The notes under the pieces: generated by a model | The model's database searches: none | Told to the model about the DNA's origin: nothing | What the model saw: only the letters and a program-made list of their open reading frames with translations | Made by a program: the position numbers and the translations under genes | Part shown: positions 1 through 64,000 of the stretch, piece after piece | Layout of the letters: each line of letters starts with the position of its first letter | Numbering within the stretch: position 1 is the first letter of the stretch | Source of the DNA: a phage | DNA: 64,000 nt | NCBI GenBank assembly: GCA_026209155.1 | Contig: GCA_026209155.1_3056.1 | Direction: 5' to 3' (one strand)

Positions 1-524
<524 letters not shown>

Positions 525-551
525 AATAAAATGGGCCTTGTGGCCCACTCC

Positions 552-1730
552 TTAAAAATATTTTTTAAAACTCATCATAACTTTATCATCAACATCATTA
601 TCAATCTGTGCTACAAGGTAAGATGACAGTTCTACTTCTTGTGGCGCGGATTGAACATTATCAGAATTAAGATATTCACGAATCCAAGGATACGGATGTT
701 TAACCGGAGCATCAGTAATTGGGCATGGAAGACCGCACTGTTTCATACGAGATACAGTTAAGTAATCAATAAAGCTCCACATGCTATTTGTATTTAATCC
801 AGGAACATCGCCATCTTTAAATAAATGAACTGCCCAGTCTTTTTCTTGACGGTTAACTTCCATGAAAATATCAACTGCTTCTTGTTCACACTCTTGAGCA
901 ATTTTAACCCATTCATCGCCATCAGTACCAGATTGAAGTTGACGAATAATATATTGGGTGCCTTTAAGGTGAAGCTGTTCATCGCGTGCAATGAACTTCA
1001 TAATCTTGGCATTACCTTCCATGATTTCCATGTTTTTATGGAAGTTAAAGGTACATGCGAAAGATACATAAAAACGAATAGCTTCCAATGCGTTGATTAC
1101 ATGCAAACAGAGGTAAAGAGATTTCATTAGCTCATGCTTCCAATATGTCTCATGCTCAATAGCATCTTCAATAACGTCTTCGTCTGCATTAATTTCTTTT
1201 TGGTATTCGATATCAGCTTTAGCGTTTTCCCAATAACGAGTTTTAATCAGAACATCATCATAATAACGTCCAATGGATTCAGCACGTTTCATAATAGCTT
1301 CATCTAATACAATCTCATCAAATACCTTTGACGGATCAGTATAAAGATTTCGCATGATATGTGTATATGAACGGCTGTGAATAGTTTCACTAAAAGTCCA
1401 TGTAGCAACCCATGTATCAAGACTCGGGTCTGAAATTAATGACATAAGTACAGCAGATGGCGCACGACCCTGAATGCTATCCAAAAGTGATTGATACTTC
1501 AGGTTATTAGTAAAAATATTTTGCTGATACTGAGGAAGCTTATTAAACTGTGCAGCATCCATCATTAAGTTTACTTCTTCAGGACGCCAGAAAAATGACA
1601 ATTGCTTTTCGGTTAAATCTTCAAAAACTTTATGACGTTGAATATCATAACGCGCAATACCAAGACCTGAACCAAAAAACATAGGTTCTTTTAAAACATC
1701 AACTGGATTTGTATTAAAAACTGTGCTCAT
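552..1730 (-). CDS. nrdB: Ribonucleotide reductase small subunit, uninterrupted
   Basis: 392-aa ORF with di-iron RNR beta character, immediately downstream of nrdA; no intron. Confidence 0.93.
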   Translation of the reverse strand: MSTVFNTNPVDVLKEPMFFGSGLGIARYDIQRHKVFEDLTEKQLSFFWRPEEVNLMMDAAQFNKLPQYQQNIFTNNLKYQSLLDSIQGRAPSAVLMSLISDPSLDTWVATWTFSETIHSRSYTHIMRNLYTDPSKVFDEIVLDEAIMKRAESIGRYYDDVLIKTRYWENAKADIEYQKEINADEDVIEDAIEHETYWKHELMKSLYLCLHVINALEAIRFYVSFACTFNFHKNMEIMEGNAKIMKFIARDEQLHLKGTQYIIRQLQSGTDGDEWVKIAQECEQEAVDIFMEVNRQEKDWAVHLFKDGDVPGLNTNSMWSFIDYLTVSRMKQCGLPCPITDAPVKHPYPWIREYLNSDNVQSAPQEVELSSYLVAQIDNDVDDKVMMSFKKYF

Positions 1731-1781
1731 AAATTTTCCGCTTAGTTAATAGATAGTGACTCGTCCATGAGTCAAATTATA

Positions 1782-4046
1782 TCATAATTTACAGGATGAA
1801 CAATCTTCAGCTTTTGGAGTTTCTATTTCATAATCATCAGTACCAGAACCATCACGGGTATTATGATAATAGAAATTTTTAATGCCATAATACCATCCGT
1901 ATAGCATGTCATCAATCATTATTGACATTGGAACCTTTCCTTTTGGAAAAATCTGCGGGTCATAGTATGTATTTGCTGAAGCTGATTGACATACCCATTT
2001 CAGCATAATAGCTACCTGTGTAAGATAAGGTTTATTACCTTTCTTAGCTAATTTCCACGTATAATCATATAGGTCTATGTTATGCTCAATATTGGGCACG
2101 ACTTGATTAAAGGAACCCTCTTTTGATTCTTTAACAGAGACTGGTCCACGTGGAGGCTCGATACCGTTTGTACTGTTAGAAACTTGGGAAGATGACTCAC
2201 ATGGCATAAGTGCTGATAATGTGCTATTACGGATGCCAAAGAGCTTAAGGTCTTCCCGCAGCGACGACCAGTCACAAACGTATTTTGGAGCTGCGATTTG
2301 GTCAATCTTTTTATTGTACCAGTCGATAGGTAATTCACCTCGAGACCAACGAGTGTCTGAATAATATTCGCAAGGTCCTTTTTCTTTGGCGAGCTTAATG
2401 GATGCTTTAATGAGTCCATACTGTAATCTCTCAAATAGTTCATGTGTTAAATCGTTGGCATCTTCATAAGAAGCAAAGTTACTTGCCAGCCAAGCTGCAT
2501 AGTTTGTAACACCTACACCGAGGTTACGACGCTTTTTAGCTTTTTCTGCTTCAGGAACTGGATATCCTTGGTAATCCAAAAGATTATCAAGAGCACGAAC
2601 TTGAACTTCTGCCAATTCATTAATTTTATCTTGGTCTTGCCAGTCAAAATTATCTAGTACGAATGCAGAGAGAGTGCACAATCCAATTTCAGCATCAGGA
2701 CTATTCACATCATTTGTTGGAATAGCAATTTCACAACACAAGTTACTCTGGCGAATAGGTGCCTTTTCACGAATAAACGGAGTATAGTTATTCGTATTAT
2801 CAATGAACTGTACATAAATCCTTGCTGTTCCTGAACGTTCAGTCATGAGCAATTCAAATAGTTCACGGGCTTTAATACGCTTTTTACGAATATTAGGGTC
2901 TTTTTCTGCCGCTTCGTATAATTCACGGAAACGGTCTTGGTCTTTAAAATAAGAATAATAAAGCTCTCCACCCATTTCATGTGGACTGAACAAAGTAATG
3001 TAGTCGTTCTTTCCAAAACGTTCCATCATTAGGTCATTCAGTTGAACGCCATAATCCATATGACGAATGCGGTTTTCTTCTACGCCTTTGTTATTTTTCA
3101 AAACGAGAAGATTTTCAACTTCCAAATGCCAAATAGGATAATAAGCAGTAGCAGCGCCGCCACGAATTCCACCCTGTGAACATGATTTAACTGCAGTCTG
3201 AAAATGTTTCCAAAAAGGAATAACACCGGTATGGCGTACTTCACCCATGCCAATCTTAGAACCTTCGGCACGAATCATACCAACGTTAATACCAATTCCA
3301 GCACGTTTGGAGATATATTCAACAATTGAAGCGGAAGCCTTATTGATAGACTTCAATGAATCTCCTGCCTCAATAACAACACATGAACTAAACTGTCGAG
3401 TCGGAGTACGGCAACCAGCCATAATAGGAGTTGGCAATGAAATCTGTCGAGTAGATACTGCTTCATAAAAACGGATAACATGTTTTAATCTATCAACAGG
3501 TTCGTCTTGATGCAATGCCATTCCAATAGCCATAAATGCAAACTGTGGAGTTTCATAAATTTGACCAGTGGTTTTATCTTTAACGAGATATTTTTCTTTT
3601 AATTGCATCGCCCCGGAATAAGTAAATTCCATATCCCGCTCGTGCTTAATTTTTGATTCTAAAAATGTAATTTCTTCTGCAGAATATTTTGACAACAATT
3701 CAGGGTCATATTTACCTTCATTTACACAGTAAGAAATATGGTCAATAAATGAACGTGGTTCATATTGTCCGTAAACATGCTTACGAAGAGCAAACATTAA
3801 ACAGCGTGCAGCTACATATTGATAATCAGGCTCTTCAACTGAAATAGAATTCGCAGCAGCCTTAATTACAATGGTTTGAATGTCATCAGTGGTCATTCCA
3901 TCACGGAGATATGATTTAATATTTTCATATAATTCATAAGGATCTACAGATGTTCCTTCGGCTGCCCAAGATAAAACTTTAATAATTTTTTGCGGGTCAA
4001 AGCTCTGAGAAACACCACTACTTTTGATAACATTAATTAATTGCAT
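1782..4046 (-). CDS. nrdA: Ribonucleotide reductase large subunit
   Basis: 754 aa, same length as T4 NrdA; class I RNR alpha motifs; end signature CSSCKL-like. Confidence 0.95.
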   Translation of the reverse strand: MQLINVIKSSGVSQSFDPQKIIKVLSWAAEGTSVDPYELYENIKSYLRDGMTTDDIQTIVIKAAANSISVEEPDYQYVAARCLMFALRKHVYGQYEPRSFIDHISYCVNEGKYDPELLSKYSAEEITFLESKIKHERDMEFTYSGAMQLKEKYLVKDKTTGQIYETPQFAFMAIGMALHQDEPVDRLKHVIRFYEAVSTRQISLPTPIMAGCRTPTRQFSSCVVIEAGDSLKSINKASASIVEYISKRAGIGINVGMIRAEGSKIGMGEVRHTGVIPFWKHFQTAVKSCSQGGIRGGAATAYYPIWHLEVENLLVLKNNKGVEENRIRHMDYGVQLNDLMMERFGKNDYITLFSPHEMGGELYYSYFKDQDRFRELYEAAEKDPNIRKKRIKARELFELLMTERSGTARIYVQFIDNTNNYTPFIREKAPIRQSNLCCEIAIPTNDVNSPDAEIGLCTLSAFVLDNFDWQDQDKINELAEVQVRALDNLLDYQGYPVPEAEKAKKRRNLGVGVTNYAAWLASNFASYEDANDLTHELFERLQYGLIKASIKLAKEKGPCEYYSDTRWSRGELPIDWYNKKIDQIAAPKYVCDWSSLREDLKLFGIRNSTLSALMPCESSSQVSNSTNGIEPPRGPVSVKESKEGSFNQVVPNIEHNIDLYDYTWKLAKKGNKPYLTQVAIMLKWVCQSASANTYYDPQIFPKGKVPMSIMIDDMLYGWYYGIKNFYYHNTRDGSGTDDYEIETPKAEDCSSCKL

Positions 4047-4363
4047 AAGTCCTCAACTTGAAAATCGTCTTTAAACAATCGGTTAACTATATGAGCTATT
4101 ATATCACCATGACACGGCTTTGGTTTACATGTGCATCCTAGCCTCATTCCACGTAAAGGCTCTAAATGTGCTTTAGTTATTTCTCCGGATTTAATTCGAC
4201 GTATAAAATCTTTTTTGAATAATTCAATGGCAGCCTCCCGGCTGCCAGCATCTTTACCGACGTAATTTCCCCAAAATGTACCACGGTGAATATTAACATC
4301 AAAGTCGGATTTATATTTATTCACTACCCGACATAGACGGCCCGCGTGGTAATAATTCGTCAT
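4037..4363 (-). CDS. Hypothetical small protein upstream of nrdA (nrdA.1-like), Cys/His cluster [11 protein letters not shown]
   Basis: 108-aa ORF, same strand, start overlaps next ORF, stop overlaps nrdA start. Confidence 0.55.
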
Positions 4364-4592
4364 ATTGTTTTTCCGTTAAAACAGTAATATCATAATAACA
4401 ATCAGAAGAAGTTTTAACTGTAGAAATTTTATTATCAAAATACTCACGAGTCATTTTATGAGTATAATATTTTTTGCCATAAATGATAATAGGCTGATTT
4501 GGTCCTGGAACTTCTAACTCACTTGGGTTAGGAAGTGTAAAAAGAACTACACCAGAAGTATCTTTAAATCGTAAAATCATATATCCTCGCAA
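4317..4592 (-). CDS. Hypothetical small protein (nrdA.2-like)
   Basis: 91-aa ORF in operon context between td exon 2 and nrdA. Confidence 0.5.
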
Positions 4593-4603
4593 TTAATAAT
4601 TAA

Positions 4604-4915
4604 TTACACCGCCATTTTTCCTTTAATAGGAGGGTGTGATTCGTAACCTTTAAGAACGAAATCTTTAGGCCTGAGTTTAAGAACATATTTTAATTGTTCT
4701 TTAGTAGAAAGATAACGGAATTTATAAGGCAATCCGCTTATTACCAGTTCACAAAGCTCTTTAGGTTCACGACGTAAAATTTCTTTACATTGTTCTACGT
4801 GATTCATATAGATATGAGTATTACCGCCAGAAAATATCAAATCTCCAGGAATAAGATTACACATCTTAGCTACAATATGAACTAACGCAGCATATGATGC
4901 AATATTAAATGGAAG
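4604..4915 (-). CDS. td: Thymidylate synthase exon 2 (C-terminal 103 aa, begins LPFNIASY)
   Basis: TS motif LPFNIASYAALVHIVA; the track ATG at 4916-4918 is the last three intron nucleotides, not a real start. Confidence 0.9.
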   Translation of the reverse strand, partial: LPFNIASYAALVHIVAKMCNLIPGDLIFSGGNTHIYMNHVEQCKEILRREPKELCELVISGLPYKFRYLSTKEQLKYVLKLRPKDFVLKGYESHPPIKGKMAV

Positions 4916-5931
4916 CATTATGTTCAGATAAGGTCGTTAATCTTACCCCGGAATTATATCCAGCTGCATGTCACCATGCAGATCAGACTATATCTCCAAC
5001 TTGTTAAAGCAAGTTGTCTATCGTTTCGAGTCACTTGACCCTACTCCCCAAAGGGATAGTCGTTAGGCATTTATGTAGAACCAATTCCATTTATCAGATT
5101 TTACACGATAAGTAACTAATCCAGACGAAATTTTAAAATGTCTAGCTGCATCTGCTGCACAATCAAAAATAACCCCATCACATGAAATCTTTTTAATATT
5201 ACTAGGCTTTTTACCTTTCATCTTTTCTGATATTTTAGATTTAGTTATGTCTGAATGCTTATGATTAAAGAATGAATTATTTTCACCTGAACGATTTCTG
5301 CATTTACTACAAGTATAAGCAGAAGTTTGTATGCGAACACCGCACTTACAAAACTTATGGGTTTCTGGATTCCAACGCCCGTTTTTACTTCCGGGTTTAC
5401 TGTAAAGAGCTTTCCGACCATCAGGTCCAAGTTTAAGCATCTTAGCTTTAACAGTTTCAGAACGTTTCTTAATAATTTCTTCTTTTAATGGATGCGTAGA
5501 ACATGTATCACCAAACGTTGCATCAGCAATATTGTATCCATTAATTTTAGAATTAAGCTCTTTAATCCAAAAATTTTCTCGTTCAATAATCAAATCTTTC
5601 TCATATGGAATTTCTTCCAAAATAGAACATTCAAACACATTACCATGTTTGTTAAAAGACCTCTGAAGCTTTATAGAAGAATGGCATCCTTTTTCTAAAT
5701 CTTTAAAATGCCTCTTCCATCTCTTTTCAAAATCTTTAGCACTTCCTACATATACTTTATTGTTTAAAGTATTTTTAATCTGATAAATTCCGCTTTTCAT
5801 AAATACCTCTTTAAATATAGAAGTATTTATTAAAGGGCAGTCCTACAATTTAGCACGGGATTGTCTACTAGAGAGGTTCCCCGTTTAGATAGATTACAAG
5901 TATAAGTCACCTTATACTCAGGCCTCAATTA
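4916..5931 (-). mobile_element. Group I self-splicing intron in td (1016 nt) carrying the I-TevI gene
   Basis: Exon 1 ends ...CTTGGGT; intron begins TAATTGAGGCCTGAGTATAAGG (minus strand), ends ...AATG before exon 2 CTTCCATTTAAT; matches remembered T4 td intron ends and length. Confidence 0.9.
5063..5800 (-). CDS. Intron-encoded GIY-YIG homing endonuclease I-TevI (245 aa)
   Basis: N-terminal GIYQIKNTLNNKVYVGSAKDFEKRWKRH GIY-YIG motif; NUMOD3-like and Zn-finger region (CKCGVRIQTSAYTCSKC); lies inside the td intron. Confidence 0.92.
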   Translation of the reverse strand: MKSGIYQIKNTLNNKVYVGSAKDFEKRWKRHFKDLEKGCHSSIKLQRSFNKHGNVFECSILEEIPYEKDLIIERENFWIKELNSKINGYNIADATFGDTCSTHPLKEEIIKKRSETVKAKMLKLGPDGRKALYSKPGSKNGRWNPETHKFCKCGVRIQTSAYTCSKCRNRSGENNSFFNHKHSDITKSKISEKMKGKKPSNIKKISCDGVIFDCAADAARHFKISSGLVTYRVKSDKWNWFYINA

Positions 5932-6480
5932 ACCCAAGAAAACATCTACTGATCGTTGATACCACTGCAAATCCAAATAGCCATTACGCACATTAAACTG
6001 ATAGAACATATGACAAGGCGGTAATGCCATTTGCTTGAGTTCAGCTGGATTCCATGCTGAAACAACTTGACGTCTATCATTTGGCAGTTTTTTAATACGA
6101 TCAATAACTTCTACAATTTGGTCTACACCGCCAAAATCACGCCATTGTTTTCCATAAATTGGACCAAGTTCACCGCTATGGTATCCTAAATCTTTTGCTT
6201 GATTTTCGTAATTTTCATCCCAGACTGTTTTGCCTTGAATTAATGAATCATGCTGAATTAATCGTAAATCATTTACGTTAGTACTTCCTGACAAAAACCA
6301 TATTAGCTCAGCAATACAAGCTTTCCAGGCGAGCTTCTTAGTCGTTACTGCAGGAAAACCTTTAGTTAAATCCCAGCGTAATTTAGTACCGAACAAAGCA
6401 ATTGTTCCTGTGCCTGTTCGGTCATCGGTTTCATAGCCATTTTCAAAAATGTCTTTAATTAAATCTTGGTATTGTTTCAT
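5932..6480 (-). CDS. td: Thymidylate synthase exon 1 (N-terminal 183 aa, ends DVFLG)
   Basis: TS motifs (RTGTGT, active-site region PPCH); in-frame TAA is the first intron codon. Confidence 0.9.
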
Positions 6481-6525
6481 TTAGTACCTTATATAAATTA
6501 TAATACATTTTATGAAGCTAAATAA

Positions 6526-6885
6526 TCAATACGGTTTAGCATCAAATTTTCTTTCAATTTCAGGCGTGAAATACAATTCTTTACCGCGTTTGGAAAAGCG
6601 ACCAATAATATGATAATTATTCTCATCAAACGTAATATTGCCAATATCCATAGCTTTCAACCAAATATCGATATTTCTATCCAGTTTTATATCAAAATTC
6701 CAATACGGAGAACTATTACCGAAAATACTGCAAGCGGATTCAGTGAAACAACTACTATAAATCTTGTCTTTAGGAACTACTAATTGATAGACGCCTTTAA
6801 TAAACTGAGGACCCTGCCATTTTGGTTGTTTCGCGTCTTTTTCTAATAGAATAGGGTAATAATTAAAATTCATATTTTCCGCCAC
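6526..6885 (-). CDS. Hypothetical protein, 119 aa, between frd and td
   Basis: ORF in the frd-td interval; I remember frd and td as directly overlapping in T4, so likely an insertion. Confidence 0.5.
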   Translation of the reverse strand: MAENMNFNYYPILLEKDAKQPKWQGPQFIKGVYQLVVPKDKIYSSCFTESACSIFGNSSPYWNFDIKLDRNIDIWLKAMDIGNITFDENNYHIIGRFSKRGKELYFTPEIERKFDAKPY

Positions 6886-6893
6886 GTGTTATT

Positions 6894-7720
<827 letters not shown>

Positions 7721-7731
7721 ATCATCTCCAA

Positions 7732-8064
7732 TTAAAAAGGATCAGGAACGTATCCGCTAGCTTTAATCATTTTAATTAACGTTAACATTCCTTTGTTAAC
7801 TGCTCGTGAGATTTCATCAAAAGCTTCAGGATTAAAAAGTTCTAACACGCCCTTCTGAACTTTTAATTTACAGCCAACAATTTCTTCATCGCCTATAGTA
7901 AATTCATTACCACCAATTCCTCCGAAAAACTTAATTACACCAGTTAACTGTCTTCCACGAGAATATGGGTCGTGTGATAAATTAATATGAGTCACCCCGG
8001 GTACAGTTTTAAATTGGCAGCGAATGTTTACTTGGGAAATTCCAGTTACATGAATATCAGACAT
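7732..8064 (-). CDS. Hypothetical protein (frd.x-like)
   Basis: 110-aa ORF in same-strand array. Confidence 0.5.
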   Translation of the reverse strand: MSDIHVTGISQVNIRCQFKTVPGVTHINLSHDPYSRGRQLTGVIKFFGGIGGNEFTIGDEEIVGCKLKVQKGVLELFNPEAFDEISRAVNKGMLTLIKMIKASGYVPDPF

Positions 8065-8074
8065 AATATTTTCC

Positions 8075-8374
8075 TCAAACAGACTTTTTCACAATTTTCC
8101 AATCAGCTTTAAACTGTTCAACGTCAGAATGGTAAATCCAGAATCCTGCGCTTTCTCCATCCTCATAAAGAGGGCATCCATCACATTCATCTTCCCATCC
8201 CATATCACGCAAAAGACGTTCAGCTTTTTCAACAAGTTCAGAATCTTTACCAATAATATTAAAATACCATTTACCTCTAACTTCTGAATCTTTGATACTC
8301 TGACGTTGTAATCTCATTTTATTCTCCTTAGTTGATAAGGCTATAGTATCACTACCATAGCCTGTTGTAAACAA
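8075..8374 (-). CDS. Hypothetical protein (frd.x-like)
   Basis: 99-aa ORF. Confidence 0.5.
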   Translation of the reverse strand: MFTTGYGSDTIALSTKENKMRLQRQSIKDSEVRGKWYFNIIGKDSELVEKAERLLRDMGWEDECDGCPLYEDGESAGFWIYHSDVEQFKADWKIVKKSV

Positions 8375-8668
8375 TTATTTTTGAATTTTATCGAGCCACT
8401 TACCAAGCTTAATCATTTCTTTAGTAGCCTTTTCCATACTTCTGAACTTAACCAATAGAGGATAGGTATCGACACCCATAACTAAACTGGTTACAAGACT
8501 GTGTTCACCCACAAGCCATAACGAATACGTTTGAATATCGAGCCCGTAATTTCTGTCTTTGTGGACCCGTACACCCATCACTTCAAATTTCTCACTAGCT
8601 TTTTCTACCGCATCCAGGAAATCATCTTTAGTCATATTAGGCCTTAAAAGTTTTTCGCAAAAGTTCAA
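8375..8668 (-). CDS. Hypothetical protein (frd.x-like)
   Basis: 97-aa ORF abutting previous ORF. Confidence 0.5.
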   Translation of the reverse strand: MNFCEKLLRPNMTKDDFLDAVEKASEKFEVMGVRVHKDRNYGLDIQTYSLWLVGEHSLVTSLVMGVDTYPLLVKFRSMEKATKEMIKLGKWLDKIQK

Positions 8669-9017
8669 TGATTTCGTCTACATTGTTTTCATCTACAATG
8701 CAGTGAATTTTTGTTACGCCAGAAACCTTGTCTTTGACTTCATCTTTTTCAGAAGTCGGTTCTTTATACTCACGAAAACAATGAAATTCGTCTTCGCAAA
8801 TTTCTAAAAGTCTATCTTTGAGGTAAAAATGCTTTCCATTTGCGCATTCAATGTGTTTTACTGCTTTATATCCGTTAGCGACGGAAACTTCTTTAACTTC
8901 AAACCATCCGCCATTATCTCGAATGGCTTTAACTATTGATGAATTAGAACGTGGGCTATAATTAATAAATGTATCAATAAGTCTTGGAACAAGTTCATAC
9001 TTTTTACCAGTATACAT
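8637..9017 (-). CDS. Hypothetical protein (frd.x-like)
   Basis: 126-aa ORF. Confidence 0.5.
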   Translation of the reverse strand: MYTGKKYELVPRLIDTFINYSPRSNSSIVKAIRDNGGWFEVKEVSVANGYKAVKHIECANGKHFYLKDRLLEICEDEFHCFREYKEPTSEKDEVKDKVSGVTKIHCIVDENNVDEIIELLRKTFKA

Positions 9018-9061
9018 TACGGTTTCCTCATTTTGATAGGGGCTTGATAGCCCCTTGATAA

Positions 9062-9292
9062 TTATTGTTCAATCAGTCCCATGTAAAATTCTGCGTCTTC
9101 AGAATCCATGCCATCACAATATTCATTAGCCATAAAGCGGGTGAGGTCTTCAAGAGGACCTTCAATGACAATAGAAAAATTGCAATAATTGGGATCATCG
9201 TGAATACTTGTGATGCTAAGTTCAGGATAACGATTACGAATAATTTCTTCGATATATTTAAAATCAACGATGTCAATATCAACTTTAGCCAT
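9062..9292 (-). CDS. Hypothetical small acidic protein, first gene after an early promoter
   Basis: 76-aa ORF directly downstream of promoter element at about 9325-9370. Confidence 0.5.
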
Positions 9293-9324
9293 ATTATTTT
9301 CCTCTTTAATTATCAGCAGTATTG

Positions 9325-9370
9325 CCGATAGTTGTATAGTACCATAGAATGCTTTGGTTGTAAACAGTTT
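9325..9370 (-). promoter_or_regulatory. T4-type early promoter (-35 GTTTAC, 17-nt spacer, -10 TATAGT-like) with conserved leader
   Basis: Minus-strand GTTTACAACCAAAGCATTCTATGGTACTATACAACTATCGG...; same block recurs at 26560, 30420, 56510. Confidence 0.5.
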
Positions 9371-9383
9371 TGTGAAAAATTTT

Positions 9384-9415
9384 TAAAATAAAAAAAGGGG
9401 ACCCTAGAGGTCCCC
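9384..9415 (-). terminator. Rho-independent terminator downstream of gene 32
   Basis: Minus-strand hairpin GGGGACC-ucuag-GGUCCCC followed by UUUUUUUAUUUU. Confidence 0.7.
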
Positions 9416-9437
9416 AATTAATTAGTAATATAATCTA

Positions 9438-10343
9438 TTAAAGGTCATTCAAAAGGTCATCCAGGTCCGTGTCATCAGCACTAGATGAACTGCCAGAGCT
9501 TGAGCTCATAAAATCATCTTCAGTTTTTGTATTGAAGTCATCAACATTGAATGCATCCAAATCATCAGCAACTTTATCGGCTTTCTTAGCAGCCGTTGCC
9601 GCAGCACCACCCATAATAGCAGTTCCCATAACTTGACTGAACTTAGTGCTCAGTTCTTCAAACGATTTGAACTTATCTTTAGAAGTCATTTCAGAAAGGT
9701 CAACCATTTGTTCGAACAGTTCTTTCTGGAAAGATTTATCGTCAATGTTTGGAATCGCAGATTGATTCAGGAATTTAGATTCATCGTAGTTACTAAATCC
9801 AGAAACCTGTTTAACTTTCAGTACAAAGTTAGCACCTTCCCACGGACAAGTTACATCAACCGGAGTTTCACCCATTTCAACATCAACTGCAATCATCGCG
9901 TTGATTTTATCCCAGATTTTCTTACCGAAACGGTATTTAAATACTTTACCTTCGTTTTCTGGAGCAGCTGGGTCTTTTACTACAAGAATGTTAGCCCAGT
10001 AAGAAGTTTTACGTTTAACAAGACTGTACTCTTTATTGTCAGTGTTGTACAGATCATTTTTACTGATGTATTGACATACTGGGCAAGAATCATAATCACC
10101 ATGGGTAGATGAACATGTTTCAATATACCATTTACCATTTTTCTTGAAACCGTGATTTACAAGAATTGCGAATGGTGCTTGTTCATCATTTTTAGACGGA
10201 AGAAAACGAATTACTGCTTGACCGTTACCCGCATTATCGAGTTTCAGTTTCCACTCGCCTTTATCTTCAGAAGAAAAACCTTTATTGCCATTCAGTTTAG
10301 CCATTTGTGCAGCAAGTTCAGCAGTAGATTTACGTTTAAACAT
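9438..10343 (-). CDS. 32: Single-stranded DNA-binding protein gp32
   Basis: 301 aa, same length as T4 gp32; Zn-binding region [12 protein letters not shown]; acidic C-terminal tail. Confidence 0.95.
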
Positions 10344-10415
10344 TTTATTTCCTTTTTAATTTAATTTAATTTAATTAACAGTTGGTGCTATGACACTTTA
10401 CCTCATAGCTGGCAT
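10344..10415 (-). promoter_or_regulatory. Gene 32 translational operator: UUAAA-repeat leader plus upstream pseudoknot-like element
   Basis: Minus-strand ...GCCAGCUAUGAGGUAAAGUGUCAUAGCACCAACUGUUAAUUAAAUUAAAUUAAAUUAAAAAGGAAAUAAAAUG; matches remembered gp32 autoregulatory site. Confidence 0.65.
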
Positions 10416-11035
10416 AATTCGCAATACTCTGGGTCTTCGAGAGGTATCCAACCTGAGTTGAAATACTTTACCATCGATTTAGCAGTTGTATCAGTTATAT
10501 TTATATTACCTTTAACTCTTCGCCATCCAGGAGTTTTACCGTACAGATTAGAGGATAATAATAACACATAATTCTCGTAAGCAATATGAGATAATTTCCA
10601 AGACTCTATATTAGCTCGTGATGTTTTCCAAGGTCTAAAATCGTCACGGTTCATATAATTAGCCAATCTCATATGCTCTCTAACTTCCGGGTCTTTGGCT
10701 GGATGAGTTTCACCACTCACACCAAATCCACCACCAGCATATACCAGATTAAAATAGTCTGGATTATCTCTGGCATTTACTTCAAGTTGGTATTTTCGTT
10801 CTGCTTCAATAACATCCAAGTCATCATCAATTTGAATTATTTTAACGCTCGGTTTTTGAAGCATTAGCGCATTCAAAAATCTTTTTTGTTTACATGAGCT
10901 CCAGTATTCCTTTCCGGAAGAGTCATATATTATTCCGTTCTCAAATGAGCAATTTAATTTACTACCGATATAGTAGTATGGCGGAGTCTTATTTTTGACA
11001 CGGTCTTCAAATGTAAACCAATATACTATATTCAT
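10403..11035 (-). CDS. Free-standing GIY-YIG homing endonuclease, segG-like (between genes 32 and 59)
   Basis: N-terminal VYWFTFEDRVKNKTPPYYYIGSK (GIY..YIG spacing); locus equals T4 segG position; paralog of ORF 62077..62964. Confidence 0.65.
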   Translation of the reverse strand: MNIVYWFTFEDRVKNKTPPYYYIGSKLNCSFENGIIYDSSGKEYWSSCKQKRFLNALMLQKPSVKIIQIDDDLDVIEAERKYQLEVNARDNPDYFNLVYAGGGFGVSGETHPAKDPEVREHMRLANYMNRDDFRPWKTSRANIESWKLSHIAYENYVLLLSSNLYGKTPGWRRVKGNINITDTTAKSMVKYFNSGWIPLEDPEYCELCQL

Positions 11036-11036
11036 A

Positions 11037-11690
11037 TCAATACTTACAAGATTTCACAGTTTCAATGAAAACACTTTTAGCTTTCTGTGAATCAATATTT
11101 AAAATTTTTCTATAAGCCTTTAACTTTATAGAATAATTATTCCAGACTAAATTATCAGTCTGTTCATCATGTTTATCAATTATATTTAAAAACGAATCAA
11201 GCAAGATAAACGTCTCAAACGAAATTATGTTCGATTGCAGAAGTTTAAAAATATAACTTGATTGAACTTTTGGATTATACTCAAAGATTTCTTTAAAAGC
11301 AGAAACTTCAACTTTTTTACTAAAATAATAAATGTTGCGAATATCTTCTTCAAACTTAAACTTAATTTGCTTTAAGCGTCCGATATATTCACGATAAAAC
11401 ACAAGTGCATCAGCGTCAGAGATGTCACCAATCCAAGCATCTTGGTTAGCAACCAAATTACTTATAAAGATTAAAGCAAGTTCCTTTAATTTATATTTTT
11501 CTGATAACTTCTGGAAAAAATACTTATCCCTTCGCTTTTGATAAGCGGCATCAGACACCCGCATGCACCAATTATACTTAATTACATCATACTTTCCATT
11601 CATATGCTGTTTTATCATTAAGTATAATTTATAAACTGATTTACCATCAATGTATCTTTCACCACCAGCAGGCATGCGGAGTTTAATCAT
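11037..11690 (-). CDS. 59: Helicase loader gp59
   Basis: 217 aa, same length as T4 gp59; N-terminus MIKLRMPAGGERYIDGKSVYKLYLMIKQHMNGKYD. Confidence 0.88.
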   Translation of the reverse strand: MIKLRMPAGGERYIDGKSVYKLYLMIKQHMNGKYDVIKYNWCMRVSDAAYQKRRDKYFFQKLSEKYKLKELALIFISNLVANQDAWIGDISDADALVFYREYIGRLKQIKFKFEEDIRNIYYFSKKVEVSAFKEIFEYNPKVQSSYIFKLLQSNIISFETFILLDSFLNIIDKHDEQTDNLVWNNYSIKLKAYRKILNIDSQKAKSVFIETVKSCKY

Positions 11691-12025
11691 AGCAGAAAAT
11701 CTAATGTATTAGTTTTTTCACAACGAACAACAGAAGGACGTAAAAGATTTTCGTCAATAGCTTCTGACTGAATTTTTTCAATTATACCCGAAGGAATAAA
11801 TTTAGCAAATTGAGTTTCAGGAATAGAATTTTCTTCCAAGAATGCTGTTGTAGCTTCAAGATAACTCATTCCAAACTCTTCTACCATTTTTTCAATAATA
11901 AATCCGTTTTCTTGACGATCAAGAAGCTTTGCTATTTCATCCTTTTCTTTCTTGATTGAAAGTTCTTTTTCTGAAAGACCGGTCTCATCGACCGGACGAA
12001 TATCATTTAGAGAAAACTGTGTCAT
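11687..12025 (-). CDS. 33: Late transcription co-activator gp33 (112 aa from internal Met MTQFSLND; track ORF to 12034)
   Basis: Length and position match T4 gp33; overlaps dsbA 3' end. Confidence 0.75.
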   Translation of the reverse strand: MTQFSLNDIRPVDETGLSEKELSIKKEKDEIAKLLDRQENGFIIEKMVEEFGMSYLEATTAFLEENSIPETQFAKFIPSGIIEKIQSEAIDENLLRPSVVRCEKTNTLDFLL

Positions 12026-12272
12026 AAAGTTCAACTACCTCTTCAGTTTCAGCTTCAAACACATCACGGTTATCTTTATGATACAAAGCTAATAGACGAT
12101 TAAACATCTTACCATCAACGCCAAGTTCATCTTTAGCACGAATTCGAATATCTTTAATTAGTTCATTATAACCGGAAATTTTCAGTTTATGATCAGATGC
12201 TTCTTTAATAAATTTAGCCAAGTCTTCGCCATGGATAGCTTCATCAAATTCAACCATTTCTTTTTTAGCCAT
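12003..12272 (-). CDS. dsbA: Double-stranded DNA-binding protein DsbA (late transcription)
   Basis: 89 aa, same as T4 DsbA; between rnh and 33. Confidence 0.8.
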   Translation of the reverse strand: MAKKEMVEFDEAIHGEDLAKFIKEASDHKLKISGYNELIKDIRIRAKDELGVDGKMFNRLLALYHKDNRDVFEAETEEVVELYDTVFSK

Positions 12273-12280
12273 TATTCACC

Positions 12281-13198
12281 TCAAAATTCATTAATGCTAT
12301 TAGTTAATTTAGAAAGACCCGCTTTTACAAAATATGAATAAATTTTGCCACGCGGTGGTAATTTATATGAATTATAGTAATTCACAATGTTTGAAGCAAT
12401 ATTATCAGGAATATAATCAAAATCAATTAGAACTAAATTTTCTTTATATCGATTATATTCAGATTCAGTGAGAAGCACTTTAGCTTGCTCACGGTCATTA
12501 GCGATAGCTTCAACAATAGAGGTTTTCATTGAAGGAGTTCGTTCACCTTCAACTCTGGTAAACCAAAAGTCAGATCGTACTTTAACTGAAGCAACGTTAT
12601 CCTTTTTATCACCCTTAAGAATTTTAGTCATACAGTCAATTTCAGCAGAACCGCTTTTAATTTTAACCCATTTCTTATGCATCGGTGACCATTGCTTAAC
12701 ATTTGGATACTTGTGAAGTTGAGTAAAGTCACCATCCGATGAAATGATTAAAATCTTGTGTCCTTCTAAAGAGAACTTTTTAACAAGAACAGCGATATGG
12801 TCATCTGCTTCATACTTATCAATATCCATAACAGTGTATGGCATATAAGCTTTCAATTCATCTATAACTTTATGACTGGATTCAAAATAACCTTCCCAGT
12901 CCCAAGTAGATTCTTCTCGTGCTTTTCCGCGGTTTTTCTTGTAATAGTAAGCAAAATCACGACGCCAATATCCAGATTTCGCATTATCAATACACAGTAC
13001 AATTTTAGTGTATCCAAGAGTTTTTGCTTTTTTGACATTAAACTTAATTGAGTTCAATATCAAATGACGAACCATTGATAAATTAATTTTTTCTTTATCT
13101 GGGAAGTTTACTAGAGCAGTCGAAAGCGCAATTTGACTAAAGTCAATTAAGCAAATTCCTTCTTTATAATCTTCATCCAGCATCATTTCTAAATCCAT
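12281..13198 (-). CDS. rnh: RNase H / 5'-3' exonuclease, FEN-1 family (305 aa from Met MDLEMML with GAGG Shine-Dalgarno)
   Basis: FEN-like acidic motifs (CIDNAKSGYWRRD, ISSDGDFTQL); length equals T4 RNase H. Confidence 0.9.
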   Translation of the reverse strand: MDLEMMLDEDYKEGICLIDFSQIALSTALVNFPDKEKINLSMVRHLILNSIKFNVKKAKTLGYTKIVLCIDNAKSGYWRRDFAYYYKKNRGKAREESTWDWEGYFESSHKVIDELKAYMPYTVMDIDKYEADDHIAVLVKKFSLEGHKILIISSDGDFTQLHKYPNVKQWSPMHKKWVKIKSGSAEIDCMTKILKGDKKDNVASVKVRSDFWFTRVEGERTPSMKTSIVEAIANDREQAKVLLTESEYNRYKENLVLIDFDYIPDNIASNIVNYYNSYKLPPRGKIYSYFVKAGLSKLTNSINEF

Positions 13199-13260
13199 AT
13201 GAACCTCGTTCAATTAGTGAGATTTCTATTATATACCATCCAAATCTTAAAGTAAACAAG

Positions 13261-13268
13261 TATAAATA
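13261..13268 (+). promoter_or_regulatory. Late promoter TATAAATA upstream of gene 34
   Basis: Exact TATAAATA about 35 nt upstream of gene 34 ATG with AGGAG Shine-Dalgarno. Confidence 0.7.
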
Positions 13269-13302
13269 CTTATTATTGAAAACACAATAGGAGCCCGGGA
13301 GA

Positions 13303-16300
13303 ATGGCCGAGATTAAAAGAAAGTTCAGAGCAGAAGATGGTCTGGACGCAGGTGGTGATAAAATAATCAACGTAGCTTTAGCTGATCGTGCCGTAGGAAC
13401 TGACGGCGTTAACGTTGATTACTTAATTCAAGAAAACACAGTTCAACAATATGATCCAACTCGTGGATATTTAAAAGATTTTGTAATCATTTATGATAAC
13501 CGCTTTTGGGCTGCTATAAATGATATTCCAAAACCAGCAGGAGCTTTTAATAGTGTACGCTGGAGAGCATTACGTACTGATGCTAATTGGACAACTGTTT
13601 CATCAGGACCTTATCAATTAAAGTCAGGCGAATCAATTTCAGTTGATACTGCAGCTGGTAATGACATTACATTTACTTTACCATCTTCCCCAATTGATGG
13701 AGATACTATCGTTCTCCAAGACATTGGAGGAAAACCTGGAGTTAACCAAGTTTTAATTACCGCTCCGGTGCAAAGCATTGTAAATTTTAGAGGTCAGCAA
13801 GTACGATCAGTACTAATGACTCATCCAAAATCGCAGATAGTTTTAATTTTTAGTAATCGTCTGTGGCAAATGTATGTTGCTGATTATAGCAGAGAAGCTG
13901 TAGTCGTAACACCGGCAAGTCTTTATCAGGCGCAATCTAACGATTTTATCGTGCGCAGATTTACTTCAGCCGCGGCGATTAATATTAAACTTCCGAGATT
14001 TGCTAATCATGGCGATATTATTAATTTCGTCGATTTAGATAAACTAAATCCACTTTATCATACAATTGTTACTACATACGATGAAACTACTTCAATACAA
14101 GAAGATGGAACTCATTCCATTGAAGGCCGTACATCGATTGACGGTTTCTTGATGTTTGATGATAGTGAAAAATTATGGAGATTGTTTGACGGGGATAGTA
14201 AAGCACGTTTACGCATTATAACGACTAATTCAAACATTCGTCCAAATGAAGAAGTTATGGTATTTGGTGCGAATAATGGAACAACTCAAACGATTGAACT
14301 TCAGCTTCCAACTAATATTTCTGTTGGTGATACTGTTAAAATTTCCATGAATTACATGAGAAAAGGACAAACAGTTAAAATCAAAGCTGCCGGTGAAGAT
14401 AAAATTGCTTCTTCAGTTCAATTGCTGCAATTCCCAAAACGCTCAGAATATCCACCTGAAGCTGAATGGGTGACTGTTCAAGAATTAGTTTTTAACGGTG
14501 AAACTAATTATGTTCCAGTTTTACAGCTTGCTTATATTGAAGATTCTGACGGAAAATACTGGGTTGTACAGCAAAACGTTCCAACTGTTGAAAGAGTCGA
14601 TTCTTTAAATAATTCTACTAGAGCAAGATTAGGCGTAATTGCTTTAGCTACACAAGCCCAAGCTAACGTCGATTTAGAAAATTCTCCACAAAAAGAATTA
14701 GCAATTACTCCAGAAACATTAGCTAACCGTACTGCTACAGAAACTCGTAGAGGTATCGCAAGAATAGCAACTACTGCTCAAGTAAATCAGAACACTACAT
14801 TCTCTTTTGCTGATGACCTTATCATCACTCCTAAAAAGCTGAATGAAAGAACTGCTACAGAAACTCGTAGAGGTGTCGCAGAAATTGCTACGCAGCAAGA
14901 AACTAATGCAGGTACTGATGATACTACAATCATTACTCCTAAAAAGCTTCAAGCTCGTCAAGGTTCTGAGTCATTATCTGGTATTGTAACTTTTGTATCT
15001 ACTGCAGGTGCTACTCCAGCTTCTAGCCGTGAATTAAATGGTACGAATGTTTATAATAAAAACACTAATAATTTAGTTGTTTCGCCTAAAGCTTTGGATC
15101 AGTATAAAGCTACTCCAACGCAGCAAGGTGCAGTAATTTTAGCAGTTGAAAGTGAAGTAATTGCTGGACAAAGTCAGCAAGGATGGGCAAATGCTGTTGT
15201 AACGCCAGAAACGTTACATAAAAAGACATCAACTGATGGAAGAATTGGTTTAATTGAAATTGCTACGCAAAGTGAAGTTAATACAGGAACTGATTATACT
15301 CGTGCAGTCACTCCTAAAACTTTAAATGACCGTAAAGCAACTGAAAGTTTAAGTGGTATAGCTGAAATTGCTACACAAGTTGAATTCGACGCAGGCGTCG
15401 ACGATACTCGTATCTCTACACCATTAAAAATTAAAACCAGATTTAATAGTACTGATCGTACTTCTGTTGTTGCTCTATCTGGATTAGTTGAATCAGGAAC
15501 TCTCTGGGACCATTATACCCTTAATATTCTTGAAGCAAATGAGACACAACGTGGTACACTTCGTGTAGCTACACAGGTCGAAGCTGCTGCAGGAACATTA
15601 GATAATGTTTTAATAACTCCTAAAAAGCTTTTAGGTACTAAATCTACTGAAGCGCAAGAAGGTGTTATTAAAGTTGCAACTCAGTCTGAAACTGTAGCTG
15701 GAACGTCAGCAAATACTGCTGTATCTCCAAAAAATTTAAAATGGATTGTGCAGAGTGAACCTACTTGGGCAGCTACTACTCTGGTAAGAGGTTTTGTTAA
15801 AACTTCATCTGGTTCAATTACATTCGTTGGTAATGATACAGTTGGTTCAACACAGTCATTAGAATTGTACGAGAAAAATAGTTATGCAGTATCGCCATAC
15901 GAATTAAACCGTGTATTAGCAAATTATTTGCCGTTAAAAGCAAAAGCTGTAGATAGTAATTTACTGGATGGTCTAGATTCATCTCAGTTCATTCGTAGGG
16001 ATATTGCACAAACGGTTAATGGTTCACTAACCTTAACCCAACAAACGAATCTGAGTGCCCCTCTTGTATCATCTAGTACTGCTACGTTCGGTGGATCAGT
16101 TTCAGCAAATAGTACACTAACCATTTCTAATACTGGAACAGCAACTCGTCTGATTTTTGAGAAAGGACCTCAAACTGGAACGAACCCGGCTCAAACGATG
16201 ACAGTCAAAGTGTGGGGAAATCAATTTAGTGGTGAATCAGACACAACGCGTTCTACTGTATTTGAAGTTAGTGATGAAACGTCTAGTCACTTTTATTCTC

Positions 16301-17172
16301 AGCGCAATAAAGCTGGTAATATAACATTTAATATCAATGGTACAGTAACACCGATAAATGTGAATGCTTCAGGAACATTGAATGCGAATGGCGTTGCAAC
16401 ATTCGGTAGTTCAGTTACTGCTAATGGCGAATTTATCAGTAAATCGTCGAATGCTTTTAGAGCAATAAATGGTGATTACGGATTCTTTATTCGTAATGAT
16501 GGTGCTAACACCTATTTTATGCTTACTGCATCTGGTGATCAGACTGGTGGGTTTAATGGATTACGTCCATTATCAATTAATAATCAATCTGGTCAGGTTA
16601 CAATTGGTGAAAGCTTAATCATTGCCAAAGGTGCTACTATAATTTCAGGTGGTTTAACTGTTAACTCGAGAATTCGTTCTCAGGGTACTAAAACCTCTGA
16701 TTTATATACCCGTGCGCCAACATCTGATACTGTAGGATTCTGGTCAATCGATATTAATGATTCAGCCACTTATAACCAGTTCCCGGGTTATTTTAAAATG
16801 GTTGAAAAAACTAATGAAGTGACTGGGCTTCCATACTTAGAACGCGGTGAAGAGGTTAAATCTCCTGGTACGCTGACTCAATTTGGTAACACACTCGATT
16901 CGCTTTACCAAGATTGGATTACTTATCCAACGACCCCAGAAGCGCGCACCACTCGCTGGACGCGTACATGGCAGAAAACCAAAAATTCTTGGTCAAGCTT
17001 TGTTCAGGTATTTGATGGAGGTAACCCTCCTCAGCCATCTGATATCGGTGCTTTACCATCTGATAATGCTATAATGGGGAATCTTACTATTCGTGATTTC
17101 TTACGAATTGGTAATGTTCGCATTATTCCTGACCCAGTGAATAAAACGGTTAAATTTGAATGGGTTGAATAA
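13303..17172 (+). CDS. 34: Long tail fibre proximal subunit gp34
   Basis: 1289 aa, identical length to T4 gp34; repetitive fibre sequence. Confidence 0.95.
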   Translation: MAEIKRKFRAEDGLDAGGDKIINVALADRAVGTDGVNVDYLIQENTVQQYDPTRGYLKDFVIIYDNRFWAAINDIPKPAGAFNSVRWRALRTDANWTTVSSGPYQLKSGESISVDTAAGNDITFTLPSSPIDGDTIVLQDIGGKPGVNQVLITAPVQSIVNFRGQQVRSVLMTHPKSQIVLIFSNRLWQMYVADYSREAVVVTPASLYQAQSNDFIVRRFTSAAAINIKLPRFANHGDIINFVDLDKLNPLYHTIVTTYDETTSIQEDGTHSIEGRTSIDGFLMFDDSEKLWRLFDGDSKARLRIITTNSNIRPNEEVMVFGANNGTTQTIELQLPTNISVGDTVKISMNYMRKGQTVKIKAAGEDKIASSVQLLQFPKRSEYPPEAEWVTVQELVFNGETNYVPVLQLAYIEDSDGKYWVVQQNVPTVERVDSLNNSTRARLGVIALATQAQANVDLENSPQKELAITPETLANRTATETRRGIARIATTAQVNQNTTFSFADDLIITPKKLNERTATETRRGVAEIATQQETNAGTDDTTIITPKKLQARQGSESLSGIVTFVSTAGATPASSRELNGTNVYNKNTNNLVVSPKALDQYKATPTQQGAVILAVESEVIAGQSQQGWANAVVTPETLHKKTSTDGRIGLIEIATQSEVNTGTDYTRAVTPKTLNDRKATESLSGIAEIATQVEFDAGVDDTRISTPLKIKTRFNSTDRTSVVALSGLVESGTLWDHYTLNILEANETQRGTLRVATQVEAAAGTLDNVLITPKKLLGTKSTEAQEGVIKVATQSETVAGTSANTAVSPKNLKWIVQSEPTWAATTLVRGFVKTSSGSITFVGNDTVGSTQSLELYEKNSYAVSPYELNRVLANYLPLKAKAVDSNLLDGLDSSQFIRRDIAQTVNGSLTLTQQTNLSAPLVSSSTATFGGSVSANSTLTISNTGTATRLIFEKGPQTGTNPAQTMTVKVWGNQFSGESDTTRSTVFEVSDETSSHFYSQRNKAGNITFNINGTVTPINVNASGTLNANGVATFGSSVTANGEFISKSSNAFRAINGDYGFFIRNDGANTYFMLTASGDQTGGFNGLRPLSINNQSGQVTIGESLIIAKGATIISGGLTVNSRIRSQGTKTSDLYTRAPTSDTVGFWSIDINDSATYNQFPGYFKMVEKTNEVTGLPYLERGEEVKSPGTLTQFGNTLDSLYQDWITYPTTPEARTTRWTRTWQKTKNSWSSFVQVFDGGNPPQPSDIGALPSDNAIMGNLTIRDFLRIGNVRIIPDPVNKTVKFEWVE

Positions 17173-17180
17173 GAGGTATT

Positions 17181-18299
17181 ATGGAAAAATTTATGGCAGA
17201 GTTTGGACAAGGATATGTCCAAACGCCATTTTTATCGGAAAGCAATTCAGTAAGATATAAAATAAGTATAGCGGGTTCTTGCCCGCTTTCTACTGCAGAA
17301 GGACCATACGTTAAATTTCAGGATAATCCTGTTGGAAGTCAAACATTTAGCGCAGGACTTCATTTAAGAGTTTTTGACCCTTCTACAGGAGCATTAGTTG
17401 ATAGTAAGTCATATGCTTTTTCGACTTCAAATGATACTACATCAGCTGCTTTTGTTAGTTTCATGAACTCTTTGACGAATAATAGACTTGTTGCTATATT
17501 AACTAACGGAAAAGTTAATTTTCCTCCTGAGGTAGTATCTTGGATAAGAACCGCAGGAACGTCTGCTTTTCCATCTGATTCTGTATTGTCAAGATTTGAC
17601 GTATCATATGCTGCCTTTTATACTTCTTCTAAAAGAGCTATTGCATTGGAACATGTTAAACTAAGTAATAGAAAAAGCACAGATGACTATCAAACTATTT
17701 TAGATGTTGTATTTGATAGTTTAGAAGACGTTGGAGCTACAGGATTTCCTAAAAGAACATACGAAAGCGTTGAGCAATTTATGTCAGCGGTTGGTGGAAC
17801 TAATAACGAAATTGCACGTTTACCAACTTCATCCGCGATAAGTAAACTCTCTGATTATAATTTAATTCCTGGCGATGTTCTTTATCTTAAAGCACAGCTA
17901 TATGCTGATGTCGATTTACTTGCGCTTGGAACTACAAATATATCTATCCGTTTTTATGATGAATCGAATGGATATATTTCTTCAACACATGCTGAGTTTA
18001 CTGGACAAGCTGGGTCATGGGAATTAAAGGAAGATTATGTAGTTATTCCAGAAAATGCAGTAGGATTTACGATATATGCACAAAGAACTGCTCAAGCTGG
18101 TCAAGGTGGCATGAGGAATTTAAGCTTTTCGGAAGTGTCAAGAAATGGAAGTATTTCGAAACCTGCTGAATTTGGTATCAACGGCATTCGTGTTAATTAT
18201 ATCTGTGAATCTGCTTCACCTCCAGATATAATGGTACTTCCTACGCAAGCATCGTCTAAAGCTGGTAAAGTATTTGGGCAAGAATTTAGAGAAGTATAA
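17181..18299 (+). CDS. 35: Long tail fibre hinge protein gp35
   Basis: 372 aa as in T4; position after gene 34. Confidence 0.9.
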   Translation: MEKFMAEFGQGYVQTPFLSESNSVRYKISIAGSCPLSTAEGPYVKFQDNPVGSQTFSAGLHLRVFDPSTGALVDSKSYAFSTSNDTTSAAFVSFMNSLTNNRLVAILTNGKVNFPPEVVSWIRTAGTSAFPSDSVLSRFDVSYAAFYTSSKRAIALEHVKLSNRKSTDDYQTILDVVFDSLEDVGATGFPKRTYESVEQFMSAVGGTNNEIARLPTSSAISKLSDYNLIPGDVLYLKAQLYADVDLLALGTTNISIRFYDESNGYISSTHAEFTGQAGSWELKEDYVVIPENAVGFTIYAQRTAQAGQGGMRNLSFSEVSRNGSISKPAEFGINGIRVNYICESASPPDIMVLPTQASSKAGKVFGQEFREV

Positions 18300-18304
18300 A
18301 TTGA

Positions 18305-18330
18305 GGGAGCCTTCGGGTTCCCTTTTTCTT
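18305..18330 (+). terminator. Hairpin with UUCG loop plus U-tract after gene 35
   Basis: GGGAGCC-UUCG-GGUUCCC followed by TTTTTCTT. Confidence 0.6.
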
Positions 18331-18338
18331 TATAAATA
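18331..18338 (+). promoter_or_regulatory. Late promoter TATAAATA upstream of gene 36
   Basis: Exact TATAAATA 24 nt upstream of gene 36 ATG. Confidence 0.65.
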
Positions 18339-18361
18339 CTATTAAAATAAAGGGGCATACA

Positions 18362-19039
18362 ATGGCTGATTTAAAAGTAGGTTCAACAACAGGAGGCTCT
18401 GTCATTTGGCATCAAGGAAATTTTCCATTGAATCCAGCCGGTGACGATGTACTCTATAAATCATTTAAAATATATTCAGAATACAATAAACCACAAGCTG
18501 CTGATAACGATTTCGTTTCTAAAGCATCAGGTGGCACATATTTAAACAAAGTATCATTTAATGCAGGTGTACAAATCCCGTTTTCTAAAGACGGCGTAAT
18601 TCAAACAGGGAACATTAATGGTATTTTTCCTGGAGTTGATGATGGGGCCGATTTTACAGCAAACAACCTAGATATCGTTTCTTGGTATGGTGTTGGATTT
18701 AAATCTTCATCAGGTAATTCAGGATATACGATATCCATTAATACTCGTACAGGCACAATTAATACTAAAGGCGGTGTTTACGCCTCTGGACAAGTTCGTT
18801 CAGACATGGCTGCACCTGTTGCGGTTAACGATCTTACTCGTAAAGATTATGTTGATGGAGCAATAAATATTGTTACAGCAAACGCAAACTCTAGGGTATT
18901 ACGCTCTGGAGACACTATGACAGGAAATTTAACTGCGCCAAACCTTTTTTCACAGAATCCTGCGTCTCAACCTTCACATGTTCCACGATTTGATCAAATT
19001 GTTATTAAGGATTCTGTTCAAGATTTCGGCTATTATTAA
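18362..19039 (+). CDS. 36: Long tail fibre distal connector gp36
   Basis: 225 aa; position between 35 and 37. Confidence 0.9.
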   Translation: MADLKVGSTTGGSVIWHQGNFPLNPAGDDVLYKSFKIYSEYNKPQAADNDFVSKASGGTYLNKVSFNAGVQIPFSKDGVIQTGNINGIFPGVDDGADFTANNLDIVSWYGVGFKSSSGNSGYTISINTRTGTINTKGGVYASGQVRSDMAAPVAVNDLTRKDYVDGAINIVTANANSRVLRSGDTMTGNLTAPNLFSQNPASQPSHVPRFDQIVIKDSVQDFGYY

Positions 19040-19047
19040 GAGGACTT

Positions 19048-22000
19048 ATGGCTACTTTAAAACAAATACAATTTAAAAGAAGCAAAACTGCAGGAGCACG
19101 TCCTGCCGCTTCAGTATTAGCCGAAGGTGAATTGGCTATAAACTTAAAAGACCGCGTACTTTTTACTAAAGACGACCAAGGAAATATCATTGATCTTGGT
19201 TTTGCTAAGGGCGGTAGTATTGACGGGAATGTTATTCATAAAGGCAATTATAACCAAACTGGCGATTATACTTTAAACGGTACATTCACCCAGACTGGTA
19301 ATTTTAATTTAACCGGTATTGCTCGAGTAACTCGTGATATTATTGCTGCTGGGCAGATTATGACTGAAGGCGGAGAACTTATTACAAAAAGTTCAGGAAC
19401 GGCACACGTTCGTTTTCATGATTCCGCCGACCGTGAACGCGGTATTATTTTTTCTCCTGCTAATGACGGTTTAACTACACAAGTAATTAACATCAGAGTT
19501 CAAGATTACAAAGCCGGTTCAGAAAGCACTTTCGCTTTTAATGGAAATGGTTTGTTTTCTTCACCAGAAGTTTTTGGGTGGAAATCTGTATCAACTCCGG
19601 TAATTTATACCAATAAAGTTATCACCAATAAAAAAGTTAAAGATGATTATGACATCTATTCGATGGCAGACAATGTTCCATTGTCTGAAAGCACTACTGC
19701 TATTAATCATCTTCGTGTTATGCGTAATGCAGTTGGTTCTGGTATTTTCCATGAAGTTAAAGATAATGATGGAATAACATGGTATAGTGGAGATGGATTA
19801 GACGCTTATCTTTGGTCATTTACTTGGAGCGGCGGAATTAAATCAAGTCACTCAATTTCCATCGGTTTAACACCCGGACCTAAGGATTACTCAATATTAG
19901 GACCGTCTAGTATCGCTTTAGGAGATAATGATACTGGATTTAAATGGCATCAAGACGGATATTATTTCAGTGTTAACAATGGCACAAAAACGTTTTTATT
20001 TAGTCCAAGCGAAACAACTAGCCTAAGAAAATTTATAGCTGGATATTCTACTAACGGAACCGATTTAACTACTCCTCCAACTGAAAATTATGCTCTTGCT
20101 ACTGTAGTGACATACCATGATAATAACGCGTTTGGGGATGGTCAGACTCTTTTAGGATATTATCAAGGCGGTAACTATCATCATTATTTCCGCGGCAAGG
20201 GCACTACAAACATTAATACTCATGGCGGTTTGTTAGTTACTCCAGGCAATATTGACGTTATTGGTGGTTCTGTTAATATCGATGGTAGAAATAATAATTC
20301 AACTTTAATGTTTAAAGGCTATACCATGGGTCAAAGCTCCGTTGATAACATGTATATAGCTGTTTGGGGAAATACTTTTACTAATCCAAGTGAAGGCACC
20401 CGTAAAAATGTCATGGAAATTTCTGATGATATTGGATGGATGCATTATATTCAACGTAATAAAGATAATACGGTTGAAGCCGTGTTAAATGGTCAACAAA
20501 CAATTAATGAAAATATTATTGCGAAAAAGGATATTTGGGTTGACCGAGCAGTTCATACCATTGGCGAAATCACTACAAATGCTGTTAATGGTCTTCGTAT
20601 TTGGAATAATGATTATGGAGCCATTTTTAGACGTTCAGAAGGCAGTCTTCATATTATTCCAACTGCTTACGGTGAAGGTAAAAATGGTGATATCGGTCCA
20701 CTTCGCCCGTTTAGTATAGCTTTAGATACTGGTAAAGTTACTATTCCAGATTTACAATCAAGTTACAATACGTTCGCGGCAAACGGCTATATTAAATTTA
20801 CTGGTCATGGCGCTGGCGCTGGTGGTTATGATATTCAATATGTTCAAGCGGCTCCTATTTTCCAGGAAATCGATGATGATGCTGTAAACAAATATTATCC
20901 GATTGTTAAGCAAAAATACCTTCAAGGTAAAGCAGTTTGGTCTTTAGGTACTGAAATTAATTCAGGTACATTCGTGATACACCATATCAAAGAAGATGGA
21001 ACACAGGGCCATACATCAAGATTTAATGCTGATGGTACAGTTAACTTCCCGGATAACGTTCTGGTCGGCGGTGATATTAACATGAAAGGCTTGCTGACTT
21101 TTGATGCCGGACGTTTAGGATCACGAGATTATTTTAAATTTAACCATTGGGGTGATAGTAATAATGCTCGTGATAACATCATCCAGTTAGAAGATAGTCA
21201 AGGCGCCCATTTTTTCACTGAACGTACTTTAGCGACAGGTGCAATTAAAACTCGTTTCTTTGGCGAAACATTTACTGATGGTACATTATACCTAAATCAG
21301 ATGAATAATAGCTCTGAACAATTCCATATCAATAATTGGGGAAATTCAGAAGTTGGTCGCGCGGCAGTGATGGAAGTCGGTGATTCCAAAGGTTATCACT
21401 TCTATACAGAACGCAGGACAGATAACAGTTTGACGTTTGATGTTGCTGGCAATTTTACTGTGCATGGATCTGGCGGGATCACTATCAAAAACTCTGCTGG
21501 TGCACGACATATCTGGTTTAGAGATGATAGTGATGCGGAAAAGGCTGTTATCTGGGCTACAGATGATGGTATTTTACATATACGAAATAATTATGGGGGT
21601 TCATTTAGTCATCACTTCCGGGGTGCAATGATTCTAGCGGGAGAGCGTGTTCCATATAATAGTGAATACGCTCTTATCCGTGGTAATATTTCCGGTGGTG
21701 CATGGGTAGACTGGCGAGATCGTCCGGCTGGATTGTTGGTAGACTGTCAGGACTCACGAAATCAAGCATATAACATTTGGAAAGCTACTCATTGGGGCGA
21801 ACAGCACCTTGCGGCGATGGGTGTTCATGCTGGCGGTGGTAATCCTCATGTTGCATTGCATGTGGGTGGGAGTGATTATGCATTTGCAGTTAACGGTGAT
21901 TTTACTGCTGGTGCTGCTGTATATTGTAACGACGTTTATATTCGTTCTGACCGTCGTCTGAAAATTAATGTTGAAGACTACGAAGAGAATGCGGTGGATA

Positions 22001-22299
22001 AGGTAAATAAACTCAAAGTTAAAACCTATGATAAAGTTAAATCTCTTTCTGACCGCGAAGTTATCGGCCATGAGATTGGTATTATCGCACAGGATTTGCA
22101 AGAAGTATTACCGGAAGCTGTTAGCACCTCTAGTGTCGGATCTCAGGATAACCCAGAAGAAATTTTAACAATTTCAAACTCTGCTGTGAACGCGCTTTTA
22201 ATTAAGGCCATTCAGGAAATGAGCGAAGAAATTAAAGAATTGAAAACGCCTCTCTTTACTAAAATTGCTCGCAAAATTAGTAAATATTTTAAATTCTAA
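19048..22299 (+). CDS. 37: Long tail fibre distal subunit gp37 with C-terminal intramolecular-chaperone-like domain
   Basis: 1083 aa; N-terminus conserved with fibre proteins; C-terminal about 117 aa after the SDRRLK motif. Confidence 0.9.
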   Translation: MATLKQIQFKRSKTAGARPAASVLAEGELAINLKDRVLFTKDDQGNIIDLGFAKGGSIDGNVIHKGNYNQTGDYTLNGTFTQTGNFNLTGIARVTRDIIAAGQIMTEGGELITKSSGTAHVRFHDSADRERGIIFSPANDGLTTQVINIRVQDYKAGSESTFAFNGNGLFSSPEVFGWKSVSTPVIYTNKVITNKKVKDDYDIYSMADNVPLSESTTAINHLRVMRNAVGSGIFHEVKDNDGITWYSGDGLDAYLWSFTWSGGIKSSHSISIGLTPGPKDYSILGPSSIALGDNDTGFKWHQDGYYFSVNNGTKTFLFSPSETTSLRKFIAGYSTNGTDLTTPPTENYALATVVTYHDNNAFGDGQTLLGYYQGGNYHHYFRGKGTTNINTHGGLLVTPGNIDVIGGSVNIDGRNNNSTLMFKGYTMGQSSVDNMYIAVWGNTFTNPSEGTRKNVMEISDDIGWMHYIQRNKDNTVEAVLNGQQTINENIIAKKDIWVDRAVHTIGEITTNAVNGLRIWNNDYGAIFRRSEGSLHIIPTAYGEGKNGDIGPLRPFSIALDTGKVTIPDLQSSYNTFAANGYIKFTGHGAGAGGYDIQYVQAAPIFQEIDDDAVNKYYPIVKQKYLQGKAVWSLGTEINSGTFVIHHIKEDGTQGHTSRFNADGTVNFPDNVLVGGDINMKGLLTFDAGRLGSRDYFKFNHWGDSNNARDNIIQLEDSQGAHFFTERTLATGAIKTRFFGETFTDGTLYLNQMNNSSEQFHINNWGNSEVGRAAVMEVGDSKGYHFYTERRTDNSLTFDVAGNFTVHGSGGITIKNSAGARHIWFRDDSDAEKAVIWATDDGILHIRNNYGGSFSHHFRGAMILAGERVPYNSEYALIRGNISGGAWVDWRDRPAGLLVDCQDSRNQAYNIWKATHWGEQHLAAMGVHAGGGNPHVALHVGGSDYAFAVNGDFTAGAAVYCNDVYIRSDRRLKINVEDYEENAVDKVNKLKVKTYDKVKSLSDREVIGHEIGIIAQDLQEVLPEAVSTSSVGSQDNPEEILTISNSAVNALLIKAIQEMSEEIKELKTPLFTKIARKISKYFKF

Positions 22300-22335
22300 C
22301 AACAAGGGGGAAATGCCCCCTTTGGAGTATAAATT

Positions 22336-23118
22336 ATGGCAGTAGTTGGAGTTCCTGGCTGGATTGGAAGTTCAGCCGTAAATGAAACGGGTCAGCGCTG
22401 GATGAGTCAAGCAGCTGGTCAATTAAGATTGGGTGTTCCTTGCTGGATGAGTCAATTTGCAGGTCGCTCAAGAGAAATAATTCACACGCTTGGAGCAGAC
22501 CATAACTTCAATGGCCAATGGTTCCGAGATAGATGTTTTGAGGCAGGTAGTACACCTATAGTGTTTAATATCACTGGAGATTTAGTATCATATTCTAAAG
22601 ATGTTCCTTTATTCTTCATGTACGGAGATACACCGAATGAATATGTTCAACTGAATATACATGGTGTAACGATTTTTGGCCGTGGCGGGAATGGCGGTAG
22701 CAATAGTCCTGGCTCAGCTGGGGGTCATTGTATTCAAAATGATATTGGTGGGAGACTAAGAATTAATAATGGTGGAGCTATTGCAGGCGGCGGTGGCGGC
22801 GGTGGAGGCGGATATTATTCTCCTTTTTCACAAATGAGATTGACCTTTGGCGGCGGCGGTGGGCGTCCGTTTGGTGCACCTGGCGGATCTATTGATATGC
22901 AATCAGGCGCGACTGGCGGTACTATTTCTGCACCTGGCTCAGGATCCGTGAATGGTATTTATAATGGTGGAAACGGTGGTGAAGTAGGTTCCGCGGGAGG
23001 TAGATGCAATATTCGCGGTCAAGGATCTGAATATAATGGCGGCGATGCTGGTTATGCTGTTATAGGGTCTGCTCCAACGTGGATAAATGTTGGAGCAATA
23101 TATGGTCCAAGAGTATAA
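22336..23118 (+). CDS. 38: Receptor-recognising adhesin gp38, long Gly-rich-motif type
   Basis: 260 aa with several poly-Gly motifs ([29 protein letters not shown]) between variable segments; immediately after gene 37. Confidence 0.85.
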
Positions 23119-23148
23119 TTTGAATAAATATCCTTAAAAGGAGGGTCT

Positions 23149-23805
23149 ATGGCAGCACCTAGAATATCATTTTCGCCCTCTGATATTCTGTTGGGTGTTC
23201 TAGATCGCTTGTTCAAAGATAACGCTACCGGGAAAGTTCTTGCTTCCCGGGTAGCTGTCGTAATTCTTTTATTTATGATGGCGATTGTTTGGTATAGGGG
23301 AGATAGTTTCTTTGAGTACTATAAGCAATCAAAGTATGAAACATACAGTGAAATTATTGAAAAGGAAAGAAATGCACGCTTTGAATCTGTCGCCCTGGAA
23401 CAACTCCAGATAGTTCACATATCATCTGAGGCAGACTTTAGTGCGGTGTATTCTTTCCGCCCTAAAAACTTAAACTATTTTGTCGATATTATAGCATATG
23501 AAGGAAAATTACCTTCAACAATAAGTGAAAAATCACTTGGAGGATATCCTGTTGATAAAACTATGGATGAATATGCAGTTCATTTAAATGGACGTCATTA
23601 TTATTCCAACTCAAAATTTGCTTTTTTACCAACTAAAAAGCCTACTCCCGAAATAAACTACATGTACAGTTGTCCATATTTTAATTTGGATAATATCTAT
23701 GCTGGAACGATAACCATGTACTGGTATAGAAATGATCATATAAGTAATGACCGCCTTGAATCAATATGTTCTCAGGCGGCCAGAATATTAGGAAGGGCTA
23801 AATAA
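23149..23805 (+). CDS. t: Holin T
   Basis: 218 aa as in T4; single N-terminal TM segment and large periplasmic domain. Confidence 0.9.
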   Translation: MAAPRISFSPSDILLGVLDRLFKDNATGKVLASRVAVVILLFMMAIVWYRGDSFFEYYKQSKYETYSEIIEKERNARFESVALEQLQIVHISSEADFSAVYSFRPKNLNYFVDIIAYEGKLPSTISEKSLGGYPVDKTMDEYAVHLNGRHYYSNSKFAFLPTKKPTPEINYMYSCPYFNLDNIYAGTITMYWYRNDHISNDRLESICSQAARILGRAK

Positions 23806-24078
23806 TTATTTGTTCGTATACATCTCTAGATATCGATATACACCCTCAAAACCCTCGTTGAATTCGTCGATGAGGGTTTTCTTATCTTCTTGAGTTAATT
23901 CAGAAACAATTTTACGGAATGAATTCTGATTTAATTTTCTACCTTCATGCGTTACTCCAATCTCATTCAGAAATGCAATAAAATTAGCACGATTTTCAAC
24001 AATATCTTCTCTGGAAAATTTAATTAAAATAGACGCAACAGTAATAATTTCACGAACTGTATCAATATTTTTATTCAT
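23806..24078 (-). CDS. asiA: Anti-sigma-70 factor AsiA
   Basis: 90 aa; sequence MNKNIDTVREIITVASILIKFSREDIVENRANF recognised as AsiA. Confidence 0.9.
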   Translation of the reverse strand: MNKNIDTVREIITVASILIKFSREDIVENRANFIAFLNEIGVTHEGRKLNQNSFRKIVSELTQEDKKTLIDEFNEGFEGVYRYLEMYTNK

Positions 24079-24090
24079 TAACTATACCAC

Positions 24091-24243
24091 TCAATTAGTT
24101 GACTTTGTTATAATATCATCAGACGCTTGATTTGTAAACTGGTCTGTGTTATTTTCTTCAAAAATTTTTTCTACGAATTCCTTGAACGACTCGCGTTCCT
24201 GAGCTACATTATGCTCGATTACCTTTTCAAGATTATGACTCAT
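24091..24243 (-). CDS. Small acidic hypothetical protein (50 aa), not in ORF track
   Basis: ATG overlaps arn stop (ATGA); hand-translated MSHNLEKVIEHNVAQERESF... Confidence 0.35.
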   Translation of the reverse strand: MSHNLEKVIEHNVAQERESFKEFVEKIFEENNTDQFTNQASDDIITKSTN

Positions 24244-24518
24244 TCGAAATAATCTTCAATTTCGTAATCATGGACATAAATCATTATAGTTTCTAATACA
24301 TCATCAATACTTTTTCCTGGAGCTGGAATTACGTAAAAATATCCTGCTTTTGAGAGGTCTTTATAAGTTCCAATCAAGAAATCATTATTCTCAAGATGTA
24401 ACTCTTCAACTAATTCATTGACAATTGAATGGTATAGGTTTGGTAGAAACTTATATAGCTTTTCTAGAATATCAATTTTGATTGTGTATTGAACCACGGA
24501 CTGAGAATCAATAATCAT
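24240..24518 (-). CDS. arn: Anti-restriction nuclease Arn (McrBC inhibitor)
   Basis: 92 aa, acidic; length and position next to asiA as in T4. Confidence 0.8.
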   Translation of the reverse strand: MIIDSQSVVQYTIKIDILEKLYKFLPNLYHSIVNELVEELHLENNDFLIGTYKDLSKAGYFYVIPAPGKSIDDVLETIMIYVHDYEIEDYFE

Positions 24519-24601
24519 AGACCTTCCCCTTATGTTTCTGTTTGCGATTAGATTCTTTAAACGCTTTCTTCTTATCCTTATGGACAGAAGCTTTATTAAA
24601 A

Positions 24602-24820
24602 TTATGTTTTGCGACTAAATTGTTCATAGTGCTGAATTACCTCTCTTAGACATTTGCATGTGAATGAAAACTTTTTAGCTACACCACATTCAAATATATG
24701 TTCTCTTAAATCATGCGTGTCAGTATATCCCATCTCAACAATAAAATGTCTTATTAGATTTTTATCTTTATCATTGAGAGAATTAAAATAATCGGATTTT
24801 GAATTAATTTCCCTGGCCAA
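24602..24820 (-). CDS. Hypothetical protein with Cys cluster (FECGVAKKFSFTCKC)
   Basis: 72-aa ORF (arn.x-like). Confidence 0.5.
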   Translation of the reverse strand: MAREINSKSDYFNSLNDKDKNLIRHFIVEMGYTDTHDLREHIFECGVAKKFSFTCKCLREVIQHYEQFSRKT

Positions 24821-25100
24821 ATTGAATCACCTTCAGTTGACGTTTTAGTTCTTTTATCATTTCTTCGTTCATCGCAATATAAAGATCGCGTAAAGCAGGT
24901 TTTAACATTCCATTTACTGGAGAACTAAATGGACATACATAATCTTTTCCTACGAGCTTTTTGGTGAATTCCATATCACAGAACTGAAATGCCGGTTCAT
25001 TGGAATAAATTCCCCAATTAGTTGACATCATTTTATTGGCATATTCCAATGCTTGGATTTGATTAGTAATTCCATCAATTTGAAACTTTTTAATATTCAT
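24804..25100 (-). CDS. Hypothetical protein
   Basis: 98-aa ORF (arn.x-like). Confidence 0.5.
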   Translation of the reverse strand: MNIKKFQIDGITNQIQALEYANKMMSTNWGIYSNEPAFQFCDMEFTKKLVGKDYVCPFSSPVNGMLKPALRDLYIAMNEEMIKELKRQLKVIQFGQGN

Positions 25101-25561
25101 TAGTAAAGGTCCTCAGAGTAAAGTTCTTTTTCACTACCACCGCGTTCAATACGTACTTGTCCAGCGTAAGTTGCAATAATCATTGCTTCTTCACGTGTCC
25201 AATAATTACTATATTGGTCAATAAACCCTTGGTCATCATCACAAACTTGCTGAGTAACTAATTGGGGTTTAACTACATCTAAAACTTCTGCCATATCTTT
25301 AGAATAATGACGAGCACCCGGAATAATAAGAGTTCGTCCATCTTTTAATTTAAAACGGTTGGCTGCGCAAACAATTCGTCGTTGATACTTTTGGTTTTCA
25401 TCCCAGTATGCAGACTGCCAGCAAATTTCAGGAACTTCTTTCAGAATATCTTCTTCTGTGCATTTATAACCATGTGCTTTAAATTTTTGAACAAGACTTT
25501 CTGGAGTCTCACGAGATAAAGGAACATTCAACATTTTTAAACGATTAATAAATGGGTTCAT
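25100..25561 (-). CDS. Hypothetical protein
   Basis: 153-aa ORF, start/stop overlap with neighbours. Confidence 0.55.
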
Positions 25562-25887
25562 TTAAACCATCCTTTAATACGCTGCCACAAAGTTTTCTGT
25601 TGAGCTTTGTTAACACCAATTGAACGAATAACCGGTTGAGATTCCTGGAATTCTTTATAATCAGCAAGGTAAATTTCGTAAGCTGAATCCGTAAAGGAAC
25701 TTATCGCTGCCATGAAATTATTGCGAATACCTACTGGAGCATCTTTACTTTCACGAATAATCATGTATTTGCCAGTCTTAATCTTTACAATAGTTCCAAG
25801 ATAAGCCCCATGGTACCAAATGTCCCATCCCTCTTGAGTAGGTTCTGCGCAACGACGAAGTTCATTGACAATTTCTAACTTGTTCAT
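25558..25887 (-). CDS. Hypothetical protein (motA.1-like)
   Basis: 109-aa ORF directly downstream of motA. Confidence 0.5.
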
Positions 25888-25897
25888 TATTTATTCC

Positions 25898-26533
25898 TCA
25901 CAGTTCAGATGCTACGGTGATTACAGCTTCAATGTTTTCTGCTGAGCGTTTAATGTCAAGATACACATTACCGTTTTTAGCGATTTTACATGACATTCCG
26001 ATATCAATAAATTTCTGAATATGATGTTCCATCATTTTGTATCCAAAAATTCGCATATTTCCATTATTGTTAATTTCAAAATTGCGAATTCCGTGAGTGC
26101 GTTTTTCTAAAATGGCAAGATAATTACTACGATAAGTTTCAACCTTTTTAAGAACAAATCCATTTTCATCTAAAAGTTTTAGCATGTGGTCTTTATCTTC
26201 TTCCATATCGGAAGTAATCTCACGAGCTTTACGAGTTGCTCGTTTTTTCAGTAGTTCCGGAGCATTTTCTTGCGCGTATAAAGTTGCTGCATTTGAAATA
26301 ATATCCTGAGCTTCACCAGTAATGATTAATCCATCACCAGATTTCTCCACCAGGCCTTTTTTAATCAATACCCCAATATTACTATTAACTACTGCGTTAC
26401 CTAAATCTGGATGCACCTCACGAACTTCTGCAGCTGTAATGAAATCTTTCTTAGCAATAGTAATTAAAATCGCAGCAGTTTTTTCATTCAGAACATCGTT
26501 AGAAGCTTTGATGATGTAAGTTACTTTAGACAT
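25898..26533 (-). CDS. motA: Middle-transcription activator MotA
   Basis: 211 aa as in T4 MotA; N-terminus MSKVTYIIKASNDVLNEKTAAILITIAKKDFITAAEVREVHPDLGN. Confidence 0.9.
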   Translation of the reverse strand: MSKVTYIIKASNDVLNEKTAAILITIAKKDFITAAEVREVHPDLGNAVVNSNIGVLIKKGLVEKSGDGLIITGEAQDIISNAATLYAQENAPELLKKRATRKAREITSDMEEDKDHMLKLLDENGFVLKKVETYRSNYLAILEKRTHGIRNFEINNNGNMRIFGYKMMEHHIQKFIDIGMSCKIAKNGNVYLDIKRSAENIEAVITVASEL

Positions 26534-26559
26534 TTTCTAATCTCCGTAATTCTGTATCA

Positions 26560-26605
26560 GTAGTTGATAGTTGTATAGTACCACAGTATGCTTTGGTTGT
26601 AAACC
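26560..26605 (-). promoter_or_regulatory. T4-type early promoter for motA
   Basis: Minus-strand GGTTTAC-17 nt-TACTATAC, conserved leader, Shine-Dalgarno GGAG then motA ATG. Confidence 0.55.
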
Positions 26606-26623
26606 GTTTTGTGAAAAAATTTT

Positions 26624-26655
26624 TGAAATAAAAAAGGGAGAGCCTCGGCTCTCCC
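26624..26655 (-). terminator. Rho-independent terminator downstream of gene 52 / small ORF
   Basis: Minus-strand GGGAGAGCC-GAG-GCUCUCCC followed by UUUUUUAUUU. Confidence 0.65.
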
Positions 26656-26660
26656 TAAAA

Positions 26661-26810
26661 TTACTGCATGACTGTGATAACTGTCATGATAACACGTTGA
26701 ATTCCGAACGCAAGAAGACCTCCTGCTACGGCTGGAACAACGCCTAAACCCGCTAGTAAAATGCCGCCAGATACTAATGCTGCGCTTGTAATACCTATAA
26801 ATGGACTCAT
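26661..26810 (-). CDS. Small hydrophobic Gly-rich membrane peptide (49 aa), not in ORF track
   Basis: ATG overlaps gene 52 stop (ATGA); hand-translated MSPFIGITSAALVSGGILLAGLGVVPAVAGGLLAFGIQRVIMTVITVMQ. Confidence 0.45.
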   Translation of the reverse strand: MSPFIGITSAALVSGGILLAGLGVVPAVAGGLLAFGIQRVIMTVITVMQ

Positions 26811-28135
26811 TTGATTTCCTCTAAATCTTTGGTGTATTCAGTAACTACATCAGTAGTTTTCCAATATTCGTTTTCTTCTTTTTTAGCTTTAGCTTCTTCA
26901 GCAAGTTTCTTTGCTTCATCGGAAGTCATATGAAAAATATTCATTCCAACTAGTTTATCAACATAAGAAGAATACATCTCAATTTTAGAAAGTTCTTCGG
27001 TCAGTTCTTTGCGAGTTTTACCCTGTACAACGATTTCACCTGAAATTACTTTCTTAATGAAATGTGCCTTGGCAAAGGCTAAACGAAATGCTGATTCAGT
27101 TTCTTTGATTTTGTTATCAATTCGTTTTTGGACATAAGTTTTACGAACTTCAACAAAGTCTTTAATTAAATCAACTACGTTATCGTAAACTTGCAGCTTT
27201 CCTTTCTCATTAATGACTGTAATATTCTGAGAACGACGCTCAATCAACCCGAAGTCTTTCATAATTTTTGCATGGCGTTCTTCTTCGTTATCGCTCAAGG
27301 AATATTCTTTGCGGAATTTAACTTTAAAGCCAAAGCCATGCTCACCGCAAGCATCATCCCATGTAATGAAGCCTTTATCTTCAAGCGGATCTAAGATTTT
27401 ACTCACGTAAGTTTCACGATCATACTTATACGGAATCTCAGTGATATTCATTTGAGTTCGTGAAGTAAACTTGTACGTTCCACGAATTTCATATTGACCG
27501 TCAATTTCAACGACTTCACCACGAAATTCTGGGAATTCTACCTTCGGTTTAGTTACTTTCTTTCCTTGAAGAGCTTGTAGTACAGCTTTCTTGACAGAAG
27601 AAACACTATGAGGAAGAATGTAAGTTGCATAACCAGTTGCAATACCGGAAACACCATTAAGAAGAACAGTAGGAATAATAGGCAAATAGAAAGCAGGAGG
27701 AATGTGTTCTTTATCTTGATGTACCGGAGCATATTCAGTATCTTTATATACGTTATAGAAATTTTTACTTACACGAGCAAAAATATAACGGCTTGCCGCT
27801 GCTTTTTGAACGGTACGAGAACCAAAGTTTCCTTGACCATCTAACAAAGGAAAGTTATTATTCCAAGTATTAGCCATCAAAGCCCCCGCATCTTGTGCAG
27901 AGTTTTCGCCATGATGATATCCAAGGTCAGCTACACCACCTGCAATAGAAGCGAGTTTGTGAAACTTATCTTTATTTCCCCGTGCCAAATCAAGAGCTCG
28001 AGCGATAACAAATCGTTGAACTGGCTTAAATCCATCAATCATATTTGGAATAGCACGGTTTTCAACCGTGTACATAGCATAAGCCAATGCTTCATTATCA
28101 ATGATACTTTTTAAATCGCGATTATTCAGTTGCAT
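26807..28135 (-). CDS. 52: DNA topoisomerase II medium subunit gp52 (GyrA-like)
   Basis: 442 aa as in T4 gp52; GyrA-like N-terminus. Confidence 0.93.
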   Translation of the reverse strand: MQLNNRDLKSIIDNEALAYAMYTVENRAIPNMIDGFKPVQRFVIARALDLARGNKDKFHKLASIAGGVADLGYHHGENSAQDAGALMANTWNNNFPLLDGQGNFGSRTVQKAAASRYIFARVSKNFYNVYKDTEYAPVHQDKEHIPPAFYLPIIPTVLLNGVSGIATGYATYILPHSVSSVKKAVLQALQGKKVTKPKVEFPEFRGEVVEIDGQYEIRGTYKFTSRTQMNITEIPYKYDRETYVSKILDPLEDKGFITWDDACGEHGFGFKVKFRKEYSLSDNEEERHAKIMKDFGLIERRSQNITVINEKGKLQVYDNVVDLIKDFVEVRKTYVQKRIDNKIKETESAFRLAFAKAHFIKKVISGEIVVQGKTRKELTEELSKIEMYSSYVDKLVGMNIFHMTSDEAKKLAEEAKAKKEENEYWKTTDVVTEYTKDLEEIK

Positions 28136-28139
28136 AAAT

Positions 28140-28280
28140 TTACCATACTAGTGAATGTAGTGCCATAATAACATCAGAAATGAAAAGCACGACTTGAATT
28201 AATCCGAACATTACTCCATAATATAGTGCTACCAATAAAGCAGCAAGGGCTAATGAATAGCCCAAGATTTTCTTAATCAT
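28140..28280 (-). CDS. Small hydrophobic membrane peptide (46 aa), not in ORF track
   Basis: Hand-translated MIKKILGYSLALAALLVALYYGVMFGLIQVVLFISDVIMALHSLVW; between ac and 52. Confidence 0.4.
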   Translation of the reverse strand: MIKKILGYSLALAALLVALYYGVMFGLIQVVLFISDVIMALHSLVW

Positions 28281-28428
28281 TAGATAACAACGCAAATGTT
28301 AAATATGCACACATACCCTGAGCTAAAGCTTGCGAAAACACGCTGCTGACATCAATACAGATAGTTAAAACACATGCTACTATCCAACAAATAAATGAAA
28401 TAACTCCTAATAATTTTGCGATATTCAT
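28273..28428 (-). CDS. ac: Small membrane protein, 51 aa, probable Ac (acridine sensitivity)
   Basis: Hand-translated MNIAKLLGVISFICWIVACVLTICIDVSSVFSQALAQGMCAYLTFALLSND; 51 aa equals T4 Ac length; between stp and 52. Confidence 0.5.
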   Translation of the reverse strand: MNIAKLLGVISFICWIVACVLTICIDVSSVFSQALAQGMCAYLTFALLSND

Positions 28429-28435
28429 ATTTTCC

Positions 28436-28516
28436 TCACTGGCGTCCGAAGACGCCTTTAGTTTTAAGATTGTTACGATAGAACTGCATCACATGTTCAT
28501 TATGGAAATTACTCAT
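28436..28516 (-). CDS. stp: Stp peptide (26 aa), not in ORF track
   Basis: Hand-translated [26 protein letters not shown]; ATG overlaps ndd stop (TAATG); 3' end contains a CUUCGG hairpin. Confidence 0.8.
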
Positions 28517-28971
28517 TAATATGCCTGCAAAACAAATTTAAAGTTATCAGCCAACATACGGTTCATTTCTTCAAGTGTTTGATACTCAGAATGATGATTA
28601 CGAGTAAACGCTAAAGCTAACTGACCCTTTCCAAATCCCGTCGTCAGAGGTTTCATCTTAGAAGCAGGCAAATAAAATACCGTGTATGGAACATTGTTAT
28701 TTGCAATAGTACGCGCAAGCTGAGACCGACGCTGGCGAATATGACTTAGAACTGCACTGAATCCTTGTTTAGAACGCTGATTACCTACATAAAATCGTGC
28801 AGATACACACGGACTATCAAATGGACCACCAAATTTACTCACTAAAAAGTAAAATCCAGGGTTAGACAAAATGTCTTTATGCGGAGTTCCAAAAACCCAT
28901 TCACCGCCCTTGATTGTACCAATAACAGTTGCGCCTGCATTATTCAAATCAGTAACAGTCATATATTTCAT
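28516..28971 (-). CDS. ndd: Nucleoid disruption protein Ndd
   Basis: 151 aa as in T4 Ndd; position between denB and stp. Confidence 0.88.
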
Positions 28972-29030
28972 GTTAATTTCCTCTAATTATTTTCTACTCC
29001 AAGGCCGCATGAATACATACGGCCGATAAA

Positions 29031-29246
29031 TTAATCGTCGCAGTCGACGCTCAATTCCCAGAACTCTTCTACAGTATAAGTTTCAGTATCATTTTCAATA
29101 CAGAAACGTTCATTACTGTTATTTGCTAAAGTAGCGTTAACTGTCATTTTCTCGCTAGTGCTTTTAAGAGGTGAAATACGAATTAACTGATCACCATTAT
29201 CTAAACAGAAAATTTCACCAACTTTTACATCTTTAAAAATTTTCAT
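29031..29246 (-). CDS. Hypothetical small acidic protein (ndd.x-like)
   Basis: 71-aa ORF. Confidence 0.5.
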   Translation of the reverse strand: MKIFKDVKVGEIFCLDNGDQLIRISPLKSTSEKMTVNATLANNSNERFCIENDTETYTVEEFWELSVDCDD

Positions 29247-29361
29247 AATTCACCTCAAGGAGTATAAAATCCAAATGCAGTTGTTGACCATCCCATCCAA
29301 TATGGGAAATTTGCGCCAATGTAAAACATGAGAATATAAAACCAACCGCTCAGCAAATTCA

Positions 29362-29580
29362 TCATTTTACACCATTCCAAATTGTTTCAACCACAGATTT
29401 CAAACCATTTTGGTGAATATCCATTCCGACAACTGCCATCAAATAGATTCCAACCACAACTGAACCCAAGGAGAAAATCAGCATGAAAATGAATAAAGCT
29501 GGAAAAATATTATCGAAAAACCATTCAATAAATGTAAAAGCACTGCGTTTACGCTTCATATTTTCCTCACATAAATCCAA
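29362..29580 (-). CDS. Hypothetical small membrane protein
   Basis: 72-aa ORF with hydrophobic core ALFIFMLIFSLGSVVVGIYLMAVVG. Confidence 0.5.
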   Translation of the reverse strand: MDLCEENMKRKRSAFTFIEWFFDNIFPALFIFMLIFSLGSVVVGIYLMAVVGMDIHQNGLKSVVETIWNGVK

Positions 29581-29680
29581 AGTAAGCGTTTAATACATCA
29601 ATCATTAAAACGATTGGGAATATACTCAAAACTACTAGTATTATAACTACATTCCATATAGCTTTAACAATCTTTTTCAT
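29567..29680 (-). CDS. Small membrane peptide (37 aa); track ORF 29567..29815 trimmed to the internal Met after the promoter
   Basis: MKKIVKAIWNVVIILVVLSIFPIVLMIDVLNAYFGFM; upstream part of track ORF is read-through of promoter DNA. Confidence 0.45.
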   Translation of the reverse strand: MKKIVKAIWNVVIILVVLSIFPIVLMIDVLNAYFGFM

Positions 29681-29923
29681 TTTCTGTTCCTCCGTAGTTG
29701 ATAGGGTAATAATACCACAGAGGAACAGTCTTGTAAACAACTTTTTTAAAAATATTCGTAATAAATGTGAATGCCAATCACTACTGCCGAAACTTGCGCA
29801 ACCCACCATGCACAAGCAATAAGTACAGAATTCAAAATTTTCATAATAACCTCATCACAAAAGTAAATGTTAAACAAATTAATGGAATACTAATTAACCA
29901 AATAAAACACCACCATAATGAAC

Positions 29924-30196
29924 TCATAGTTCAATCTCAGCGATTTTCATTTCATTACTATTAATAGCCGCTTTAAGACTATCTGAAAGAATTACATCCC
30001 AGTGGTCATTCATATGACCATTAACTAAACGTGTAATTTCTTCGGGAGTTGAAAAATAAGGCGTATCAGACTCCCAATGCGATAGTCCCAAGCGAGTATA
30101 AATCATACCTTCATCATCGCTAGAATATTCAACTGACACAAACTCATCAGTTATTTTATGTTTAGCGTAATAAAATTTAAATTTCATTTTACTCAA
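29924..30196 (-). CDS. Hypothetical protein
   Basis: 90-aa ORF. Confidence 0.5.
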   Translation of the reverse strand: MSKMKFKFYYAKHKITDEFVSVEYSSDDEGMIYTRLGLSHWESDTPYFSTPEEITRLVNGHMNDHWDVILSDSLKAAINSNEMKIAEIEL

Positions 30197-30399
30197 TAAT
30201 CCGCTAAAAGATCGACGATTGCATCACGAAGACACTTATTCGCAATACGTTTAAGAGCAATTTCAGTTTCTGGAGCATTTTGAATAATCATTGAATTCAA
30301 TTCAGCCTCAGCAAACTGAAGTTCTTTAACTAATTCAGCTTTATATTTTCCTTGCCCTTTCTTAGCTTTTGCTCGTTTTAATTCAGCTGTAGTAAACAT
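30193..30399 (-). CDS. Hypothetical protein (68 aa); track ORF 30193..30498 trimmed to the Met after the promoter
   Basis: MFTTAELKRAKAKKGQGKYKAELVKELQFAEAELNS...; upstream codons lie within the promoter element. Confidence 0.5.
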   Translation of the reverse strand: MFTTAELKRAKAKKGQGKYKAELVKELQFAEAELNSMIIQNAPETEIALKRIANKCLRDAIVDLLADY

Positions 30400-30419
30400 T
30401 TTATTCTCCAAATCCGTAT

Positions 30420-30465
30420 CAGTTGATAGTTGTATAGTACCACAGTCCTTGTGGTATGTAAACCA
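30420..30465 (-). promoter_or_regulatory. T4-type early promoter immediately downstream of denB
   Basis: Minus-strand GTTTAC-17 nt-GTACTATAC with conserved leader CTATCAACTGATAC. Confidence 0.5.
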
Positions 30466-30479
30466 CTTTGTGAAAATTT

Positions 30480-31037
30480 TTAAATGGAAAGATACCATCC
30501 GTTGTAGTTGCTTTTTCTTACAACCTTACGAAGGTCTTCTCTATCACCGATGAACTTCGGAGTGTACTGGATGACACCTGGATGAATTTCTTTAGTGTTG
30601 AATATAATTATACAGTCAGCGACTTGGTGATTCAGAATGGGCCCTAGATTTATTCCAGAACCGTATGGATACTCTCCGCTGCATCCGGTTGTTACCGAAA
30701 TCCAACGTGAGTCAGTTTGATGTGTTTTGACTTCTACACGAAGCCCGCAGTATTTTGGATGCGCCAGTACATCCCATGCATATGTATACGGGTCATTAAC
30801 ATCCTCTTGGCCTTTGTTAACATACCCGCTCAGCCAATCTGCTACAAAAAATTCTGCGTACACAGCGATACGACATCTTTCAATAACTTCTGCTTTATCC
30901 TGATTAGGATTTTGTTTTAAAGAGTATCTTGCTGTATCAGCAATTTTGACCTTCATTTCACTAGTCAAGTCACTGTTCGATAGGGTAAATGTCGGAATCT
31001 GAAATAGTCTCTGTAAACCTGGATTCGTTTTCTGCAT
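30480..31037 (-). CDS. denB: Endonuclease IV (cytosine-DNA-specific)
   Basis: 185 aa as in T4 DenB; between rIIB and ndd. Confidence 0.88.
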   Translation of the reverse strand: MQKTNPGLQRLFQIPTFTLSNSDLTSEMKVKIADTARYSLKQNPNQDKAEVIERCRIAVYAEFFVADWLSGYVNKGQEDVNDPYTYAWDVLAHPKYCGLRVEVKTHQTDSRWISVTTGCSGEYPYGSGINLGPILNHQVADCIIIFNTKEIHPGVIQYTPKFIGDREDLRKVVRKSNYNGWYLSI

Positions 31038-31089
31038 TAAACTTTCCTTTTACGTCGGAATCACTGATGTTAATATAATAAATCATAGT

Positions 31090-31120
31090 TTCCCTTAAAA
31101 CAAAAGGGCCGAAGCCCTTT
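31090..31120 (-). terminator. Hairpin with UUCG loop plus U-rich tract
   Basis: Minus-strand AAAGGGC-UUCG-GCCCUUU followed by UGUUUUAAGGG. Confidence 0.55.
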
Positions 31121-31123
31121 ACT

Positions 31124-31318
31124 TTATTTGAATTGTGCAATTCTTTTCTCTAAACAATCTGCGTAAGATTTCATTGAAATAAACTGCGAAAGCAGTAATT
31201 CTTGCTCAACTTCATTAATCGTTAGAAACTTTGTGCTTTCTAAAAATTTGCTCAGTGCATTAATTTTGAGCATTAATTGATCGTATTCTTCTTTTACTCG
31301 TGCTTGATAACCTAACAT
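31124..31318 (-). CDS. Hypothetical small coiled-coil protein
   Basis: 64-aa ORF flanked by two UUCG hairpins. Confidence 0.5.
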   Translation of the reverse strand: MLGYQARVKEEYDQLMLKINALSKFLESTKFLTINEVEQELLLSQFISMKSYADCLEKRIAQFK

Positions 31319-31346
31319 AATTTTCCTTAGTTAAGGGCCGAAGCCC

Positions 31347-32285
31347 TTATTTAAATTGTTCAGTAACGTCTTCAACTACTTCGTATTGACAGGTACGCAT
31401 TTTAGCATCGTTGTAATCAATCGGAATTGATACTACATCGCGAGGATGTACTTTAACTTTTACAACTCGGCTGGTTGAACTGCCAAAGTGACGAATATAA
31501 GATTTAGAACACACATGCAGACCACGAGAACAAGTTTGTGTATCATCGTCATTCACACGAGTACGTGGCATTTTAACTACTTTACCAGGACTGTTATCAA
31601 AGGTATTTGAGTGACAGTCAAAGTAATTGCTGCGAACTACTTTCCAAGCATAGAAGTAGCCGTCTTCTGTAATTTCAATATCGTTTGCTACCAAGAAATC
31701 AAAGAGTCGAGATACTGCTTTTTGGCTTGGGTTTTCCAGCAGATTTTCCAAGAACGGAAAATAAAATTCAAAGTTTTCACCTTTTTCCATCGAATCAAGA
31801 ATACGATCAACTAAACCAGACCGCAATTCAATATTTTGATAGAACAGGCTTCCACCTTCAATTCGAACATCACCGGAAATATATTTTTCAACAGCGCGAC
31901 GAACATTAATTTTTTGTGCCGCTTCTTCCAATTTATCTGCAACAAGCAGATTAAGAATTTCCTGGAAGTTTGAATGAGTATTAGGAGTTGCGTTATAAGT
32001 TACGCCATCAACAGTAATTGAAATGAATTTTTTAGATGCATTCCAAATAATGTCAGATTTAGCAACTGGAGCAATAGCTACATCACTCTTAACTTCAACT
32101 GTAATGTCACCGCTAATGGTAACTTTGGAGCGCTCAACTTCTTCAGCATTTTTCAAAACACGACGGATTGTGTCAACCGATACACCTTGCCAATCAGCCA
32201 ATTCCTGCTGGGTATAATTACCACTTGAATACAGTTTGACAATTTCAGCTTGTTCGTTTTTGGTCAGGCATTTAATATTGTACAT
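31347..32285 (-). CDS. rIIB: rIIB protein
   Basis: 312 aa as in T4 rIIB; N-terminus MYNIKCLTKNEQAEIVKLYSSGNYTQQELADWQGVS. Confidence 0.93.
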   Translation of the reverse strand: MYNIKCLTKNEQAEIVKLYSSGNYTQQELADWQGVSVDTIRRVLKNAEEVERSKVTISGDITVEVKSDVAIAPVAKSDIIWNASKKFISITVDGVTYNATPNTHSNFQEILNLLVADKLEEAAQKINVRRAVEKYISGDVRIEGGSLFYQNIELRSGLVDRILDSMEKGENFEFYFPFLENLLENPSQKAVSRLFDFLVANDIEITEDGYFYAWKVVRSNYFDCHSNTFDNSPGKVVKMPRTRVNDDDTQTCSRGLHVCSKSYIRHFGSSTSRVVKVKVHPRDVVSIPIDYNDAKMRTCQYEVVEDVTEQFK

Positions 32286-32296
32286 AATTTTCCTTA

Positions 32297-34474
32297 TTAG
32301 GCCGCAAGGGCCTTCATAGTTTTAGCGATTTGGGAAACTTCATCATCACTTAAAGAGTTGCGATAACCGATGAAGTCGGAAACAATACGGAATTTCTTGG
32401 TAAACTCAGCAACCATTTTATCACTGTTTTTTGAAGCATTATTTGATAATACATCAAAAAGATTAGTTACTGTCCAGATGTCATGACCGATGGTATCTTT
32501 TCCACCGTTGAAATATACACCCTGTAATGAACTAACCATATTAGCGAGTCGTGTATATTCTTCAGAAACTTCATCTACACTGAAGTACTTCATCATAAAA
32601 TCTAGTTCAGGATACTTAATAATTTTATCAATATATCGTTTAGCTGAACTTGAATAACCTACATACTTATCATAATCTACATCATCAAAAGCATCTACAT
32701 ATAAATCACGCAAAGTTTCAAAAATACATTGGCACTGACCAAGTTCTTTTACCTTTTTCTGCAAAAGCGGACGAATAACATAAAATTCATTAATGCCAAT
32801 AAGATTAGCCATACGAATCAAAATATTCGTAGATGGATGACAAAGCGATGTAGTACCATCCATAGAGAAAATATCAGAATGATGCATGTATGCTACATAA
32901 CCAGTAATTTCATCTGCTTCTGACGTAAGTGTAAACAATTCCTCTTTTTCCCAGCGCCCGTCTTTAATTTCAAACTTAAATGCGGTGGCAGCTTTAGGAC
33001 GAGGAGCTGTACTTTTTACTGCCTTTGGAATATAACTTTTAACTAAAGCTTCAATTTCTGACAAATAATGAATGTTAACTTCATCACTTTCAAACATTGC
33101 CATAATATCAGGAAGCAAATCAATCTGCGATTCTACTTCCGGATTAATAAACAGAAGACGCTCATTGTGATGAATATTCAAAGTGTTATTAAATTCACTA
33201 TCATCTAATGCACGTGCTAATCCACGGACAATATTAACACGATTTTTAATATTATCAATAACGATATTAATTTTTGTTGTGTTAATACCAAACAGACGAT
33301 AACTTGATGCAACGGCTGAAGTTTCATGACTTTGCTTAATGCGTTTTAGTCGAGGGTCAAGATTTACTTCATACACAACCCCTGCATTGCATAACTTACT
33401 GTCAGGTTCAAACATGCTTTGCATCTTCTTATATGACAGATTTTTAGTCGTGAATTTGACCGAATTACTAATCATATAATCTCGAGCAGAATATCCCATC
33501 TTCATCAATTCACGGTATGTATGACGAGGAGATGTAGATTCTTTAAATCGTTTTACATCTTCATTAAATGCCTTCTCACTGAGCTCTTTAACACGCTCAA
33601 TAATATTTTTACGAGTACGATCATCTAGTGAAAGAGCCTCACGCGATGGAGCAATATCAAGTGAACCCATTGGAAACTTAATGTAATTCACTTCATTACG
33701 AATGCTTAACCAGTTACGGTCTCTAATAACACCGTCGATAGGATAAACAATACCACCATAGATAGCATATAATCCACCACGATCTGGCCAGTATCTTTCT
33801 GGATTTACGCCGTAATAATCATCAAAATCAGGAAAATAATCAATTTCGCGGTCAAGACCATTAATGATAGCCAAATCTTTGAATGGTCGCATGATATAAG
33901 AAACTTCATAAGCAAAGTTTCTAAAGTCTTTTTCTTCAACTGGAACTACGATTTCAATACCAGTTTTATCGTCTGGACCCATTTCTTTTACGAATGTAGG
34001 TTTAATCTGCGGACCGTCACCATCCATGTAAGCTACATAACCACGAATTTCGCCTTTATGATATGAAGTGATACTAAACGTATCAGTATAACTAAACGGA
34101 GATTTAGAACCTAAACCAAATCCACCAATGAAATCATTAGATTCAGCCTTAGATGAACTGAAGTATGAATTATACAACCCAGGAGAATTATCATCACCCT
34201 GAATATCAAAATCGCTCATACCCGGACCAAAATCTCGACAAACAAATCGCGGATCTAATCGTCCTGGAACTTGAATGATAAATTTTTCAGGATTTCCATT
34301 AAGAGCATGGGCATCAATCATGTTGGTAATCAATTCACGGACTACTGCGCGAATCTTGTTTGTATACAAATCAGATGATAGAATTTTAAATACTTTAGGA
34401 GATGCTGTGATGCTAAATGCTTTTGATTTAGAACCATTACCAAGAATTGTTTCTTTTTCAGTGGTGATAATCAT
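32297..34474 (-). CDS. rIIA: rIIA protein
   Basis: 725 aa as in T4 rIIA; directly upstream of rIIB. Confidence 0.93.
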
Positions 34475-34484
34475 AATTTCCTCA

Positions 34485-34688
34485 TTAATTCATATTGCGT
34501 TTAATAACTTCAACAACTTCTAGTAGTTCATCTTTAGTTGCGGTGTCGGATTGAATTTTATCTCTAATATCCTTAAAGCGGTTTTTAAACTCTTCAGCTT
34601 CTCCCATATCGAAAAAGCGTTGAATGATTCTATATTCTCGATGAACTGCTTTATCAAAAAGTTCTAAATTTACTTTATATGATTTCAT
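34485..34688 (-). CDS. Hypothetical small protein (rIIA.1-like)
   Basis: 67-aa ORF downstream of a canonical early promoter. Confidence 0.5.
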
Positions 34689-34711
34689 TTCAATATCCTC
34701 ATTTGCCCAAT

Positions 34712-34745
34712 TAATTATACCACATCCTTGTGGTAAAGTAAACTA
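34712..34745 (-). promoter_or_regulatory. T4-type early promoter (-35 GTTTAC, 17 nt, -10 GTATAAT) overlapping the gene 39 stop
   Basis: Minus-strand GTTTACTTTACCACAAGGATGTGGTATAAT. Confidence 0.55.
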
Positions 34746-36563
34746 TTGGCTCATCCATTCTTTACGAAGGTCAGCATTATCTCCCATGAGCATTTCAAAA
34801 AGCTCTTTCCAGTTCTCAGGAAGTTTAACAACATCATATACTGGGTTTTGAATCATCTCACGATATTCAGATTTTTCCAAAGAGCCAAGTCCTTTAATAT
34901 AACGGATGCTATGTTTAGGTAGAGCATCTTTGGCACTCTCATATTCAGCGACTGTATAAAACCATTCTTGTTTTTTACCGACCTGAGCGATGATTACAGG
35001 AGTTTTGACAAAGCGAATTCTTCCTTGTTCAAACAATTCTGGCCAATTACTAAAAAATCCGAGCAGAGAAGGATAAATGCTTCCTAGACCATCATGGTCA
35101 GCATCAGTCATAATAGCAATATTATGATAATTCAAGTTTTCAGCCTTTTCACCAAGAACTAATCCAGTGATTGCACAAATATCGAACAGTTCTTTGTTTT
35201 TAAGCATATCAGCATATGACATGCCCCAACTGTTAAGAACTTTACCACGCAATGGATAACCACCATGAAGTTCTTTATCACGAACATCAATAAGATATCC
35301 GATAGCAGAATCACCCTCAGTCAAGAAAAGAGTAGTATCAGCATCTTTACCGCAAAGATTCGCTTTGATATGTTTATGAACCTTAGCTTTAGAAGCCTTT
35401 TTAGCTGCTTTAGTTTCTGCTGCTTTTTCTGCCGCCAATTTACGAGCCAAAGCAGCTTCAATAATCGGCATTAGAATTGCTTCATTATTTAGAATAGCGC
35501 GTGAAATCTTTTTAGCATCAAGCTGAATATGACTACGAATTTCGCCAAATGGAGAAGTCAAACGCTCTTTAGTTTGAGAATCAAATCGCATGTTTTTCAT
35601 ATCACGAACAAACATAACGATAGTCAAACATTCTTTAACACGTGCTTTAGTTACATCAATTTTGAACTTACGTTTGATTTGTGGAATAAGGTCTTCACAA
35701 ATATCATCCATAACGCAGTCAATGTGATGGCCACCATTCTTAGTATGAATGTTATTGACGTATGTTAATTGACGAAAACCATCCGGTGAACGACCAACCG
35801 CAATAGAACAATTTTCTTGTTCTTGAACAATAGCATGTTCATCATATTGGCGTGCATATTTCTTAAAATTACCCTGAACCTTTTTACCATTAAAGGTAAA
35901 TTGAATATCAGGATAAACTACTGCAAGTGTCTGGAGACGATCTAGCGTAATGTCAAGATAAACTTGAGATAGTTCATTAGTTTCAAATGACATAAAATCA
36001 GGAATGAAAGTAACACGAGTTCCTTTCCATTTTCCAGGAATAGTTTCCCATGATTTATTTTCCATGCCATTTGAACAACGAACTACAATATTATTTTGAC
36101 CATCGCCAGTTTCACCGACAAACATCACAGAAAAAATGTTAGTTAAACTAGAGCCAACACCGTTCATACCGCCAGTGACGCGTTCTTTATCATCACCAAA
36201 GTTACCACCTGCTTTTGGAATAGTCCAGGCAGCAACAGGACCAGGAATTTCTTCACCAGTAGGTGTTTTAACCATCGCTTGTGGAATACCACGACCGTTA
36301 TCTTCAACTGTTACTTGATTGTTTTTGATAGTAACATTAATTTTATTTGCGAATTTAAACTTAGTACGAATACCTTCATCTACTGAGTTATCGATAATTT
36401 CATCAATAAGCTTAACAAGACCAGGTACATACTGAACACTTTCCCATTTACCAAACAGAAAGCGCTCATGCATTTCATTAGCGGAAGAGCCAATGTACAT
36501 GCCGCTACGCTTTTTGATATGTTCAATATCGCTCAGAATTTTAATTTCATTCTTAATCATCAC
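34743..36563 (-). CDS. 39: DNA topoisomerase II large subunit gp39, uninterrupted (GyrB-like ATPase plus Toprim region that is gene 60 in T4)
   Basis: 606-aa continuous ORF; C-terminal IAIMTDADHDGLGSIYPSLLGFFSNWPELFEQGRIRF segment is contiguous. Confidence 0.9.
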   Translation of the reverse strand: MMIKNEIKILSDIEHIKKRSGMYIGSSANEMHERFLFGKWESVQYVPGLVKLIDEIIDNSVDEGIRTKFKFANKINVTIKNNQVTVEDNGRGIPQAMVKTPTGEEIPGPVAAWTIPKAGGNFGDDKERVTGGMNGVGSSLTNIFSVMFVGETGDGQNNIVVRCSNGMENKSWETIPGKWKGTRVTFIPDFMSFETNELSQVYLDITLDRLQTLAVVYPDIQFTFNGKKVQGNFKKYARQYDEHAIVQEQENCSIAVGRSPDGFRQLTYVNNIHTKNGGHHIDCVMDDICEDLIPQIKRKFKIDVTKARVKECLTIVMFVRDMKNMRFDSQTKERLTSPFGEIRSHIQLDAKKISRAILNNEAILMPIIEAALARKLAAEKAAETKAAKKASKAKVHKHIKANLCGKDADTTLFLTEGDSAIGYLIDVRDKELHGGYPLRGKVLNSWGMSYADMLKNKELFDICAITGLVLGEKAENLNYHNIAIMTDADHDGLGSIYPSLLGFFSNWPELFEQGRIRFVKTPVIIAQVGKKQEWFYTVAEYESAKDALPKHSIRYIKGLGSLEKSEYREMIQNPVYDVVKLPENWKELFEMLMGDNADLRKEWMSQ

Positions 36564-36629
36564 TTATCCTCGTTTGGTTTCGGGAATATTATACTCCGGT
36601 AATCATAAAGCTAAAGGCCCGAAGGCCTT

Positions 36630-36902
36630 TTATTTAAAACGGATAGTCGAATCCTTGAAGAATAGACCAGAACACACGGTTCCTTCTACTTTCTGCCCAG
36701 TAGGTCCAATAGCACGAAATCCAGTATGCTGGAAATCATTTTCAGAGCAACCGAACCAATTATATCCAGTGATTTCAATATTAGTAAAACCACTTGAAGA
36801 CAAAACTTTGGTTGCATTATCGGCATCAGTACATCCTACTAAAGATACTGCTAATACTAATGCCGCGATAGAACGATTAACATATTTCATAATTTCACTC
36901 AA
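36630..36902 (-). CDS. Putative lipoprotein (signal peptide plus lipobox LVGC)
   Basis: 90-aa ORF, N-terminus MSEIMKYVNRSIAALVLAVSLVGCTDADN; followed by UUCG hairpin. Confidence 0.55.
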   Translation of the reverse strand: MSEIMKYVNRSIAALVLAVSLVGCTDADNATKVLSSSGFTNIEITGYNWFGCSENDFQHTGFRAIGPTGQKVEGTVCSGLFFKDSTIRFK

Positions 36903-37272
36903 ATTTAATGGCTTGAAGAAGACTAATAATTCTCAAGCGACTTCTTTCATCTTTAACTGTAAAAGAAAGAGGGTCACCAGATTTCATAGTGATGGTGCAT
37001 CCAAAATCAAAATCTTCTGTAACTTCTTCGAATAGGTCAAATTCTTCATCATAAATTAGAACATTACTCTGAAAACTGTGAAGAATTTTTCCATCATTTC
37101 CAGATGCTGTACTAATCACTGTAACATTATTACCTTTCATATCTTCAACGATAAATTCGCTTGTAGATATTACATTACTAATAGAACCATTCCTATAAAT
37201 AGCAGAAAATAGATATTTCTTTTCTTCACCTTCGCGAATGCGATATTTCTTACCGATTTTAAACATAATCAC
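36895..37272 (-). CDS. Hypothetical protein (39.x-like); start may be GTG or the third-codon ATG
   Basis: 125-aa ORF. Confidence 0.5.
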   Translation of the reverse strand: MIMFKIGKKYRIREGEEKKYLFSAIYRNGSISNVISTSEFIVEDMKGNNVTVISTASGNDGKILHSFQSNVLIYDEEFDLFEEVTEDFDFGCTITMKSGDPLSFTVKDERSRLRIISLLQAIKFE

Positions 37273-37445
37273 CCTTTAAGTAAGTCGTAAAAACCGCCAT
37301 TTACATGCTTAGGAGCAGAAGGCCGACGAGTAGACAAACGATGACATTTAGGGCAAACATCATTTTCTCGTTCAGAAATCTTTTTAATTTTTTCATATTC
37401 ATGCCCACAATCTTCGGATTGGCATTTATAATCATACATTGGCAT
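37269..37445 (-). CDS. Small zinc-ribbon protein, FmdB-like (58 aa), not in ORF track
   Basis: Hand-translated MPMYDYKCQSEDCGHEYEKIKKISERENDVCPKCHRLSTRRPSAPKHVNGGFYDLLKG; two CxxC pairs. Confidence 0.5.
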   Translation of the reverse strand: MPMYDYKCQSEDCGHEYEKIKKISERENDVCPKCHRLSTRRPSAPKHVNGGFYDLLKG

Positions 37446-37447
37446 AA

Positions 37448-37867
37448 TTATTCCTTAAAATGTGCTTTCAACATCTGATACAAAGACCATGCATGTTCAT
37501 TATTTTCAATAGTAACTTTCATTACCGGGAATTCTGTGAAATCTTCTATTTGTTCTTGCTCTTCCTGCTCTTGTTCTTCAGCAGCCTGATATGGATTTTC
37601 AACTTCATCAAAGAACCCAGCTTCACTTTTTGAAAGCCAAATAAAGTCTTCATCCAAAACATCTTTATCAGGAGATAGTACTAAATTTCCAGTAGATGAC
37701 AAAATTTTAATAGGACGCCCAAGAGCGTCCACATCTAAAATTTTAAAAGGATACATACCTAAACGGCGCGCATAAATTCCGTTATTAATATGGTCTTTAA
37801 TAAAATTTTCTTGAGCTTGTTTATTTTTAAATTGATACCATTTATTAACTTCAAATCTAATAGCCAT
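37448..37867 (-). CDS. Hypothetical protein with acidic [10 protein letters not shown] segment (possibly goF-like)
   Basis: 139-aa ORF. Confidence 0.5.
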
Positions 37868-38082
37868 TAATAAATTTCCTTCCAGTAAGTTGTACCGTCT
37901 TCAGTGATTTCACGGAATACACCGTAAATTGGCTGTTTATCACCAACCTTTTCATACACATAAACCGAAGTCAAGTGAGTAAACTTAATGGTGTGTTCCT
38001 TTTGAACCACTACCAAATCTGGATCGAATAATACATCTTCAAATTCGTCATTAGTGCATTTCTGAACAGTTTTACGTTTCAT
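37867..38082 (-). CDS. Hypothetical small protein (possibly cef-like)
   Basis: 71-aa ORF downstream of inverted-repeat/promoter region. Confidence 0.45.
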
Positions 38083-38175
38083 TACAATTTCCTCATTAAT
38101 TGAACAGTGGAGCGATGCGTTTCAGAAGAGTAGCAGCACCTTTGGCAAATTTTCCATTTTATTCTCCAAGTTGTT

Positions 38176-38222
38176 TTCTGTATCAGTAGTTGATATTGAT
38201 ATAATACCATAATCAACTACTG
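38176..38222. repeat. Perfect 13-bp inverted repeat (ATCAGTAGTTGAT / ATCAACTACTGAT) around a 17-nt AT-rich spacer, inside an early-promoter-like region
   Basis: Read directly; the left arm is the conserved early leader block, the right arm is its exact reverse complement. Confidence 0.6.
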
Positions 38223-38253
38223 ATGTATATAGTTTTATGAAAAAATTTAAACT

Positions 38254-38751
38254 TTATGCACAGCGGGCTTTGCTATAGTGTTTAATCCAACTTTCGGGAA
38301 TGACTTTGTATGTTCCTAAAAATACCGCGTTGTACAACTTAACGCCATCTTCTACCCATTGATCGGTAATGTATGCACACATAGCACGAGTACGGTGTTT
38401 TTGAACAACCCCTTCCTCATCTTCAGTAAATTCGAATTCATAAGGAGCAATGAACTTAATAGCCTGACCGAGTTTCCACTTAAAGTCTACACCTACATGC
38501 GAAGTATCAATCGTTTCAATTCCTTTAGCAGGAACAGCTTTCAAAAACGCAGATTCAAGAAATTTCGCACGAACATAGCCAAACTGAGGTTTAGACTTTC
38601 CATCTTTAGGAATGATACGCACTTTTACTTCAGAATCTTCATCTTTAACGCCATGTTTAAGCTGAATGCTTACAATTTCGACCAATTTTCCTGCTGCTTT
38701 AGAACGGGATTTATCAGATACACGAGCAATTTCACCAATATTAATAATCAT
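38254..38751 (-). CDS. Hypothetical protein, paralog A of tandem pair (possibly MotB-like)
   Basis: 165 aa; C-terminal motif AYITDQWVEDGVKLYNAVFLGTYKVIPESW shared with next ORF. Confidence 0.55.
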   Translation of the reverse strand: MIINIGEIARVSDKSRSKAAGKLVEIVSIQLKHGVKDEDSEVKVRIIPKDGKSKPQFGYVRAKFLESAFLKAVPAKGIETIDTSHVGVDFKWKLGQAIKFIAPYEFEFTEDEEGVVQKHRTRAMCAYITDQWVEDGVKLYNAVFLGTYKVIPESWIKHYSKARCA

Positions 38752-38827
38752 AGTTATCTCTCACTTGTTAAAAAGATTTTATACTCCACAGGACCATTAT
38801 ACTCTGGTCCCAAGAGTTTGTAAACTA

Positions 38828-39370
38828 TTAATTCAAAATAGCTACCACCGCACTACGAGGTACTACACTAAAATCACCTGCATGAACAACGTTCAGAAGT
38901 TCAACACCATCTTCAATCCACTGGTCTGTTACCCAACCGCAGACTGAAATAAATGGAGTCTTGATAGCTACCGCACGAGTTAGAAGGTCTGTAGGGTCTT
39001 GTTCTTCAACTTCTTGGAACAGGATGAACTCTGCTTCATAAACCAGGATTTTCTCTATTTTGTTATTGTCTAAACGACGACCGTGTACAATATAAGATTT
39101 AGTAAACCATTTACTTTTTTCAAAGTCTTCAACAGTAAATTCGCCTTCGCCAAAAACATCAGTCAGAGTTTTATGGCCGGAAATCAAGGCATTAGTTTTA
39201 ATTTCAGGTTCAACCAGTTTGTAGGTTTTGCCGATTTCAATAGCGGTAGTCATAGTAGGTTCCTTAATTTCCAGTGGTTTAACAGGGCATACATAAGTGC
39301 TTACAACATCAAAATCAATCAGTTTAGCTACCGGATTTGGTATGTATTCAGGATTATAATTAAATTTCAT
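38828..39370 (-). CDS. Hypothetical protein, paralog B of tandem pair
   Basis: 180 aa; C-terminal motif GWVTDQWIEDGVELLNVVHAGDFSVVPRS. Confidence 0.55.
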   Translation of the reverse strand: MKFNYNPEYIPNPVAKLIDFDVVSTYVCPVKPLEIKEPTMTTAIEIGKTYKLVEPEIKTNALISGHKTLTDVFGEGEFTVEDFEKSKWFTKSYIVHGRRLDNNKIEKILVYEAEFILFQEVEEQDPTDLLTRAVAIKTPFISVCGWVTDQWIEDGVELLNVVHAGDFSVVPRSAVVAILN

Positions 39371-39372
39371 AA

Positions 39373-39912
39373 TTATCTCATTTCAATAAAATCTATGAGT
39401 TCAGCATGCGATTTGCGGAACATTACTTGGTGCCCGCCAATGATAACTTCATCTTCAGGAACTTCGTATACAGCGAGATAAAATCCTTTAGAAGATAATT
39501 CTTCCCGCTCTTCTCGTGTGAACCATCTCATCATATCATATTCACTAGCGAAAGCAAAATGATAAAGAGCTATAAACCATCCTGGAATATGATATTCTAC
39601 TCCAACATAATCTTTCTTGAACTTAGTATTAATTACTATATTAGCGTTTTTAACTAATAGTTTATCTTCGTGTGGTAAAGGAATTCTTTTATTATTATCG
39701 CTATGATGCATAAAATTAGGTCTGTCATAACCTACGTGTAATAGCCACTCTTCGCTCCATGAATCTATTATACTCCTGTACGGCGTTATTTGAACACAAA
39801 GATTTCGACGTATTGTTATAGCATCTTCATAATCAAGAATACTAAACGATGATTCAACACGATAAATTTTCATTTTATTATCCTCAGTAGCTATGGTGTT
39901 ATAATACCACAA
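39373..39912 (-). CDS. Hypothetical protein
   Basis: 179-aa ORF immediately downstream of early promoter after dexA. Confidence 0.5.
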   Translation of the reverse strand: MWYYNTIATEDNKMKIYRVESSFSILDYEDAITIRRNLCVQITPYRSIIDSWSEEWLLHVGYDRPNFMHHSDNNKRIPLPHEDKLLVKNANIVINTKFKKDYVGVEYHIPGWFIALYHFAFASEYDMMRWFTREEREELSSKGFYLAVYEVPEDEVIIGGHQVMFRKSHAELIDFIEMR

Positions 39913-39932
39913 CTAACCGAGGAAGTAAACAA
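39895..39932 (-). promoter_or_regulatory. T4-type early promoter (-35 GTTTAC, 17 nt, -10 GTATTATAA)
   Basis: Minus-strand GTTTACTTCCTCGGTTAGTTGTGGTATTATAA. Confidence 0.55.
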
Positions 39933-39936
39933 CTTT

Positions 39937-40620
39937 TTATCGTTTTGTTGGAAGAGAAAGAGGATCGCACTCTTCTTCTGACGGAGCATCTTCAAGACCC
40001 ATAGCATATCGCAAAGCATACTTCATCATCAGGATGTCTTTCGCACAGTCATGAATAGAATCATGTGCAACGAATCCATCTAAAGTTCCCTTTGGAAGAG
40101 GACACGTGGTCATATCACGAACAAGGAGAAGTGCTTCAATTCTGGTACGAATATCACGCTGATTCCAGAATTTACACGGTTCTAACTTAAATGTGTCAAG
40201 TTCATTCTCAGAAACGCCATTAAGACGTTGAATATCGCGAATGAGATCGACTAAAATTGGAAAATCAAACGACATTCCACGGCACCAGCCTTGAGATTTC
40301 CAAGGATCGATGTTATGTGCATTGATGTAATCATTAAATTTTGCAATACCATCGATAGTGCTTACATCTTCATCTGATGGTGCAATATTTTTTCGAGCTT
40401 CGGGAGACTGATTTTTCCACCATTCGATAGTGCTTTTAGTAAAAAGACGATGTCCTTTTTGGCTTTTTAAATCAAATTTGATTTTAATGCCGCGCGAAAC
40501 TAATTCATCAAATGATTCAACTACTTCTGGATTAGGGTCAAAGGCAATAACAGCCAAATCAATAACAGCTGCCTTTTCACCGCTTCCCATTGTTTCAAAA
40601 TCTATAATAAAATCAAACAT
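39937..40620 (-). CDS. dexA: Exonuclease A (DEDDh 3'-5' exonuclease)
   Basis: 227 aa as in T4 DexA; N-terminal FIIDFETMG exo motif. Confidence 0.88.
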   Translation of the reverse strand: MFDFIIDFETMGSGEKAAVIDLAVIAFDPNPEVVESFDELVSRGIKIKFDLKSQKGHRLFTKSTIEWWKNQSPEARKNIAPSDEDVSTIDGIAKFNDYINAHNIDPWKSQGWCRGMSFDFPILVDLIRDIQRLNGVSENELDTFKLEPCKFWNQRDIRTRIEALLLVRDMTTCPLPKGTLDGFVAHDSIHDCAKDILMMKYALRYAMGLEDAPSEEECDPLSLPTKR

Positions 40621-40895
40621 TAAATTTTCCTCGCTAAATCGCGAATTTGACCTACAGTATAATCTTGGATATAAACTTTATTAATGGGCTCATCAATAAA
40701 TTTTGCCATAGATTCAATATCTTTTTGTATCTCTTCAAGACTGTATACTATCTTTAAAGCTTTTTCGCGAATAGTAACATTATCAGGTCCTAGATTTTCC
40801 TCAATGACAGCTTTAACATTTGTCATAAGAGATTTAAATTGATGCAAACTTAATTCAATCATTAATAACCGCCTTATAAAGATGGCTAATTTCAC
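40620..40895 (-). CDS. Hypothetical protein (dexA.1-like)
   Basis: 91-aa ORF. Confidence 0.5.
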   Translation of the reverse strand: MKLAIFIRRLLMIELSLHQFKSLMTNVKAVIEENLGPDNVTIREKALKIVYSLEEIQKDIESMAKFIDEPINKVYIQDYTVGQIRDLARKI

Positions 40896-41115
40896 CTAAA
40901 ATGTAATCACTGATTGTGACAGTTTTCACTTCACCACAAAAGAATTCTAACGCAATCAAATCTCGTTCAATTTCTTCCAATTGAAGCATTAACTTGCCTG
41001 ATTCAATTTTCACGTTTTTGCGATTTTTACTATAAGCTATTTCATAAATTTCGTTCACTTTATCTTGAAGTAGATAAAACTGGTCTTTAGTTATTTCCAC
41101 GAATAGCTTCCTCAA
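40855..41115 (-). CDS. Hypothetical protein (dexA.2-like)
   Basis: 86-aa ORF. Confidence 0.5.
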   Translation of the reverse strand: MRKLFVEITKDQFYLLQDKVNEIYEIAYSKNRKNVKIESGKLMLQLEEIERDLIALEFFCGEVKTVTISDYILGEISHLYKAVIND

Positions 41116-41121
41116 ATTTAA

Positions 41122-42441
41122 TCATACATAAAACACATCATAACGACCACGTGTTACACCAACATAAAGAAGCTGCTGAGCTAGTTCAGCATCTGCATAA
41201 TGAATACAAGGCGTATAGATAAAAGCACGGTCTACAGACATGCCCTGAGCTTTATGGAATGTTGATGCGGGAAGTGCTTTCACTTTACTAAACTGTGATT
41301 TAGCATCCCAAAAATCACTCCACGGAGCTTTTCCACCTTTATTCCAATTTTTATAAGTTTCTGCCGTTTTACCTAAAAATAAGTTAAACTTATACAGCTC
41401 TTCATCAGATGAAATTATTTTAATCTTTTCACGATAATATTCATCATCGCCGTAAGTTTCTACTGTTAAATCCCAATGACGAATTAGATATTCTCCAGAA
41501 ACACCACGAGCTTTAACAAATGTTGATGTATACTCTGCTTCTATAATACGAACTAATTGTCCGTTATTAAAAATAATTTCTGACACAGGCTTTCCATCAA
41601 TTTTATATGTTTTAATTAATGGTTCCTGCATTACAATAATTTCACCAACGATAAAATCTTTATCAGTTTCAAAAATCTTTTTGCGAATAATGCTATTCAA
41701 CTTATCAACAGATTTATTCGTAAATGCCATTACGCGATTTTCAAACAAATCATCTAGTGATTTAACGATTGAAAAATAATTTACCATAAAATCGCGTAAA
41801 GCGGTATCACCAGTAAATCCACGTACTCCGTGTCCGTCAACAATTTTATCATAAATCCACTTACCGTTACGAACATCAGTAGCTACATCAATAATAGGAG
41901 CATTACTGCGTTTAACTTCAGTGAGTTCACACTGATAAAAGTCTTTGTGTGTAAAGAATGGACTGATATAAGCAGTGTTTTCTCCTGGGTCAACAGGTCT
42001 AATTTGCTTATTATCGCCTATTCCAATTATAGTACACCACGGCGGAATAGTTGAAAGCAGAATTTTAAATAGCTTTCTATCATACATTGACACTTCGTCG
42101 CAGATTAATACTCTGCATTTAGCCAAATCCGGTACTTCTTTTTGCTCAAAAAGAACGTTTTCTTCGTATGTTACTGGGTTAATTTTAAGAATACTGTGAA
42201 TAGTACTCGCTTCTTTCCCTGATAGTTTTGAAAGAATCTTTTTAGCTGCGTGTGTAGGAGCTGCTAAAATAATTCCAGTTTCGCCTGTAGATATTAAGGC
42301 TTCAATGATGAACTTAGTAAGAGTAGTCTTACCGGTACCAGCAGGTCCATTAATAGTTACATGATGTTTCTTTTCTTTAATAGCCCTCATAACAATGTTA
42401 AAGGCATTTTTCTGGCCTTCGGTCAAATCATCAAATGTCAT
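41122..42441 (-). CDS. dda: Dda DNA helicase (SF1)
   Basis: 439 aa as in T4 Dda; Walker A GPAGTGKTT. Confidence 0.92.
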   Translation of the reverse strand: MTFDDLTEGQKNAFNIVMRAIKEKKHHVTINGPAGTGKTTLTKFIIEALISTGETGIILAAPTHAAKKILSKLSGKEASTIHSILKINPVTYEENVLFEQKEVPDLAKCRVLICDEVSMYDRKLFKILLSTIPPWCTIIGIGDNKQIRPVDPGENTAYISPFFTHKDFYQCELTEVKRSNAPIIDVATDVRNGKWIYDKIVDGHGVRGFTGDTALRDFMVNYFSIVKSLDDLFENRVMAFTNKSVDKLNSIIRKKIFETDKDFIVGEIIVMQEPLIKTYKIDGKPVSEIIFNNGQLVRIIEAEYTSTFVKARGVSGEYLIRHWDLTVETYGDDEYYREKIKIISSDEELYKFNLFLGKTAETYKNWNKGGKAPWSDFWDAKSQFSKVKALPASTFHKAQGMSVDRAFIYTPCIHYADAELAQQLLYVGVTRGRYDVFYV

Positions 42442-42749
42442 CGTAAATTCCCTGCAATTGGTATACTAACAATACGCCCAGTATCTAAAATTCGCCGATA
42501 TAATCTTTGTGTGTCTACATCAGGCTTAACGTGTTTAACTTCTATTTTATTAAACCAAAACTTGCGTGGAGTCTCAACTAATCTCGGAATTCCCATACCT
42601 AAAGCTAGTTGATACTGCTCTTTAAGAGTTGTAAATACTTTATCAGCAATCTCCCTTTCAAAAAATACAGCAGGGCGATGTTCATCAAGAGGAACAGGCA
42701 CCGCAAATCCATCTTTATCTCTATACACTATCGCATATACATAAAACAT
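42438..42749 (-). CDS. Hypothetical protein (dda.1-like)
   Basis: 103-aa ORF. Confidence 0.5.
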   Translation of the reverse strand: MFYVYAIVYRDKDGFAVPVPLDEHRPAVFFEREIADKVFTTLKEQYQLALGMGIPRLVETPRKFWFNKIEVKHVKPDVDTQRLYRRILDTGRIVSIPIAGNLR

Positions 42750-42750
42750 A

Positions 42751-43497
42751 TTATCCTCGGATAAGTTTAAAAATTGAACAATTTAGCGGGTATCCTCTTT
42801 TCAGTTTAAGTTTATCAATAAAAGACAAGTTTTGATACCGCTCTACACCTTGAATAATTTTATCACACATATCATATTGCATTTCTGCTTCTGACAACTT
42901 TTTCACAGTTTTCCAATCCGAGCCTTTAAGAAGAACGTTCAATTTAACAACTTCAGCGCCTTCTGCTATACGAGAACCATCAATACGAGCTTTAAGTGCT
43001 ATAATCGTTAGCTTAACGTCAGAGGTTTGTTTTGATTTAGAAAGCTGAGAAATGTGCTCAATTCGGTTTTCGCGTTTTTTCTGTATAGCTTTAATTTGAT
43101 TATAAGTCTTTTTGATTTTAGCCCATTTCTTTTCATCTAAATTTAGTTTATGAACTTTTTTCGCAGATGAACGACCAATTCGCAAAGCAAATAAATCACG
43201 CTTTTCAATCAACTCTTCTAAAGTATAATCAGAACGAAATGTATTATACTTTTTCTTTACTGCAATAACATTCCCTTTAATGTATCCAACGTTATTATCA
43301 AAACGTTCTAATGATAATTTCTCTCCTTCAATACGATTATCAAAAGGTTCTCCCGAGTAAGCGCAAACTTTCTGATCTAAAATGTTCTTAATGTAATTGA
43401 AGTCTAAGTTAAAATCTTTAGAACGTCTTTTAGCTGATGCCTGAGTATGCTCTAGACGACGTGTAATTTTACGAATTTGATTTTTAGACAGTTTCAT
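42751..43497 (-). CDS. srd: Srd-like protein (putative sigma-factor-related early protein)
   Basis: 248-aa basic ORF at the srd position between modA and dda; assignment by position and length only. Confidence 0.55.
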   Translation of the reverse strand: MKLSKNQIRKITRRLEHTQASAKRRSKDFNLDFNYIKNILDQKVCAYSGEPFDNRIEGEKLSLERFDNNVGYIKGNVIAVKKKYNTFRSDYTLEELIEKRDLFALRIGRSSAKKVHKLNLDEKKWAKIKKTYNQIKAIQKKRENRIEHISQLSKSKQTSDVKLTIIALKARIDGSRIAEGAEVVKLNVLLKGSDWKTVKKLSEAEMQYDMCDKIIQGVERYQNLSFIDKLKLKRGYPLNCSIFKLIRG

Positions 43498-43612
43498 ATT
43501 TTTCTCACGGACGATTAACTACTTATACTATATCATTTTTACTTCAGCTTGTAAACAACTTTATGAAAAATGCTTTAAAACTTTCATGGTATAATGAATC
43601 TAAGTCCTTCCA

Positions 43613-44215
43613 TTATAGATTAAATCCTTCAAAGTCAAGAGTATAGATAGTGTATGTTGAATACTTTTTATACTCATATCTATCCGCAATTCTAAATACA
43701 CTTCCAGCTGGTATCATTACTTCTTGTTCATCTGAAACTAATTCCATATTACGATAGCGATGACTATCCGGAAACTTAAAACTTGGACTGTATTCTTTAC
43801 AGCGTAGAGCTTTTATAGCATACTCCTGGAAATTAAATACCATAGGAGCTTTGAATTCAAAAATAACTTGTGTGTTATACTCTAAACCGGAAGCAAAATG
43901 TAGAGCTATATTTTTATCATATGAAGCTGATACTACTTTATCAAATGTAATAATATCAATTCCTTGATTTAATGCTTGTTTAGTCTCAGCTGGAACACCT
44001 CTCCAAAGAGGTTTATCGTTTGGAACCAAACGAGATTTGATTATTTCATTTAACCAAGTATGGTCATCTGGTTTATTAGTAATACAATGAATTAAAAGTT
44101 CAATTTCAGATAAATTAAACCCTTCAGAAAGTAATTCTTCACGAATAGAAGCACGCACCGATGCATCCATTGATTTTATTTTAAAATCTTTTAGTTGCAT
44201 TACTGAGTATTTCAT
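43613..44215 (-). CDS. modA: ADP-ribosyltransferase ModA
   Basis: 200 aa as in T4 ModA; R-S-E ART motifs (LWRGV, SAS, EQEVMIPAGS). Confidence 0.85.
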   Translation of the reverse strand: MKYSVMQLKDFKIKSMDASVRASIREELLSEGFNLSEIELLIHCITNKPDDHTWLNEIIKSRLVPNDKPLWRGVPAETKQALNQGIDIITFDKVVSASYDKNIALHFASGLEYNTQVIFEFKAPMVFNFQEYAIKALRCKEYSPSFKFPDSHRYRNMELVSDEQEVMIPAGSVFRIADRYEYKKYSTYTIYTLDFEGFNL

Positions 44216-44847
44216 TCAACTACCTCAATATCATAAACTTTAAATGTTCCAAATGAATTGTGTAATTTTTCTTTTGAAATAGAAGTTATTTTATACTTTC
44301 CAATTGGAATCATCCATTCTTGTTCACGCACAATCATCATTAAGTTATCAGTACGCTCTGAATCTAGCCCATCAGTATCTTCATATGTGTACTTAAACTC
44401 AGTATTAGGAGAAGAAAGTATAATATCGCTGATATGGTCAGAATAATTAAAAGCTTTATCAGTTTTTAAGCGAAATATTATTTCAGTGAAATACTCAAAA
44501 TAAGAAAAACCACATGCTGTGTGCAAACTAGTAGTAAATGAATCTACTCTGTTCGTTGAAAACACTTCTCCAACTTGTAAATCTTTAATGAGTTCTTTTG
44601 TCGATTTTGATATACCACGATATAGCTGATAAGGCGATTTAGTTAAATGTTTTTTAACGATTTTATTCAACTGCTGATGAAGAGCTTCATTCTTTTTGGC
44701 TTCCATACATTGCCAAAGAACTGACTGTTCAAAGTCAGTAAATTTTTCACAGACCTTTTTATACATATCATATTGAAAATCAACGCTTTCAGCTTTTATA
44801 GATAACTGTTCAACATCTACAAGATTAATAATCATGATAGCCTCCAT
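44212..44847 (-). CDS. modB: ADP-ribosyltransferase ModB
   Basis: 211 aa; tandem paralog of ModA with LYRGIS ... EQEWMIPIG. Confidence 0.8.
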   Translation of the reverse strand: MEAIMIINLVDVEQLSIKAESVDFQYDMYKKVCEKFTDFEQSVLWQCMEAKKNEALHQQLNKIVKKHLTKSPYQLYRGISKSTKELIKDLQVGEVFSTNRVDSFTTSLHTACGFSYFEYFTEIIFRLKTDKAFNYSDHISDIILSSPNTEFKYTYEDTDGLDSERTDNLMMIVREQEWMIPIGKYKITSISKEKLHNSFGTFKVYDIEVVE

Positions 44848-44902
44848 ATACTTCAGAAGCTATCATATCATTGTTAGGAAGGAAAGTAAACAACTTTTTG
44901 AA

Positions 44903-45085
44903 TTATTTTGCCCAGGGAGCCCAGGGCGGAGGGTCAAGATGGTATGAAGCTAGTTCTTCTAAAAGAGCATCTGGGGCTTCAATTCCATAATTCTGTAATA
45001 CTATACGGTACTCTTTCTTATAATCACTAGAATCATTCTGGATATTCGTAGAATGATTATCTTCTAACATCTCAAATAAATCCAT
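44903..45085 (-). CDS. Hypothetical small acidic protein
   Basis: 60-aa ORF. Confidence 0.45.
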   Translation of the reverse strand: MDLFEMLEDNHSTNIQNDSSDYKKEYRIVLQNYGIEAPDALLEELASYHLDPPPWAPWAK

Positions 45086-45093
45086 ATTAATTC

Positions 45094-45564
45094 CTAGCGA
45101 TAAAAACCAAAATAACGATTAGCTTCAATAATTTTTCTTTCTTCTTCGGACATTCTCCAGCGTAGTCCAACATCAAAATGAGCCCAGACCATCTTAACAA
45201 ATGCATTTATATCTTTAATATCTTCAATAATGAATGTTTTACTTTTAAAAGGTTGACTCGCTAATTTAACTTTATCATCTTCAAACAGGTCAAAAAGACC
45301 ATATTCATGAGCTCTTTTATATCCTTTAATAGTTAAAGCTTCAGAAGAAGAAAATGGTGAATCAGTATTCTGCAAAATATCTTCAGTATGCTTTATAATT
45401 AGAATAACATTTTCTGGATATTTTCTTTCTTTTATATCTTTAATTAAAAGATCCGGATTTTCTGCTAAAGGAATAATTAATGAGCACTTTTTGTCAAGCG
45501 TATTTACTGATTTACCGTCTTTAGACATAAATTCTATTGAATATAGTTTTGCTACTTCAATCAT
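45094..45564 (-). CDS. Hypothetical protein (possibly mrh-like)
   Basis: 156-aa ORF. Confidence 0.5.
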
Positions 45565-45717
45565 GCGATTTCCTCTTGCCTACTAATGGGCCGTCAGGAA
45601 TTTTGTTTTCCTGGATATATTTCTCATTTTCTTCCATCATTTTACTGCCAATTTTAAGAAGCAAATCCAGTGCTTCATTTGCTTTAGCCTTGGCCTCTTC
45701 TAGCGTCATATCTTTGT

Positions 45718-45921
45718 TCATGATTTATCCCCATAGATGTCTCTCATCAATTTAAGCGCTGAGCGTTCTAATTTCTTTTCTTTCTCAGCGCTAATCATTG
45801 ATTTCATCCATTCTTCTGATTCGTTCTGCATTTCTTTATTTGCCTGTTCAACCCAACCATCGTCAATATACATTGAGTTTGGTCTACTGAACCATTCAAG
45901 CATTTTCTTCAGAACTTTCAT
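45718..45921 (-). CDS. Hypothetical small protein
   Basis: 67-aa ORF. Confidence 0.45.
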
Positions 45922-46414
45922 TTACTTTACCCAAAACAACAGTAGGAGCATCATCAAATTCATGAATTTTTAGCAAATTTGGATGTAAACTATTCCATAC
46001 AGAAGAAATAAAGTATGATAAAGCATCTTCACTCGCAATTATAAATTTGTTTCCTTTATCTATTTTCCAGTTATATACTGAATCGTACGAATAAAAAGAT
46101 AAGGGTTTATCATTATATTGTTCTGCGCTAACATTAATGTATTCGGATTTAGTAAATGCTTCAATTGCTCTAAACGGAATATTTGGTACAGTTTCAATAA
46201 TACCAATCTTTTTAAGTTTTATTTCAGCATCTTCTGGAACTGGCATTGAAACGAAATTTTCTACGAGATACATTGGGTCACAATAACCCTTATCAATCAT
46301 TACTGCTACTGTAATTGGAACATCTTTAGCAAACGACATACTATTACTGCTAATATACATTTCAAACAAAATCGCTTCCATAATTTTCCTCAATCGCAAG
46401 ATGTAGATGAACAA
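45896..46414 (-). CDS. Hypothetical protein
   Basis: 172-aa ORF. Confidence 0.5.
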
Positions 46415-46731
46415 CTAGAATCACAAGAACTTCCACACGAATCGCCCGTCCATACATGAACAGGAACATTAGTGTCATATGAATCAGAACTAGACTGTGT
46501 ATTCTGCGTATTAGATGATGTAGTAGGTGTTGACCAGCGCCAAGGATTTTTATAATATTCTTGGGCTTCTTCATAAGTCATAGTAACTGCTTCTACTGTT
46601 CCATCTCCCATATAAACATATTCAATTACGGTTAAAGGAAGGTAGTCATTTGAAATAGGAACTACACCTTCTCCAGGAGCTGTAGAGAAAAAATCCGTAA
46701 AGAAACTTTTAAACCAATTAAAGATAAACAT
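46390..46731 (-). CDS. Hypothetical protein with Ser/Thr-rich linker and Cys/Ser-rich C-terminal tail ([15 protein letters not shown])
   Basis: 113-aa ORF. Confidence 0.5.
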
Positions 46732-46937
46732 TACAAAAAGCCTCTCTTGAATTCAACTTGCTTCTCACCATAATCATATCGAATCTCTGCGTTAAATTCG
46801 ACAGAACCATCTGCGTACATCATAAATGAATGCACAACAACTTCTGTAGACCATGGCTGTAGTTCATATTTCTTCATTACATGCCGTGAAATGATAATAT
46901 CTAAATCTTCATTTGGTTTAATCCAACGATTTAACAT
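46731..46937 (-). CDS. Hypothetical small protein
   Basis: 68-aa ORF. Confidence 0.45.
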   Translation of the reverse strand: MLNRWIKPNEDLDIIISRHVMKKYELQPWSTEVVVHSFMMYADGSVEFNAEIRYDYGEKQVEFKRGFL

Positions 46938-46994
46938 AGTGCTCTCCTCTATAAGATAATTTTATTATACCATACTCATTTTGGAAAGTAAACC

Positions 46995-47028
46995 AGTAAA
47001 ATAAAAAAGGACTCCCGAAGGAGTCCTT
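46995..47028 (-). terminator. Rho-independent terminator downstream of soc
   Basis: Minus-strand AAGGACUCC-UUCG-GGAGUCCUU followed by UUUUUUAUUUU. Confidence 0.7.
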
Positions 47029-47034
47029 GAATTA

Positions 47035-47280
47035 TTAACCGCCAGTTACTTTCCACAAATCTTCGTTTGCAGCAATCCACGCAGCACGTTGATTTTCTTC
47101 ATATACAGTAGTATATGCTGCTTTTTCTGAAGGGAATGTCTGGTAATGAGCACCAGAAATTTTGTGAACGTCAGAATAAAGAGGGAAAGCTACAGAAATT
47201 TCCTTTCCTTCAATTTTCTTATTTCCATCTAATTTCTGCTCAAATGTTTTGATATTAACATAACCGCGAGTACTAGCCAT
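47035..47280 (-). CDS. soc: Small outer capsid protein Soc
   Basis: 81-aa ORF; N-terminus MASTRGYVNIKTFEQKLDGNKKIEGKEISVAFPLY. Confidence 0.88.
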   Translation of the reverse strand: MASTRGYVNIKTFEQKLDGNKKIEGKEISVAFPLYSDVHKISGAHYQTFPSEKAAYTTVYEENQRAAWIAANEDLWKVTGG

Positions 47281-47310
47281 GTAATTCTCCTTTTATTTAA
47301 ATTACATGAT

Positions 47311-47318
47311 TATTTATA
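47311..47318 (-). promoter_or_regulatory. Late promoter TATAAATA upstream of soc
   Basis: Plus-strand TATTTATA is TATAAATA on the minus strand, about 30 nt upstream of soc ATG. Confidence 0.6.
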
Positions 47319-47364
47319 ATAATAATTCTCGCGGCTTTTAAGTCGTCGTTAAAAAAACGAGCTA

Positions 47365-47883
47365 TTAATAACCTCGGTCTTGACGAGCGAAGTTTTCAGC
47401 ATTTTTCAGATAATAAAGTTTAAAGATTTCTTCAGCCGTAAGACCGAGACCTTGGAACATGTTCAGAACGAAATGAAGAATATCAATCATTTCGAATTTA
47501 ATTTCCAACTGGTCTTGCGGAGACAAATCAGTAATTAGAGTTTCACGACGTTCACCATGTTGAGCTTTCCAAGGCTTCCATACAGCAGATGCATCTTTTT
47601 CGCCATTGCTCATACCGCCAAGAGAAGTTAGAAGTTCACGGAATTCATCGTCAATATAATCTTTCTGATTACGCAGCCAATCAACAACTTCACCTGCAGT
47701 AGCCAAATCATCAGGATGACGGTTATATTCAGGTTTATCTTTAGCTAAACGAACTTGCAGAGATTTCTGCATATCAAGCATAACCTGCAGTGGGTCTTTT
47801 TCATCACCGAGAATATCCCAGTATTCATTTTGAGCTTTATCAGCGCCTTCGATCAGTTGTGAACATTCATTAAAGTATGCCAT
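47365..47883 (-). CDS. 56: dCTPase/dUTPase gp56 (MazG-like), from internal Met MAYFNE; track ORF 47365..47976
   Basis: 172 aa from internal Met; MotA-type promoter lies inside the track N-terminal extension. Confidence 0.85.
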   Translation of the reverse strand: MAYFNECSQLIEGADKAQNEYWDILGDEKDPLQVMLDMQKSLQVRLAKDKPEYNRHPDDLATAGEVVDWLRNQKDYIDDEFRELLTSLGGMSNGEKDASAVWKPWKAQHGERRETLITDLSPQDQLEIKFEMIDILHFVLNMFQGLGLTAEEIFKLYYLKNAENFARQDRGY

Positions 47884-47917
47884 TATTTTTCCTTTCAATT
47901 CATGGGTTAGTAGATTA

Positions 47918-47942
47918 ATTATACAATAAATATATAAAGCAA
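47918..47942 (-). promoter_or_regulatory. MotA-dependent middle promoter for gene 56
   Basis: Minus-strand TTGCTTTA, 11-nt spacer, TATAAT, about 30 nt upstream of gp56 ATG. Confidence 0.6.
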
Positions 47943-47954
47943 TAAGGAGGACAT

Positions 47955-48155
47955 ATGGTGCAAAAATTAATGGCACTTGTTGATGCCATCAAAGGTAATA
48001 AAAAACGTATAGCTTTTACTATTTCTGCTATGATAGGAATTTTACTTTGGAATTTTGTTTTATCGCCAGTTGCTATTGCTCATGGCGTTAGTATTCCAGT
48101 AATTACTCTTGATACATTCGTAGATTTAGCATTTGCTTTAGTTGGGTTAATTTAA
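47955..48155 (+). CDS. Small hydrophobic membrane protein (66 aa) on the opposite strand between genes 56 and 61
   Basis: AGGAGG Shine-Dalgarno 5 nt upstream of ATG; two predicted TM segments; stop overlaps gene 61 stop. Confidence 0.55.
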   Translation: MVQKLMALVDAIKGNKKRIAFTISAMIGILLWNFVLSPVAIAHGVSIPVITLDTFVDLAFALVGLI

Positions 48156-49180
48156 ATCTTAGCATATTTAGATAGCCGCATTTTAGCCATCAACCCCTGC
48201 GCAATATTATTTTTCATATATTCCATAATTTGTTCAGGGGTTGCACCTTCCTTTCTAATCATATCATTGACATCTTTTGATTTCCAGGGAGATTTATCCC
48301 AAAACATAACCCTTTCTCCTGCATCAACTAATTTAGTCATTCGTTTAATAGTGTCAGGGTGACGAGGTTCATTATCTAAAACCCATACACGTCTATCTTT
48401 AAATGGAACAATTTCTAGGTCTAATTGACCACCCGTAATAGCTATACCATTTTCAATAAAAAGTGAATCTATAGGTCCTTCTAGAACATATACATCACCA
48501 TCTTTAACCCGTTCGACTCCATAAATTTTTGTTGCCTCAGGATAAGCTTTGATGGTGATATATTTTTGGGGAGCGTCTTTCTTTAATGCACGTCCTTGAA
48601 AAGACTCAGCTTTTCCATTAGCATTATAAATTGGAATAACAAGACGAGGCTCAGGTATTTCCTTTTTATATGTTCCTGGCGCTATGCTATTAACTAATTT
48701 AGGCCATTCGGTTGTAAACCAAAGATATTTCCATTTATCCTTTGGAATACAGCGAGCTTTTACGTATTTTATAATTGGATGGTCTTCCGTCAGTTTATCT
48801 AATCTAATGCATGACGGAAGAGATTTAATTATTTTCTTCTCGGGTTGTTTAGGAAGTTCTTTAGGTTTTTCTACTGGACGACTTTTACCTTTTTCTTTTC
48901 TTATTTCAAAGATATACTCACGATATAAATCAGGTTCAAACTCCTTTAAATATATTCCGATTGGTGCATGATAGTTACAGTTATAGCAATGAATATTTCC
49001 TTCATTATTATCACCATAATACCATCCACGGGCTTTATTTTGGTCGGTTTTTGAATCTCCACAAACAGGGCATCTAAACCGTAATTTAAAAGTTGAACTA
49101 TTATTTACTTGTGTAAATTTAGGTAAATGAGCTAGCGCACGATATGCAAACTCATTATCAATCCAAGGTATTGATGACAT
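48152..49180 (-). CDS. 61: DNA primase gp61
   Basis: 342 aa as in T4 gp61; zinc ribbon CPVCGDSK...CYNC and Toprim region. Confidence 0.93.
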   Translation of the reverse strand: MSSIPWIDNEFAYRALAHLPKFTQVNNSSTFKLRFRCPVCGDSKTDQNKARGWYYGDNNEGNIHCYNCNYHAPIGIYLKEFEPDLYREYIFEIRKEKGKSRPVEKPKELPKQPEKKIIKSLPSCIRLDKLTEDHPIIKYVKARCIPKDKWKYLWFTTEWPKLVNSIAPGTYKKEIPEPRLVIPIYNANGKAESFQGRALKKDAPQKYITIKAYPEATKIYGVERVKDGDVYVLEGPIDSLFIENGIAITGGQLDLEIVPFKDRRVWVLDNEPRHPDTIKRMTKLVDAGERVMFWDKSPWKSKDVNDMIRKEGATPEQIMEYMKNNIAQGLMAKMRLSKYAKI

Positions 49181-49182
49181 TT

Positions 49183-49347
49183 TTACTCTTCTTTTTCTTT
49201 AGATTCCTCTTTTTTCTTTTTAGGAATCTGTTCAGGGCCTTTATTTACTACAGCACCTGATGTTGTTCCAGTGGAGATATTTTCAGGATTACCACCTGAA
49301 TCTCCAGCGACCATATCTTCTTTGATAAATTCTTTAAACGTTTTCAT
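49183..49347 (-). CDS. Hypothetical small Lys/Glu-rich protein (54 aa, 61.1-like), not in ORF track; coordinates +/-1
   Basis: Hand-translated MKTFKEFIKEDMVAGDSGGNPENISTGTTSGAVVNKGPEQIPKKKKEESKEKEE. Confidence 0.4.
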   Translation of the reverse strand: MKTFKEFIKEDMVAGDSGGNPENISTGTTSGAVVNKGPEQIPKKKKEESKEKEE

Positions 49348-49348
49348 A

Positions 49349-49975
49349 TTAACCTCTATTCATAAAAGCGTTAAAAATTTGGTCATCAATAGAAACATTT
49401 ACTTTAGACTGTTTTTCAGATGGCAATTCATATCCACATATTACAATTTTATGATCAATATCAAAATACACAGAAGCAATATGATTAATGATATTTTCAG
49501 TGAAGTCTAAATCGACATCAATATCTTTTTGACCAAAGCCAAAAGGATAAATAATGCGAGTAATTCGATTATCTTTAACAAAGATTCCACCGACATACTC
49601 TGTACTGCGTTTAAAGTCTACACGCCGACGAAATGAAAAATATTCAGGCTCTTTATGAGCTCGGCTCATAGGACACAACGAATAACTAGAATAAGAGATG
49701 TCAAATCCTACGCCTTCGATATGAGCCAAAGTGTCATGATTAAACCAATTATAATCGTACGCCAAATCCATTAGATTATAATATGTAAAAGGCACCGGAT
49801 TAACATCATTAGTCACAAGCATATAATTAGCAACTGCTATAATTTCATTGTTTTTAACGAATACAAACCGTGATTGATGCGAATGGCCTGAACCCGCGTT
49901 TTCACGATTAATGATATAACACTGGGCACCTTTATATTTGTATGTATCTTTGCACTTGTGCATTTGATAGAGCAT
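49349..49975 (-). CDS. Hypothetical protein (61.2-like)
   Basis: 208-aa ORF between 61.1 and sp. Confidence 0.55.
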   Translation of the reverse strand: MLYQMHKCKDTYKYKGAQCYIINRENAGSGHSHQSRFVFVKNNEIIAVANYMLVTNDVNPVPFTYYNLMDLAYDYNWFNHDTLAHIEGVGFDISYSSYSLCPMSRAHKEPEYFSFRRRVDFKRSTEYVGGIFVKDNRITRIIYPFGFGQKDIDVDLDFTENIINHIASVYFDIDHKIVICGYELPSEKQSKVNVSIDDQIFNAFMNRG

Positions 49976-50268
49976 TATTCACCTACCACTTCAGCGATGA
50001 TATTTTTGTTATTAAAGTTTTTATCGCAATACAGAACATAATTATACTGCATTACACCACCAGACTTAAGTTGTTTTTGCACTTCAGCTTTCATTTCAGG
50101 ACGATCGCGCTCAACGATATTCATAATATCCGCTTCAATTTGAGTTTCAACTTCAGTCTGATCCGCAGTCATAGACCATTCGCACAAATCTTTATCATAA
50201 CCTGCCATAGCAGGCTGAGCAGCACAAGAAGCTAAAGCAAAAATTGCGGCAAAGATAAATTTTTTCAT
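49975..50268 (-). CDS. sp: Spackle periplasmic protein (superinfection exclusion)
   Basis: 97 aa with N-terminal signal peptide MKKFIFAAIFALASCAAQPAMA; position matches T4 sp (61.3). Confidence 0.8.
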   Translation of the reverse strand: MKKFIFAAIFALASCAAQPAMAGYDKDLCEWSMTADQTEVETQIEADIMNIVERDRPEMKAEVQKQLKSGGVMQYNYVLYCDKNFNNKNIIAEVVGE

Positions 50269-50295
50269 GATAATCTCCTCAGTAGTTTATGTTTA

Positions 50296-50328
50296 TATAG
50301 TATCTCAATTTCCAACAAAAGTAAACAG
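50296..50328 (-). promoter_or_regulatory. T4-type early promoter upstream of sp
   Basis: Minus-strand GTTTAC-17 nt-TACTATATAA. Confidence 0.5.
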
Positions 50329-50628
50329 TTATTTTAAAACTTCTGCGTAATCACATGTTACAAACTGTTTCTCTAGCTTGACGATTTTACGAAAGTATCT
50401 TTTACATTGACGAATCTGTCGCTTAGTAGGGCGCACAGCAAACTTAATAAATTCCACTCGACCAAATGGAGGGCTTTCTTCTGATGGAATATCTAACACC
50501 AATTCCCACGTATCTGCAATAAGTGCTTTGAATTGAGTATTTTTCCTAACGTTATACGGAGTAGGTTTAAATAAAACAATATGCATATTATCCTCGGCAA
50601 TCCACTTCACATACTTTCTTGTCATCAA
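50329..50628 (-). CDS. Hypothetical protein (61.4-like)
   Basis: 99-aa basic ORF directly downstream of dmd. Confidence 0.5.
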   Translation of the reverse strand: MMTRKYVKWIAEDNMHIVLFKPTPYNVRKNTQFKALIADTWELVLDIPSEESPPFGRVEFIKFAVRPTKRQIRQCKRYFRKIVKLEKQFVTCDYAEVLK

Positions 50629-50770
50629 TGAAAGCTTTAACTAATGCTTTATTAACTTCAGCATACTGAGTAGTAGCCCATTGAACGTCATCTTTCATCA
50701 TTGTGGTTTCTTTAGTAAACATGCTTTCATTCTTAAACCACCCCATAAAAACTACCTTTACCAATTCCAT
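50588..50770 (-). CDS. dmd: Dmd antitoxin (blocks host RnlA/LsoA RNase toxins)
   Basis: 60 aa, same length as T4 Dmd; first gene after gene 41. Confidence 0.75.
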   Translation of the reverse strand: MELVKVVFMGWFKNESMFTKETTMMKDDVQWATTQYAEVNKALVKAFIDDKKVCEVDCRG

Positions 50771-50797
50771 AACAATCTCCTCATTTAACCAACAAGA

Positions 50798-50830
50798 CTA
50801 CTATACCATAGTCTCGTCAGCTTGTAAACT
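50798..50830 (-). promoter_or_regulatory. T4-type early promoter for dmd, abutting the gene 41 stop
   Basis: Minus-strand GTTTAC-18 nt-GTATAGTAG. Confidence 0.5.
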
Positions 50831-52256
50831 AAAATTTTAATTCATTCGCCAAAGCATCTAACTGAGCTCGAGTGGATTCATTTCTTTGATAGCGATTCTG
50901 CTCAGCCTGAATCTGTTGTGAACCTGCTACTTCGTTCACTTCAGTTGGAGTAGAATCTTGTTCAATTTCTACCCATTTCTGATTTCCCTTTTGAACACCC
51001 ATCAAAAACTTATTCCACTTATTCTTATCGCCATATCGTGATTTGATTTGCTTAATGAGTTGTTGTTCAGCAGCTGCTAGCTCCTCGGTTTCAATGACCG
51101 CAAGCATAAAATCAGCTGTTGCTGGAAGACCGGCAGATTCTGCGATATCACTCATGTTAACATCAGAAGAATCCCAAGCTTGTTTACCAACCTGTGCTGC
51201 AGTCCAAAGAACAGTTTCGGTTTCAACAGCCAGAGCACGCAATTCCTCTGCAATAGCTTTAACAGTTGTGTAACTATTTTCTGAATAAACTCTAATGCGG
51301 CAAGATTTACAAATACCTAGATAGTCGACAATAATGATTGTTGGAACAAAATTCTTCTTGAGCTTCAATTCGTTTAAAAGTGATCGAAATGTATTAGCAT
51401 CTGCTCCACCGGTAGGATACTGTTTAACGATTAAACGACCGAGAGTAGATTTCTCACGCCATTTTTCCATTTTTCCTTTATACTCAGCGTAAGAAATATG
51501 CCCATCATCAATGTCATCAAGAGAAACATCAAGCATATTAGCATCAATACGCTTAGCACAGACTTCTTCTGCCATTTCCATGGAAATGTAAAGAACGTTA
51601 TGACCAAGCTGCAAATAATCTGCTGCCAATGAACACAATCCTAATGACTTACCAACGTTAACGCCAGCCATTAAAACGTTCAGTGTTCCAGTCTCAGCTC
51701 CGCCTTTAGTAATTTTGTTTAGAATTCTGAGTTTAAATGGAACCTTACGAGCTTTATTCATATAAGATAGCCAACGTGCTTCGTAGTCATCCATCCAGTC
51801 ATGACCAACGTAGCTATCAAATGAAATTGATAATGCTTGCCGCATGATGTCAGGAATAGCACCAACATCCGGCATTTTCTTATTTCGTTTTTCCGGAGGA
51901 AGCTCAGCATTAGTTTGAATTTCGATTATTTTAGACGTAGCATTAAACATCGCCCTTTGCTGAACATATTTTTCTGTTTCTTTTACTAACCAGCTGTGGT
52001 CTTCCGGAGAATCAGCCAGTTTTGAAATAAGTGTTTTTACACCAGAATATTCTGTTTCAGTAAATGAACTATTTTCTAATGCAACATTTAACGCATTAAT
52101 AGATGGAACGCTATGATACTCATTAACATGAGATTTAATTAATTTGAATGTATTTTTAGCTGGACCACTTTCAAAATATTCTGAATCCATATATGGCCAA
52201 ACTTTTGAAAAATAAGCTTGATCAAATATGAGATGAGAAAGAATAATTTCTACCAC
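50829..52256 (-). CDS. 41: Replicative DNA helicase gp41 (DnaB-like)
   Basis: 475 aa as in T4 gp41; Walker A GVNVGKS. Confidence 0.93.
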   Translation of the reverse strand: MVEIILSHLIFDQAYFSKVWPYMDSEYFESGPAKNTFKLIKSHVNEYHSVPSINALNVALENSSFTETEYSGVKTLISKLADSPEDHSWLVKETEKYVQQRAMFNATSKIIEIQTNAELPPEKRNKKMPDVGAIPDIMRQALSISFDSYVGHDWMDDYEARWLSYMNKARKVPFKLRILNKITKGGAETGTLNVLMAGVNVGKSLGLCSLAADYLQLGHNVLYISMEMAEEVCAKRIDANMLDVSLDDIDDGHISYAEYKGKMEKWREKSTLGRLIVKQYPTGGADANTFRSLLNELKLKKNFVPTIIIVDYLGICKSCRIRVYSENSYTTVKAIAEELRALAVETETVLWTAAQVGKQAWDSSDVNMSDIAESAGLPATADFMLAVIETEELAAAEQQLIKQIKSRYGDKNKWNKFLMGVQKGNQKWVEIEQDSTPTEVNEVAGSQQIQAEQNRYQRNESTRAQLDALANELKF

Positions 52257-52265
52257 ACTTACTCC

Positions 52266-52634
52266 TTAAAAGAATTTAAATTTTTTCTTTGACCTTTTAT
52301 TAAATGCATCTTGTAGTTGCATTGTAATACATTTTTCTACATGAGGAGCTAACTCAGCTTTTCTTTCTTGGTCAAGAACAGCAAAGTCCATTACAACCTT
52401 TCCATCAACCCAATCCAGTTTAGTTACATACACTATATGTGTAGAACCATCTTCTAGTTTAATGACAATCTCCTGGATAACATTTTCCATAGCGGATTTA
52501 ATTATCTTAAGAGACTCATTAAAAAGACGTTCTTTTCTTTCTTCTTCCCCCTCCGAAGAGGGGGATTCATCGATAATTTCTAGATCTAAATCTAAATCTA
52601 AATCATCTTTATTCATTAAATTCTTCCATATCAC
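52266..52634 (-). CDS. 40: gp40-like protein (head assembly) with DLDLDLDLE acidic repeat
   Basis: 122-aa ORF between uvsX and 41. Confidence 0.6.
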   Translation of the reverse strand: MIWKNLMNKDDLDLDLDLEIIDESPSSEGEEERKERLFNESLKIIKSAMENVIQEIVIKLEDGSTHIVYVTKLDWVDGKVVMDFAVLDQERKAELAPHVEKCITMQLQDAFNKRSKKKFKFF

Positions 52635-53790
52635 TTAACTGTTCGAGGTCAGTTTCTAAATCAGCAGCTGATTTACTTTTACTTTCTGGAGATTTAAATT
52701 TTTCAACCTTTGAGTTAATCAATTCATCAACTTCAGCTTCAACAATTTCATTGCTATCAATAGCACCTAACTGATAAGCACGTTTAATAGCATCTCGGAA
52801 TGGTTGATGCTTAAATAAAGGACCCCAGAATGTAGTGCAGTTGGTATCTTTTGCACGCCAAGATTTTTCTTCGCGAATCATCTCACCGGTTTCTTCATCA
52901 AGAAATTCACGAGCATACCAACCGTTCTTAGGTTTTACCACGAATCCTAATTCTAGAGCCATATCTAACAATCCAGAATAAGGATCGATACCACCATCAA
53001 ATTTAACATCAATAAAGAATTTACTTTTTTCTTTAACGGTACGAGATTTTTCTACATTTAGAACAAATTGATACCCCTGAAGATCAGAACCATCTTTAAT
53101 CTGGCGTTTACCGATAATGAATACGGTATCAGCCGAATACATTACGCCTGTACCACCTGTCATCACGGTTTTACTAAACATTTCAATTGTTTCAATTGTA
53201 TGGTTAACCGCAACACATGGAATATTTTTAATGCTAAAATAAGGAGTAACAATACGGAATAATGACTTCAGTGATTTAGCACGAGTCATATCTGCCACAG
53301 ATTTTTCATTCAAGGCATCTTCCGTTTCTTTCTTAGAAGCCATATTACCAATTGAGTCGATGAATACAATAACTTTTTCACCACGCTCAATAGCTTCAAG
53401 CTGATTCACCATATCAATTTTCAGCTGTTCAACTGACTGGATTGGTGTATGAATTACACGTTCCGGATCAACTCCCATGGATCGCAAATAAGCTGGAGTA
53501 ATACCAAATTCGCTATCATAGAATAGACAAACCGCGTCAGGATATTTGTTCAAATACGCCGCAACCATAGTCAAAGACATATTTGATTTAAAGTGTTTAG
53601 AAGGCCCTGCGAAAATAGTTAAACCAGACTGCATTCCACCATCAATCGCACCAGAAATAGCGATATTGAGCATTGGGATTTTTGTACGGATTACATCCTT
53701 TTCATTAAAGAATTTAGATGTAGTCAGCTCAGCAGTCATTTTAGAAGTGGAAGCTTTAATCAAACGGGATTTTAAATCTGCAATAGACAT
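52609..53790 (-). CDS. uvsX: Recombinase UvsX (RecA-like)
   Basis: 393 aa; Walker A GPSKHFKS; RecA-fold. Confidence 0.92.
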   Translation of the reverse strand: MSIADLKSRLIKASTSKMTAELTTSKFFNEKDVIRTKIPMLNIAISGAIDGGMQSGLTIFAGPSKHFKSNMSLTMVAAYLNKYPDAVCLFYDSEFGITPAYLRSMGVDPERVIHTPIQSVEQLKIDMVNQLEAIERGEKVIVFIDSIGNMASKKETEDALNEKSVADMTRAKSLKSLFRIVTPYFSIKNIPCVAVNHTIETIEMFSKTVMTGGTGVMYSADTVFIIGKRQIKDGSDLQGYQFVLNVEKSRTVKEKSKFFIDVKFDGGIDPYSGLLDMALELGFVVKPKNGWYAREFLDEETGEMIREEKSWRAKDTNCTTFWGPLFKHQPFRDAIKRAYQLGAIDSNEIVEAEVDELINSKVEKFKSPESKSKSAADLETDLEQLSDMEEFNE

Positions 53791-53867
53791 TCATTTTTTC
53801 CATAGGCATCATTATATTTTCCTCACTGGTTAAAGATAGAGTAATTATAACACAATAAATTTAGGCA

Positions 53868-54716
53868 TTAATCAACTGCTATTGGATGAATAGCATTAAA
53901 CTTATGAAATGCTTCTGATTTTTCTTTACGAGAAATACACATGCGAAGAACCTTTAATGGCTCGTCTTCTTCACCCAACGATTTTCGTTTTTCAATATTA
54001 GAAGTTTTCCAACGAGCTTGCTCTGGAAACTCTCTATTGATTTGTTCAAGCGCTCTATTATGTTTAGAATTACTACGAATTGAACTGCACCCGCCGGGAG
54101 CGTGTGATTTTCCAGATACAACTAGATATTTGAACAAGGCCAAATGCGGATAACCTTGATTAATTAAATTGAGAAATGCGTACATATCTTCACATAAATC
54201 AATTTTTCCATACCCAATTTGTTCTGTCGTAAGTTTTCCGAGGTCATACCATGTATTCGTGAATCCATATGAGTTTTCACGATAATTACCCCAAGATGAA
54301 GTAATTTTAAAAATAGGTAGACGAGCATGGCCATGATAATACCCACAATCCATGGCATCCTCAACGTATTGAATTAATTCATAGAACTGTTCACGAGTTA
54401 ATTGATTAATTTTATCTACGCGCCGTTTATCGTCTCTCTTTCGTATTGAACTCATACGAATAGTAGTATCATCATCAATCATCCAGATTCGTTGACCTGC
54501 ATACATGTCAGTAATTGCTTTACGAGTACCGGCAATTCCGTTTACATCATCAGGAATAGTTATAATTTTAGCTCTAGACCCATAGGCATCATAATAAGCT
54601 TTTTCTTCGTGTTCACGCACTACAATATGTGGTTCATAATCAGTCGGAAACATATCAAGGGCAGAAACTGCCCCTACACGTTGATAGCTTGGAATTACGA
54701 ATTGAATCATTTCCAC
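53868..54716 (-). CDS. Putative DNA glycosyltransferase (DxD-type) at the beta-gt locus; likely beta-glucosyl-HMC alpha-glucosyltransferase
   Basis: 282 aa with IWMIDDDTTI DxD motif; does not resemble remembered T4 beta-glucosyltransferase; sits between uvsX and 42. Confidence 0.55.
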   Translation of the reverse strand: MEMIQFVIPSYQRVGAVSALDMFPTDYEPHIVVREHEEKAYYDAYGSRAKIITIPDDVNGIAGTRKAITDMYAGQRIWMIDDDTTIRMSSIRKRDDKRRVDKINQLTREQFYELIQYVEDAMDCGYYHGHARLPIFKITSSWGNYRENSYGFTNTWYDLGKLTTEQIGYGKIDLCEDMYAFLNLINQGYPHLALFKYLVVSGKSHAPGGCSSIRSNSKHNRALEQINREFPEQARWKTSNIEKRKSLGEEDEPLKVLRMCISRKEKSEAFHKFNAIHPIAVD

Positions 54717-55447
54717 TCACCGTTATAATCTTTTTTCACAATATGAGTTTCGCCAGTATTCCACCAATGATCAACCAAGTAAAAATGACGAGAATATACA
54801 TGAAGACTTCCAACATTCCATATAATAGAACCTGCTTTATACTGACGAGTTGAATCGCCTGCATTCAAATCAGATACTAATTTATCTAATACGTATTTTT
54901 GCCATGCATAATCATTACGGAATCCGAAGACCACGTCATTTGAGCGCATGCTTACTACTGCATTGACTTTCTTATCACGAATCAGGTACTGTACTGTATT
55001 AGTACACATGAAATCTGACATACCATCTTTATTGTAGTCAAATTGCATGGATGGACGAGTATAAATCATGATACCACGTCGAGAATCAGGATTTTGACCA
55101 AGTTCAGCTAAACACATATCATACTGAGCATAGTTATCTTCTGACCAGATAGCCCAACCGTAATTCGAGTTAATTTCACCTTTAGAAGATGCTACTTGTT
55201 GCCAAATCTTCGGTGTTTCACCCGGAATATCTTTAACGAACAAGCTCTTAGATTTATACCATTCAAGTTCACGCTGAATGTATTCATCATTAAGAGCGCC
55301 AAAAATAAACGGTTCATCTGCTACAAATGATGCGCCAATAATTTCAATAGTTTTAACACCAGTTTTATCAACTACGAAATCTTTTTCTTTTAATGCAAGC
55401 CCCAAATGAAGACGGATTTCTTCAACTGTCATAGAGTCACTAATCAT
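54707..55447 (-). CDS. 42: dCMP hydroxymethylase gp42
   Basis: 246 aa as in T4 gp42; TS-family fold. Confidence 0.92.
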   Translation of the reverse strand: MISDSMTVEEIRLHLGLALKEKDFVVDKTGVKTIEIIGASFVADEPFIFGALNDEYIQRELEWYKSKSLFVKDIPGETPKIWQQVASSKGEINSNYGWAIWSEDNYAQYDMCLAELGQNPDSRRGIMIYTRPSMQFDYNKDGMSDFMCTNTVQYLIRDKKVNAVVSMRSNDVVFGFRNDYAWQKYVLDKLVSDLNAGDSTRQYKAGSIIWNVGSLHVYSRHFYLVDHWWNTGETHIVKKDYNGEWK

Positions 55448-55454
55448 TTAAACC

Positions 55455-55604
55455 TCAATTGATACATTCATATTTAACTTGTAACAGTAATAAACTCCAA
55501 CCTAAAATAATAGTTGGAATCATAAGAGGAACCGTTACACTATAGTATATACTTATTATAACCATCAAGATTAAAAGCAACACTGCTATAATTTTGCTTT
55601 TCAT
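55455..55604 (-). CDS. Small hydrophobic membrane peptide (49 aa), not in ORF track
   Basis: ATG overlaps imm stop (ATGA); hand-translated MKSKIIAVLLLILMVIISIYYSVTVPLMIPTIILGWSLLLLQVKYECIN. Confidence 0.4.
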   Translation of the reverse strand: MKSKIIAVLLLILMVIISIYYSVTVPLMIPTIILGWSLLLLQVKYECIN

Positions 55605-55852
55605 TCTTTCTCTCTGATGATAATTACTTGATTTGGCTGTGCAGACTTTTTGGTTTCACCCGCAATTGACCAAATAAATGTAATAAACCAACCAATAATT
55701 GACCAGTTAAACAGTAAAGATGTGAAAAAGATTCCTACTGTCGATTTTGACCCACGCATCAAAGCAATAAACCATGGAAGCATGTATATAATAATAGCCA
55801 ACACGCCTGAAACTAAAACCATAAAAATTGAACCTGCTACTAAAGTTTCCAT
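55601..55852 (-). CDS. imm: Immunity protein Imm (superinfection exclusion, membrane)
   Basis: 83 aa as in T4 Imm; two TM segments. Confidence 0.88.
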   Translation of the reverse strand: METLVAGSIFMVLVSGVLAIIIYMLPWFIALMRGSKSTVGIFFTSLLFNWSIIGWFITFIWSIAGETKKSAQPNQVIIIREKE

Positions 55853-55859
55853 GTTTTCC

Positions 55860-56240
55860 TCACTTAGTCAAATTTTTTACGCATGAATTATAAGAATTCA
55901 CTACATACTCCATCGGAGCATTTTTACCGGTACGCCATTGGTAATTATTAGCCCAATTAGCCCAAATTTCGGCGCAGTAGTTTTCAATTTTTTCTTCGCG
56001 TGTAATTACATCAGAATTACGATATGCTTGAGCAGATTCATCTGGACGAATAGCTTCGTCAAAATTCGCCTGCATTTGTTCGACTGTTTGCTTTGGAGCT
56101 TCTTTATAACACTTGACATTAGGATTATAAAATTTGCTTGAACAGTTTACAATTTTTCCTACATCAGACTGATTTACTACCGGTCCTTGAGCTACACAAC
56201 CAGTAAGACCTAATGCAATAACCAAAATAGCGATTTTCAT
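55860..56240 (-). CDS. Putative lipoprotein (imm.1-like)
   Basis: 126 aa; signal peptide plus lipobox LTGC. Confidence 0.55.
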   Translation of the reverse strand: MKIAILVIALGLTGCVAQGPVVNQSDVGKIVNCSSKFYNPNVKCYKEAPKQTVEQMQANFDEAIRPDESAQAYRNSDVITREEKIENYCAEIWANWANNYQWRTGKNAPMEYVVNSYNSCVKNLTK

Positions 56241-56250
56241 AATAATTTCC

Positions 56251-56487
56251 TCAAATGCAAGTAGTAATTACTCCAGTAGTGCTTATGCAGGTATTACCCA
56301 TTTGCACACCTAAAGATCCATTTGTATTCACATGAAGATTATCATCAATTTTAACTGATATTTTACCATTAGTGTGAATAACAGTGCTAGATTCAATCAC
56401 AGGTTGAGTATCATTTTCAACACTAACAAATGGAACTGCTGTTAATGCAACTAAACAAACTGCTAAGCATCCCATAACAATTTTCAT
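56251..56487 (-). CDS. Small secreted protein (78 aa); track ORF 56251..56601 trimmed to the Met after the promoter
   Basis: MKIVMGCLAVCLVALTAVPFVSVEND signal-peptide-like N-terminus; upstream codons are promoter read-through. Confidence 0.5.
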   Translation of the reverse strand: MKIVMGCLAVCLVALTAVPFVSVENDTQPVIESSTVIHTNGKISVKIDDNLHVNTNGSLGVQMGNTCISTTGVITTCI

Positions 56488-56509
56488 TTTATTCTCCAAA
56501 TCTGTATCA

Positions 56510-56556
56510 GTAGTTGATAGTTGTATAGTACCATGGAAGAACAGTCTTGTAAACAG
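56510..56556 (-). promoter_or_regulatory. T4-type early promoter downstream of gene 43
   Basis: Minus-strand GTTTAC-17 nt-GTACTATAC with conserved leader. Confidence 0.5.
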
Positions 56557-56631
56557 TTTTGTGAAAAAATTTTTTAATGAATCCAAAAGGTCCAGAATCA
56601 TCTGTTTTTCACAAGTATAGATTTATATTAC

Positions 56632-56660
56632 TTGTATGAAAAAGGGACCCGGAGGTCCCT
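56632..56660 (-). terminator. Rho-independent terminator downstream of gene 43
   Basis: Minus-strand AGGGACC-UCCG-GGUCCCU followed by UUUUUC. Confidence 0.65.
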
Positions 56661-56672
56661 AGATTTATTCTA

Positions 56673-59369
56673 TCAGCCAAACAGGAAGTCTAACGAAGCT
56701 TTTTCTTCATAGTCCATACCAGCCGATTCACACATACCCGCAAGCGGTTTAACAAACGATTTTTGGAACAAAGTTGAGTAGTCAATCCAAGACAGTACAT
56801 CAGAACGAATTTCTTTTGGAAGTTCTGTGCCCGACGGCCAAGCAATGCACTTGTCACCAAATGGATTTCCTTCACGCAATGGAAGAACCATTACCTTATT
56901 TCCATCCAAAATTGGAGCTACACCTAAACCGCTAACAGCTCGACGATAAGTTAGCACACCACGAATATGGAACGGGCATTTAAATCCTGGCCAACCTTTA
57001 TCATCATATTTCGCTATATCGTTCGCAGTTTTTACTTCAGCAATAACTTTATAGTCAAGTTGACGATATTCTTTCTCGAAGTTCTTGTAATATTCTTGGA
57101 CAGACTCTTCACCTTCCTGAAGAATACGACGAATACTTTCTTCGAGAGCTTCTTGCACTGCCTTTGGTGTTGAACTCTGCTGAGTTTCCATACCCATGAT
57201 TTTTAGATGCGGTTCAGCAAATCGCTTATCTTCCATATCATAAACGTTCAGAGCATAACGCTTTTTCGCTTTCCAAAATCCACCAACGCCCTTTGAACCA
57301 AGCGGAGGGCAAGAAATAGCTTCACGGTCCATATGCATCAGATGCTCGCGGTTATTCATATAATCACATAACTCACGATATGCAACATCAATCATAGGTT
57401 CCATCTTTTTCTTACCGAACTGATTCATGAATTCAACTAAATCGTTCTGCTCTTTGAATCGGTCAAGACCAACTTTTTCAATAACTTTATCTACACAAAC
57501 ATATACCGAATCAGTATCACCTGCTGCAATGAAATCTTCACCATTAGTTCCGCATACTTTATTCAGATATTCATTAATTTTACGAGCAATCCACTGAATA
57601 CCAACTTGGCCGAAAATTGTGATAGCAGTAGCATTTCGCAAATCATAGTAACGGAAATGAATATTACCAAGAGCACCATAAAGACTGTTAATAAGAATTT
57701 TACGGTTCAGCTGATTTGTGTTAGCAAGTGTAGCCGCTTTTTCGCATTCCTCAATCAGACTATTGAGAACAGATTCAGTATAATTCGATAGTTCATTTAA
57801 GAAATCATCACTGAACTTAACATATCGTTCAACTTCTGGTTTAGTTGAACAGGACCCTGCGCCTTTCATAATAATCTTTTTAATAGCTTCGGCATTCATT
57901 TCTTCAGCGAACATTTTCTTTTTCCAATCTTTACGCTGGAAAAATACTTTAGCGATTTCCTTTGGAATGATACCTTCTTGATGCTTATCATACATCCATC
58001 CATTCGGAGAACAAGAATATTCATCACTCGGTTTAGGAGCTGTTCCTGCGATATATTCATGAATTGGATGAACTTTAAACTGCCCACGAATAGTCTCAGG
58101 ACTAATGTTAACCTGACGAATAATGCTCGGATACAGAGACGTCAAGTCAAAACTCATAATATATCGACGAGCAATTGGTTTAGGTTCAAATACAAATGCA
58201 CCCGGAAAACTTTGTTTAACGTGCGAACCTTGTTGAGGAATAACCTTGTGTTCACCTTTCAATGAGTTAAAAATAATAGCATCCCAAGTTTTAATAGGAC
58301 TCATTACACCAGAAAAAGGCATTTTAGCGTAATAAGACATACTTAAAACTAGATCGATAAACCCGCGAATTTTATCAATTGCTTGAACTGATTCTACGTC
58401 AATGATGTTATAACTAATGTATCGTTGATGATTAGTCTCACGAAGTTTATTAATAGGACCGTCGTATGGTAATTTACCTTTTTTGGTTTCATGTTGAGCA
58501 ACTGATTCCAAAGAGAATGACGGCAAATTAGTAAAAGCGAATTTCTTGTACAAATCTAAATAATCAAGAATAGATACGCCATCAATAGAATAAATTTCTT
58601 TGCTACCGTACATATTTTGAATTAGTTTAGATTTTACTCGACCGATTGGAGAGAAGCGTTTCATACTGCGTTCGCCCAGAACCATTTTAACACGATTCAT
58701 GATATACGGAACGTCAAATCCCTCAATATTCCAGCCGGTAAAAATAGCAGGTCTTTTCTGTTCCCAGAGATTAATATATTCCATGAGCATATCACGCTCA
58801 TTATCAAATGGCATATAAATTACTCGGTCAAGAATTTCTTGAGGAACTTCATCACCACCTTCACAGTCAAGCTTAGCAGCTAACTTTGCATCCCATTTTG
58901 ATACTGAACCATACATTGAATTCAAAAGGTCGAAAACATAAAAACGATCGTCAATTGAATCATAATGAGTGATAGCATCAATTTCATATTCTGCTTTCAT
59001 TGGGTCAGGAAATTTATCACCAGTAACCTCAATGTCACAGTTAGCTACACGAACAAATTTTCGGTCATAAACAATTTCTGAACCATACGTATCACTGATA
59101 TAAGCGAGTTTAAAATCGTTCATACCGAGAGCTTCGAGACCGATGTCTTCCATTCGCTTCATCCAATCTCGAGCATCTTTCATTGATGGAAATTTTTGAG
59201 GAGCGCAGTTTTTACCATAAATGTCTTTGTATTTTGACTCTTCCTTACAATGCCTAAACATAGTTGGAAGATATTCTACTTCACGAGTACGTTCCTTTCC
59301 GTTTTCATCAATATAACGTTCAACAATGTTATTTCCGACTGTTTCAATAGAGATATAAAATTCTTTCAT
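56673..59369 (-). CDS. 43: DNA polymerase gp43 (family B)
   Basis: 898 aa, identical length to T4 gp43; exo and pol motifs (FDIE, YGDTDS). Confidence 0.95.
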   Translation of the reverse strand: MKEFYISIETVGNNIVERYIDENGKERTREVEYLPTMFRHCKEESKYKDIYGKNCAPQKFPSMKDARDWMKRMEDIGLEALGMNDFKLAYISDTYGSEIVYDRKFVRVANCDIEVTGDKFPDPMKAEYEIDAITHYDSIDDRFYVFDLLNSMYGSVSKWDAKLAAKLDCEGGDEVPQEILDRVIYMPFDNERDMLMEYINLWEQKRPAIFTGWNIEGFDVPYIMNRVKMVLGERSMKRFSPIGRVKSKLIQNMYGSKEIYSIDGVSILDYLDLYKKFAFTNLPSFSLESVAQHETKKGKLPYDGPINKLRETNHQRYISYNIIDVESVQAIDKIRGFIDLVLSMSYYAKMPFSGVMSPIKTWDAIIFNSLKGEHKVIPQQGSHVKQSFPGAFVFEPKPIARRYIMSFDLTSLYPSIIRQVNISPETIRGQFKVHPIHEYIAGTAPKPSDEYSCSPNGWMYDKHQEGIIPKEIAKVFFQRKDWKKKMFAEEMNAEAIKKIIMKGAGSCSTKPEVERYVKFSDDFLNELSNYTESVLNSLIEECEKAATLANTNQLNRKILINSLYGALGNIHFRYYDLRNATAITIFGQVGIQWIARKINEYLNKVCGTNGEDFIAAGDTDSVYVCVDKVIEKVGLDRFKEQNDLVEFMNQFGKKKMEPMIDVAYRELCDYMNNREHLMHMDREAISCPPLGSKGVGGFWKAKKRYALNVYDMEDKRFAEPHLKIMGMETQQSSTPKAVQEALEESIRRILQEGEESVQEYYKNFEKEYRQLDYKVIAEVKTANDIAKYDDKGWPGFKCPFHIRGVLTYRRAVSGLGVAPILDGNKVMVLPLREGNPFGDKCIAWPSGTELPKEIRSDVLSWIDYSTLFQKSFVKPLAGMCESAGMDYEEKASLDFLFG

Positions 59370-59386
59370 AGATATTCCTTAGTTTA

Positions 59387-59406
59387 TAGCCCGAGTTATT
59401 AGGCTC
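59387..59406 (-). promoter_or_regulatory. gp43 translational operator hairpin (5-bp stem, loop AAUAACUC) next to the Shine-Dalgarno
   Basis: Minus-strand GAGCC-UAAUAACUC-GGGCU then AUAAACUAAGGAAUAUCUAUG. Confidence 0.65.
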
Positions 59407-59420
59407 TTGATATATTATAC

Positions 59421-59446
59421 TCCAAATAAGGGGCCGAAGCCCCTTG
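59421..59446 (-). terminator. CUUCGG hairpin terminator/stabiliser downstream of regA
   Basis: Minus-strand AAGGGGC-UUCG-GCCCCUU followed by AUUUGG; -10-like TATAAT follows. Confidence 0.55.
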
Positions 59447-59447
59447 C

Positions 59448-59816
59448 TTAATTACCAATCGTATATTTAGGAACGAGTTTCCATTCATGTTTTTGCTTAA
59501 AAGAAATAACTCGGAAGTTATTAGTTAAATCTTTCATAAAAGTTCTTTGACCGGGAGCGATTTCAATCAGTCCCCAATCTTCTAACAGCCATGCAATCGA
59601 ATCACGACGAACTTCATCTTCTTCTGTCATTTCAACCTGGCGACCATCCATACGAAGCATTTCTTTAAAATGAACGATATAGTATAGTCCTTTTTTCTGG
59701 AGAATATGGCAGGATTGATACAGAACTTTATCTTTATTATTAGCAATTCCCATACGAGTCAGAGTTTCTTTAACTTTCAGAAAATCTTCAGGTTTTTTAA
59801 GAGTAATTTCAATCAT
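59448..59816 (-). CDS. regA: Translational repressor RegA
   Basis: 122 aa as in T4 RegA; N-terminus MIEITLKKPEDFLKVKETLTRMGIANNKDKVLYQSCHILQKKGLYYIVHFKEM. Confidence 0.9.
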   Translation of the reverse strand: MIEITLKKPEDFLKVKETLTRMGIANNKDKVLYQSCHILQKKGLYYIVHFKEMLRMDGRQVEMTEEDEVRRDSIAWLLEDWGLIEIAPGQRTFMKDLTNNFRVISFKQKHEWKLVPKYTIGN

Positions 59817-59817
59817 T

Positions 59818-60381
59818 TTACCATTCCAATGCTAGTTTTTTGAGTTGTTTCTGTTCTTTTACATTCTTAGTCACTTCTTTCAAAAAATCATCCGTGACTA
59901 AACCTTTTAGTTCTTTTAATACTAAAGGAAGTTTTCCATTTTTAGTAAGAATTGATTTATAGTTAATTGCATCGTTTGTATTAACTTGATACCGCTTAGC
60001 AAGTAACTTAATAATCAATACTTCAGTAGAATCTTCGACCAGTTTTGCCCATTTACCATATCTTTTACCCCGAGGAACAGCAGCCATCAGATAATTAAAA
60101 TGGGCTTCATCGCTTAAACCTGATCCAATTAAATTCATAGCATATACAGCTGGCATGCACTCAGGAAATTGTGATAATGCATTCTCAACCATGTATTTTG
60201 AATAATCTTTTTGAGCAATAGAGCATTTAGTTTTATTATTGATAGCCCCAATTATTTCAAAAAATTCATTTTCAGCTTTTTCCTTAAAAGAATCAGCAGC
60301 AGATTGGACAGCTGTCCAATCTTTTGAATACCAAGCAACTTGATGCTCGTTTAATTGAATATCATCTTCAAATAAGCTCAT
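59818..60381 (-). CDS. 62: Clamp loader small subunit gp62 (187 aa from internal Met MSLFEDD; track ORF to 60402)
   Basis: Position between regA and 44; length matches T4 gp62. Confidence 0.8.
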
Positions 60382-60382
60382 A

Positions 60383-61342
60383 TCACTTCCACTGCATTTC
60401 ACATGCTAATTGAATGAAAAGATAAGCTAGATGCAATTCAGTATTAGCTGCAATACCATGATACTGATTATTTTCGCCGACAATTTCGTACATACGAATA
60501 ATACTCTGCGGAGTTACACGTGAATAGATTTCTTCGGCAAGTTTACCCACGAACCACGAATAATCAGCTGCATATTTTGGTGCTAAAGCTCTGAGTTGTT
60601 TAACATCTTTATTTTTGAGAGACTCAAGAACATCATCAATAGCACCACGATCGTTAGTAACCAGTGATAAAATACCAGCATCCAAAACACCTTTAGATGA
60701 ATAACTATCGAGCTCGCCAATAGTTTTACGAAAATCAGGAAAATTCTTTTTAACCAAAGCTGCTACAACTTTCATATCAGCTATAGCAATTCCTTCGCGC
60801 TTACAGATTTCAGTCAATCGCCGAATCATCTGCTTCATCATTTCAATTTTATCTTCATCGGTCGGTTGACCGAATGTAATAACTCGACAGCGTGACTGAA
60901 GTGGTTTAATAATACCATCAATATTGTTAGCAGTAATAATAATACTACAGTTTGAACTATAAGCTTCCATAAAGGAACGAAGATGTCGCTGAGACTCTGC
61001 TAACCCTGAGCGGTCAAATTCATCAATAACGATTACTTTTTGACGACCATCAAATGAAGCGGCGCTGGCAAAATTAGTCAAAGGACCACGAACGAAATCA
61101 ATTTTACAATCTGATCCATTCACAAACATCATATCAGCATTTACATCATGACACAATGCTTTTGCCACAGTTGTTTTACCTGTTCCTGGAGAAGGAGAAT
61201 GAAGAATAATATGTGGAATCTTACCTTTACTTGTAATAGATTTAAAGGTTTCTTTATCAAAGGCGGGAAGAATACATTCATCGATAGTAGATGGACGATA
61301 TTTCTGTTCAAGAATGTGTTCTTTTTCATTTACGGTAATCAT
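60383..61342 (-). CDS. 44: Clamp loader large subunit gp44 (AAA+), 319 aa from internal Met MITVNEKE
   Basis: Walker [11 protein letters not shown]; DEFD Walker B; length equals T4 gp44. Confidence 0.9.
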
Positions 61343-61365
61343 AATTTCCTCATTCAAGTTTTAGT

Positions 61366-61390
61366 GTAAATTATAAAGGGCCGAAGCCCT
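61366..61390 (-). terminator. CUUCGG hairpin between genes 45 and 44 (partial terminator / RNA stabiliser)
   Basis: Minus-strand AGGGC-UUCG-GCCCU followed by UUAUAAUUU. Confidence 0.5.
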
Positions 61391-61393
61391 CTA

Positions 61394-62080
61394 TTAAAAA
61401 TCGTGGGTAGAATCAGCTTCAAGAGCTACTACATAATTCGCATGTTCACCTTCAAATTTAGCAGCACCTTGTTTACCTTTTGCCCAGAGCAGAAGTTTAT
61501 AATTTCCTGGTTGCATTTTCATATTTGCCATATTGATAATGAAATTAAATGTATTTTCACCATCATAATCACCAAGAGTCAAAGAATATTTAACACGGGT
61601 TAAAGCAGAATCTTCTACTTTATTAAAACCGTTAATTACGATTTTACCTTCTTTTACCGTGATAGCAATTGTATCAATTTGCAGACCACGGGATACACGC
61701 AACAGTTGTTGAAGGTCTTCAGCTTTAATTTCAGTAACAACAGATGCTACCGGGAATGGAATTGGTTTATTAGGAGCAACTACTGTACTCGGATCGGCTG
61801 CTGGCCAAAAAATTGTTGAACGAGCATCAGCAATTTTAATATTTCCATCTTCTGACTGGGAAATTTCTGCATCATCATTAACTAGAGACAGAATACCGAG
61901 AAAACCGTTCAAATCGTAAATTGCTACATCAAAATCAATAACGTCAGAAATATTTGCTTCCGCATAAGTTGTACCATTAACTGCACGAGTCATAATAAAT
62001 TGACCAGATTTAAGCATAATACCGGAGTTAATAGTAGCGAAATTTTTCAAAATATTCAGTGTGTCTTTAGATAATTTCAT
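61394..62080 (-). CDS. 45: Sliding clamp gp45
   Basis: 228 aa as in T4 gp45; N-terminus [46 protein letters not shown]. Confidence 0.93.
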   Translation of the reverse strand: MKLSKDTLNILKNFATINSGIMLKSGQFIMTRAVNGTTYAEANISDVIDFDVAIYDLNGFLGILSLVNDDAEISQSEDGNIKIADARSTIFWPAADPSTVVAPNKPIPFPVASVVTEIKAEDLQQLLRVSRGLQIDTIAITVKEGKIVINGFNKVEDSALTRVKYSLTLGDYDGENTFNFIINMANMKMQPGNYKLLLWAKGKQGAAKFEGEHANYVVALEADSTHDF

Positions 62081-62964
62081 TTCAATTTCCTATTTACATA
62101 ATAGTTAGACCAGGACCGTACAGCACCCTGATAAGATTCGTCGTTAAACCCATTAGCTACTGCAATTTTACGAAATTTATTATAACTCGGTTTTCCGTAA
62201 GCATGCCATAAAGTTTTTAATTCATCTTCATGTTCAATCCAAGTTCCTCTAGCTTTAGATTTTCTAAATTTTGATTTGAATTCCGGTAAATTATTTCTAA
62301 CAGTTGCTTGAATTGAAGCTCTCTGTCTTCTTTCAGCATTATTCCATAACTCTTTTTGAGATTTAGAAATTTTTGATCTTACACTTTCTGAATTCATTAT
62401 ATCACTAAACTTTTTAGCATAACTACAATCAAGATATTTCAATTTCATCTTATTTGAAAGTTTAAGCTTTTTCTCATCGGTCCAGTGATTCTTCATTGAA
62501 TTAGATATTTTATATTTTACGCCAGAACTATGTTTGTAACCTTTACGAATACCAACATAATCGGGCGTAATTTCAGATTGCGAAAGCTTTACAATTTTTC
62601 CAGTTAAAACATTTTTATATGTTCCATATCCTTTAGCGCCAATTAAAGTATTTTCATCTGCGTATGCTTTATTAAAATATTTTATATTGCTTTTTGCTTT
62701 AACTTTTAATTGAAAAAATCTTTCCAATTTTCTTGGATCTAATATAGTTTCAGCTAAAATTTTGACGGTATATTTAGTGGTTTTAATAAGCTCAAAATAT
62801 TCATCACTATAACTCGATGACACGCTTCCAGTATAAATCTTTCCAGCTGAATCAATTATATTTGTTCCATCGAAAATTGCGTTAATTTTTGAACCTATAT
62901 AATAACACGGAAAAATATTTTTAGCTTCCCGCTCTGGAAAGCTAATAAGATATACTAAATTCAT
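62077..62964 (-). CDS. Free-standing GIY-YIG-like homing endonuclease candidate with NUMOD3-like repeats, inserted between rpbA and gene 45
   Basis: N-terminal [26 protein letters not shown], paralogous to the segG-like ORF; basic C-terminal half with SxxxKxKIS-like repeats. Confidence 0.6.
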
Positions 62965-63350
62965 TTATTAAACTCGGCCACAATTGTTTCCGCAACAATT
63001 TGAGCAGCAACAATCAGACGTTCATCTGCATTACCGCAATATTCATCTTCAAGGCGTTCACCACATGAAGTCATAATAAATTTAGCACCAGCGTTTAGGG
63101 ATTCTGTAGTATGTTTGCGCATTAGTTCAATCCATTTATTACTTACTTCACGATCGATAGCTTCATAATACGCATGACGAGCAGGTGCAGATTTAATTTT
63201 GTTCTGAATAACTTCCATTGCGTTATCAGAAAGAGACAAAACCCATGCTCGACGAATTTTATTTTGGTTTTGTGGATTTGATTCAGAACGCACGTGTTTT
63301 GGCTGAATATCTTTTACGTCAACAGTATAATTCACAGTAATTTTAGTCAT
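62961..63350 (-). CDS. rpbA: RNA polymerase-binding protein RpbA
   Basis: 129 aa as in T4 RpbA; position between 46 and 45. Confidence 0.75.
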
Positions 63351-63359
63351 AATACACCT

Positions 63360-63548
63360 TTAGTCATAATAATCAGTAACAGTCCAAGCTTCATTTCTAT
63401 TGGACATTATTTTTGTATATTCTGATTTAAATGCATTCCTAAGCATAGATTCAGTAACTATATGCTCTTCATTAGAAAAATTATTTCTCAGAATATATCG
63501 TTTTATTTCAGGAATAGTTAATAGATGCTGTCCAGTTGAATATTCCAT
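63360..63548 (-). CDS. Hypothetical small protein (45.2-like)
   Basis: 62-aa ORF. Confidence 0.5.
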   Translation of the reverse strand: MEYSTGQHLLTIPEIKRYILRNNFSNEEHIVTESMLRNAFKSEYTKIMSNRNEAWTVTDYYD

Positions 63549-63603
63549 GTTTTTCCTCCATAGAGATTATACTCTAATAAATTAAAGCATAATCTCTTAT
63601 AAA

Positions 63604-64000
63604 TTAAACCATTACAGTAAATCGACCAACTTTCTTCATTTGAAGATGCTGACCATATTCTTGCGGGTCATGGTCTTTATGCGAAATTATAAAAACATTA
63701 GTATTTTTCATTGAATTTATAATATTAGCTACACCTTTAATACCTTCGGCATCAAATGACCCATCAAACACTTCATCAAGAATTAATGTACTAATACTAA
63801 CACCAGATACGATAGAAGCAATATCACGCCAAGTAAATAAAAGAGCAATATCGATTCGTGCCTTTTCACCTTCACTAAATGAAGCATAACTAAAATCTTC
63901 ACGACCACGGGATTTAATTGTCTCATTAAATTCTTCATCTAATGTAAACACATAATCCGCTTCCATTATTTTAAGATAATGGTTAATCTGCTTATTAAAT
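63604..64000 (-). CDS. 46: Recombination endonuclease subunit gp46 (SbcC/Rad50-like), C-terminal part; gene continues past the window end
   Basis: ABC ATPase signature and D-loop (LILDEVFDGSFD) and H-loop (FIISHKDH) at C-terminus; open to window edge. Confidence 0.85.
   Translation of the reverse strand, partial: FNKQINHYLKIMEADYVFTLDEEFNETIKSRGREDFSYASFSEGEKARIDIALLFTWRDIASIVSGVSISTLILDEVFDGSFDAEGIKGVANIINSMKNTNVFIISHKDHDPQEYGQHLQMKKVGRFTVMV

Follow-up and report, generated by a model that had tools for sequence, protein, structure and literature searches.

The td gene of a T4-like phage is interrupted by the well-known group I intron with an intact I-TevI gene

For group I introns of bacteria and phages, and for intron homing, the founding example is the td intron of phage T4 with its homing endonuclease I-TevI, and guanosine-dependent self-splicing has been shown experimentally for T4 td. 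The mechanism and regulation of this system in T4 have been summarised in a review (PMC2988022), according to which I-TevI recognises a cleavage motif defined as CXXXG, exon sequence flanking the td intron is co-converted, the protein represses its own late promoter via an operator resembling the homing site, and a hairpin restricts translation of I-TevI to late transcripts that start inside this hairpin. Here, we compare with T4 and other known td loci the td gene of the window, by which we mean the whole stretch of 64,000 nucleotides of phage DNA that was analysed. This comparison confirmed that the td intron with I-TevI found here is real, intact, already well known and extensively characterised. 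The first 25 kb of the window reach at best about 95% identity to any record, and the best matches are all Tequatrovirus; the td gene is that of a T4-like phage (Tequatrovirus), not of T4 itself.

The td gene runs on the minus strand from 6480 to 4604, and the interval 4604..6480 coincides exactly with its start and stop. Every sequence statement of the initial annotation is present in the window, but the strand needed correction, the feature being a minus-strand one. Exon 1 (6480..5932, minus strand, 549 nt, codons 1-183) opens with an ATG at 6480 and ends at 5932 with GTT TTC TTG GGT, the RNA form of which, UUGGGU, is the exon strand of helix P1. As first noticed, an in-frame TAA follows directly at 5931..5929, serving as a stop and as the first three bases of the intron. 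The IA-type group I intron extends over 5931..4916 of the minus strand, and its length of 1016 nt, also given at the outset, is reproduced by these boundaries (5931-4916+1). It begins with TAATTGAGGCCTGAGTATAAGGTGACTTATACTTG in DNA (UAAUUGAGG in RNA, or UAAUUGAGGCCUGAGUAUAAGGUGACUUAUACUUG in a longer form) and ends with ...CATAATG (RNA ...CAUAAUG) at 4916, including the terminal G that group I introns require. Exon 2 (4915..4604, minus strand, 312 nt) starts at 4915 with CTTCCATTTAATATTGC (RNA CUUCCAUUUAAUAUUGC), encodes codons 184-286 and closes with a TAA stop that ends at 4604. Joining the exons yields 286 codons and the protein sequence ...DVFLG|LPFNIASY... across the junction, more fully ...RSVDVFLG|LPFNIASYAALV...; the proposed restoration of DVFLG-LPFNIASY in a thymidylate synthase of 286 residues was thus found as described, with the frame intact and colinear with intronless alleles. 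We regard it as practically certain that the mobile td group I intron, with I-TevI, splits td after codon 183.

T4 (NC_000866.4, td at 143235..145112, annotated as a joined coding sequence) carries the intron in the identical position, following codon 183 (GGU|CU), and with the same helices. The alignment to T4 td that had been suggested was run, and it showed a thymidylate synthase that aligns end to end and introns that are 99.7% identical, with three differences, none touching a helix. The T4 reference has an extra T in the P6a loop, near intron position 92, which gives it 1017 nt rather than the 1016 seen here; position 263, in the I-TevI ORF, shows a synonymous G/A difference; and position 949, unpaired between P7 and P9, is A in the window and C in T4. 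The splice-site ends had been said to match T4 td, which holds for the ends of the intron but not for exon 2, whose first 17 bases are not identical: T4 begins with CUACCG (CTACCG) and the window with CUUCCA (CTTCCA), both changes being synonymous. The intron of phage RB3 (KM606994 / AY262153) also measures 1016 nt, shares with the window both the one-base deletion in the P6a loop and the A at position 949 relative to T4, and differs from the window at one synonymous base of the ORF. The closest td locus is that of vB-Eco-KMB39 (OR539219), with 99.4% identity over 1877 nt, an exon 1 identical to that of the window, five differences in the intron and six in exon 2. Additionally, PD112, N2 and C2-3 have the same insertion site and ribozyme core as the window without I-TevI, and the N2 td intron carries the P6a hairpin of the nrdD intron.

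To describe the ribozyme, fourteen helices were written out (P1, P2, P3, P4, P5, P6, P6a, P7, P7.1, P7.2, P8, P9, P9.1 and P9.2), and all 73 of their 73 base pairs are standard, including those of the P3/P7 pseudoknot core. The internal guide sequence GCCUGA (5918..5923, minus strand) pairs at six of six positions with the last six bases of exon 1 to form P1, in which U(-1) and intron G9 make the U.G pair at the 5' splice site; the td intron of Klebsiella phage HMGUkp2 keeps 6/6 pairs in P1 despite changes on both strands. The 5' half of the core (5839..5917, minus strand) holds P2, the 5' strand of P3, P4, P5, P6 and the 5' strand of P6a, and the 3' half (4927..5078, minus strand) holds the 3' strands of P6a and P6, P7, P7.1, P7.2, the 3' strand of P3, P8, the 3' strand of P7, P9, P9.1 and P9.2. 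Between P7 and the 3' strand of P3 lie the extra helices of subgroup IA, P7.1 (UCCC/GGGA, 5056..5045) and P7.2 (GGGUC/GACUC, 5041..5028), both of which covary in relatives. For free-energy folding, the P6a loop was removed at the joint of the natural PD112 deletion, and the minimum-energy fold of this ORF-less core recovered P2, P3, P4, P5, P6/P6a, P7.1, P7.2, P8, P9 and P9.1 (z -3.65). A P10 pairing between exon 2 and intron bases 6-8 would comprise three pairs here and two in T4, but it showed no consistent covariation among the variants inspected and is not claimed. A failure of the region to fold as a group I intron and a junction that leaves the synthase frame broken were both looked for, and neither occurred. 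The 99.7% identity to the T4 td intron suggests that the intron of the window would likewise self-splice in a guanosine-dependent manner.

Covariation among related phage introns supports the group I fold. A covariance model was built from six td cores, and the window and ten loci were searched with it, resulting in an alignment of 16 matches: td introns, nrdD introns (EC6 and JB75), the T4 nrdB intron, and introns of a phiKZ-like thymidylate synthase, a Campylobacter phage and a Pectobacterium phage. Each ORF-bearing td intron enters this alignment as two half matches, and one match, in the phiKZ-like locus, is weak. For the window core, the model (R1) gave 104 bits for the 5' half and 200 bits for the 3' half. 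In the 16-match alignment, which is fitted to the model structure and favours that structure, 94.6% of cells are paired, compared with 33-41% after shifting the partners by 1-3 columns; changes on both sides are seen in 54 of 68 pairs, compared with 12-18 after shifting, and none of 500 shuffles reached any of these measures. When halves were joined and the weak match was dropped, the merged set of 12 introns showed compensatory change in 50 of the 73 pairs, with P7 invariant and hence consistent with the fold while adding no covariation support. Among the td alleles alone, every substitution within a helix preserves its pair, e.g., A-U to U-A in P8 of N2, G-C to C-G in P8 of HMGUkp2, and a different yet self-complementary P6a in N2.

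The group I model of Rfam, which the initial annotation had proposed as a check, gave a divided answer. A scan of the whole window at the gathering score of RF00028 (50 bits) returned no matches. In a relaxed scan, RF00028 was detected with 42.5 bits (E 3.4e-9), but in this match only the 3' half was placed correctly, the 5' part being forced onto the ORF. The window stays below the gathering score because the core is interrupted by the 738-nt I-TevI ORF, which sits in the P6a loop. Td introns that naturally lack the ORF and occupy the same site exceed the threshold, with 73.8 bits for PD112 (262 nt), 73.6 bits for C2-3 (320 nt) and 72.6 bits for N2 (254 nt); compared with the window, their cores show between 1 and 10 differences, that of C2-3 just one. 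The ORF-bearing td intron of HMGUkp2 is also below threshold, at 31 bits. The gathering score is a detection threshold and not a defining property of group I introns. The relaxed scan, the ORF-less alleles and the custom covariance model show the ORF insertion to be the cause, and we rejected the miss as evidence against the intron.

The I-TevI ORF itself (5800..5063, minus strand; intron positions 132-869) lies in the P6a loop and encodes a GIY-YIG homing endonuclease of 245 amino acids plus a stop. Its last codons (UUC UAC AUA AAU GCC UAA) provide the 3' strands of P6a and P6, an arrangement that was also described for T4 (PMC2988022). The protein is 100% identical to T4 I-TevI and contains an N-terminal GIY-YIG catalytic domain whose catalytic residues are intact (PF01541, residues 3-90), a linker zinc finger (PF22635, 149-179) and a C-terminal DNA-binding domain (PF20987, 192-242). 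Over residues 130-245, it does not differ from the crystallised DNA-binding fragment 1I3J, and in the printed alignment with the catalytic fragment 1MK0 the sole difference is residue 75, E in the window and A in the crystal chain; apart from their engineered residue changes, the crystallised fragments are identical to the window protein. From this identity, the endonuclease would be expected to be active in this phage as well. An intron that is present but decaying, with a ribozyme or an I-TevI that no longer functions, as in the ORF-deleted td introns, has precedents among relatives: in the 446-nt F1 intron, the ORF carries an internal deletion and the promoter element is altered, and the td introns of C2-3, PD112 and N2 have lost the ORF. 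In the window, however, the ORF is full length, its product equals the active T4 enzyme, no core pair is non-standard, and the only core differences from T4 are the one-base deletion in the P6a loop and the A/C in the unpaired P7-P9 linker, both of which are found in RB3, so that we consider decay very improbable and retain the intact mobile intron as our reading.

The late-promoter-like element noted about 25 nt upstream of the I-TevI ATG is present, although at 5831..5824 of the minus strand and not at 5825..5832, a shift of one base; it is AATAAATA, the late-promoter element reported for T4 I-TevI, with 23 bases between it and the ATG at 5800. By itself the motif is no evidence, since the window contains 6 copies of the octamer where shuffles predict 14, and as a statistical signal it was rejected, its count not being above chance. 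A promoter role is instead suggested by the T4 experiments together with the surrounding sequence: from intron position 94 to the I-TevI ATG, a span that takes in the AATAAATA element, the hairpin and the start codon, the window is identical to T4. A homing-site-like stretch (5845..5826, minus strand) overlaps the element and is the best ungapped match upstream of the ORF, with 14/20 bases identical, a likeness that is marginal on its own given that 37 of 500 shuffles equal it; by analogy with the function described in the T4 literature, it would represent the autorepression operator. The Shine-Dalgarno hairpin (5801..5828, minus strand) pairs the GAGG inside AGAGGU (5810..5805) with upstream sequence. 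In the fold of 5845..5790, the Shine-Dalgarno GAGG is paired (-16 kcal/mol, z -3.5), and HMGUkp2 retains the stem of the hairpin through U.G>C-G and A-U>G.U changes. General scans of 4400..7000 remained at chance level: 10 sigma-70 promoter-like sites were found against 11.8 expected, none above chance, and the single 'terminator', on the plus strand, is simply the P8 hairpin read as its reverse complement.

We then compared the joined thymidylate synthase with known enzymes and with uninterrupted genes. The joined protein aligns with the T4 thymidylate synthase crystal sequence 1TIS over residues 1-286 of 286 (E 9e-197, 8 substitutions) and covers the complete ThyA profile PF00303 (1-266/266, E 3e-96); cellular ThyA-type synthase structures match it at about E 1e-73, with no gap at the junction. 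A 400-nt query spanning the junction, with 200 nt of exon on either side, matched in one piece, at up to 98.5%, in phages SP1, 132, Killian, AR1, RB27 and T2. The natural intronless td genes of SP1 and T2 are colinear over the junction, ungapped, at 87/90 bases, and removal of the intron leaves an uninterrupted td that is colinear with these intronless homologues. The view of td as two separate genes or a disrupted pseudogene, which is how many records present it (a hypothetical protein flanked by two 'thymidylate synthase' CDS, several GenBank records among them) and how ORF callers split it, into 183 aa (6480..5929) and 104 aa (4918..4604) with the last three intron bases forming an AUG in frame with exon 2, has almost no chance of being correct, as neither fragment is a complete synthase fold and only the joined product matches PF00303 and 1TIS in full, the intervening RNA has a complete group I core, and the curated T4 and RB3 records join both pieces. 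For a td gene interrupted by an intron, the split in automated annotation has its own explanation: the Rfam gathering threshold misses the ORF-bearing intron, and the in-frame AUG helps further. The plus-strand ORFs within 4604..6480 were rejected as genes, all being at most 68 aa and antisense to td or I-TevI.

The neighbourhood on the minus strand reads, in order, frd (7475..6894), a 119-aa ORF (6885..6526), td with its intron, nrdA.2-like (DUF5496), nrdA.1-like (DUF4326), nrdA, nrdB and a GIY-YIG endonuclease gene. The ORF between frd and td is present in the window, RB3 and vB-Eco-KMB39 and absent from T4, whereas T4 has mobE and the nrdB intron and the window has neither. The GIY-YIG ORF at 114..548 was considered as an extra free-standing homing endonuclease and dropped, having a full-length match to phrog_1111 'endonuclease'; we take it to be T4 denA (endonuclease II), an ordinary gene at that position.

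Taken together with the T4 literature, these features suggest how the locus would operate. The primary transcript would fold into the P1-P9.2 ribozyme, an external guanosine would attack the U.G pair at the 5' splice site in P1, and the freed end of exon 1 would then attack after the terminal G of the intron, joining GGU to CUU in an mRNA for the 286-aa enzyme. I-TevI, encoded in the P6a loop, would be made late in infection through the intron-internal late promoter, which is probably used in this phage as in T4. Transcripts that start earlier would sequester the I-TevI ribosome-binding site in the hairpin, and the protein could repress its own promoter by binding the homing-site-like operator. 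During a mixed infection, I-TevI would bind an intronless td around the insertion site and cut it 23-25 nt upstream at CAACG, and double-strand-break repair would copy in the intron with a short stretch of flanking exon. CAACG, an instance of the I-TevI cleavage motif (CNNNG), is found at 5958..5954 of the minus strand, i.e., at -27..-23 from the insertion site, and the SP1 and T2 alleles, which lack the intron, have it there as well.

The exons and the intron of the window differ sharply in their divergence from other phages. Relative to T4, 53 of 861 exon bases differ, with eight amino-acid changes in the synthase, against 3 of 1016 in the intron (Fisher p 3e-15), and relative to RB3, 45 of 861 exon bases differ against one in the intron. 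The window exons and the intronless SP1 allele differ at only 7 of 812 positions, two of which, at -6 and -4, fall inside the exon strand of P1; with the intron guide, the window exon forms 6/6 pairs and the SP1 or T2 exon end only 4/6. That exons and intron diverge so unequally, and that the exons resemble SP1, fits homing by I-TevI and does not prove it. We see about an even chance that an RB3/T4-type intron homed recently into an SP1-like allele, with a co-conversion tract extending less than 37 nt 5' and less than 120 nt 3' of the intron, which would have been just enough to provide a working P1. Homing of this kind has long been established for the td intron. A 2004 survey of T-even introns reportedly reached the same general conclusion on homing. 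As a discovery, the td intron of the window matters little, and its practical value lies in the annotation pitfalls and in the homing example, the discordant divergence and the SP1-like exons offering what would be a clear example from nature of homing with very little co-conversion. Of the 690 matching records in the phage collection that was searched, 197 contain at least 80% of the td query of 1877 nt, intron and ORF included, and the matches include the td records AY262149, AY262153 and AY262156, which presumably stem from the 2004 T-even intron survey.

Comparison of the td exons in the window (4604..6480, minus strand) with those of other phages revealed near-identity to the intronless td of phage SP1, with differences at 7 of 812 positions, while the exons of the T4 and RB3 td genes differ from them at 53 and 45 of 861 positions, respectively. 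Two of the seven differences from SP1 fall within the exon strand of P1, at positions -6 and -4, and the end of exon 1 in the window forms all six P1 pairs with the intron, as opposed to a predicted four of six for the exon ends of SP1 or T2. Taken together, the SP1-like exons, the differences at -6 and -4, and the P1 pairing of 6/6 versus 4/6 suggest from sequence comparison that the td intron of the window may have arrived by homing in the recent past and that the co-conversion tract was very short.

The intron itself (4916..5931, minus strand) scored 42.5 bits against the Rfam group I intron model RF00028, under the gathering score of 50 bits, and the ORF-bearing td intron of the Klebsiella phage HMGUkp2 likewise remained under this score, at 31 bits. 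The same td core without the ORF reached about 73 bits. At the gathering score, introns with an endonuclease gene in P6a are a systematic blind spot of RF00028. A related group I intron splits the thymidylate synthase gene of the phiKZ-like jumbo phage PA02 of Pseudomonas (1155..2252 of its locus), where RF00028 gave 69 bits and P3-P9 can be aligned with the td intron; its homing endonuclease ORF follows P9, whereas that of the window lies in P6a.

Shortened td introns were found in several other phages. The introns of F1 (446 nt, with an internal deletion in the ORF and the late-promoter-like element AATAAATA altered by an A>C substitution), C2-3 (320 nt) and PD112 (262 nt) share a common insertion site and form a natural series of decaying td introns. 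In the ORF-less td intron of phage N2 (254 nt, ~499..752 of its locus), the P6a hairpin has the sequence GUUCUUUUGAAC, exactly as in the nrdD intron of phage JB75 (1163..1412); judged on sequence, this N2 intron looks like a recombinant of td and nrdD introns that has lost I-TevI.

The last three bases of the td intron (4916..4918, minus strand) are AUG, in the frame of exon 2, which leads ORF finders to report a "thymidylate synthase" fragment of 104 aa (4604..4918, minus strand). Many GenBank Tequatrovirus records list td as two separate CDS.

Some of the neighboring genes, all on the minus strand, depart from the T4 arrangement. Between frd and td lies a 119-aa ORF (6526..6885) that matched phrog_1928, of unknown function, and had no Pfam match; T4 lacks this ORF and its frd overlaps the td start, while in RB3 and in KMB39, the closest td locus, an ORF likewise occupies the gap. 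Downstream of nrdA, nrdB (552..1730, 392 aa, PF00268) is uninterrupted and separated from it by 51 nt (1731..1781), leaving the window phage without the nrdB intron with I-TevIII, mobE and nrdB.1, all of which are found in T4. Finally, a 144-aa GIY-YIG ORF (114..548) matched phrog_1111 "endonuclease" over its full length; its listed start is GTG, an internal ATG being more likely, and we take it to be the homologue of T4 denA (endonuclease II) rather than an additional homing endonuclease.

Follow-up and report, generated by a model that had tools for sequence, protein, structure and literature searches.

T4-like genomes contain plastic regions in which small accessory ORFs come and go amid conserved core genes. 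The interval between the genes for dihydrofolate reductase (frd) and thymidylate synthase (td) resembles such regions in that close relatives carry different small ORFs between the same two conserved genes, although its occupant, unlike typical plastic-region ORFs, is unusually stable and stays in one position, beside one neighbour, from genus to genus. In T4 itself (NC_000866), frd (145109-145690) and td (from 145112) share a 4-bp ATGA overlap with no ORF between them, just as the first-pass annotation of the DNA studied here had stated. That annotation, made on a stretch of 64,000 nucleotides of phage DNA (GenBank assembly GCA_026209155.1, contig GCA_026209155.1_3056.1; the whole stretch is called the window below), had drawn attention to an ORF between frd and td and had described it as consistent with a gene cassette inserted into the nucleotide-metabolism operon. 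The genes flanking the T4 junction are 95-97% identical in DNA to those of the window, and the window has 417 extra bases, consisting of the gene and a 45-nt promoter-like spacer. By the comparisons described here, the T4 junction is the rarer and apparently reduced form.

The closest described protein is T6 AXN58269/RB32ORF229c, which is the same 115-aa protein in the same position between frd and td, and in phage Ozark the translation of the full 119-codon ORF is identical to that of the window. No feature of the window protein sets it apart from PHROG 1928, a family without a Pfam entry or a solved structure. In terms of predicted fold, the closest structural comparison is with the OB-fold domains of SSB, RPA, S1, cold-shock, HIN and RecO N-domain type, which bind nucleic acids or ligands; the face formed by beta2-beta3, L12 and L45 serves to bind ssDNA, RNA, an oligosaccharide or a partner protein. 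Hundreds of T-even genomes already carry the gene under the annotation of hypothetical protein. Nothing about the protein was found in literature searches covering the ORF, its PHROG, the interval from frd to td and the accessory genes of Tequatrovirus, and a text search of the review PMC2993671 yielded nothing on the frd-td slot.

Results

The window is a segment of a Tequatrovirus (T-even) genome. The 1.6-kb stretch around the ORF shares 97-98% DNA identity with phages including SCS4, T6 and ECML-134, and the identities of frd and td follow from this match to annotated T6, ECML-134 and related phages. All listed genes from gene 32 to td exon 2 lie on the minus strand:

9438-10343, minus strand: gene 32
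9062-9292, minus strand: frd.3
8637-9017, minus strand: frd.2
8075-8317, minus strand: DUF5417/frd.1 gene
7732-8064, minus strand: DUF7247 gene
7475-7720, minus strand: 81-aa ORF, its stop overlapping the frd start
6894-7475, minus strand: frd (dihydrofolate reductase), 193 aa, upstream neighbour of the ORF, 98% amino acid identity to T6 Frd
6526-6885, minus strand: ORF under study in its longest form, GTG start, 119 aa, from the ORF listing
6874-6885, minus strand: four extra codons if GTG 6885 is used; probably untranslated, as most homologs and the GenBank annotations begin at the ATG
6878-6883, minus strand: putative Shine-Dalgarno-like GGCGGA, read from the sequence, 4 nt upstream of ATG 6873
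6526-6873, minus strand: CDS of the 115-aa protein, a PHROG 1928 member, stop TGA at 6526-6528; equivalent of T6 AXN58269/RB32ORF229c
6481-6525, minus strand: AT-rich 45-nt spacer from the ORF to td, 16% GC, with promoter-like motifs
5929-6480, minus strand: td exon 1 (thymidylate synthase), ATG at 6480; the listed ORF extends a few codons into the intron
5063-5800, minus strand: I-TevI within the td intron
4604-4918, minus strand: td exon 2

The ORF listing agrees with the first-pass annotation in placing the ORF between frd and td on the same strand, with coordinates that are exact for the longest ORF, and the composition is as ordinary as had been described, at 32% GC against a window mean of 35%. 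From the frd stop it is 8 nt to the GTG and 20 nt to ATG 6873, and 45 nt lie between the ORF stop (6526-6528) and the td ATG. Translation likely starts at ATG 6873 to give a product of 115 aa, because GGCGGA lies upstream of it, because the CDS annotated in T6 and Lutter is 348 nt long and begins at the equivalent ATG, and because the alignment of most homologs begins at this methionine (MNFNYY). The length of 119 aa given at first is therefore right for the longest ORF (GTG) but probably four codons too long for the protein. The GGCGGA element supplies, by sequence, a putative ribosome-binding site for the ORF.

Between the window and T6, the ORF differs by 10 synonymous and no non-synonymous changes. 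Against JQD51 there are 32 synonymous and 10 non-synonymous differences (dN/dS 0.045), and against an uncultured relative of 63% identity dN/dS is 0.13. This depletion of non-synonymous changes, together with tblastn matches in 555 phage records, indicates that the ORF is more than a chance reading frame. As judged from these substitution patterns, it is a real gene under strong purifying selection, and it is a genuine early-region gene for a protein predicted to be soluble and of about 13 kDa.

The dN/dS of frd against JQD51 (0.54, ungapped) was discarded as unreliable, since an indel and a terminal read-through affect the frd of JQD51. This frd (L016:406-1023) encodes 205 aa, is 12 codons longer, ends in GGKYEF and overlaps the start of the gene of the window's type (A, see below); its greater length appears to stem from a one-base difference near the usual stop. 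In the window, a 97-aa ORF (8375-8668, minus strand, TTG start as listed) lies between frd.2 and the DUF5417/frd.1 gene; it has no Pfam match, and T6 has just a 139-nt gap at the equivalent place. The sole Rfam match in the region, sub-threshold and on the opposite strand, was to a Drosophila lncRNA family and was taken as chance.

The ORF protein matches phrog_1928 with an E-value of 9.5e-36, its residues 8-115 aligning to positions 2-125 of the 126-position profile. It has no match in Pfam, NCBIfam or PADLOC at E <= 1, and the Pfam result in particular bears out the earlier remark that the ORF contains no recognisable motif. Of the records matched by tblastn, 363 reach at least 90% identity and 192 lie below 60%. 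Searched exhaustively with a profile, 1.84 billion representative proteins gave 43 matches at E <= 0.001, two of which, P0038 (899 aa) and P0053 (742 aa), are false positives with scores inflated by internal repeats; the remaining matches are proteins of 95-140 aa. In an alignment of 44 sequences (window numbering), W19, G91, K95 and G97 are invariant, G27, Y29, F93 and F102 almost invariant, and Q16, G78, N79 and P104 frequent; the window protein carries all of the core residues W19, G27, Y29, G91, F93, K95, G97 and F102. On the basis of these searches, PHROG 1928 is a small family confined to T4-like phages. When the window and the T4 region were searched in six frames with the profile, no second copy turned up beside this ORF.

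Several candidate assignments were rejected. The labels 'dihydrofolate reductase' and 'reductase' of a few GenBank records do not fit a protein in which Pfam finds no DHFR_1 domain, the true frd being the neighbouring gene, and 'putative homing endonuclease', the label in one record, does not fit one with no GIY-YIG, HNH, LAGLIDADG or related nuclease motif in Pfam or NCBIfam (E <= 1). A search of the PDB with sequence profiles of the family gave chance matches only: a match to TagH at E 0.0013 with 15 sequences involved the Walker-B region of an ABC ATPase and fell to E 0.089 with 44 sequences. A protein of 195 aa (P0015; L020:2501-3088, OR941409.1) joins an unrelated N-terminal part to the last ~45 residues of a Klebsiella-phage homolog; its source record, 100 kb long, has duplicated, split and rearranged genes, which likely reflects an assembly problem or a rearranged genome.

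All of the roughly 28 loci inspected have their PHROG 1928 members between frd and td; they comprise 13 loci and 15 of 15 IMG/VR loci, a few of the latter duplicating GenBank phages. Among the 13 are Klebsiella Mineola (Jiaodavirus), Enterobacter Q7622 and Edwardsiella PEi26 (Kanagawavirus), Erwinia FBB1 (Roskildevirus), Citrobacter CF1 (Moonvirus), Providencia PSTRCR_127 and seven uncultured contigs, and the inspected loci span at least five named genera in addition to uncultured phages. In nearly all of them the member is the first gene after frd, and the start of the gene often overlaps the frd stop, which suggests translational coupling. Many lineages carry tandem paralogs, each matching phrog_1928: A, the short type represented in the window, and B, a longer type with a PTIxxY insertion. 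Both occur in 8 of the 15 IMG/VR loci, and the window has A only. Across the outgroups, identity to the window is 33-63% for the A protein, 45-50% for Frd and 77-86% for Td. Since the divergence of A tracks that of Frd, vertical co-inheritance rather than a recent import is indicated, and PHROG 1928 is shown, at the level of sequence comparison, to have long resided between frd and td and to have been inherited vertically.

Within Tequatrovirus the slot is found in three states. The window gene (A) occupies it in 363 records, and an unrelated 68-aa gene (C, PHROG 9550), joined to frd via an ATGA overlap, in 135 records, both counted at identities of at least 90%. The empty, T4-type junction is the rare state, with 32 records; among them are T4 strains, RB55, RB59, vB_EcoM_112, HY03, SG1 and G28, and also F1, JEP6, FN, FL12, FL18 and G2133. 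That the ORF is lacking in T4 yet conserved elsewhere is thus confirmed, with no homolog at the T4 site and matches in 555 phage records. The slot does vary among close relatives (A, C or empty), but insertion as the event behind the variation is not supported. In one uncultured relative (L014), A, B and C stand in a row before td, its C being 81% identical to the Tequatrovirus C. The simplest reading of these arrangements is a richer ancestral interval, of which different lineages would have kept different subsets. Two genes upstream of frd, the DUF7247 gene and the 81-aa ORF, are present in the window, in T6 and in uncultured outgroups and are likewise missing from T4, which thus appears reduced on both sides of frd.

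The C gene was seen in UTI-E4 (L011:2599-2805), PYPS2T (L012:2596-2802) and the uncultured relative (L014:4670-4879), and some records label it 'flagellar biosynthesis protein'. Unrelated Phapecoctavirus phages carry it too, at about 43% identity, so that it looks more mobile than A.

A repeat search revealed two direct repeat copies at the borders of the interval, with 13/15 identity and a spacing of 417:

6886-6900: left direct repeat, at the frd stop, read on the minus strand as TAAATGAAATAACAC, with the exact 9-mer TAAATGAAA at 6892-6900
6469-6483: right direct repeat, at the td start, read on the minus strand as TAAATGAAACAATAC, with the exact 9-mer TAAATGAAA at 6475-6483

Removing one repeat copy and the 408 nt between the copies reproduces the T4 junction exactly: the T4 sequence TATATAAATGAAACAATACC equals the two flanks of the window, left and right, joined through a single repeat.

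The spacer that precedes td in the window contains several promoter-like motifs. A consensus scan (9/12) found a sigma-70-like pair, with a -35-like TTGATT at 6529-6524, overlapping the ORF stop, and after 18 nt a TATTAT at 6505-6500; a better -10-like TATAAT stands two bases further, at 6502-6497. A MotA-box-like TTTAGCTTCA at 6522-6513 is one base off the consensus. In phage Lutter, annotators marked a promoter at the homologous site. If these motifs are functional, phages carrying the gene would have a td-proximal promoter that is impossible in T4.

AlphaFold2 predicted the same order of elements from 15 sequences (pLDDT 78) and from 44 sequences (pLDDT 92.3, pTM 0.84), with strands at 6-12, 27-34 and 62-64, a helix at 68-76 and strands at 80-82, 86-96 and 99-104. 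As far as secondary-structure order goes, this matches the beta1-beta2-beta3-helix-beta4-beta5 arrangement of the OB-fold. From the model, the protein probably forms an OB-like five-stranded beta-barrel with the helix between strands 3 and 4; its membership of the OB superfamily is not established. A Foldseek search against viral predicted structures matched only uncharacterised proteins of T4-like phages (Pectobacterium PM2, Serratia Muldoon and Erwinia Cronus, and more weakly Aeromonas Ah1 and phiAS5), and the predicted barrel may be a fold without a solved relative.

Discussion

The explanation that we favour overall, with somewhat more confidence than doubt, is that the ORF is a conserved frd-td gene of T4-like phages, deleted in T4, that would encode an OB-like binder co-expressed with DHFR. 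The opposite direction of change, implied when the ORF was likened to an inserted cassette, would be a recent insertion at an overlap of frd and td like that of T4, which would make the flanking repeat a target-site duplication. Such an event would account for the direct repeat around the ORF (9 bp exact, 13/15 overall), for the three alleles in the slot and for the resemblance of the left repeat to a decayed td start (ATGAAATAACAC vs ATGAAACAATAC), and the repeat alone gives no direction, since an insertion with duplication would look alike. The direction is instead indicated by synteny across genera, by the matching divergence and by how seldom the slot is empty: in every other genus examined the slot holds homologs, which diverge as frd does, whereas the empty junction is the minority state, at 32 against 363 records. 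Among the features expected of a mobile cassette, the direct repeat is present but a mobility gene is absent; neither a transposase nor a nuclease motif was found with the ORF, and no terminal inverted repeat was convincing, as the only 'terminal' inverted pair is an AT-rich 18-mer with 78% complementarity. Moreover, TAAATGAAA combines a stop codon, a start codon and a Lys codon, and this strand of the window has 5 copies of it where 1.3 would be expected, so that two copies at adjacent gene borders are unremarkable. Loss in T4 is more parsimonious because the empty junction is rare and equals a deletion between the 9-bp repeats. A recent insertion is, in our estimation, improbable, and the ATGA overlap of T4 frd and td very probably arose via deletion between the two TAAATGAAA repeats, in what would have been a microhomology-mediated event.

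What the protein does can be stated with far less assurance. In the reading that we put forward tentatively, and which we hold to be rather less likely than its opposite, it would be a dispensable OB-like binding or adaptor protein made together with DHFR, whose OB binding face would hold single-stranded nucleic acid or a partner protein of nucleotide synthesis or replication. Putative residues of this face, placed from secondary-structure order only, would be Q16, W19, K/H26, Y29, K95 and G97. PHROG 1928 proteins are hydrophilic and mildly basic, with a median pI of 8.6 and a net charge of about +2, and so mild a charge is not typical of strong nucleic-acid binders. A bolder version, which we consider improbable, would make PHROG 1928 a so far unrecognised partner of the phage pair of DHFR and thymidylate synthase, acting as an OB-like adaptor or an A/B heterodimer that links the dNTP enzymes to DNA or replication proteins; if true, it would have been missed for decades because the model phage T4 deleted the gene. 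Conserved order is, however, common for small ORFs of T4-like phages, so adjacency to frd need not mean shared function. On this view the product could be a small, early accessory protein of host takeover or anti-defence, directed at a host factor, with its place beside frd being merely inherited gene order. Presence and absence among near-identical phages, the unrelated small gene that alternatively holds the slot, the dispensability evident from T4, the lack of a tie to any known enzyme family and the fast-diverging tandem paralogs, which are common in arms-race genes, all fit this possibility. The fixed position with vertical-looking inheritance in at least five genera and the strong purifying selection speak against it, as counter-defence genes are usually patchier and more mobile, in the way that C, by contrast, reaches into Phapecoctavirus; we regard such a host-directed or anti-defence role as unlikely, though as the main rival of the tentative binder. 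That the ORF is not a gene at all, being a chance frame or a mis-annotated piece of DHFR or of a homing endonuclease, has a negligible probability. The reading could appeal to the labels in some GenBank records, but the protein has no DHFR, GIY-YIG or HNH match in Pfam, non-synonymous changes are strongly depleted, the fold is predicted with confidence and conservation of the family extends to about 20% identity; the Pfam search, the dN/dS values and the fold prediction already refute it.

With deletion in T4 as the preferred account, the frd/td overlap of T4 appears derived and reduced, and T4 would be unrepresentative of its relatives at this locus; the region upstream of frd follows the same pattern of reduction in T4. 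The ORF is among the few small ORFs of unknown function that keep one neighbour (frd) across distant genera, and the combination of a confident predicted fold with no solved relative makes its product a reasonable target for further study.

The td gene of JQD51 is intronless. In a distant uncultured relative, SRR23468750_7313 (L018:3567-5443), td is split as well and its two parts are separated by a GIY-YIG I-TevI-like gene, which indicates that the td intron and its endonuclease are not confined to the T4 genus.

Follow-up and report, generated by a model that had tools for sequence, protein, structure and literature searches.

The window, by which we mean the whole 64,000-nucleotide stretch of phage DNA analysed (contig GCA_026209155.1_3056.1 of GenBank assembly GCA_026209155.1), carries genes 59, segG and 32 in this order, and the whole locus lies on the minus strand. 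Gene 59 for the helicase loader (11037..11690, minus strand) was recognized by the Pfam families T4_Gp59_N and T4_Gp59_C at E of about 1e-53. Gene 32 for the single-stranded-DNA-binding protein, which is both the repressor and the regulated product (9438..10343, minus strand), was recognized by an ORF call and the Pfam family gp32 at 2e-66. Between them lies segG, a free-standing gene for a GIY-YIG homing endonuclease of 210 aa (10403..11035, minus strand), with an ATG start and a TGA stop. The 210-aa open reading frame that an earlier note on this DNA had claimed between genes 59 and 32 is present, both neighbours being placed by Pfam. The ATG of segG stands 1 nt past the stop codon of gene 59, and the 633-nt gene ends with the codons UGC CAG CUA UGA for Cys-Gln-Leu-stop.

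A megablast comparison with GenBank phages gave 366 matching records, mostly T4-like phages of Escherichia, Shigella and Yersinia, and the full segG interval was covered in 141 of them with identity of up to 99.9%. Judged by its sequence, the window is from a T4-type phage (Tequatrovirus) with the canonical T4 layout of gene 59, segG and gene 32. T4 itself has the same order, 33-59-segG-32. Its segG (ORF 32.1) and gene 32 operator (NC_000866 147909..148541, with a 55-nt spacer) agree with those of the window in the SegG protein (100%), the segG 3′ end, the pseudoknot and the 12-nt overlap described below. The window differs from T4 in one extra UUAAA unit, one fewer A before AUG and a few gp32 substitutions. 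As a free-standing gene, segG comes and goes among close relatives: 141 phage records have it, 357 have the T2-type junction, and T2 itself is without it.

The protein of the open reading frame is identical to T4 SegG (NP_049855) at 210 of 210 residues. T4 SegG is listed as an active GIY-YIG endonuclease inserted between genes 32 and 59, with gene 32 as its target (PMC2988022). On the other hand, the HMM search for GIY-YIG, which the earlier note had proposed as a check, finds nothing, and the assignment is rescued only by the identity to T4 SegG and by fold comparison. In Pfam the open reading frame has no GIY-YIG match even at E ≤ 10, in NCBIfam it has no match, and phmmer finds no chain for SegG among all PDB chains. 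When a 26-member SegG family profile was aligned with T4 I-TevI by hhalign, the probability was 0.3%, that is, nothing was found. PHROGs places the open reading frame in phrog_7504 ‘homing endonuclease’ at 1e-133, with weaker matches to other homing-endonuclease PHROGs. The family is small, with 29 homologues among 5.8 billion proteins, and a precomputed Pfam domain is found in none of the 29. Because the family is invisible to the GIY-YIG models of Pfam and NCBIfam, automated annotation needs name transfer or structure to recognize it.

The α/β catalytic fold of GIY-YIG enzymes is found in the N-terminal domain of SegG by fold comparison. T4 EndoII (4.6), the UvrC N-terminal domain (4.5) and Eco29kI (4.0) rank lower in this comparison. 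In Foldseek, too, the top rank is I-TevI (1ln0), although non-significant with E = 1.3. In an alignment of 26 homologues, Y5 is near-invariant, and R12, Y22-I23-G24-S25-K26, E79 and N96 are invariant. The family has no Arg at the usual spacing after YIG, its invariant basic residues being R12 and K26. The aligned residues appear to fit a divergent GIY...YIG...E...N pattern. The GIY-YIG assignment thus rests on the fold, the motif residues and the identity to an experimentally characterized T4 enzyme, and the claim of a segG-like GIY-YIG endonuclease stands by the last of these together with the N-terminal fold. The C-terminal residues of SegG are variable across the homologues in the alignment.

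Downstream, the gene 32 mRNA contains an H-type pseudoknot (10387..10414, minus strand), the nucleation site of the gp32 translational operator, which was assigned from T4 identity, covariation and literature. In stem 1, the 5′ arm UGCC (10414-10411) pairs with the 3′ arm GGUA (10402-10399), and loop 1 is a single A (10410). In stem 2, the 5′ arm GCUAUGA (10409-10403) pairs with the 3′ arm UCAUAGC (10393-10387), and loop 2 is AAGUG (10398-10394). The 5′ arm of stem 2 ends with the UGA stop codon of segG (10405-10403). The string GCCAGCTATGAGGTAAAGTGTCATAGCACCAAC, which had been quoted for the pseudoknot, is found at 10413..10381, exactly where it had been placed, and the stop codon does lie inside it. 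That the segG 3′ end and a regulatory RNA share nucleotides is also borne out: as read from the sequence and by a geometric scan, the overlap is 12 nt long (10403..10414, minus strand) and consists of the stem 1 5′ arm, loop 1 and the stem 2 5′ arm. Over the final 120 nt of segG and throughout the pseudoknot the sequence is that of T4, and alignment with the T4 32-59 region, another check that had been proposed, finds the segG 3′ end, pseudoknot and overlap the same base for base. Stop-codon readthrough stimulated by the pseudoknot was considered and rejected, as the UGA lies inside the stem rather than upstream of it and a UAG follows in frame five codons on.

The pseudoknot is followed by an unstructured A/U-rich operator leader (10344..10386, minus strand), in which five UUAA(A) units and the Shine-Dalgarno sequence AAGGAAA were located from the sequence and the T4 alignment. 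The gene 32 ATG begins at 10343, leaving 43 nt from the pseudoknot 3′ end to AUG, as compared with 31-52 nt in relatives. The layout is that of T-even operators, with a pseudoknot about 30-50 nt 5′ of AUG and then a UUAA(A) leader that covers the Shine-Dalgarno sequence. A role of the A/U-rich leader in cooperative gp32 binding has been reported (PMC535899). Because of one extra UUAAA unit and one fewer A before AUG relative to T4, the spacer from the segG stop to AUG is 59 nt rather than 55 nt.

Near-identical phages differ in how many UUAA(A) units they have: there are five in the window, four in T4, and three in T2, HY01, 121/2022-2B and an IMG/VR locus (L003), so that the window leader has two more than T2. 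This variation looks like repeat slippage within the region that gp32 coats cooperatively, and it could shift the set-point of gp32 repression.

Whether the pseudoknot is real was judged by folding and by comparison. The nested minimum-free-energy fold of 10341..10420 by ViennaRNA, a model of nested pairs that leaves pseudoknots outside, contains, of the two stems, only the second, of 7 bp; its z-score is −0.87, no better than shuffles. In a geometric pseudoknot scan written for the purpose with a shuffle null, a pseudoknot of this geometry with at least 11 pairs appeared in 72 of 2000 shuffles (3.6%) of the 111-nt region, making the geometry of the single sequence only modestly unlikely. Main reliance was placed on covariation, for which the comparison set comprised 80 IMG/VR loci encoding gp32 relatives and four loci encoding SegG homologues.

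The same architecture was found at the same place in 11 distinct sequence types, with a stem 1 of 4-5 bp, a single-A loop 1 and a 7-bp stem 2. In all of them stem 2 abuts the stem 1 3′ arm, and the pseudoknot stands 31-52 nt before AUG. When the 11 types were aligned, 96.2% of the cells were paired, compared with 25-49% in controls slid by 1-3 columns. Compensatory changes on both sides occur in 8 of the 12 pairs and in both stems. The covariation score is 0.71 versus at most 0.17 in the slid controls, and none of 500 shuffles reaches 0.71. The stem 1 arm inside the segG open reading frame covaries freely with its partner. We regard this comparative sequence evidence for the gene 32 pseudoknot as decisive. 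The folding check that the earlier note had proposed therefore divides: the minimum-free-energy fold by itself recovers one stem, and the pseudoknot is carried by covariation.

An Rfam 15 scan of 10200..10600 gave only chance-level hits (E ≥ 2.4), all far below gathering scores, so there seems to be no Rfam family for the gene 32 pseudoknot. The T2 pseudoknot has an NMR structure, 2TPK (PMC3014915), and footprinting and genetics have established that gp32 nucleates on the pseudoknot and spreads along the UUAAA leader (PMC535899, PMC3014915). For gp32 binding and autogenous repression we draw on the literature on T4 (PMC535899), which has the identical pseudoknot sequence although a shorter leader than the window. 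The proposal that the pseudoknot and the UUAAA leader together make the gp32 translational operator holds, with identity to T4 through the pseudoknot and with the support of covariation. In RB69, too, the gene 32 operator has a pseudoknot and a UUAAA-type leader with experimentally shown autoregulation, although RB69 lacks segG and has a longer footprint and a divergent leader (PMC535899).

Pseudoknots of this kind are also found where segG is absent. GenBank phages were searched with a 63-nt T2-type query made of CUGACC, A, GCUAUGA, GGUCA, UACAUCG and UCAUAGC in this order, plus flanks. The T2-type pseudoknot was intact in 357 phage records, and among the 40 matches listed of these 357, none overlapped an annotated feature. 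In the T2 record, the entire gap between genes 59 and 32 is 99 nt and holds no segG, the pseudoknot standing in this intergenic spacer. T2 shares with the window the H-type topology, the 7-bp stem 2 (GCUAUGA/UCAUAGC) including the UGA, the 1-nt loop 1 and the downstream leader, whereas its stem 1 is 5 bp (UGACC/GGUCA) rather than the 4 bp of T4, and its loop 2 is UACAUCG rather than AAGUG. Because the UGA triplet is part of stem 2 in T2 as well, the segG stop codon is a pre-existing operator triplet.

Beyond T2, the IMG/VR loci L013, L016/L027, L018, L019 and L021 have covarying pseudoknots in the spacer that follows the gene 59 stop, which is about 60-95 nt long. L013, whose gp32 is 82% identical, has the loop 2 AAGUG of T4 and a stem 2 with a compensatory change from U-A to C-G. 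The possibility that the T4-type pseudoknot is a by-product of segG was rejected, since L013, with a spacer too short for segG, shares the loop 2 AAGUG and, almost unchanged, the stem 1 3′ arm. The gene 32 pseudoknot clearly pre-dates segG and is independent of it.

Incidentally, one record named as T4, LR597657.1 (Escherichia phage T4_ev240), has a T2-type pseudoknot between genes 59 and 32, and nothing is annotated where it matches. This phage may have arisen by recombination or may be an evolved derivative.

The four SegG homologues looked up (64-48% identity) all sit at the 59/32 junction of other T4-like phages. Their open reading frames are at 2501-3136 in L082, 2501-3139 in L083, 2501-3127 in L084 and 2501-3145 in L086. 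Three of them stop upstream of the local pseudoknot, by 23 nt in L082, 22 nt in L084 and 4 nt in L086. In L083, there is no clear pseudoknot in the 44-nt spacer between the segG homologue and gene 32. The insertion site seems conserved among SegG homologues, with the exact right-hand junction varying. Since pseudoknots occur where segG is absent and homologues stop 4-23 nt upstream of theirs, the overlap is a lineage-specific junction, and it constrains only the last 12 nt.

Two further observations were made on L083, a metagenomic T4-like contig. In the region 3075-3186, a 12-bp candidate pseudoknot lies wholly inside the segG-homologue open reading frame, 61 nt from AUG, but it is AU-rich and could be due to chance. 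A second putative homing endonuclease open reading frame of 231 aa (1172-1867), with the Pfam domain I-TevI_DNA-bd, lies between genes 33 and 59.

The earlier note had concluded that the sharing of nucleotides would constrain loss of the mobile gene. If so, losing segG would damage the control of gene 32, the overlap would be kept for that reason, and the selfish gene would be stabilized. The 12-nt overlap is indeed real. With a T4-type pseudoknot query that included the segG tail, every one of the 141 matching records covers at least 80% of the query; no record has a partial match, and the number of records with the T4-type junction equals the number with full-length segG. Furthermore, the pseudoknot is invariant in five sampled segG-containing genomes, and a related argument for retention has been published for promoters embedded in segG (PMC2988022). 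However, the linkage of segG to the T4-type junction is explained well enough by co-conversion during homing.

Other evidence speaks directly against such a lock. As only 12 of the 633 nt are in common, the operator would survive deletion of the remaining 621. The 357 records above have a pseudoknot of a working type, the one solved by NMR in T2, with no annotated gene beneath it among the 40 matches listed. In three other phages the homologue at this junction ends before the pseudoknot, the stem 1 arm inside the open reading frame varies with compensatory changes, and recombination with a segG-less relative could swap the whole region cleanly. We therefore consider it very unlikely that the overlap locks segG in place. 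What the earlier note said of the gene, the RNA and the overlap was right, and the constraint on segG loss that it drew from them is weak.

A GAAUUA (10415..10420, minus strand) inside segG, 4-5 codons before the stop, is homologous to the ‘-71’ processing site of RNase E in T4 by a count on the T4 alignment, and is a predicted site in the window. It stands at −75 here instead of −71 because of the longer leader, and the homologous position is 4 nt upstream of the pseudoknot. A review puts the T4 pseudoknot 67 nt before the start codon and the RNase E cut at −71 (PMC3014915). On the T4 alignment our pseudoknot starts at −67, equal to the figure in the review, which validates the mapping. Every gene 32 transcript is cleaved by RNase E at −71, after which the upstream piece is quickly degraded (PMC3014915); the segG transcript is likewise processed by RNase E (PMC2988022).

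The middle and late promoters of gene 32 are situated within segG (PMC2988022). In the window, the T4 late-promoter consensus motif TATAAATA (10498..10505, minus strand) is found inside segG, upstream of gene 32, although this motif occurs at chance-level frequency. A sigma-70 promoter scan of the region was at chance level, and such a scan is uninformative on T4 middle and late promoters. Antisense to the pseudoknot, a sigma-70-like site (10390-10418, plus strand) has ATGACA, a 17-nt spacer and TG-CATAAT with 10 of 12 matches, and is probably meaningless.

In the segG-containing sample, substitutions cluster in two codons just 5′ of the invariant pseudoknot (window 10415-10423), where TGC GAA is changed to TGT AAA, TGT GAA or TGC AAA. 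In position these codons correspond to the RNase E −71 site.

Directly upstream of the pseudoknot, inspection by eye showed a MotA-box-like TGCTT(T)A and, after a 12-nt spacer, TATAAT, both in T2-type genomes and in L084 (about 3110-3150 in L084, and about 1915-1950 in L004). The MotA-like box of L084 overlaps the last codons of the SegG homologue, and T2-type genomes also carry TATAAATA directly upstream of the pseudoknot, both again by eye. With promoter-like motifs abutting the pseudoknot, primary transcripts would start almost at its 5′ edge, which is the 5′ end that RNase E makes in T4.

We considered a regulatory coupling, in which ribosomes ending segG at the UGA would unfold the pseudoknot and relieve gp32 repression, while bound gp32 would block completion of SegG, so that the two expressions are linked. 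Since the stop codon is inside the stem 2 5′ arm, this is geometrically possible. In addition, the cassette contains no promoter for segG itself, which is expressed from polycistronic messages running on into gene 32 (PMC2988022). However, RNase E separates the two 4 nt upstream of the pseudoknot and the fragment carrying segG does not last, as described above. With the gene 32 promoters inside segG, most gene 32 mRNA would escape translation across the overlap anyway. Moreover, related phages have SegG homologues that do not overlap the pseudoknot, and any coupling would therefore not be a conserved feature. Such two-way coupling is barely conceivable to us.

A looser version would hold that the overlap is more than a junction scar, in that termination within stem 2, or gp32 sitting over the stop codon, couples SegG synthesis to the level of free gp32. 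We consider this extremely unlikely. If true, synthesis of SegG would be limited to times at which single-stranded DNA titrates gp32, recombination-dependent replication being one example.

Very probably, instead, the overlap is a side effect of the way in which the cassette came to be joined in the T4-type locus, and is tolerated rather than being a device that locks the endonuclease in place. SegG would cut gene 32 of segG-less relatives such as T2 in mixed infections and would be copied in with flanking DNA; its cleavage and homing are known from crosses of T4 with T2 (PMC2988022). The right-hand junction of the cassette falls, in the T4 lineage, within the gene 32 operator, which was there before segG. 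The three final sense codons of segG and its UGA thereby double as the stem 1 5′ arm, loop 1 and the stem 2 5′ arm. The operator would work as before, gp32 presumably binding the pseudoknot first, then spreading cooperatively over the UUAAA-rich leader and blocking its own ribosome-binding site.

From the literature we infer that segG ribosomes seldom cross the operator, because most gene 32 mRNA either begins at a promoter within segG or is cleaved by RNase E 4 nt short of the pseudoknot. Variable as they are, the C-terminal residues of SegG could accommodate the operator sequence. With little translation across the operator and with C-terminal residues that are not conserved, the overlap would be tolerated.

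How the T4 junction was formed may also be considered. Borjac-Natour, Petrov and Karam (2004) stated the overlap explicitly in a figure legend (Fig. 3) and in the Discussion, and suggested that the pseudoknot was there first, segG being a chimera that had been extended into it (PMC535899). In the alignment, T4 SegG ends at the same column as several homologues and is not longer than they are, so it is not obvious that the frame was simply extended into the operator. The comparison suggests that the T4 junction could have arisen by loss of a 4-23-nt spacer with replacement of the last codons, which would fit at least as well as the 2004 extension idea.

The idea that signals of a neighbour embedded in an endonuclease gene favour retention is not new either. 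Edgell, Gibb and Belfort (2010) proposed for T4 segA, segE, segG, mobB and mobC that a neighbour's signals in the endonuclease open reading frame may favour its retention (PMC2988022), and for segG the published argument is built on the gene 32 promoters within it rather than on the pseudoknot (PMC2988022). In that case the promoters are well inside the open reading frame, whereas here the RNA structure is at its extreme 3′ end and constrains far less. Both the overlap and the embedded-signal idea of retention are therefore already known, from 2004 and 2010, respectively.

As a discovery the overlap carries little weight, this being a textbook T4 locus. Its value is one of calibration: the overlap limits only 12 nt and is specific to the T4 lineage, and the pseudoknot through which gp32 controls its own synthesis is older than segG and independent of it.

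Follow-up and report, generated by a model that had tools for sequence, protein, structure and literature searches.

What finishes the C-terminus of the distal long tail fibre subunit encoded at this locus, and does the protein carry a chaperone of its own there that is cut off once its work is done? The question is raised by gene 37 in the window, by which the whole analysed stretch of 64,000 nucleotides is meant. Gene 37 lies in a T-even long-tail-fibre cluster that occupies positions 13303..23805 on the plus strand and contains the following genes:

13303..17172, plus strand: gp34, 1289 aa
17181..18299, plus strand: gp35, 372 aa
18362..19039, plus strand: gp36, 225 aa
19048..22299, plus strand: gene 37, long tail fibre distal subunit precursor, 1083 aa, 118.8 kDa (open reading frame and PHROG 1699)
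22336..23118, plus strand: gene 38, T2/S16-type adhesin, 260 aa (Pfam GP38 6.1e-71, Gp38_N 1.1e-20, PHROG 2056 8e-112)
23149..23805, plus strand: holin t, 218 aa

The identity of gp37 is given by PHROG 1699 ('long tail fiber protein distal subunit'), which matched residues 1-1078 with E = 0. The flanking 24 kb show 96-97% nucleotide identity to Tequatrovirus genomes (e.g. EcNP1, BP32). The segment comprising gp37 and gp38 is more mosaic than these flanks, with 86-92% identity over 68-96% of its length in the best-matching records, among which vB_EcoM_SP1, NBG2, and FL33 are in the lead. Scans of the whole window against Rfam (at gathering thresholds) and for tRNAs gave no matches. In the middle of gp37 (residues 450-557, window 20395..20718) the Pfam family Gp34_trimer was matched with an E-value of 8e-7, just over the cutoff, while T4 gp37 matched the same family at 2e-5, just under it. 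The proximal and distal half-fibres therefore have a module in common.

From the sequence of gene 37, a preliminary description had proposed that its last 117 or so residues, starting at Ser967, resemble the C-terminal chaperone domains of other phage fibres. The residue numbers and coordinates of that proposal are exact on the translation of the reading frame: IRSDRRLKINVEDYEE starts at residue 965, Ser967 is encoded by TCT at 21946..21948, and 117 residues run from this serine to the C-terminus, with the stop codon at 22297..22299. The features on which the analysis turns are these:

19048..21945, plus strand: predicted mature gp37, residues 1-966, 105.6 kDa, ending in ...VYCNDVYIR (placed by alignment to the S16 site DLNVS^SDRRIKK)
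21943..21948, plus strand: predicted scissile bond Arg966^Ser967, codons CGT TCT (Ser invariant in the alignments of 44 and 45 sequences)
21946..22296, plus strand: residues 967-1083 (117 aa, 13.2 kDa), the intramolecular chaperone domain, whose release is predicted (Pfam S74, AlphaFold, Foldseek)
21946..22122, plus strand: core Pfam Peptidase_S74 match, residues 967-1025 (Pfam profile)
21961..21963, plus strand: Lys972, codon AAA, at Ser+5, predicted activator of the Ser hydroxyl (invariant; spacing as for Ser1264/Lys1269 of T5 pb1)
22177..22287, plus strand: long C-terminal helix, residues 1044-1080 (DSSP helix 145-181 of the 184-aa AlphaFold fragment)

The profile comparison with peptidase S74/endosialidase chaperone domains that had been suggested as a check gave a clear match. 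PF13884 (Peptidase_S74, 'Chaperone of endosialidase') was found at residues 967-1025 with an E-value of 9.8e-15 when the whole of gp37 was searched and 1.2e-15 when the search was limited to its C-terminal 149 aa, scoring 55-58 bits against a curated gathering cutoff of 22. The match covers positions 1-57 of the 58 in the profile, and Ser967 is position 1. The domain forms the extreme C-terminus of the protein (the last 117 of 1083 residues), and this C-terminus is common to many PHROG tail-fibre families. By tblastn it was detected in 1528 phage records, which extend from T-even to T5-like phages and to streptococcal PblB/hyaluronidase proteins. A collection of 5.8 billion proteins yielded 63 relatives, all of which contain PF13884 except one short partial sequence. 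Among the sequences of the PDB, phmmer found S16 gp37 (6f45_A) at 8e-12, with AIYCRDLNVSSDRRIKK aligned to AVYCNDVYIRSDRRLKI, together with MyRF (7dc3) and a tail fibre (8jov). With a profile built from the homologues, the 6f45_A match improved to 2.5e-15 and the GA-1 neck-appendage chaperone (3gud_A) was added. The deposited 3gud_A chain, which is the released GA-1 chaperone, begins exactly at the aligned SDERHK and thus at the serine. The 6F45 construct, with the C-terminal chaperone of gp37 from Salmonella phage S16, is that of Dunne et al. 2018 (Structure). At the level of sequence, the resemblance of the gp37 C-terminus to S74 domains is far beyond chance. A minus-strand reading frame of 115 aa with a TTG start (21754..22101), which overlaps the chaperone domain, gained no support and was treated as spurious because the plus frame is strongly conserved at the protein level.

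The Ser and Lys to which catalytic roles are assigned in the chaperones of the K1F endosialidase and T5 pb1 are in place at the domain boundary. In alignments of 44 homologues, and of 45 once T2 was included, S967, D968, R970, L971, K972, and N974 are invariant, in line with the conserved serine that had been proposed for the start of the domain. Moreover, 6f45, 8jov, and 3gud have SD..K motifs with which S967 and K972 line up. In the T5 fibre pb1 the scissile bond is Thr1263-Ser1264, the catalytic roles are assigned to Ser1264 and Lys1269, and the S1264A mutation abolishes the cut (PMC4690869).

The predicted structure points in the same direction. Residues 900-1083 (184 aa) were modelled with AlphaFold as a monomer, the T2 row being left out, and pLDDT was 80-95 across most of the chaperone and 66-77 in the last ~15 residues. 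The chaperone in the model consists of short helices, two beta-hairpins, and a terminal helix of 37 residues. This helix (residues 1044-1080) would be the coiled-coil former in the trimer, by analogy to solved intramolecular chaperones, which have a trimeric coiled coil at their centre (PMC4690869). When the model was compared with the PDB by Foldseek, the matches with E < 0.1 were the intramolecular chaperone (ICA) of MyRF (7dc3, E 9e-6, probability 1.0), followed by the K1F endosialidase (3gw6) and GA-1 (3gud). These were the only matches at that level, and all of them are intramolecular chaperones.

A close known parallel is found in phage S16, where a 113-aa chaperone cuts itself off at DLNVS^SDRRIKK so that the docking surface for gp38 is exposed (PMC7917993; PMC6851490). 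As in S16, a T-even gp37 is followed here by a gp38 adhesin that would dock through three Trp residues, the chaperone is of similar length (113 versus 117 aa), and S^SDRRIKK aligns with R^SDRRLKI. The tip before the cut differs, being DLNVS in S16 and DVYIR here, such that the P1 residue is Ser in S16 and Arg in the present protein, which in addition has an extra basic C-terminal tail of 17 aa. For T2 and T6, a passage in PMC3157838 reports C-terminal cleavage of gp37, citing Drexler et al. 1986. Together with S16 (PMC7917993), this agrees with the earlier suggestion that such processing is on record for T2-type phages. The T2 junction ...NVYIR^SDIRLK shares with the present one the general form VYIR^SD.RLK, and a gp38 adhesin lies downstream in T2 as well. 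Nevertheless, T2 gp37 (AP018813) is longer, at 1341 aa, its chaperone has 99 aa and ends in KELESKLM, and the chaperone region is just 21-44% identical to that of the present gp37 per 50-aa block. A nearly identical site, DVYIR^SDGRLKI, was predicted for the Yersinia phages fPS-2/-65/-90 by Salem et al. 2021 (PMC7917993). There, and in PST gp37, the C-terminal 140 aa are ~65% identical to the present protein; a single substitution (G to R) separates the motifs, and the tip domain before them is unlike.

More distant systems have the same chaperone and other clients. The chaperones of T5 pb1 and K1F belong to the same Pfam family and have the Ser/Lys(+5) pair and the fold of helix and beta-hairpins, whereas their clients are a receptor-binding domain of bullet shape or the stalk of a sialidase, and cleavage is not followed by recruitment of an adhesin. 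The gp37 chaperone has a low sequence identity to the K1F endosialidase (3GW6), at 12%. The eukaryotic MYRF ICA (7DC3) is of the same family and comes first among the fold matches (E 9e-6; TM, normalised to the target, 0.62-0.67), but it acts at the ER membrane, from which it frees a transcription factor, and has no role in a virion fibre.

T4 stands apart from these systems. A Pfam search of T4 gp37 (NC_000866) gave Collar at 7e-11 and Phage_fiber at 1.8e-7 and no match to S74, whereas in the window gp37 S74 is present and neither Collar nor Phage_fiber was matched. T4 gp38 is not an adhesin and has a weak, sub-threshold match to the tail-fibre assembly family Caudo_TAP (E 0.076). What the gp38 chaperone does in T4-type fibres falls to the S74 domain in the present fibre. 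The preliminary description had set this gp37 against T4 gp37 as one that depends on external chaperones. That contrast stands insofar as T4 gp37 is without the S74 domain; as a statement about external chaperones it is only partly apt. Use of the general chaperone gp57A is still assumed for T2/S16-type fibres, and therefore 'no external chaperone' would overstate the case.

The profile match, the conserved residues, the modelled fold, and the neighbouring genes are thus concordant. Given the Pfam match, the invariant Ser and Lys, the fold, the alignment to S16, the gp38 gene downstream, and a T4 protein without the domain, the C-terminal chaperone reading of gp37 is supported. With a probability of about 90%, residues 967-1083 are an intramolecular chaperone of the peptidase S74/endosialidase type that cuts itself off at Arg966^Ser967 and frees the base on which gp38 docks. 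By homology to the systems described above, the chaperone would trimerise via its terminal helices, and would nucleate and template the folding of the distal fibre tip. Once a correct trimer has formed, Lys972 would activate the hydroxyl of Ser967 and each chain would cut its own Arg966-Ser967 bond. The fragment of 13.2 kDa would then dissociate and the mature gp37 of 105.6 kDa would stay. The exposed trimeric base (...DVYIR) would be the docking surface for one gp38, which would insert Trp9, Trp22, and Trp37 of its N-terminal helices.

It is conceivable, at long odds, that the S74-like domain aids folding and is yet retained in the virion, where it would cap the fibre structurally. In T5 and K1F a trimer sensor, which forms the oxyanion hole, consists of an Arg from a neighbouring chain and an Asp. 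These residues could not be assigned upstream in gp37 by sequence alone: D962, at -5, is conserved with S16, but residues 900-966 contain only two Arg (R904 and R966), and neither is at a position comparable to the upstream sensor of T5/K1F. Cleavage of gp37 in this phage is itself inferred from its homologues, which also leaves room for a retained domain. Against such a cap, neither the catalytic Ser nor the Lys is lost or varies, gp37 of T2 and T6 is reported to be cleaved (PMC3157838), and the chaperone would sit on the gp37 base where gp38 docks in S16 (PMC7917993; PMC6851490).

Equally improbable is that no autoproteolysis takes place and that a different protease, of the host or the phage, cuts the C-terminal segment away. 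The original T2 work by Drexler in 1986 reportedly showed processing and did not identify the protease, and the data computed here do not discriminate between the two routes. What speaks for a self-cut is the behaviour of homologous domains, which cleave themselves as recombinant proteins and are blocked by a Ser-to-Ala change (T5 pb1, PMC4690869), as well as the description of the S16 chaperone as autocleaved (PMC7917993) and the strict conservation of the Ser/Lys pair in gp37 homologues. A chance motif or a decayed, functionless remnant is refuted by the Pfam match (E ~1e-15), the confident fold prediction with its Foldseek matches, and the identity to relatives over residues 951-1083 (100% to ESh27, 90-96% to SP1/FL33), and next to no weight is left for it.

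The chaperone domain of gp37 is real but, like its predicted cut, of a kind already well known for T2-type phages, and nothing substantively new is added by its presence here. No new biological question arises: publications on T2, S16, and the fPS phages already describe the mechanism and this very type of site. There are practical consequences nonetheless. In annotation, residues 1-966 should be recorded as the mature fibre and its DVYIR end as the surface on which gp38 docks. In engineering, tail-fibre swaps or recombinant fibres of the present phage need residues 967-1083 to be kept in the expression construct.

The adhesin that would use the exposed base is encoded by the next gene, which starts 36 nt downstream of gp37. 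Its attachment domain was located as follows:

22336..22461, plus strand: gp38 N-terminal attachment domain, residues 1-42, with Trp9, Trp22, and Trp37 (Gp38_N; Trp positions in the sequence)

Compared by eye, the N-terminus of T2 gp38 has Trp at the positions corresponding to W9, W22, and W37. Three Trp residues of gp38 are known to dock to the gp37 base (PMC6851490, PMC7917993).

Comparison of the two genes with their closest relatives (window 19048..23118) revealed a pattern of conserved and variable blocks. In ESh27, SP1, and FL33, identity is 90-100% at the N-terminus of gp37, in its chaperone domain, and in the N-terminal ~100 aa of gp38. Specifically, the last three alignment blocks of gp37 (residues 951-1083) are those in which identity is complete with Shigella phage ESh27 (Mosigvirus), and for the gp38 N-terminal stretch alone (~100 residues) the range over the three phages is 96-100%. 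The mosaic parts are the gp37 shaft, where identity per block falls to 42-66% versus the closest relatives, and the hypervariable region of gp38, where it goes down to 23-65% in the same three phages. Lock-and-key co-inheritance of the gp37 C-terminus with the gp38 N-terminus is known (PMC3157838), and the joint conservation of these two parts here is an instance of it.

The junction that separates gene 37 from gene 38 contains a stable hairpin (22293..22328, core 22304..22322) with the form AAGGGGG-AAATG-CCCCCTT, a dG of -14.8 kcal/mol, and a z of -2.0. In the minimum-energy fold its outer stem pairs the gp37 stop region with the GGAG ribosome-binding site of gp38. At the same intergenic place T2 carries another hairpin (AGAGGGC-TTCG-GCCCTCT). 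The hairpin may serve translational coupling or mRNA stabilisation. It was the sole notable feature in a promoter and terminator scan of 21500..23300, in which promoter-like sites were not above those in shuffled sequence.

The last residues of gp37 form a cationic amphipathic tail that extends beyond the usual end of the S74 domain:

22246..22296, plus strand: Ox2/RB14-type basic amphipathic tail TPLFTKIARKISKYFKF, residues 1067-1083 (matches in phage records)

A 45-aa query ending in this tail was covered to at least 80% by 225 phage records, including Ox2, RB14, RB3, HP3, and phiC120, and the tail itself was found in ESh27, SP1, and FL33. The tail is thus common across T-even records, and a private frameshift as its origin was ruled out. 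Other endings occur as well, namely KELESKLM in T2 and ENKLLRERLAAIEAKLG in the closest metagenomic relatives (P0001/P0002). Such differing chaperone endings among relatives imply a mosaic junction inside the last helix. That the tail does more than lengthen the coiled coil and lets the freed 13-kDa fragment act again after cleavage, for instance in membrane association or in feedback on assembly of the fibre, seems very doubtful.

A further arrangement of these modules was seen in a contig of an E. coli assembly (GCA_031535085.1, ABMKHH010000064.1). At 6001-6912 it encodes a chimera of 303 aa (P0005), in which the gp38 N-terminal domain and first glycine-rich motifs (residues 1 to ~155) are followed by a gp37-like tip and a full S74 chaperone of its own. 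Because only one sample carries it, this chimera may have arisen by recombination or by an assembly error. Immediately upstream of it is a gp37-like fibre of 1140 aa (2542-5964) that is also S74-ended, and the two chaperone-coding stretches are just 68% identical at the DNA level. The neighbouring genes look non-T-even and include an S78 protease-capsid fusion and a pb9-like distal tail protein. Downstream of the chimera (6950-7856) there are three tandem paralogous genes of ~100 aa each, for which Pfam gave no matches and which have in common W..FDIPNGW and glycine-rich stretches. Two of the three have YFKF at or near the C-terminus, which may be compared with SKYFKF, the last residues of gp37.

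Follow-up and report, generated by a model that had tools for sequence, protein, structure and literature searches.

Conserved glycine runs and variable loops in a T6-type gene 38 adhesin with Tsx as the predicted receptor

Introduction

[quoted passage not shown] Gene 38 (g38) of the phage DNA analysed here, a stretch of 64,000 nucleotides that we call the window, raises this question. A first-pass annotation had called its product, gp38, an adhesin in which poly-Gly motifs alternate with variable segments. It had further proposed that GGN runs in the gene are hotspots of recombination or slippage that change receptor specificity, and that gp38 is the probable host-range determinant of this phage.

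The framework for such a locus has already been published, between 1987 and 2018: gp38 as the host-range determinant, the modularity of glycine-rich motifs (GRMs) and hypervariable segments (HVSs), recombination at the GRMs, and a polyglycine-II (PGII) sandwich. Constant and hypervariable regions of gp38 go back to Montag and Riede 1987 (as cited in PMC12892980), and crossovers within small conserved GRMs that give chimeric adhesins to Tétart 1998 (cited in PMC3157838, where they were also put to experimental use). Modular determination of host range was described by Trojet 2011 and the PGII structure by Dunne 2018, and GRMs have been described as recombinational hotspots (PMC12032242).

In this study, we examine the family, fold, glycine runs and loops of gp38, together with length variants and mosaics among its relatives. 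The explanation that we favor, to which we assign a probability of about 85% as a whole, is that the window carries a T-even (Tequatrovirus) gene 38 of the T2/T6 type, encoding an adhesin with a PGII scaffold, loop-borne specificity, Tsx as the predicted receptor, and GGN runs that allow crossover and slippage.

Results

Gene 38 encodes an adhesin of the T2/T6 type

Gene 38 lies at 22336..23118 on the plus strand, where the open reading frame starts with ATG and translates into 260 residues followed by a stop. Of the 260 residues, 63 (24%) are glycine, and the G+C content of the C-terminal half of the gene is 52%, as compared to 35% across the 64-kb window. Two Pfam families match the product, both above the curated cut-off of 25 bits that holds for each: Gp38_N (PF21721) at aa 1-42 (E 1e-20, 73.7 bits) and GP38 (PF05268) at aa 47-260, the latter over profile positions 1-218 of 218 (E 6e-71, 239 bits). 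The sole matches in a sequence search of the PDB were 9v85, the receptor-binding domain of PP01 gp38 (E 2e-76), and 6f45, S16 gp38 (E 5.5e-51, aa 5-257). An AlphaFold2 model built from 49 homologues (pLDDT 88, pTM 0.80) again matched only 9v85 (E 1.6e-25) and 6f45 (E 2.3e-21), all other structures having E > 4, and it superimposed on 9v85_C with a TM score of 0.87 (normalised to the target) and an rmsd of 2.5 Å. The fold predicted for gp38 is thus a beta-helix plus a PGII sandwich.

The N-terminal attachment domain, delimited by Gp38_N (aa 1-42; 22336..22461, plus strand), is expected from homology with S16 to dock on the gp37 trimer. The S16 fibre has a single gp38 monomer seated on the gp37 trimer through three conserved Trp residues (PMC6851490). 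The translation of g38 has Trp9, Trp22 and Trp37 in this domain; across the aligned homologues W9 never varies and W22 conservation is 90% or more.

The surrounding gene order, from the open reading frame list and Pfam, is g34 (1289 aa), g35, g36, g37, g38 and holin t. Gene 37 (19048..22299, plus strand; 1083 aa) encodes the distal half-fibre that would carry gp38 at its tip, and the C-terminus of gp37 has a Peptidase_S74 intramolecular chaperone domain (aa 967-1025). Proteolytic processing of T2-type gp37 is on record, as cited in PMC3157838. The location of g38 directly 3' of g37 and 5' of holin t (23149-23805), together with the S74 domain of gp37, is the arrangement of the adhesin family, and the gene set around g38 is that of T2 and T6. 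By family homology, gp38 would be located at the fibre tip and act in adsorption. A second Pfam match in gp37, to Gp34_trimer (PF21446, E 8e-7), falls at aa 450-557.

Gene 38 is a typical representative of a family that has been studied in depth. In the phage collection that was searched, 417 records match it, nearly all of them T-even phages of Escherichia, Shigella or Yersinia. The top DNA match is vB_EcoM_Shinka at 96.7% identity, and the exact g38 allele is therefore absent from that collection. The gp38 proteins of T6, RB14, CM8 and Shinka resemble that of the window in length (260-261 aa), in gene order and in the possession of a Gly9 and a Gly5 run; the window protein is 93% identical to that of T6 and differs at 5 positions from that of Shinka and at 7-8 from those of RB14 and CM8. 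S16 (6F45) and PP01 (9V85) gp38 have the same three domains, namely attachment domain, beta-helix, and PGII sandwich with distal variable loops, but differ in loop sequence, in using OmpC as the receptor, and in overall identity, which is 45% and 64%, respectively. PP01 gp38 is S16-like in architecture and needs its loops B, D and E for OmpC recognition (PMC12892980). The window protein shows every testable feature that defines the T2/T6/S16-type gp38 adhesins as a family, as well as those that define the Tsx-type subgroup.

Glycine runs and variable loops

An alignment of 119 homologues bore out the alternation of poly-Gly motifs, which are invariant or nearly so, with variable segments. The first glycine-rich motif, GRGGNGG (aa 115-121; 22678..22698, plus strand), was recognized by its conservation: G115, R116, G117, G118 and G120 are invariant in 49 homologues. 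The Gly9 run that follows (aa 151-159; 22786..22812, plus strand) consists of nine GGN codons, GGC GGC GGT GGC GGC GGT GGA GGC GGA, and makes up 2.9 copies of GGCGGCGGT. Its 9-nt periodicity is perfect over 20 nt, and it contains the only tract reported by Tandem Repeats Finder (22786..22811; period 9, unit GGCGGCGGT, 2.9 copies, score 45). When gp38 is aligned to 6f45, this run falls on S16 gp38 151-GGGGGGGG-158, which is the long central PGII helix, helix 3, of that protein (PMC6851490).

The loop between the two runs (aa 160-171; 22813..22848, plus strand) is the least conserved block of the alignment and corresponds to HVS2 of Trojet 2011 by the position of its residues 167/168. Its counterpart in PP01, loop-B, is needed for adsorption (PMC12892980). 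The Gly5 run (aa 172-176; 22849..22863, plus strand) is encoded by GGC GGC GGC GGT GGG within the motif GGGGGRPFG, and an 11-nt direct repeat, GGCGGCGGTGG, is common to the Gly9 and Gly5 runs. Further on, the variable segment at aa 185-209 (22888..22962, plus strand; HVS3 by position in the alignment) includes residues 187, 199 and 207, where differences from PST and T6 occur. It is followed by an NGGNGG motif (GGT GGA AAC GGT GGT; 22966..22980, plus strand), part of a conserved glycine motif in which G212, G214 and G215 are nearly invariant.

These coordinates agree in part with the first-pass annotation, which had placed GGC/GGT runs at about 22786..22815, 22850 and 22960. The runs of nine and five codons are both confirmed. 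The former was drawn one codon too long, because 22813-22815 reads TAT and the true end is at 22812. The third run was not found, the sequence near 22960 having two Gly doublets only (22966..22980).

The two runs are exceptional in the window. Five consecutive GGN codons, (GGN)x5, occur at two sites only when both strands of the 64 kb are scanned, with 0.00 expected from 100 shuffles. Moreover, 8 of the 14 Gly codons that form the runs are GGC, a codon that accounts for 16% of Gly codons in the genes g34-g37, t, motA and g52 (Fisher p = 8e-4); the codon usage of the phage would predict less repetitive runs. From the perfect 20-nt periodicity and the shared 11-mer, the window allele is expected to be as prone to indels as its relatives. 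As the glycine motifs are near-invariant and the intervening segments are the least conserved, the runs are first of all a structural scaffold, and specificity resides in the variable loops between them.

A phase-variable contingency locus was considered and rejected. There are only 2.9 copies of the unit, and the length changes seen in relatives are in frame, with no on/off switch; the repeat units being 3 or 9 nt long, length changes stay in frame.

Length variants in relatives

Run length is strongly conserved, 116 of the 119 homologues having Gly5 and almost every T6-type cluster representative having Gly9. That run lengths are fixed among close relatives, a reading taken from proteins clustered at 90%, nevertheless proved too strong and was given up, as Gly12, Gly4 and loop duplications came to light in complete genomes that had not been clustered. 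PYps14T and AV121 have Gly12: they carry (GGCGGCGGT)x3 + GGCGGCGGA, where PYps15T has x2, so that the gain is exactly one 9-nt unit. This Gly12 allele is known from two independent complete genomes, one from Germany and the other from Denmark. In PYps32T a +9-nt variant reads G10-V-G, and D5505 has lost one GGT to give Gly4 in the second run.

Larger changes involve the loop between the runs. The gp38 of PYps47T (locus L014, MT515755, 301-1137) differs from that of the E. coli phage HEMP5 solely by a perfect tandem duplication, 54 nt long, of the inter-run loop. This duplication can be placed in 69 registers, and the unit is therefore flanked by 14 nt of identical GGN sequence. An independent in-frame duplication of the same loop, of 51 nt, is found in the Yersinia phage vB_YepM_ZN18 (locus L002, MN716856, 1501-2334), where both the allele and the hybrid junction are different. 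The GGN microhomology at the loop-duplication junctions is 11-14 nt. PYps47T and ZN18 were both isolated on Yersinia pseudotuberculosis, on different continents and with different alleles; a literature search on phage ZN18 found nothing relevant. The inter-run loop is deleted in homologues P0019, P0022 and P0110, apparently as the reciprocal product of duplication, and runs are shortened in P0049 (Gly6) and P0112 (Gly4). These last come from single metagenome or SRA assemblies and could be artefacts.

A second type of gp38 in the PYps collection (PYps35T, PYps55T, PYps2T and PYps11T; loci L055-L058) also shows indels in glycine motifs between near-identical phages. In PYps55T, RGGQGG is extended to RGGQGGQGG by 9 nt (unit AGGTGGACA), and in PYps11T Gly5 has become Gly6. 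PYps35T gp38 has a 12-nt loop deletion (QYGN). The paper on the PYps phages records a "15-aa insertion" and other indels and gives no mechanism for them (PMC8762354).

Other candidates were set aside. The extra length of P0037 and P0046 is an N-terminal extension at the start codon rather than an internal insertion. The short gp38 of HP3.2 is not a Gly-run event and stems from the loss of 11 nt, with a frameshift, in the part that encodes the N-terminal attachment domain. In this phage (locus L051, OP978391), which comes from in vitro directed evolution, the deletion in g38 lies at about 450-460 relative to HP3.1 (L052), and the annotated CDS restarts internally; the two phages also differ by R/Q in the loop YYSPFS(R/Q)MRLTF. 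An IMG/VR scan with GCTATTGC-N{13,43}-TATTATTCTCC returned 30 stretches and was dropped as a source of the run-length distribution: only 3 of its contigs are known gp38 carriers by name, and the rest, being most of the matches, were therefore taken as chance matches. A protein-seeded IMG/VR scan yielded 13 loci, too few for synonymous-site analysis of the runs.

Mosaic adhesins

Exchange of segments between adhesins is apparent among the homologues. In P0031 the N-terminal and beta-helix backbone is 96-100% identical to gp38 and the loops are 0-23% identical, and in P0036 the beta-helix is 36% identical and the loops are 76-100% identical. P0006-P0015 share the backbone as far as the Gly9 run and are divergent after it. 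Together with the published GRM crossovers, and with the +9-nt, -3-nt, loop-duplication and loop-deletion variants whose junctions lie in the runs, these data support the view that the GGN runs are sites of recombination or slippage. A further homologue, P0033 (303 aa; "tail fiber domain-containing protein [Escherichia coli]" at NCBI), starts as gp38 and keeps this sequence through the N-terminal half as far as a shortened Gly run, after which a gp37-like C-terminus with Peptidase_S74 follows. It is either a recombinant joined at the Gly run or an assembly chimera.

Receptor prediction

Residues 115-233 of gp38 take in the three best-defined variable loops and are the same as in CM8 and Shinka. 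Over the same interval RB14 differs by A199S only, and T6 by S165P, D187N and A199S. Judged by sequence, the window protein has the T6-type set of hypervariable loops, matching T6, RB14 and CM8. CM8 was identified as a Tsx/HepI phage by RB-TnSeq, and replacement of its gp38 by that of EV240 from HVS2 onwards switched the receptor from Tsx to OmpA (bioRxiv 10.64898/2026.04.02.716166). T6-like HVS sets, including those of T6 and RB14, recognise Tsx (PMC3157838). The identity with CM8 at residues 115-233 and the association of T6-type HVS sets with Tsx predict that Tsx is almost certainly the primary receptor of the window gp38. The same findings uphold the proposal that gp38 is the probable host-range determinant of this phage.

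The differences from CM8 lie at I113, F114, N234, D237 and I250. N234, D237 and I250 are common only to Shinka-like alleles, and I113 and F114 are private to the window allele among the sequences compared. Residues 113-114 (22672-22677), just before the first glycine motif, are Ile-Phe here, Met-Tyr in Shinka, RB14, CM8, PST and HEMP5, and Met-Trp in T6. Thr73 (22552-22554) is common only to PST among Shinka, RB14, CM8, PST, HEMP5 and T6.

Discussion

The favored explanation implies the following mechanism. A monomeric gp38 would cap the tip of the trimeric gp37 through its N-terminal domain (aa 1-42, with three Trp), and the rest of the protein would fold as a beta-helix with a projecting PGII sandwich. 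Within the sandwich, the glycine-rich motifs (the Gly9 and Gly5 runs among them) would pack tightly as PGII helices, and the variable segments would form distal loops that contact the receptor. As short islands of identity in otherwise divergent DNA, the conserved GGN runs would let phages swap loop cassettes by crossover. In a single gene, they would permit slippage or unequal crossover, with in-frame gain or loss of 9 nt or 3 nt, and the same events may also duplicate or delete the loop between the Gly9 and Gly5 runs.

The first-pass annotation had held that recombination or slippage at the repeats changes specificity. Indels at the runs do exist, as this requires, but the documented changes of specificity are loop point mutations or cassette exchange. 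To our knowledge, no change in Gly-run length has been demonstrated to alter receptor specificity.

The alternative that fares best takes the repetitiveness of the GGN codons to be a by-product of the need for poly-Gly in PGII; the indels of relatives would then be neutral or slightly deleterious noise, or artefacts, and host range would change by loop point mutation and ordinary homologous recombination. We consider this a serious contender, at somewhat less than even odds. When GRMs or HVSs were deleted from T6 by engineering, no viable phage was recovered in screens of 48 and 220 progeny (PMC3157838). Together with the conserved run lengths, this indicates that most Gly-run length changes are probably selected against. 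The experimentally selected changes in host range or adsorption are likewise loop point mutations rather than Gly-run indels, in PP01 gp38 (Y159H, Q161H, N163H and T207I) as in RB68 gp38 (Q206L), and several of the deletion variants are known from single assemblies. Mere noise fits less well with the Gly12 allele of two independent complete genomes, with two independent duplications of one loop that have different junctions and are both from Yersinia pseudotuberculosis phages, and with the excess of GGC, which exceeds what codon usage predicts. Nor does it fit well with the distribution over hosts: indels at or beside the glycine motifs are present in 5 of 7 Yersinia-hosted versus 2 of 56 other T6-type alleles inspected (Fisher p = 6e-5, with kinship ignored). 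The sample is small and comes in part from one zoo; when PYps15T is left out, the association has p = 8e-4, kinship again being ignored.

The host association raises a second idea, which we put forward tentatively and regard as rather doubtful: in-frame GGN indels, such as a 9-nt gain or a loop duplication, would be a recurrent adaptive route to hosts that offer no good match to Tsx, notably Yersinia pseudotuberculosis. This species is without a Tsx homologue, and T6-like adhesins become adapted to Yersinia through changes in HVS2 and HVS3 (Trojet et al., PMC3157838); a role for duplication of the inter-run loop in this adaptation is therefore plausible. An analogy is offered by T4 gp37, where in-frame tandem duplications of a small receptor-binding segment with short conserved motifs at its edges go together with a shift in host range (Tétart et al. 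1996, as cited in PMC3157838). It is an analogy only, as in T4 the gp37 tip, His-box motifs and another fold are involved, and the host-range effect was demonstrated for T4 and not for gp38 loop duplications. If the adaptive route is real, the GGC-rich codon choice would be maintained because it keeps the route open, and the window allele, with 2.9 copies of GGCGGCGGT and the shared 11-nt repeat, would be poised for such events.

A different alternative concerns the receptor. Through its private substitutions the window adhesin might use a different or an extended receptor, for example OmpA or an additional LPS component. A single substitution, Q206L, switches RB68 from OmpF to OmpW (bioRxiv 10.64898/2026.04.02.716166), and the window allele has I113 and F114 of its own as well as N234, D237 and I250, as in Shinka. 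The identity of residues 115-233 with those of the Tsx phage CM8 argues against such a change, and we think it improbable.

The two remaining alternatives have next to no chance of being correct and were rejected. A disordered, low-complexity linker would suit the 24% Gly and the lack of regular secondary structure that DSSP gives for the runs, but most of the Gly positions are invariant, the model has a pLDDT of 97-98 across the two runs (84 in the loop between them), and the homologous residues are ordered PGII helices in the 6f45 and 9v85 crystal structures. A T4-type gp38, the tail-fibre assembly chaperone of about 183 aa that the first-pass annotation had named beforehand as the contrary outcome, has in its favor only the position of the gene after g37; what was found is a 260-aa adhesin that matches PF05268, PF21721, 9v85 and 6f45 in full-length comparisons and in fold, next to a gp37 whose C-terminus, like that of T2-type fibres, is a cleavable S74 chaperone domain. 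The T4 protein shares the gene name and place with the window gp38, has an unrelated function and is not a virion component; length, 24% Gly and the adhesin matches, rather than a direct sequence comparison, set the two apart.

For the 64-kb window, the T2/T6-type adhesin reading has annotation value only: the phage is a T6-like Tequatrovirus with Tsx as its predicted receptor, which helps to forecast host range and routes of resistance (loss of tsx). A possible addition concerns the relatives, where two GGN-bounded loop duplications and the Gly-run length variants cluster in Yersinia-propagated phages. If the link between these indels and Yersinia is causal, it would provide a simple handle for engineering or predicting shifts in host range.

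Folding and conservation also point to a GC-rich hairpin at 22303..22324 (plus strand), between the g37 stop and the start and ribosome-binding site of g38. Its 8-bp stem has the arms CAAGGGGG / CCCCCUUG; the 45-nt stretch that was folded gave -14.7 kcal/mol with z = -2.5, and the core sequence is present as an exact copy in 13 related loci. Further downstream, TATAAATT at 22328-22335 resembles the T4 late-promoter consensus and abuts the g38 ATG.
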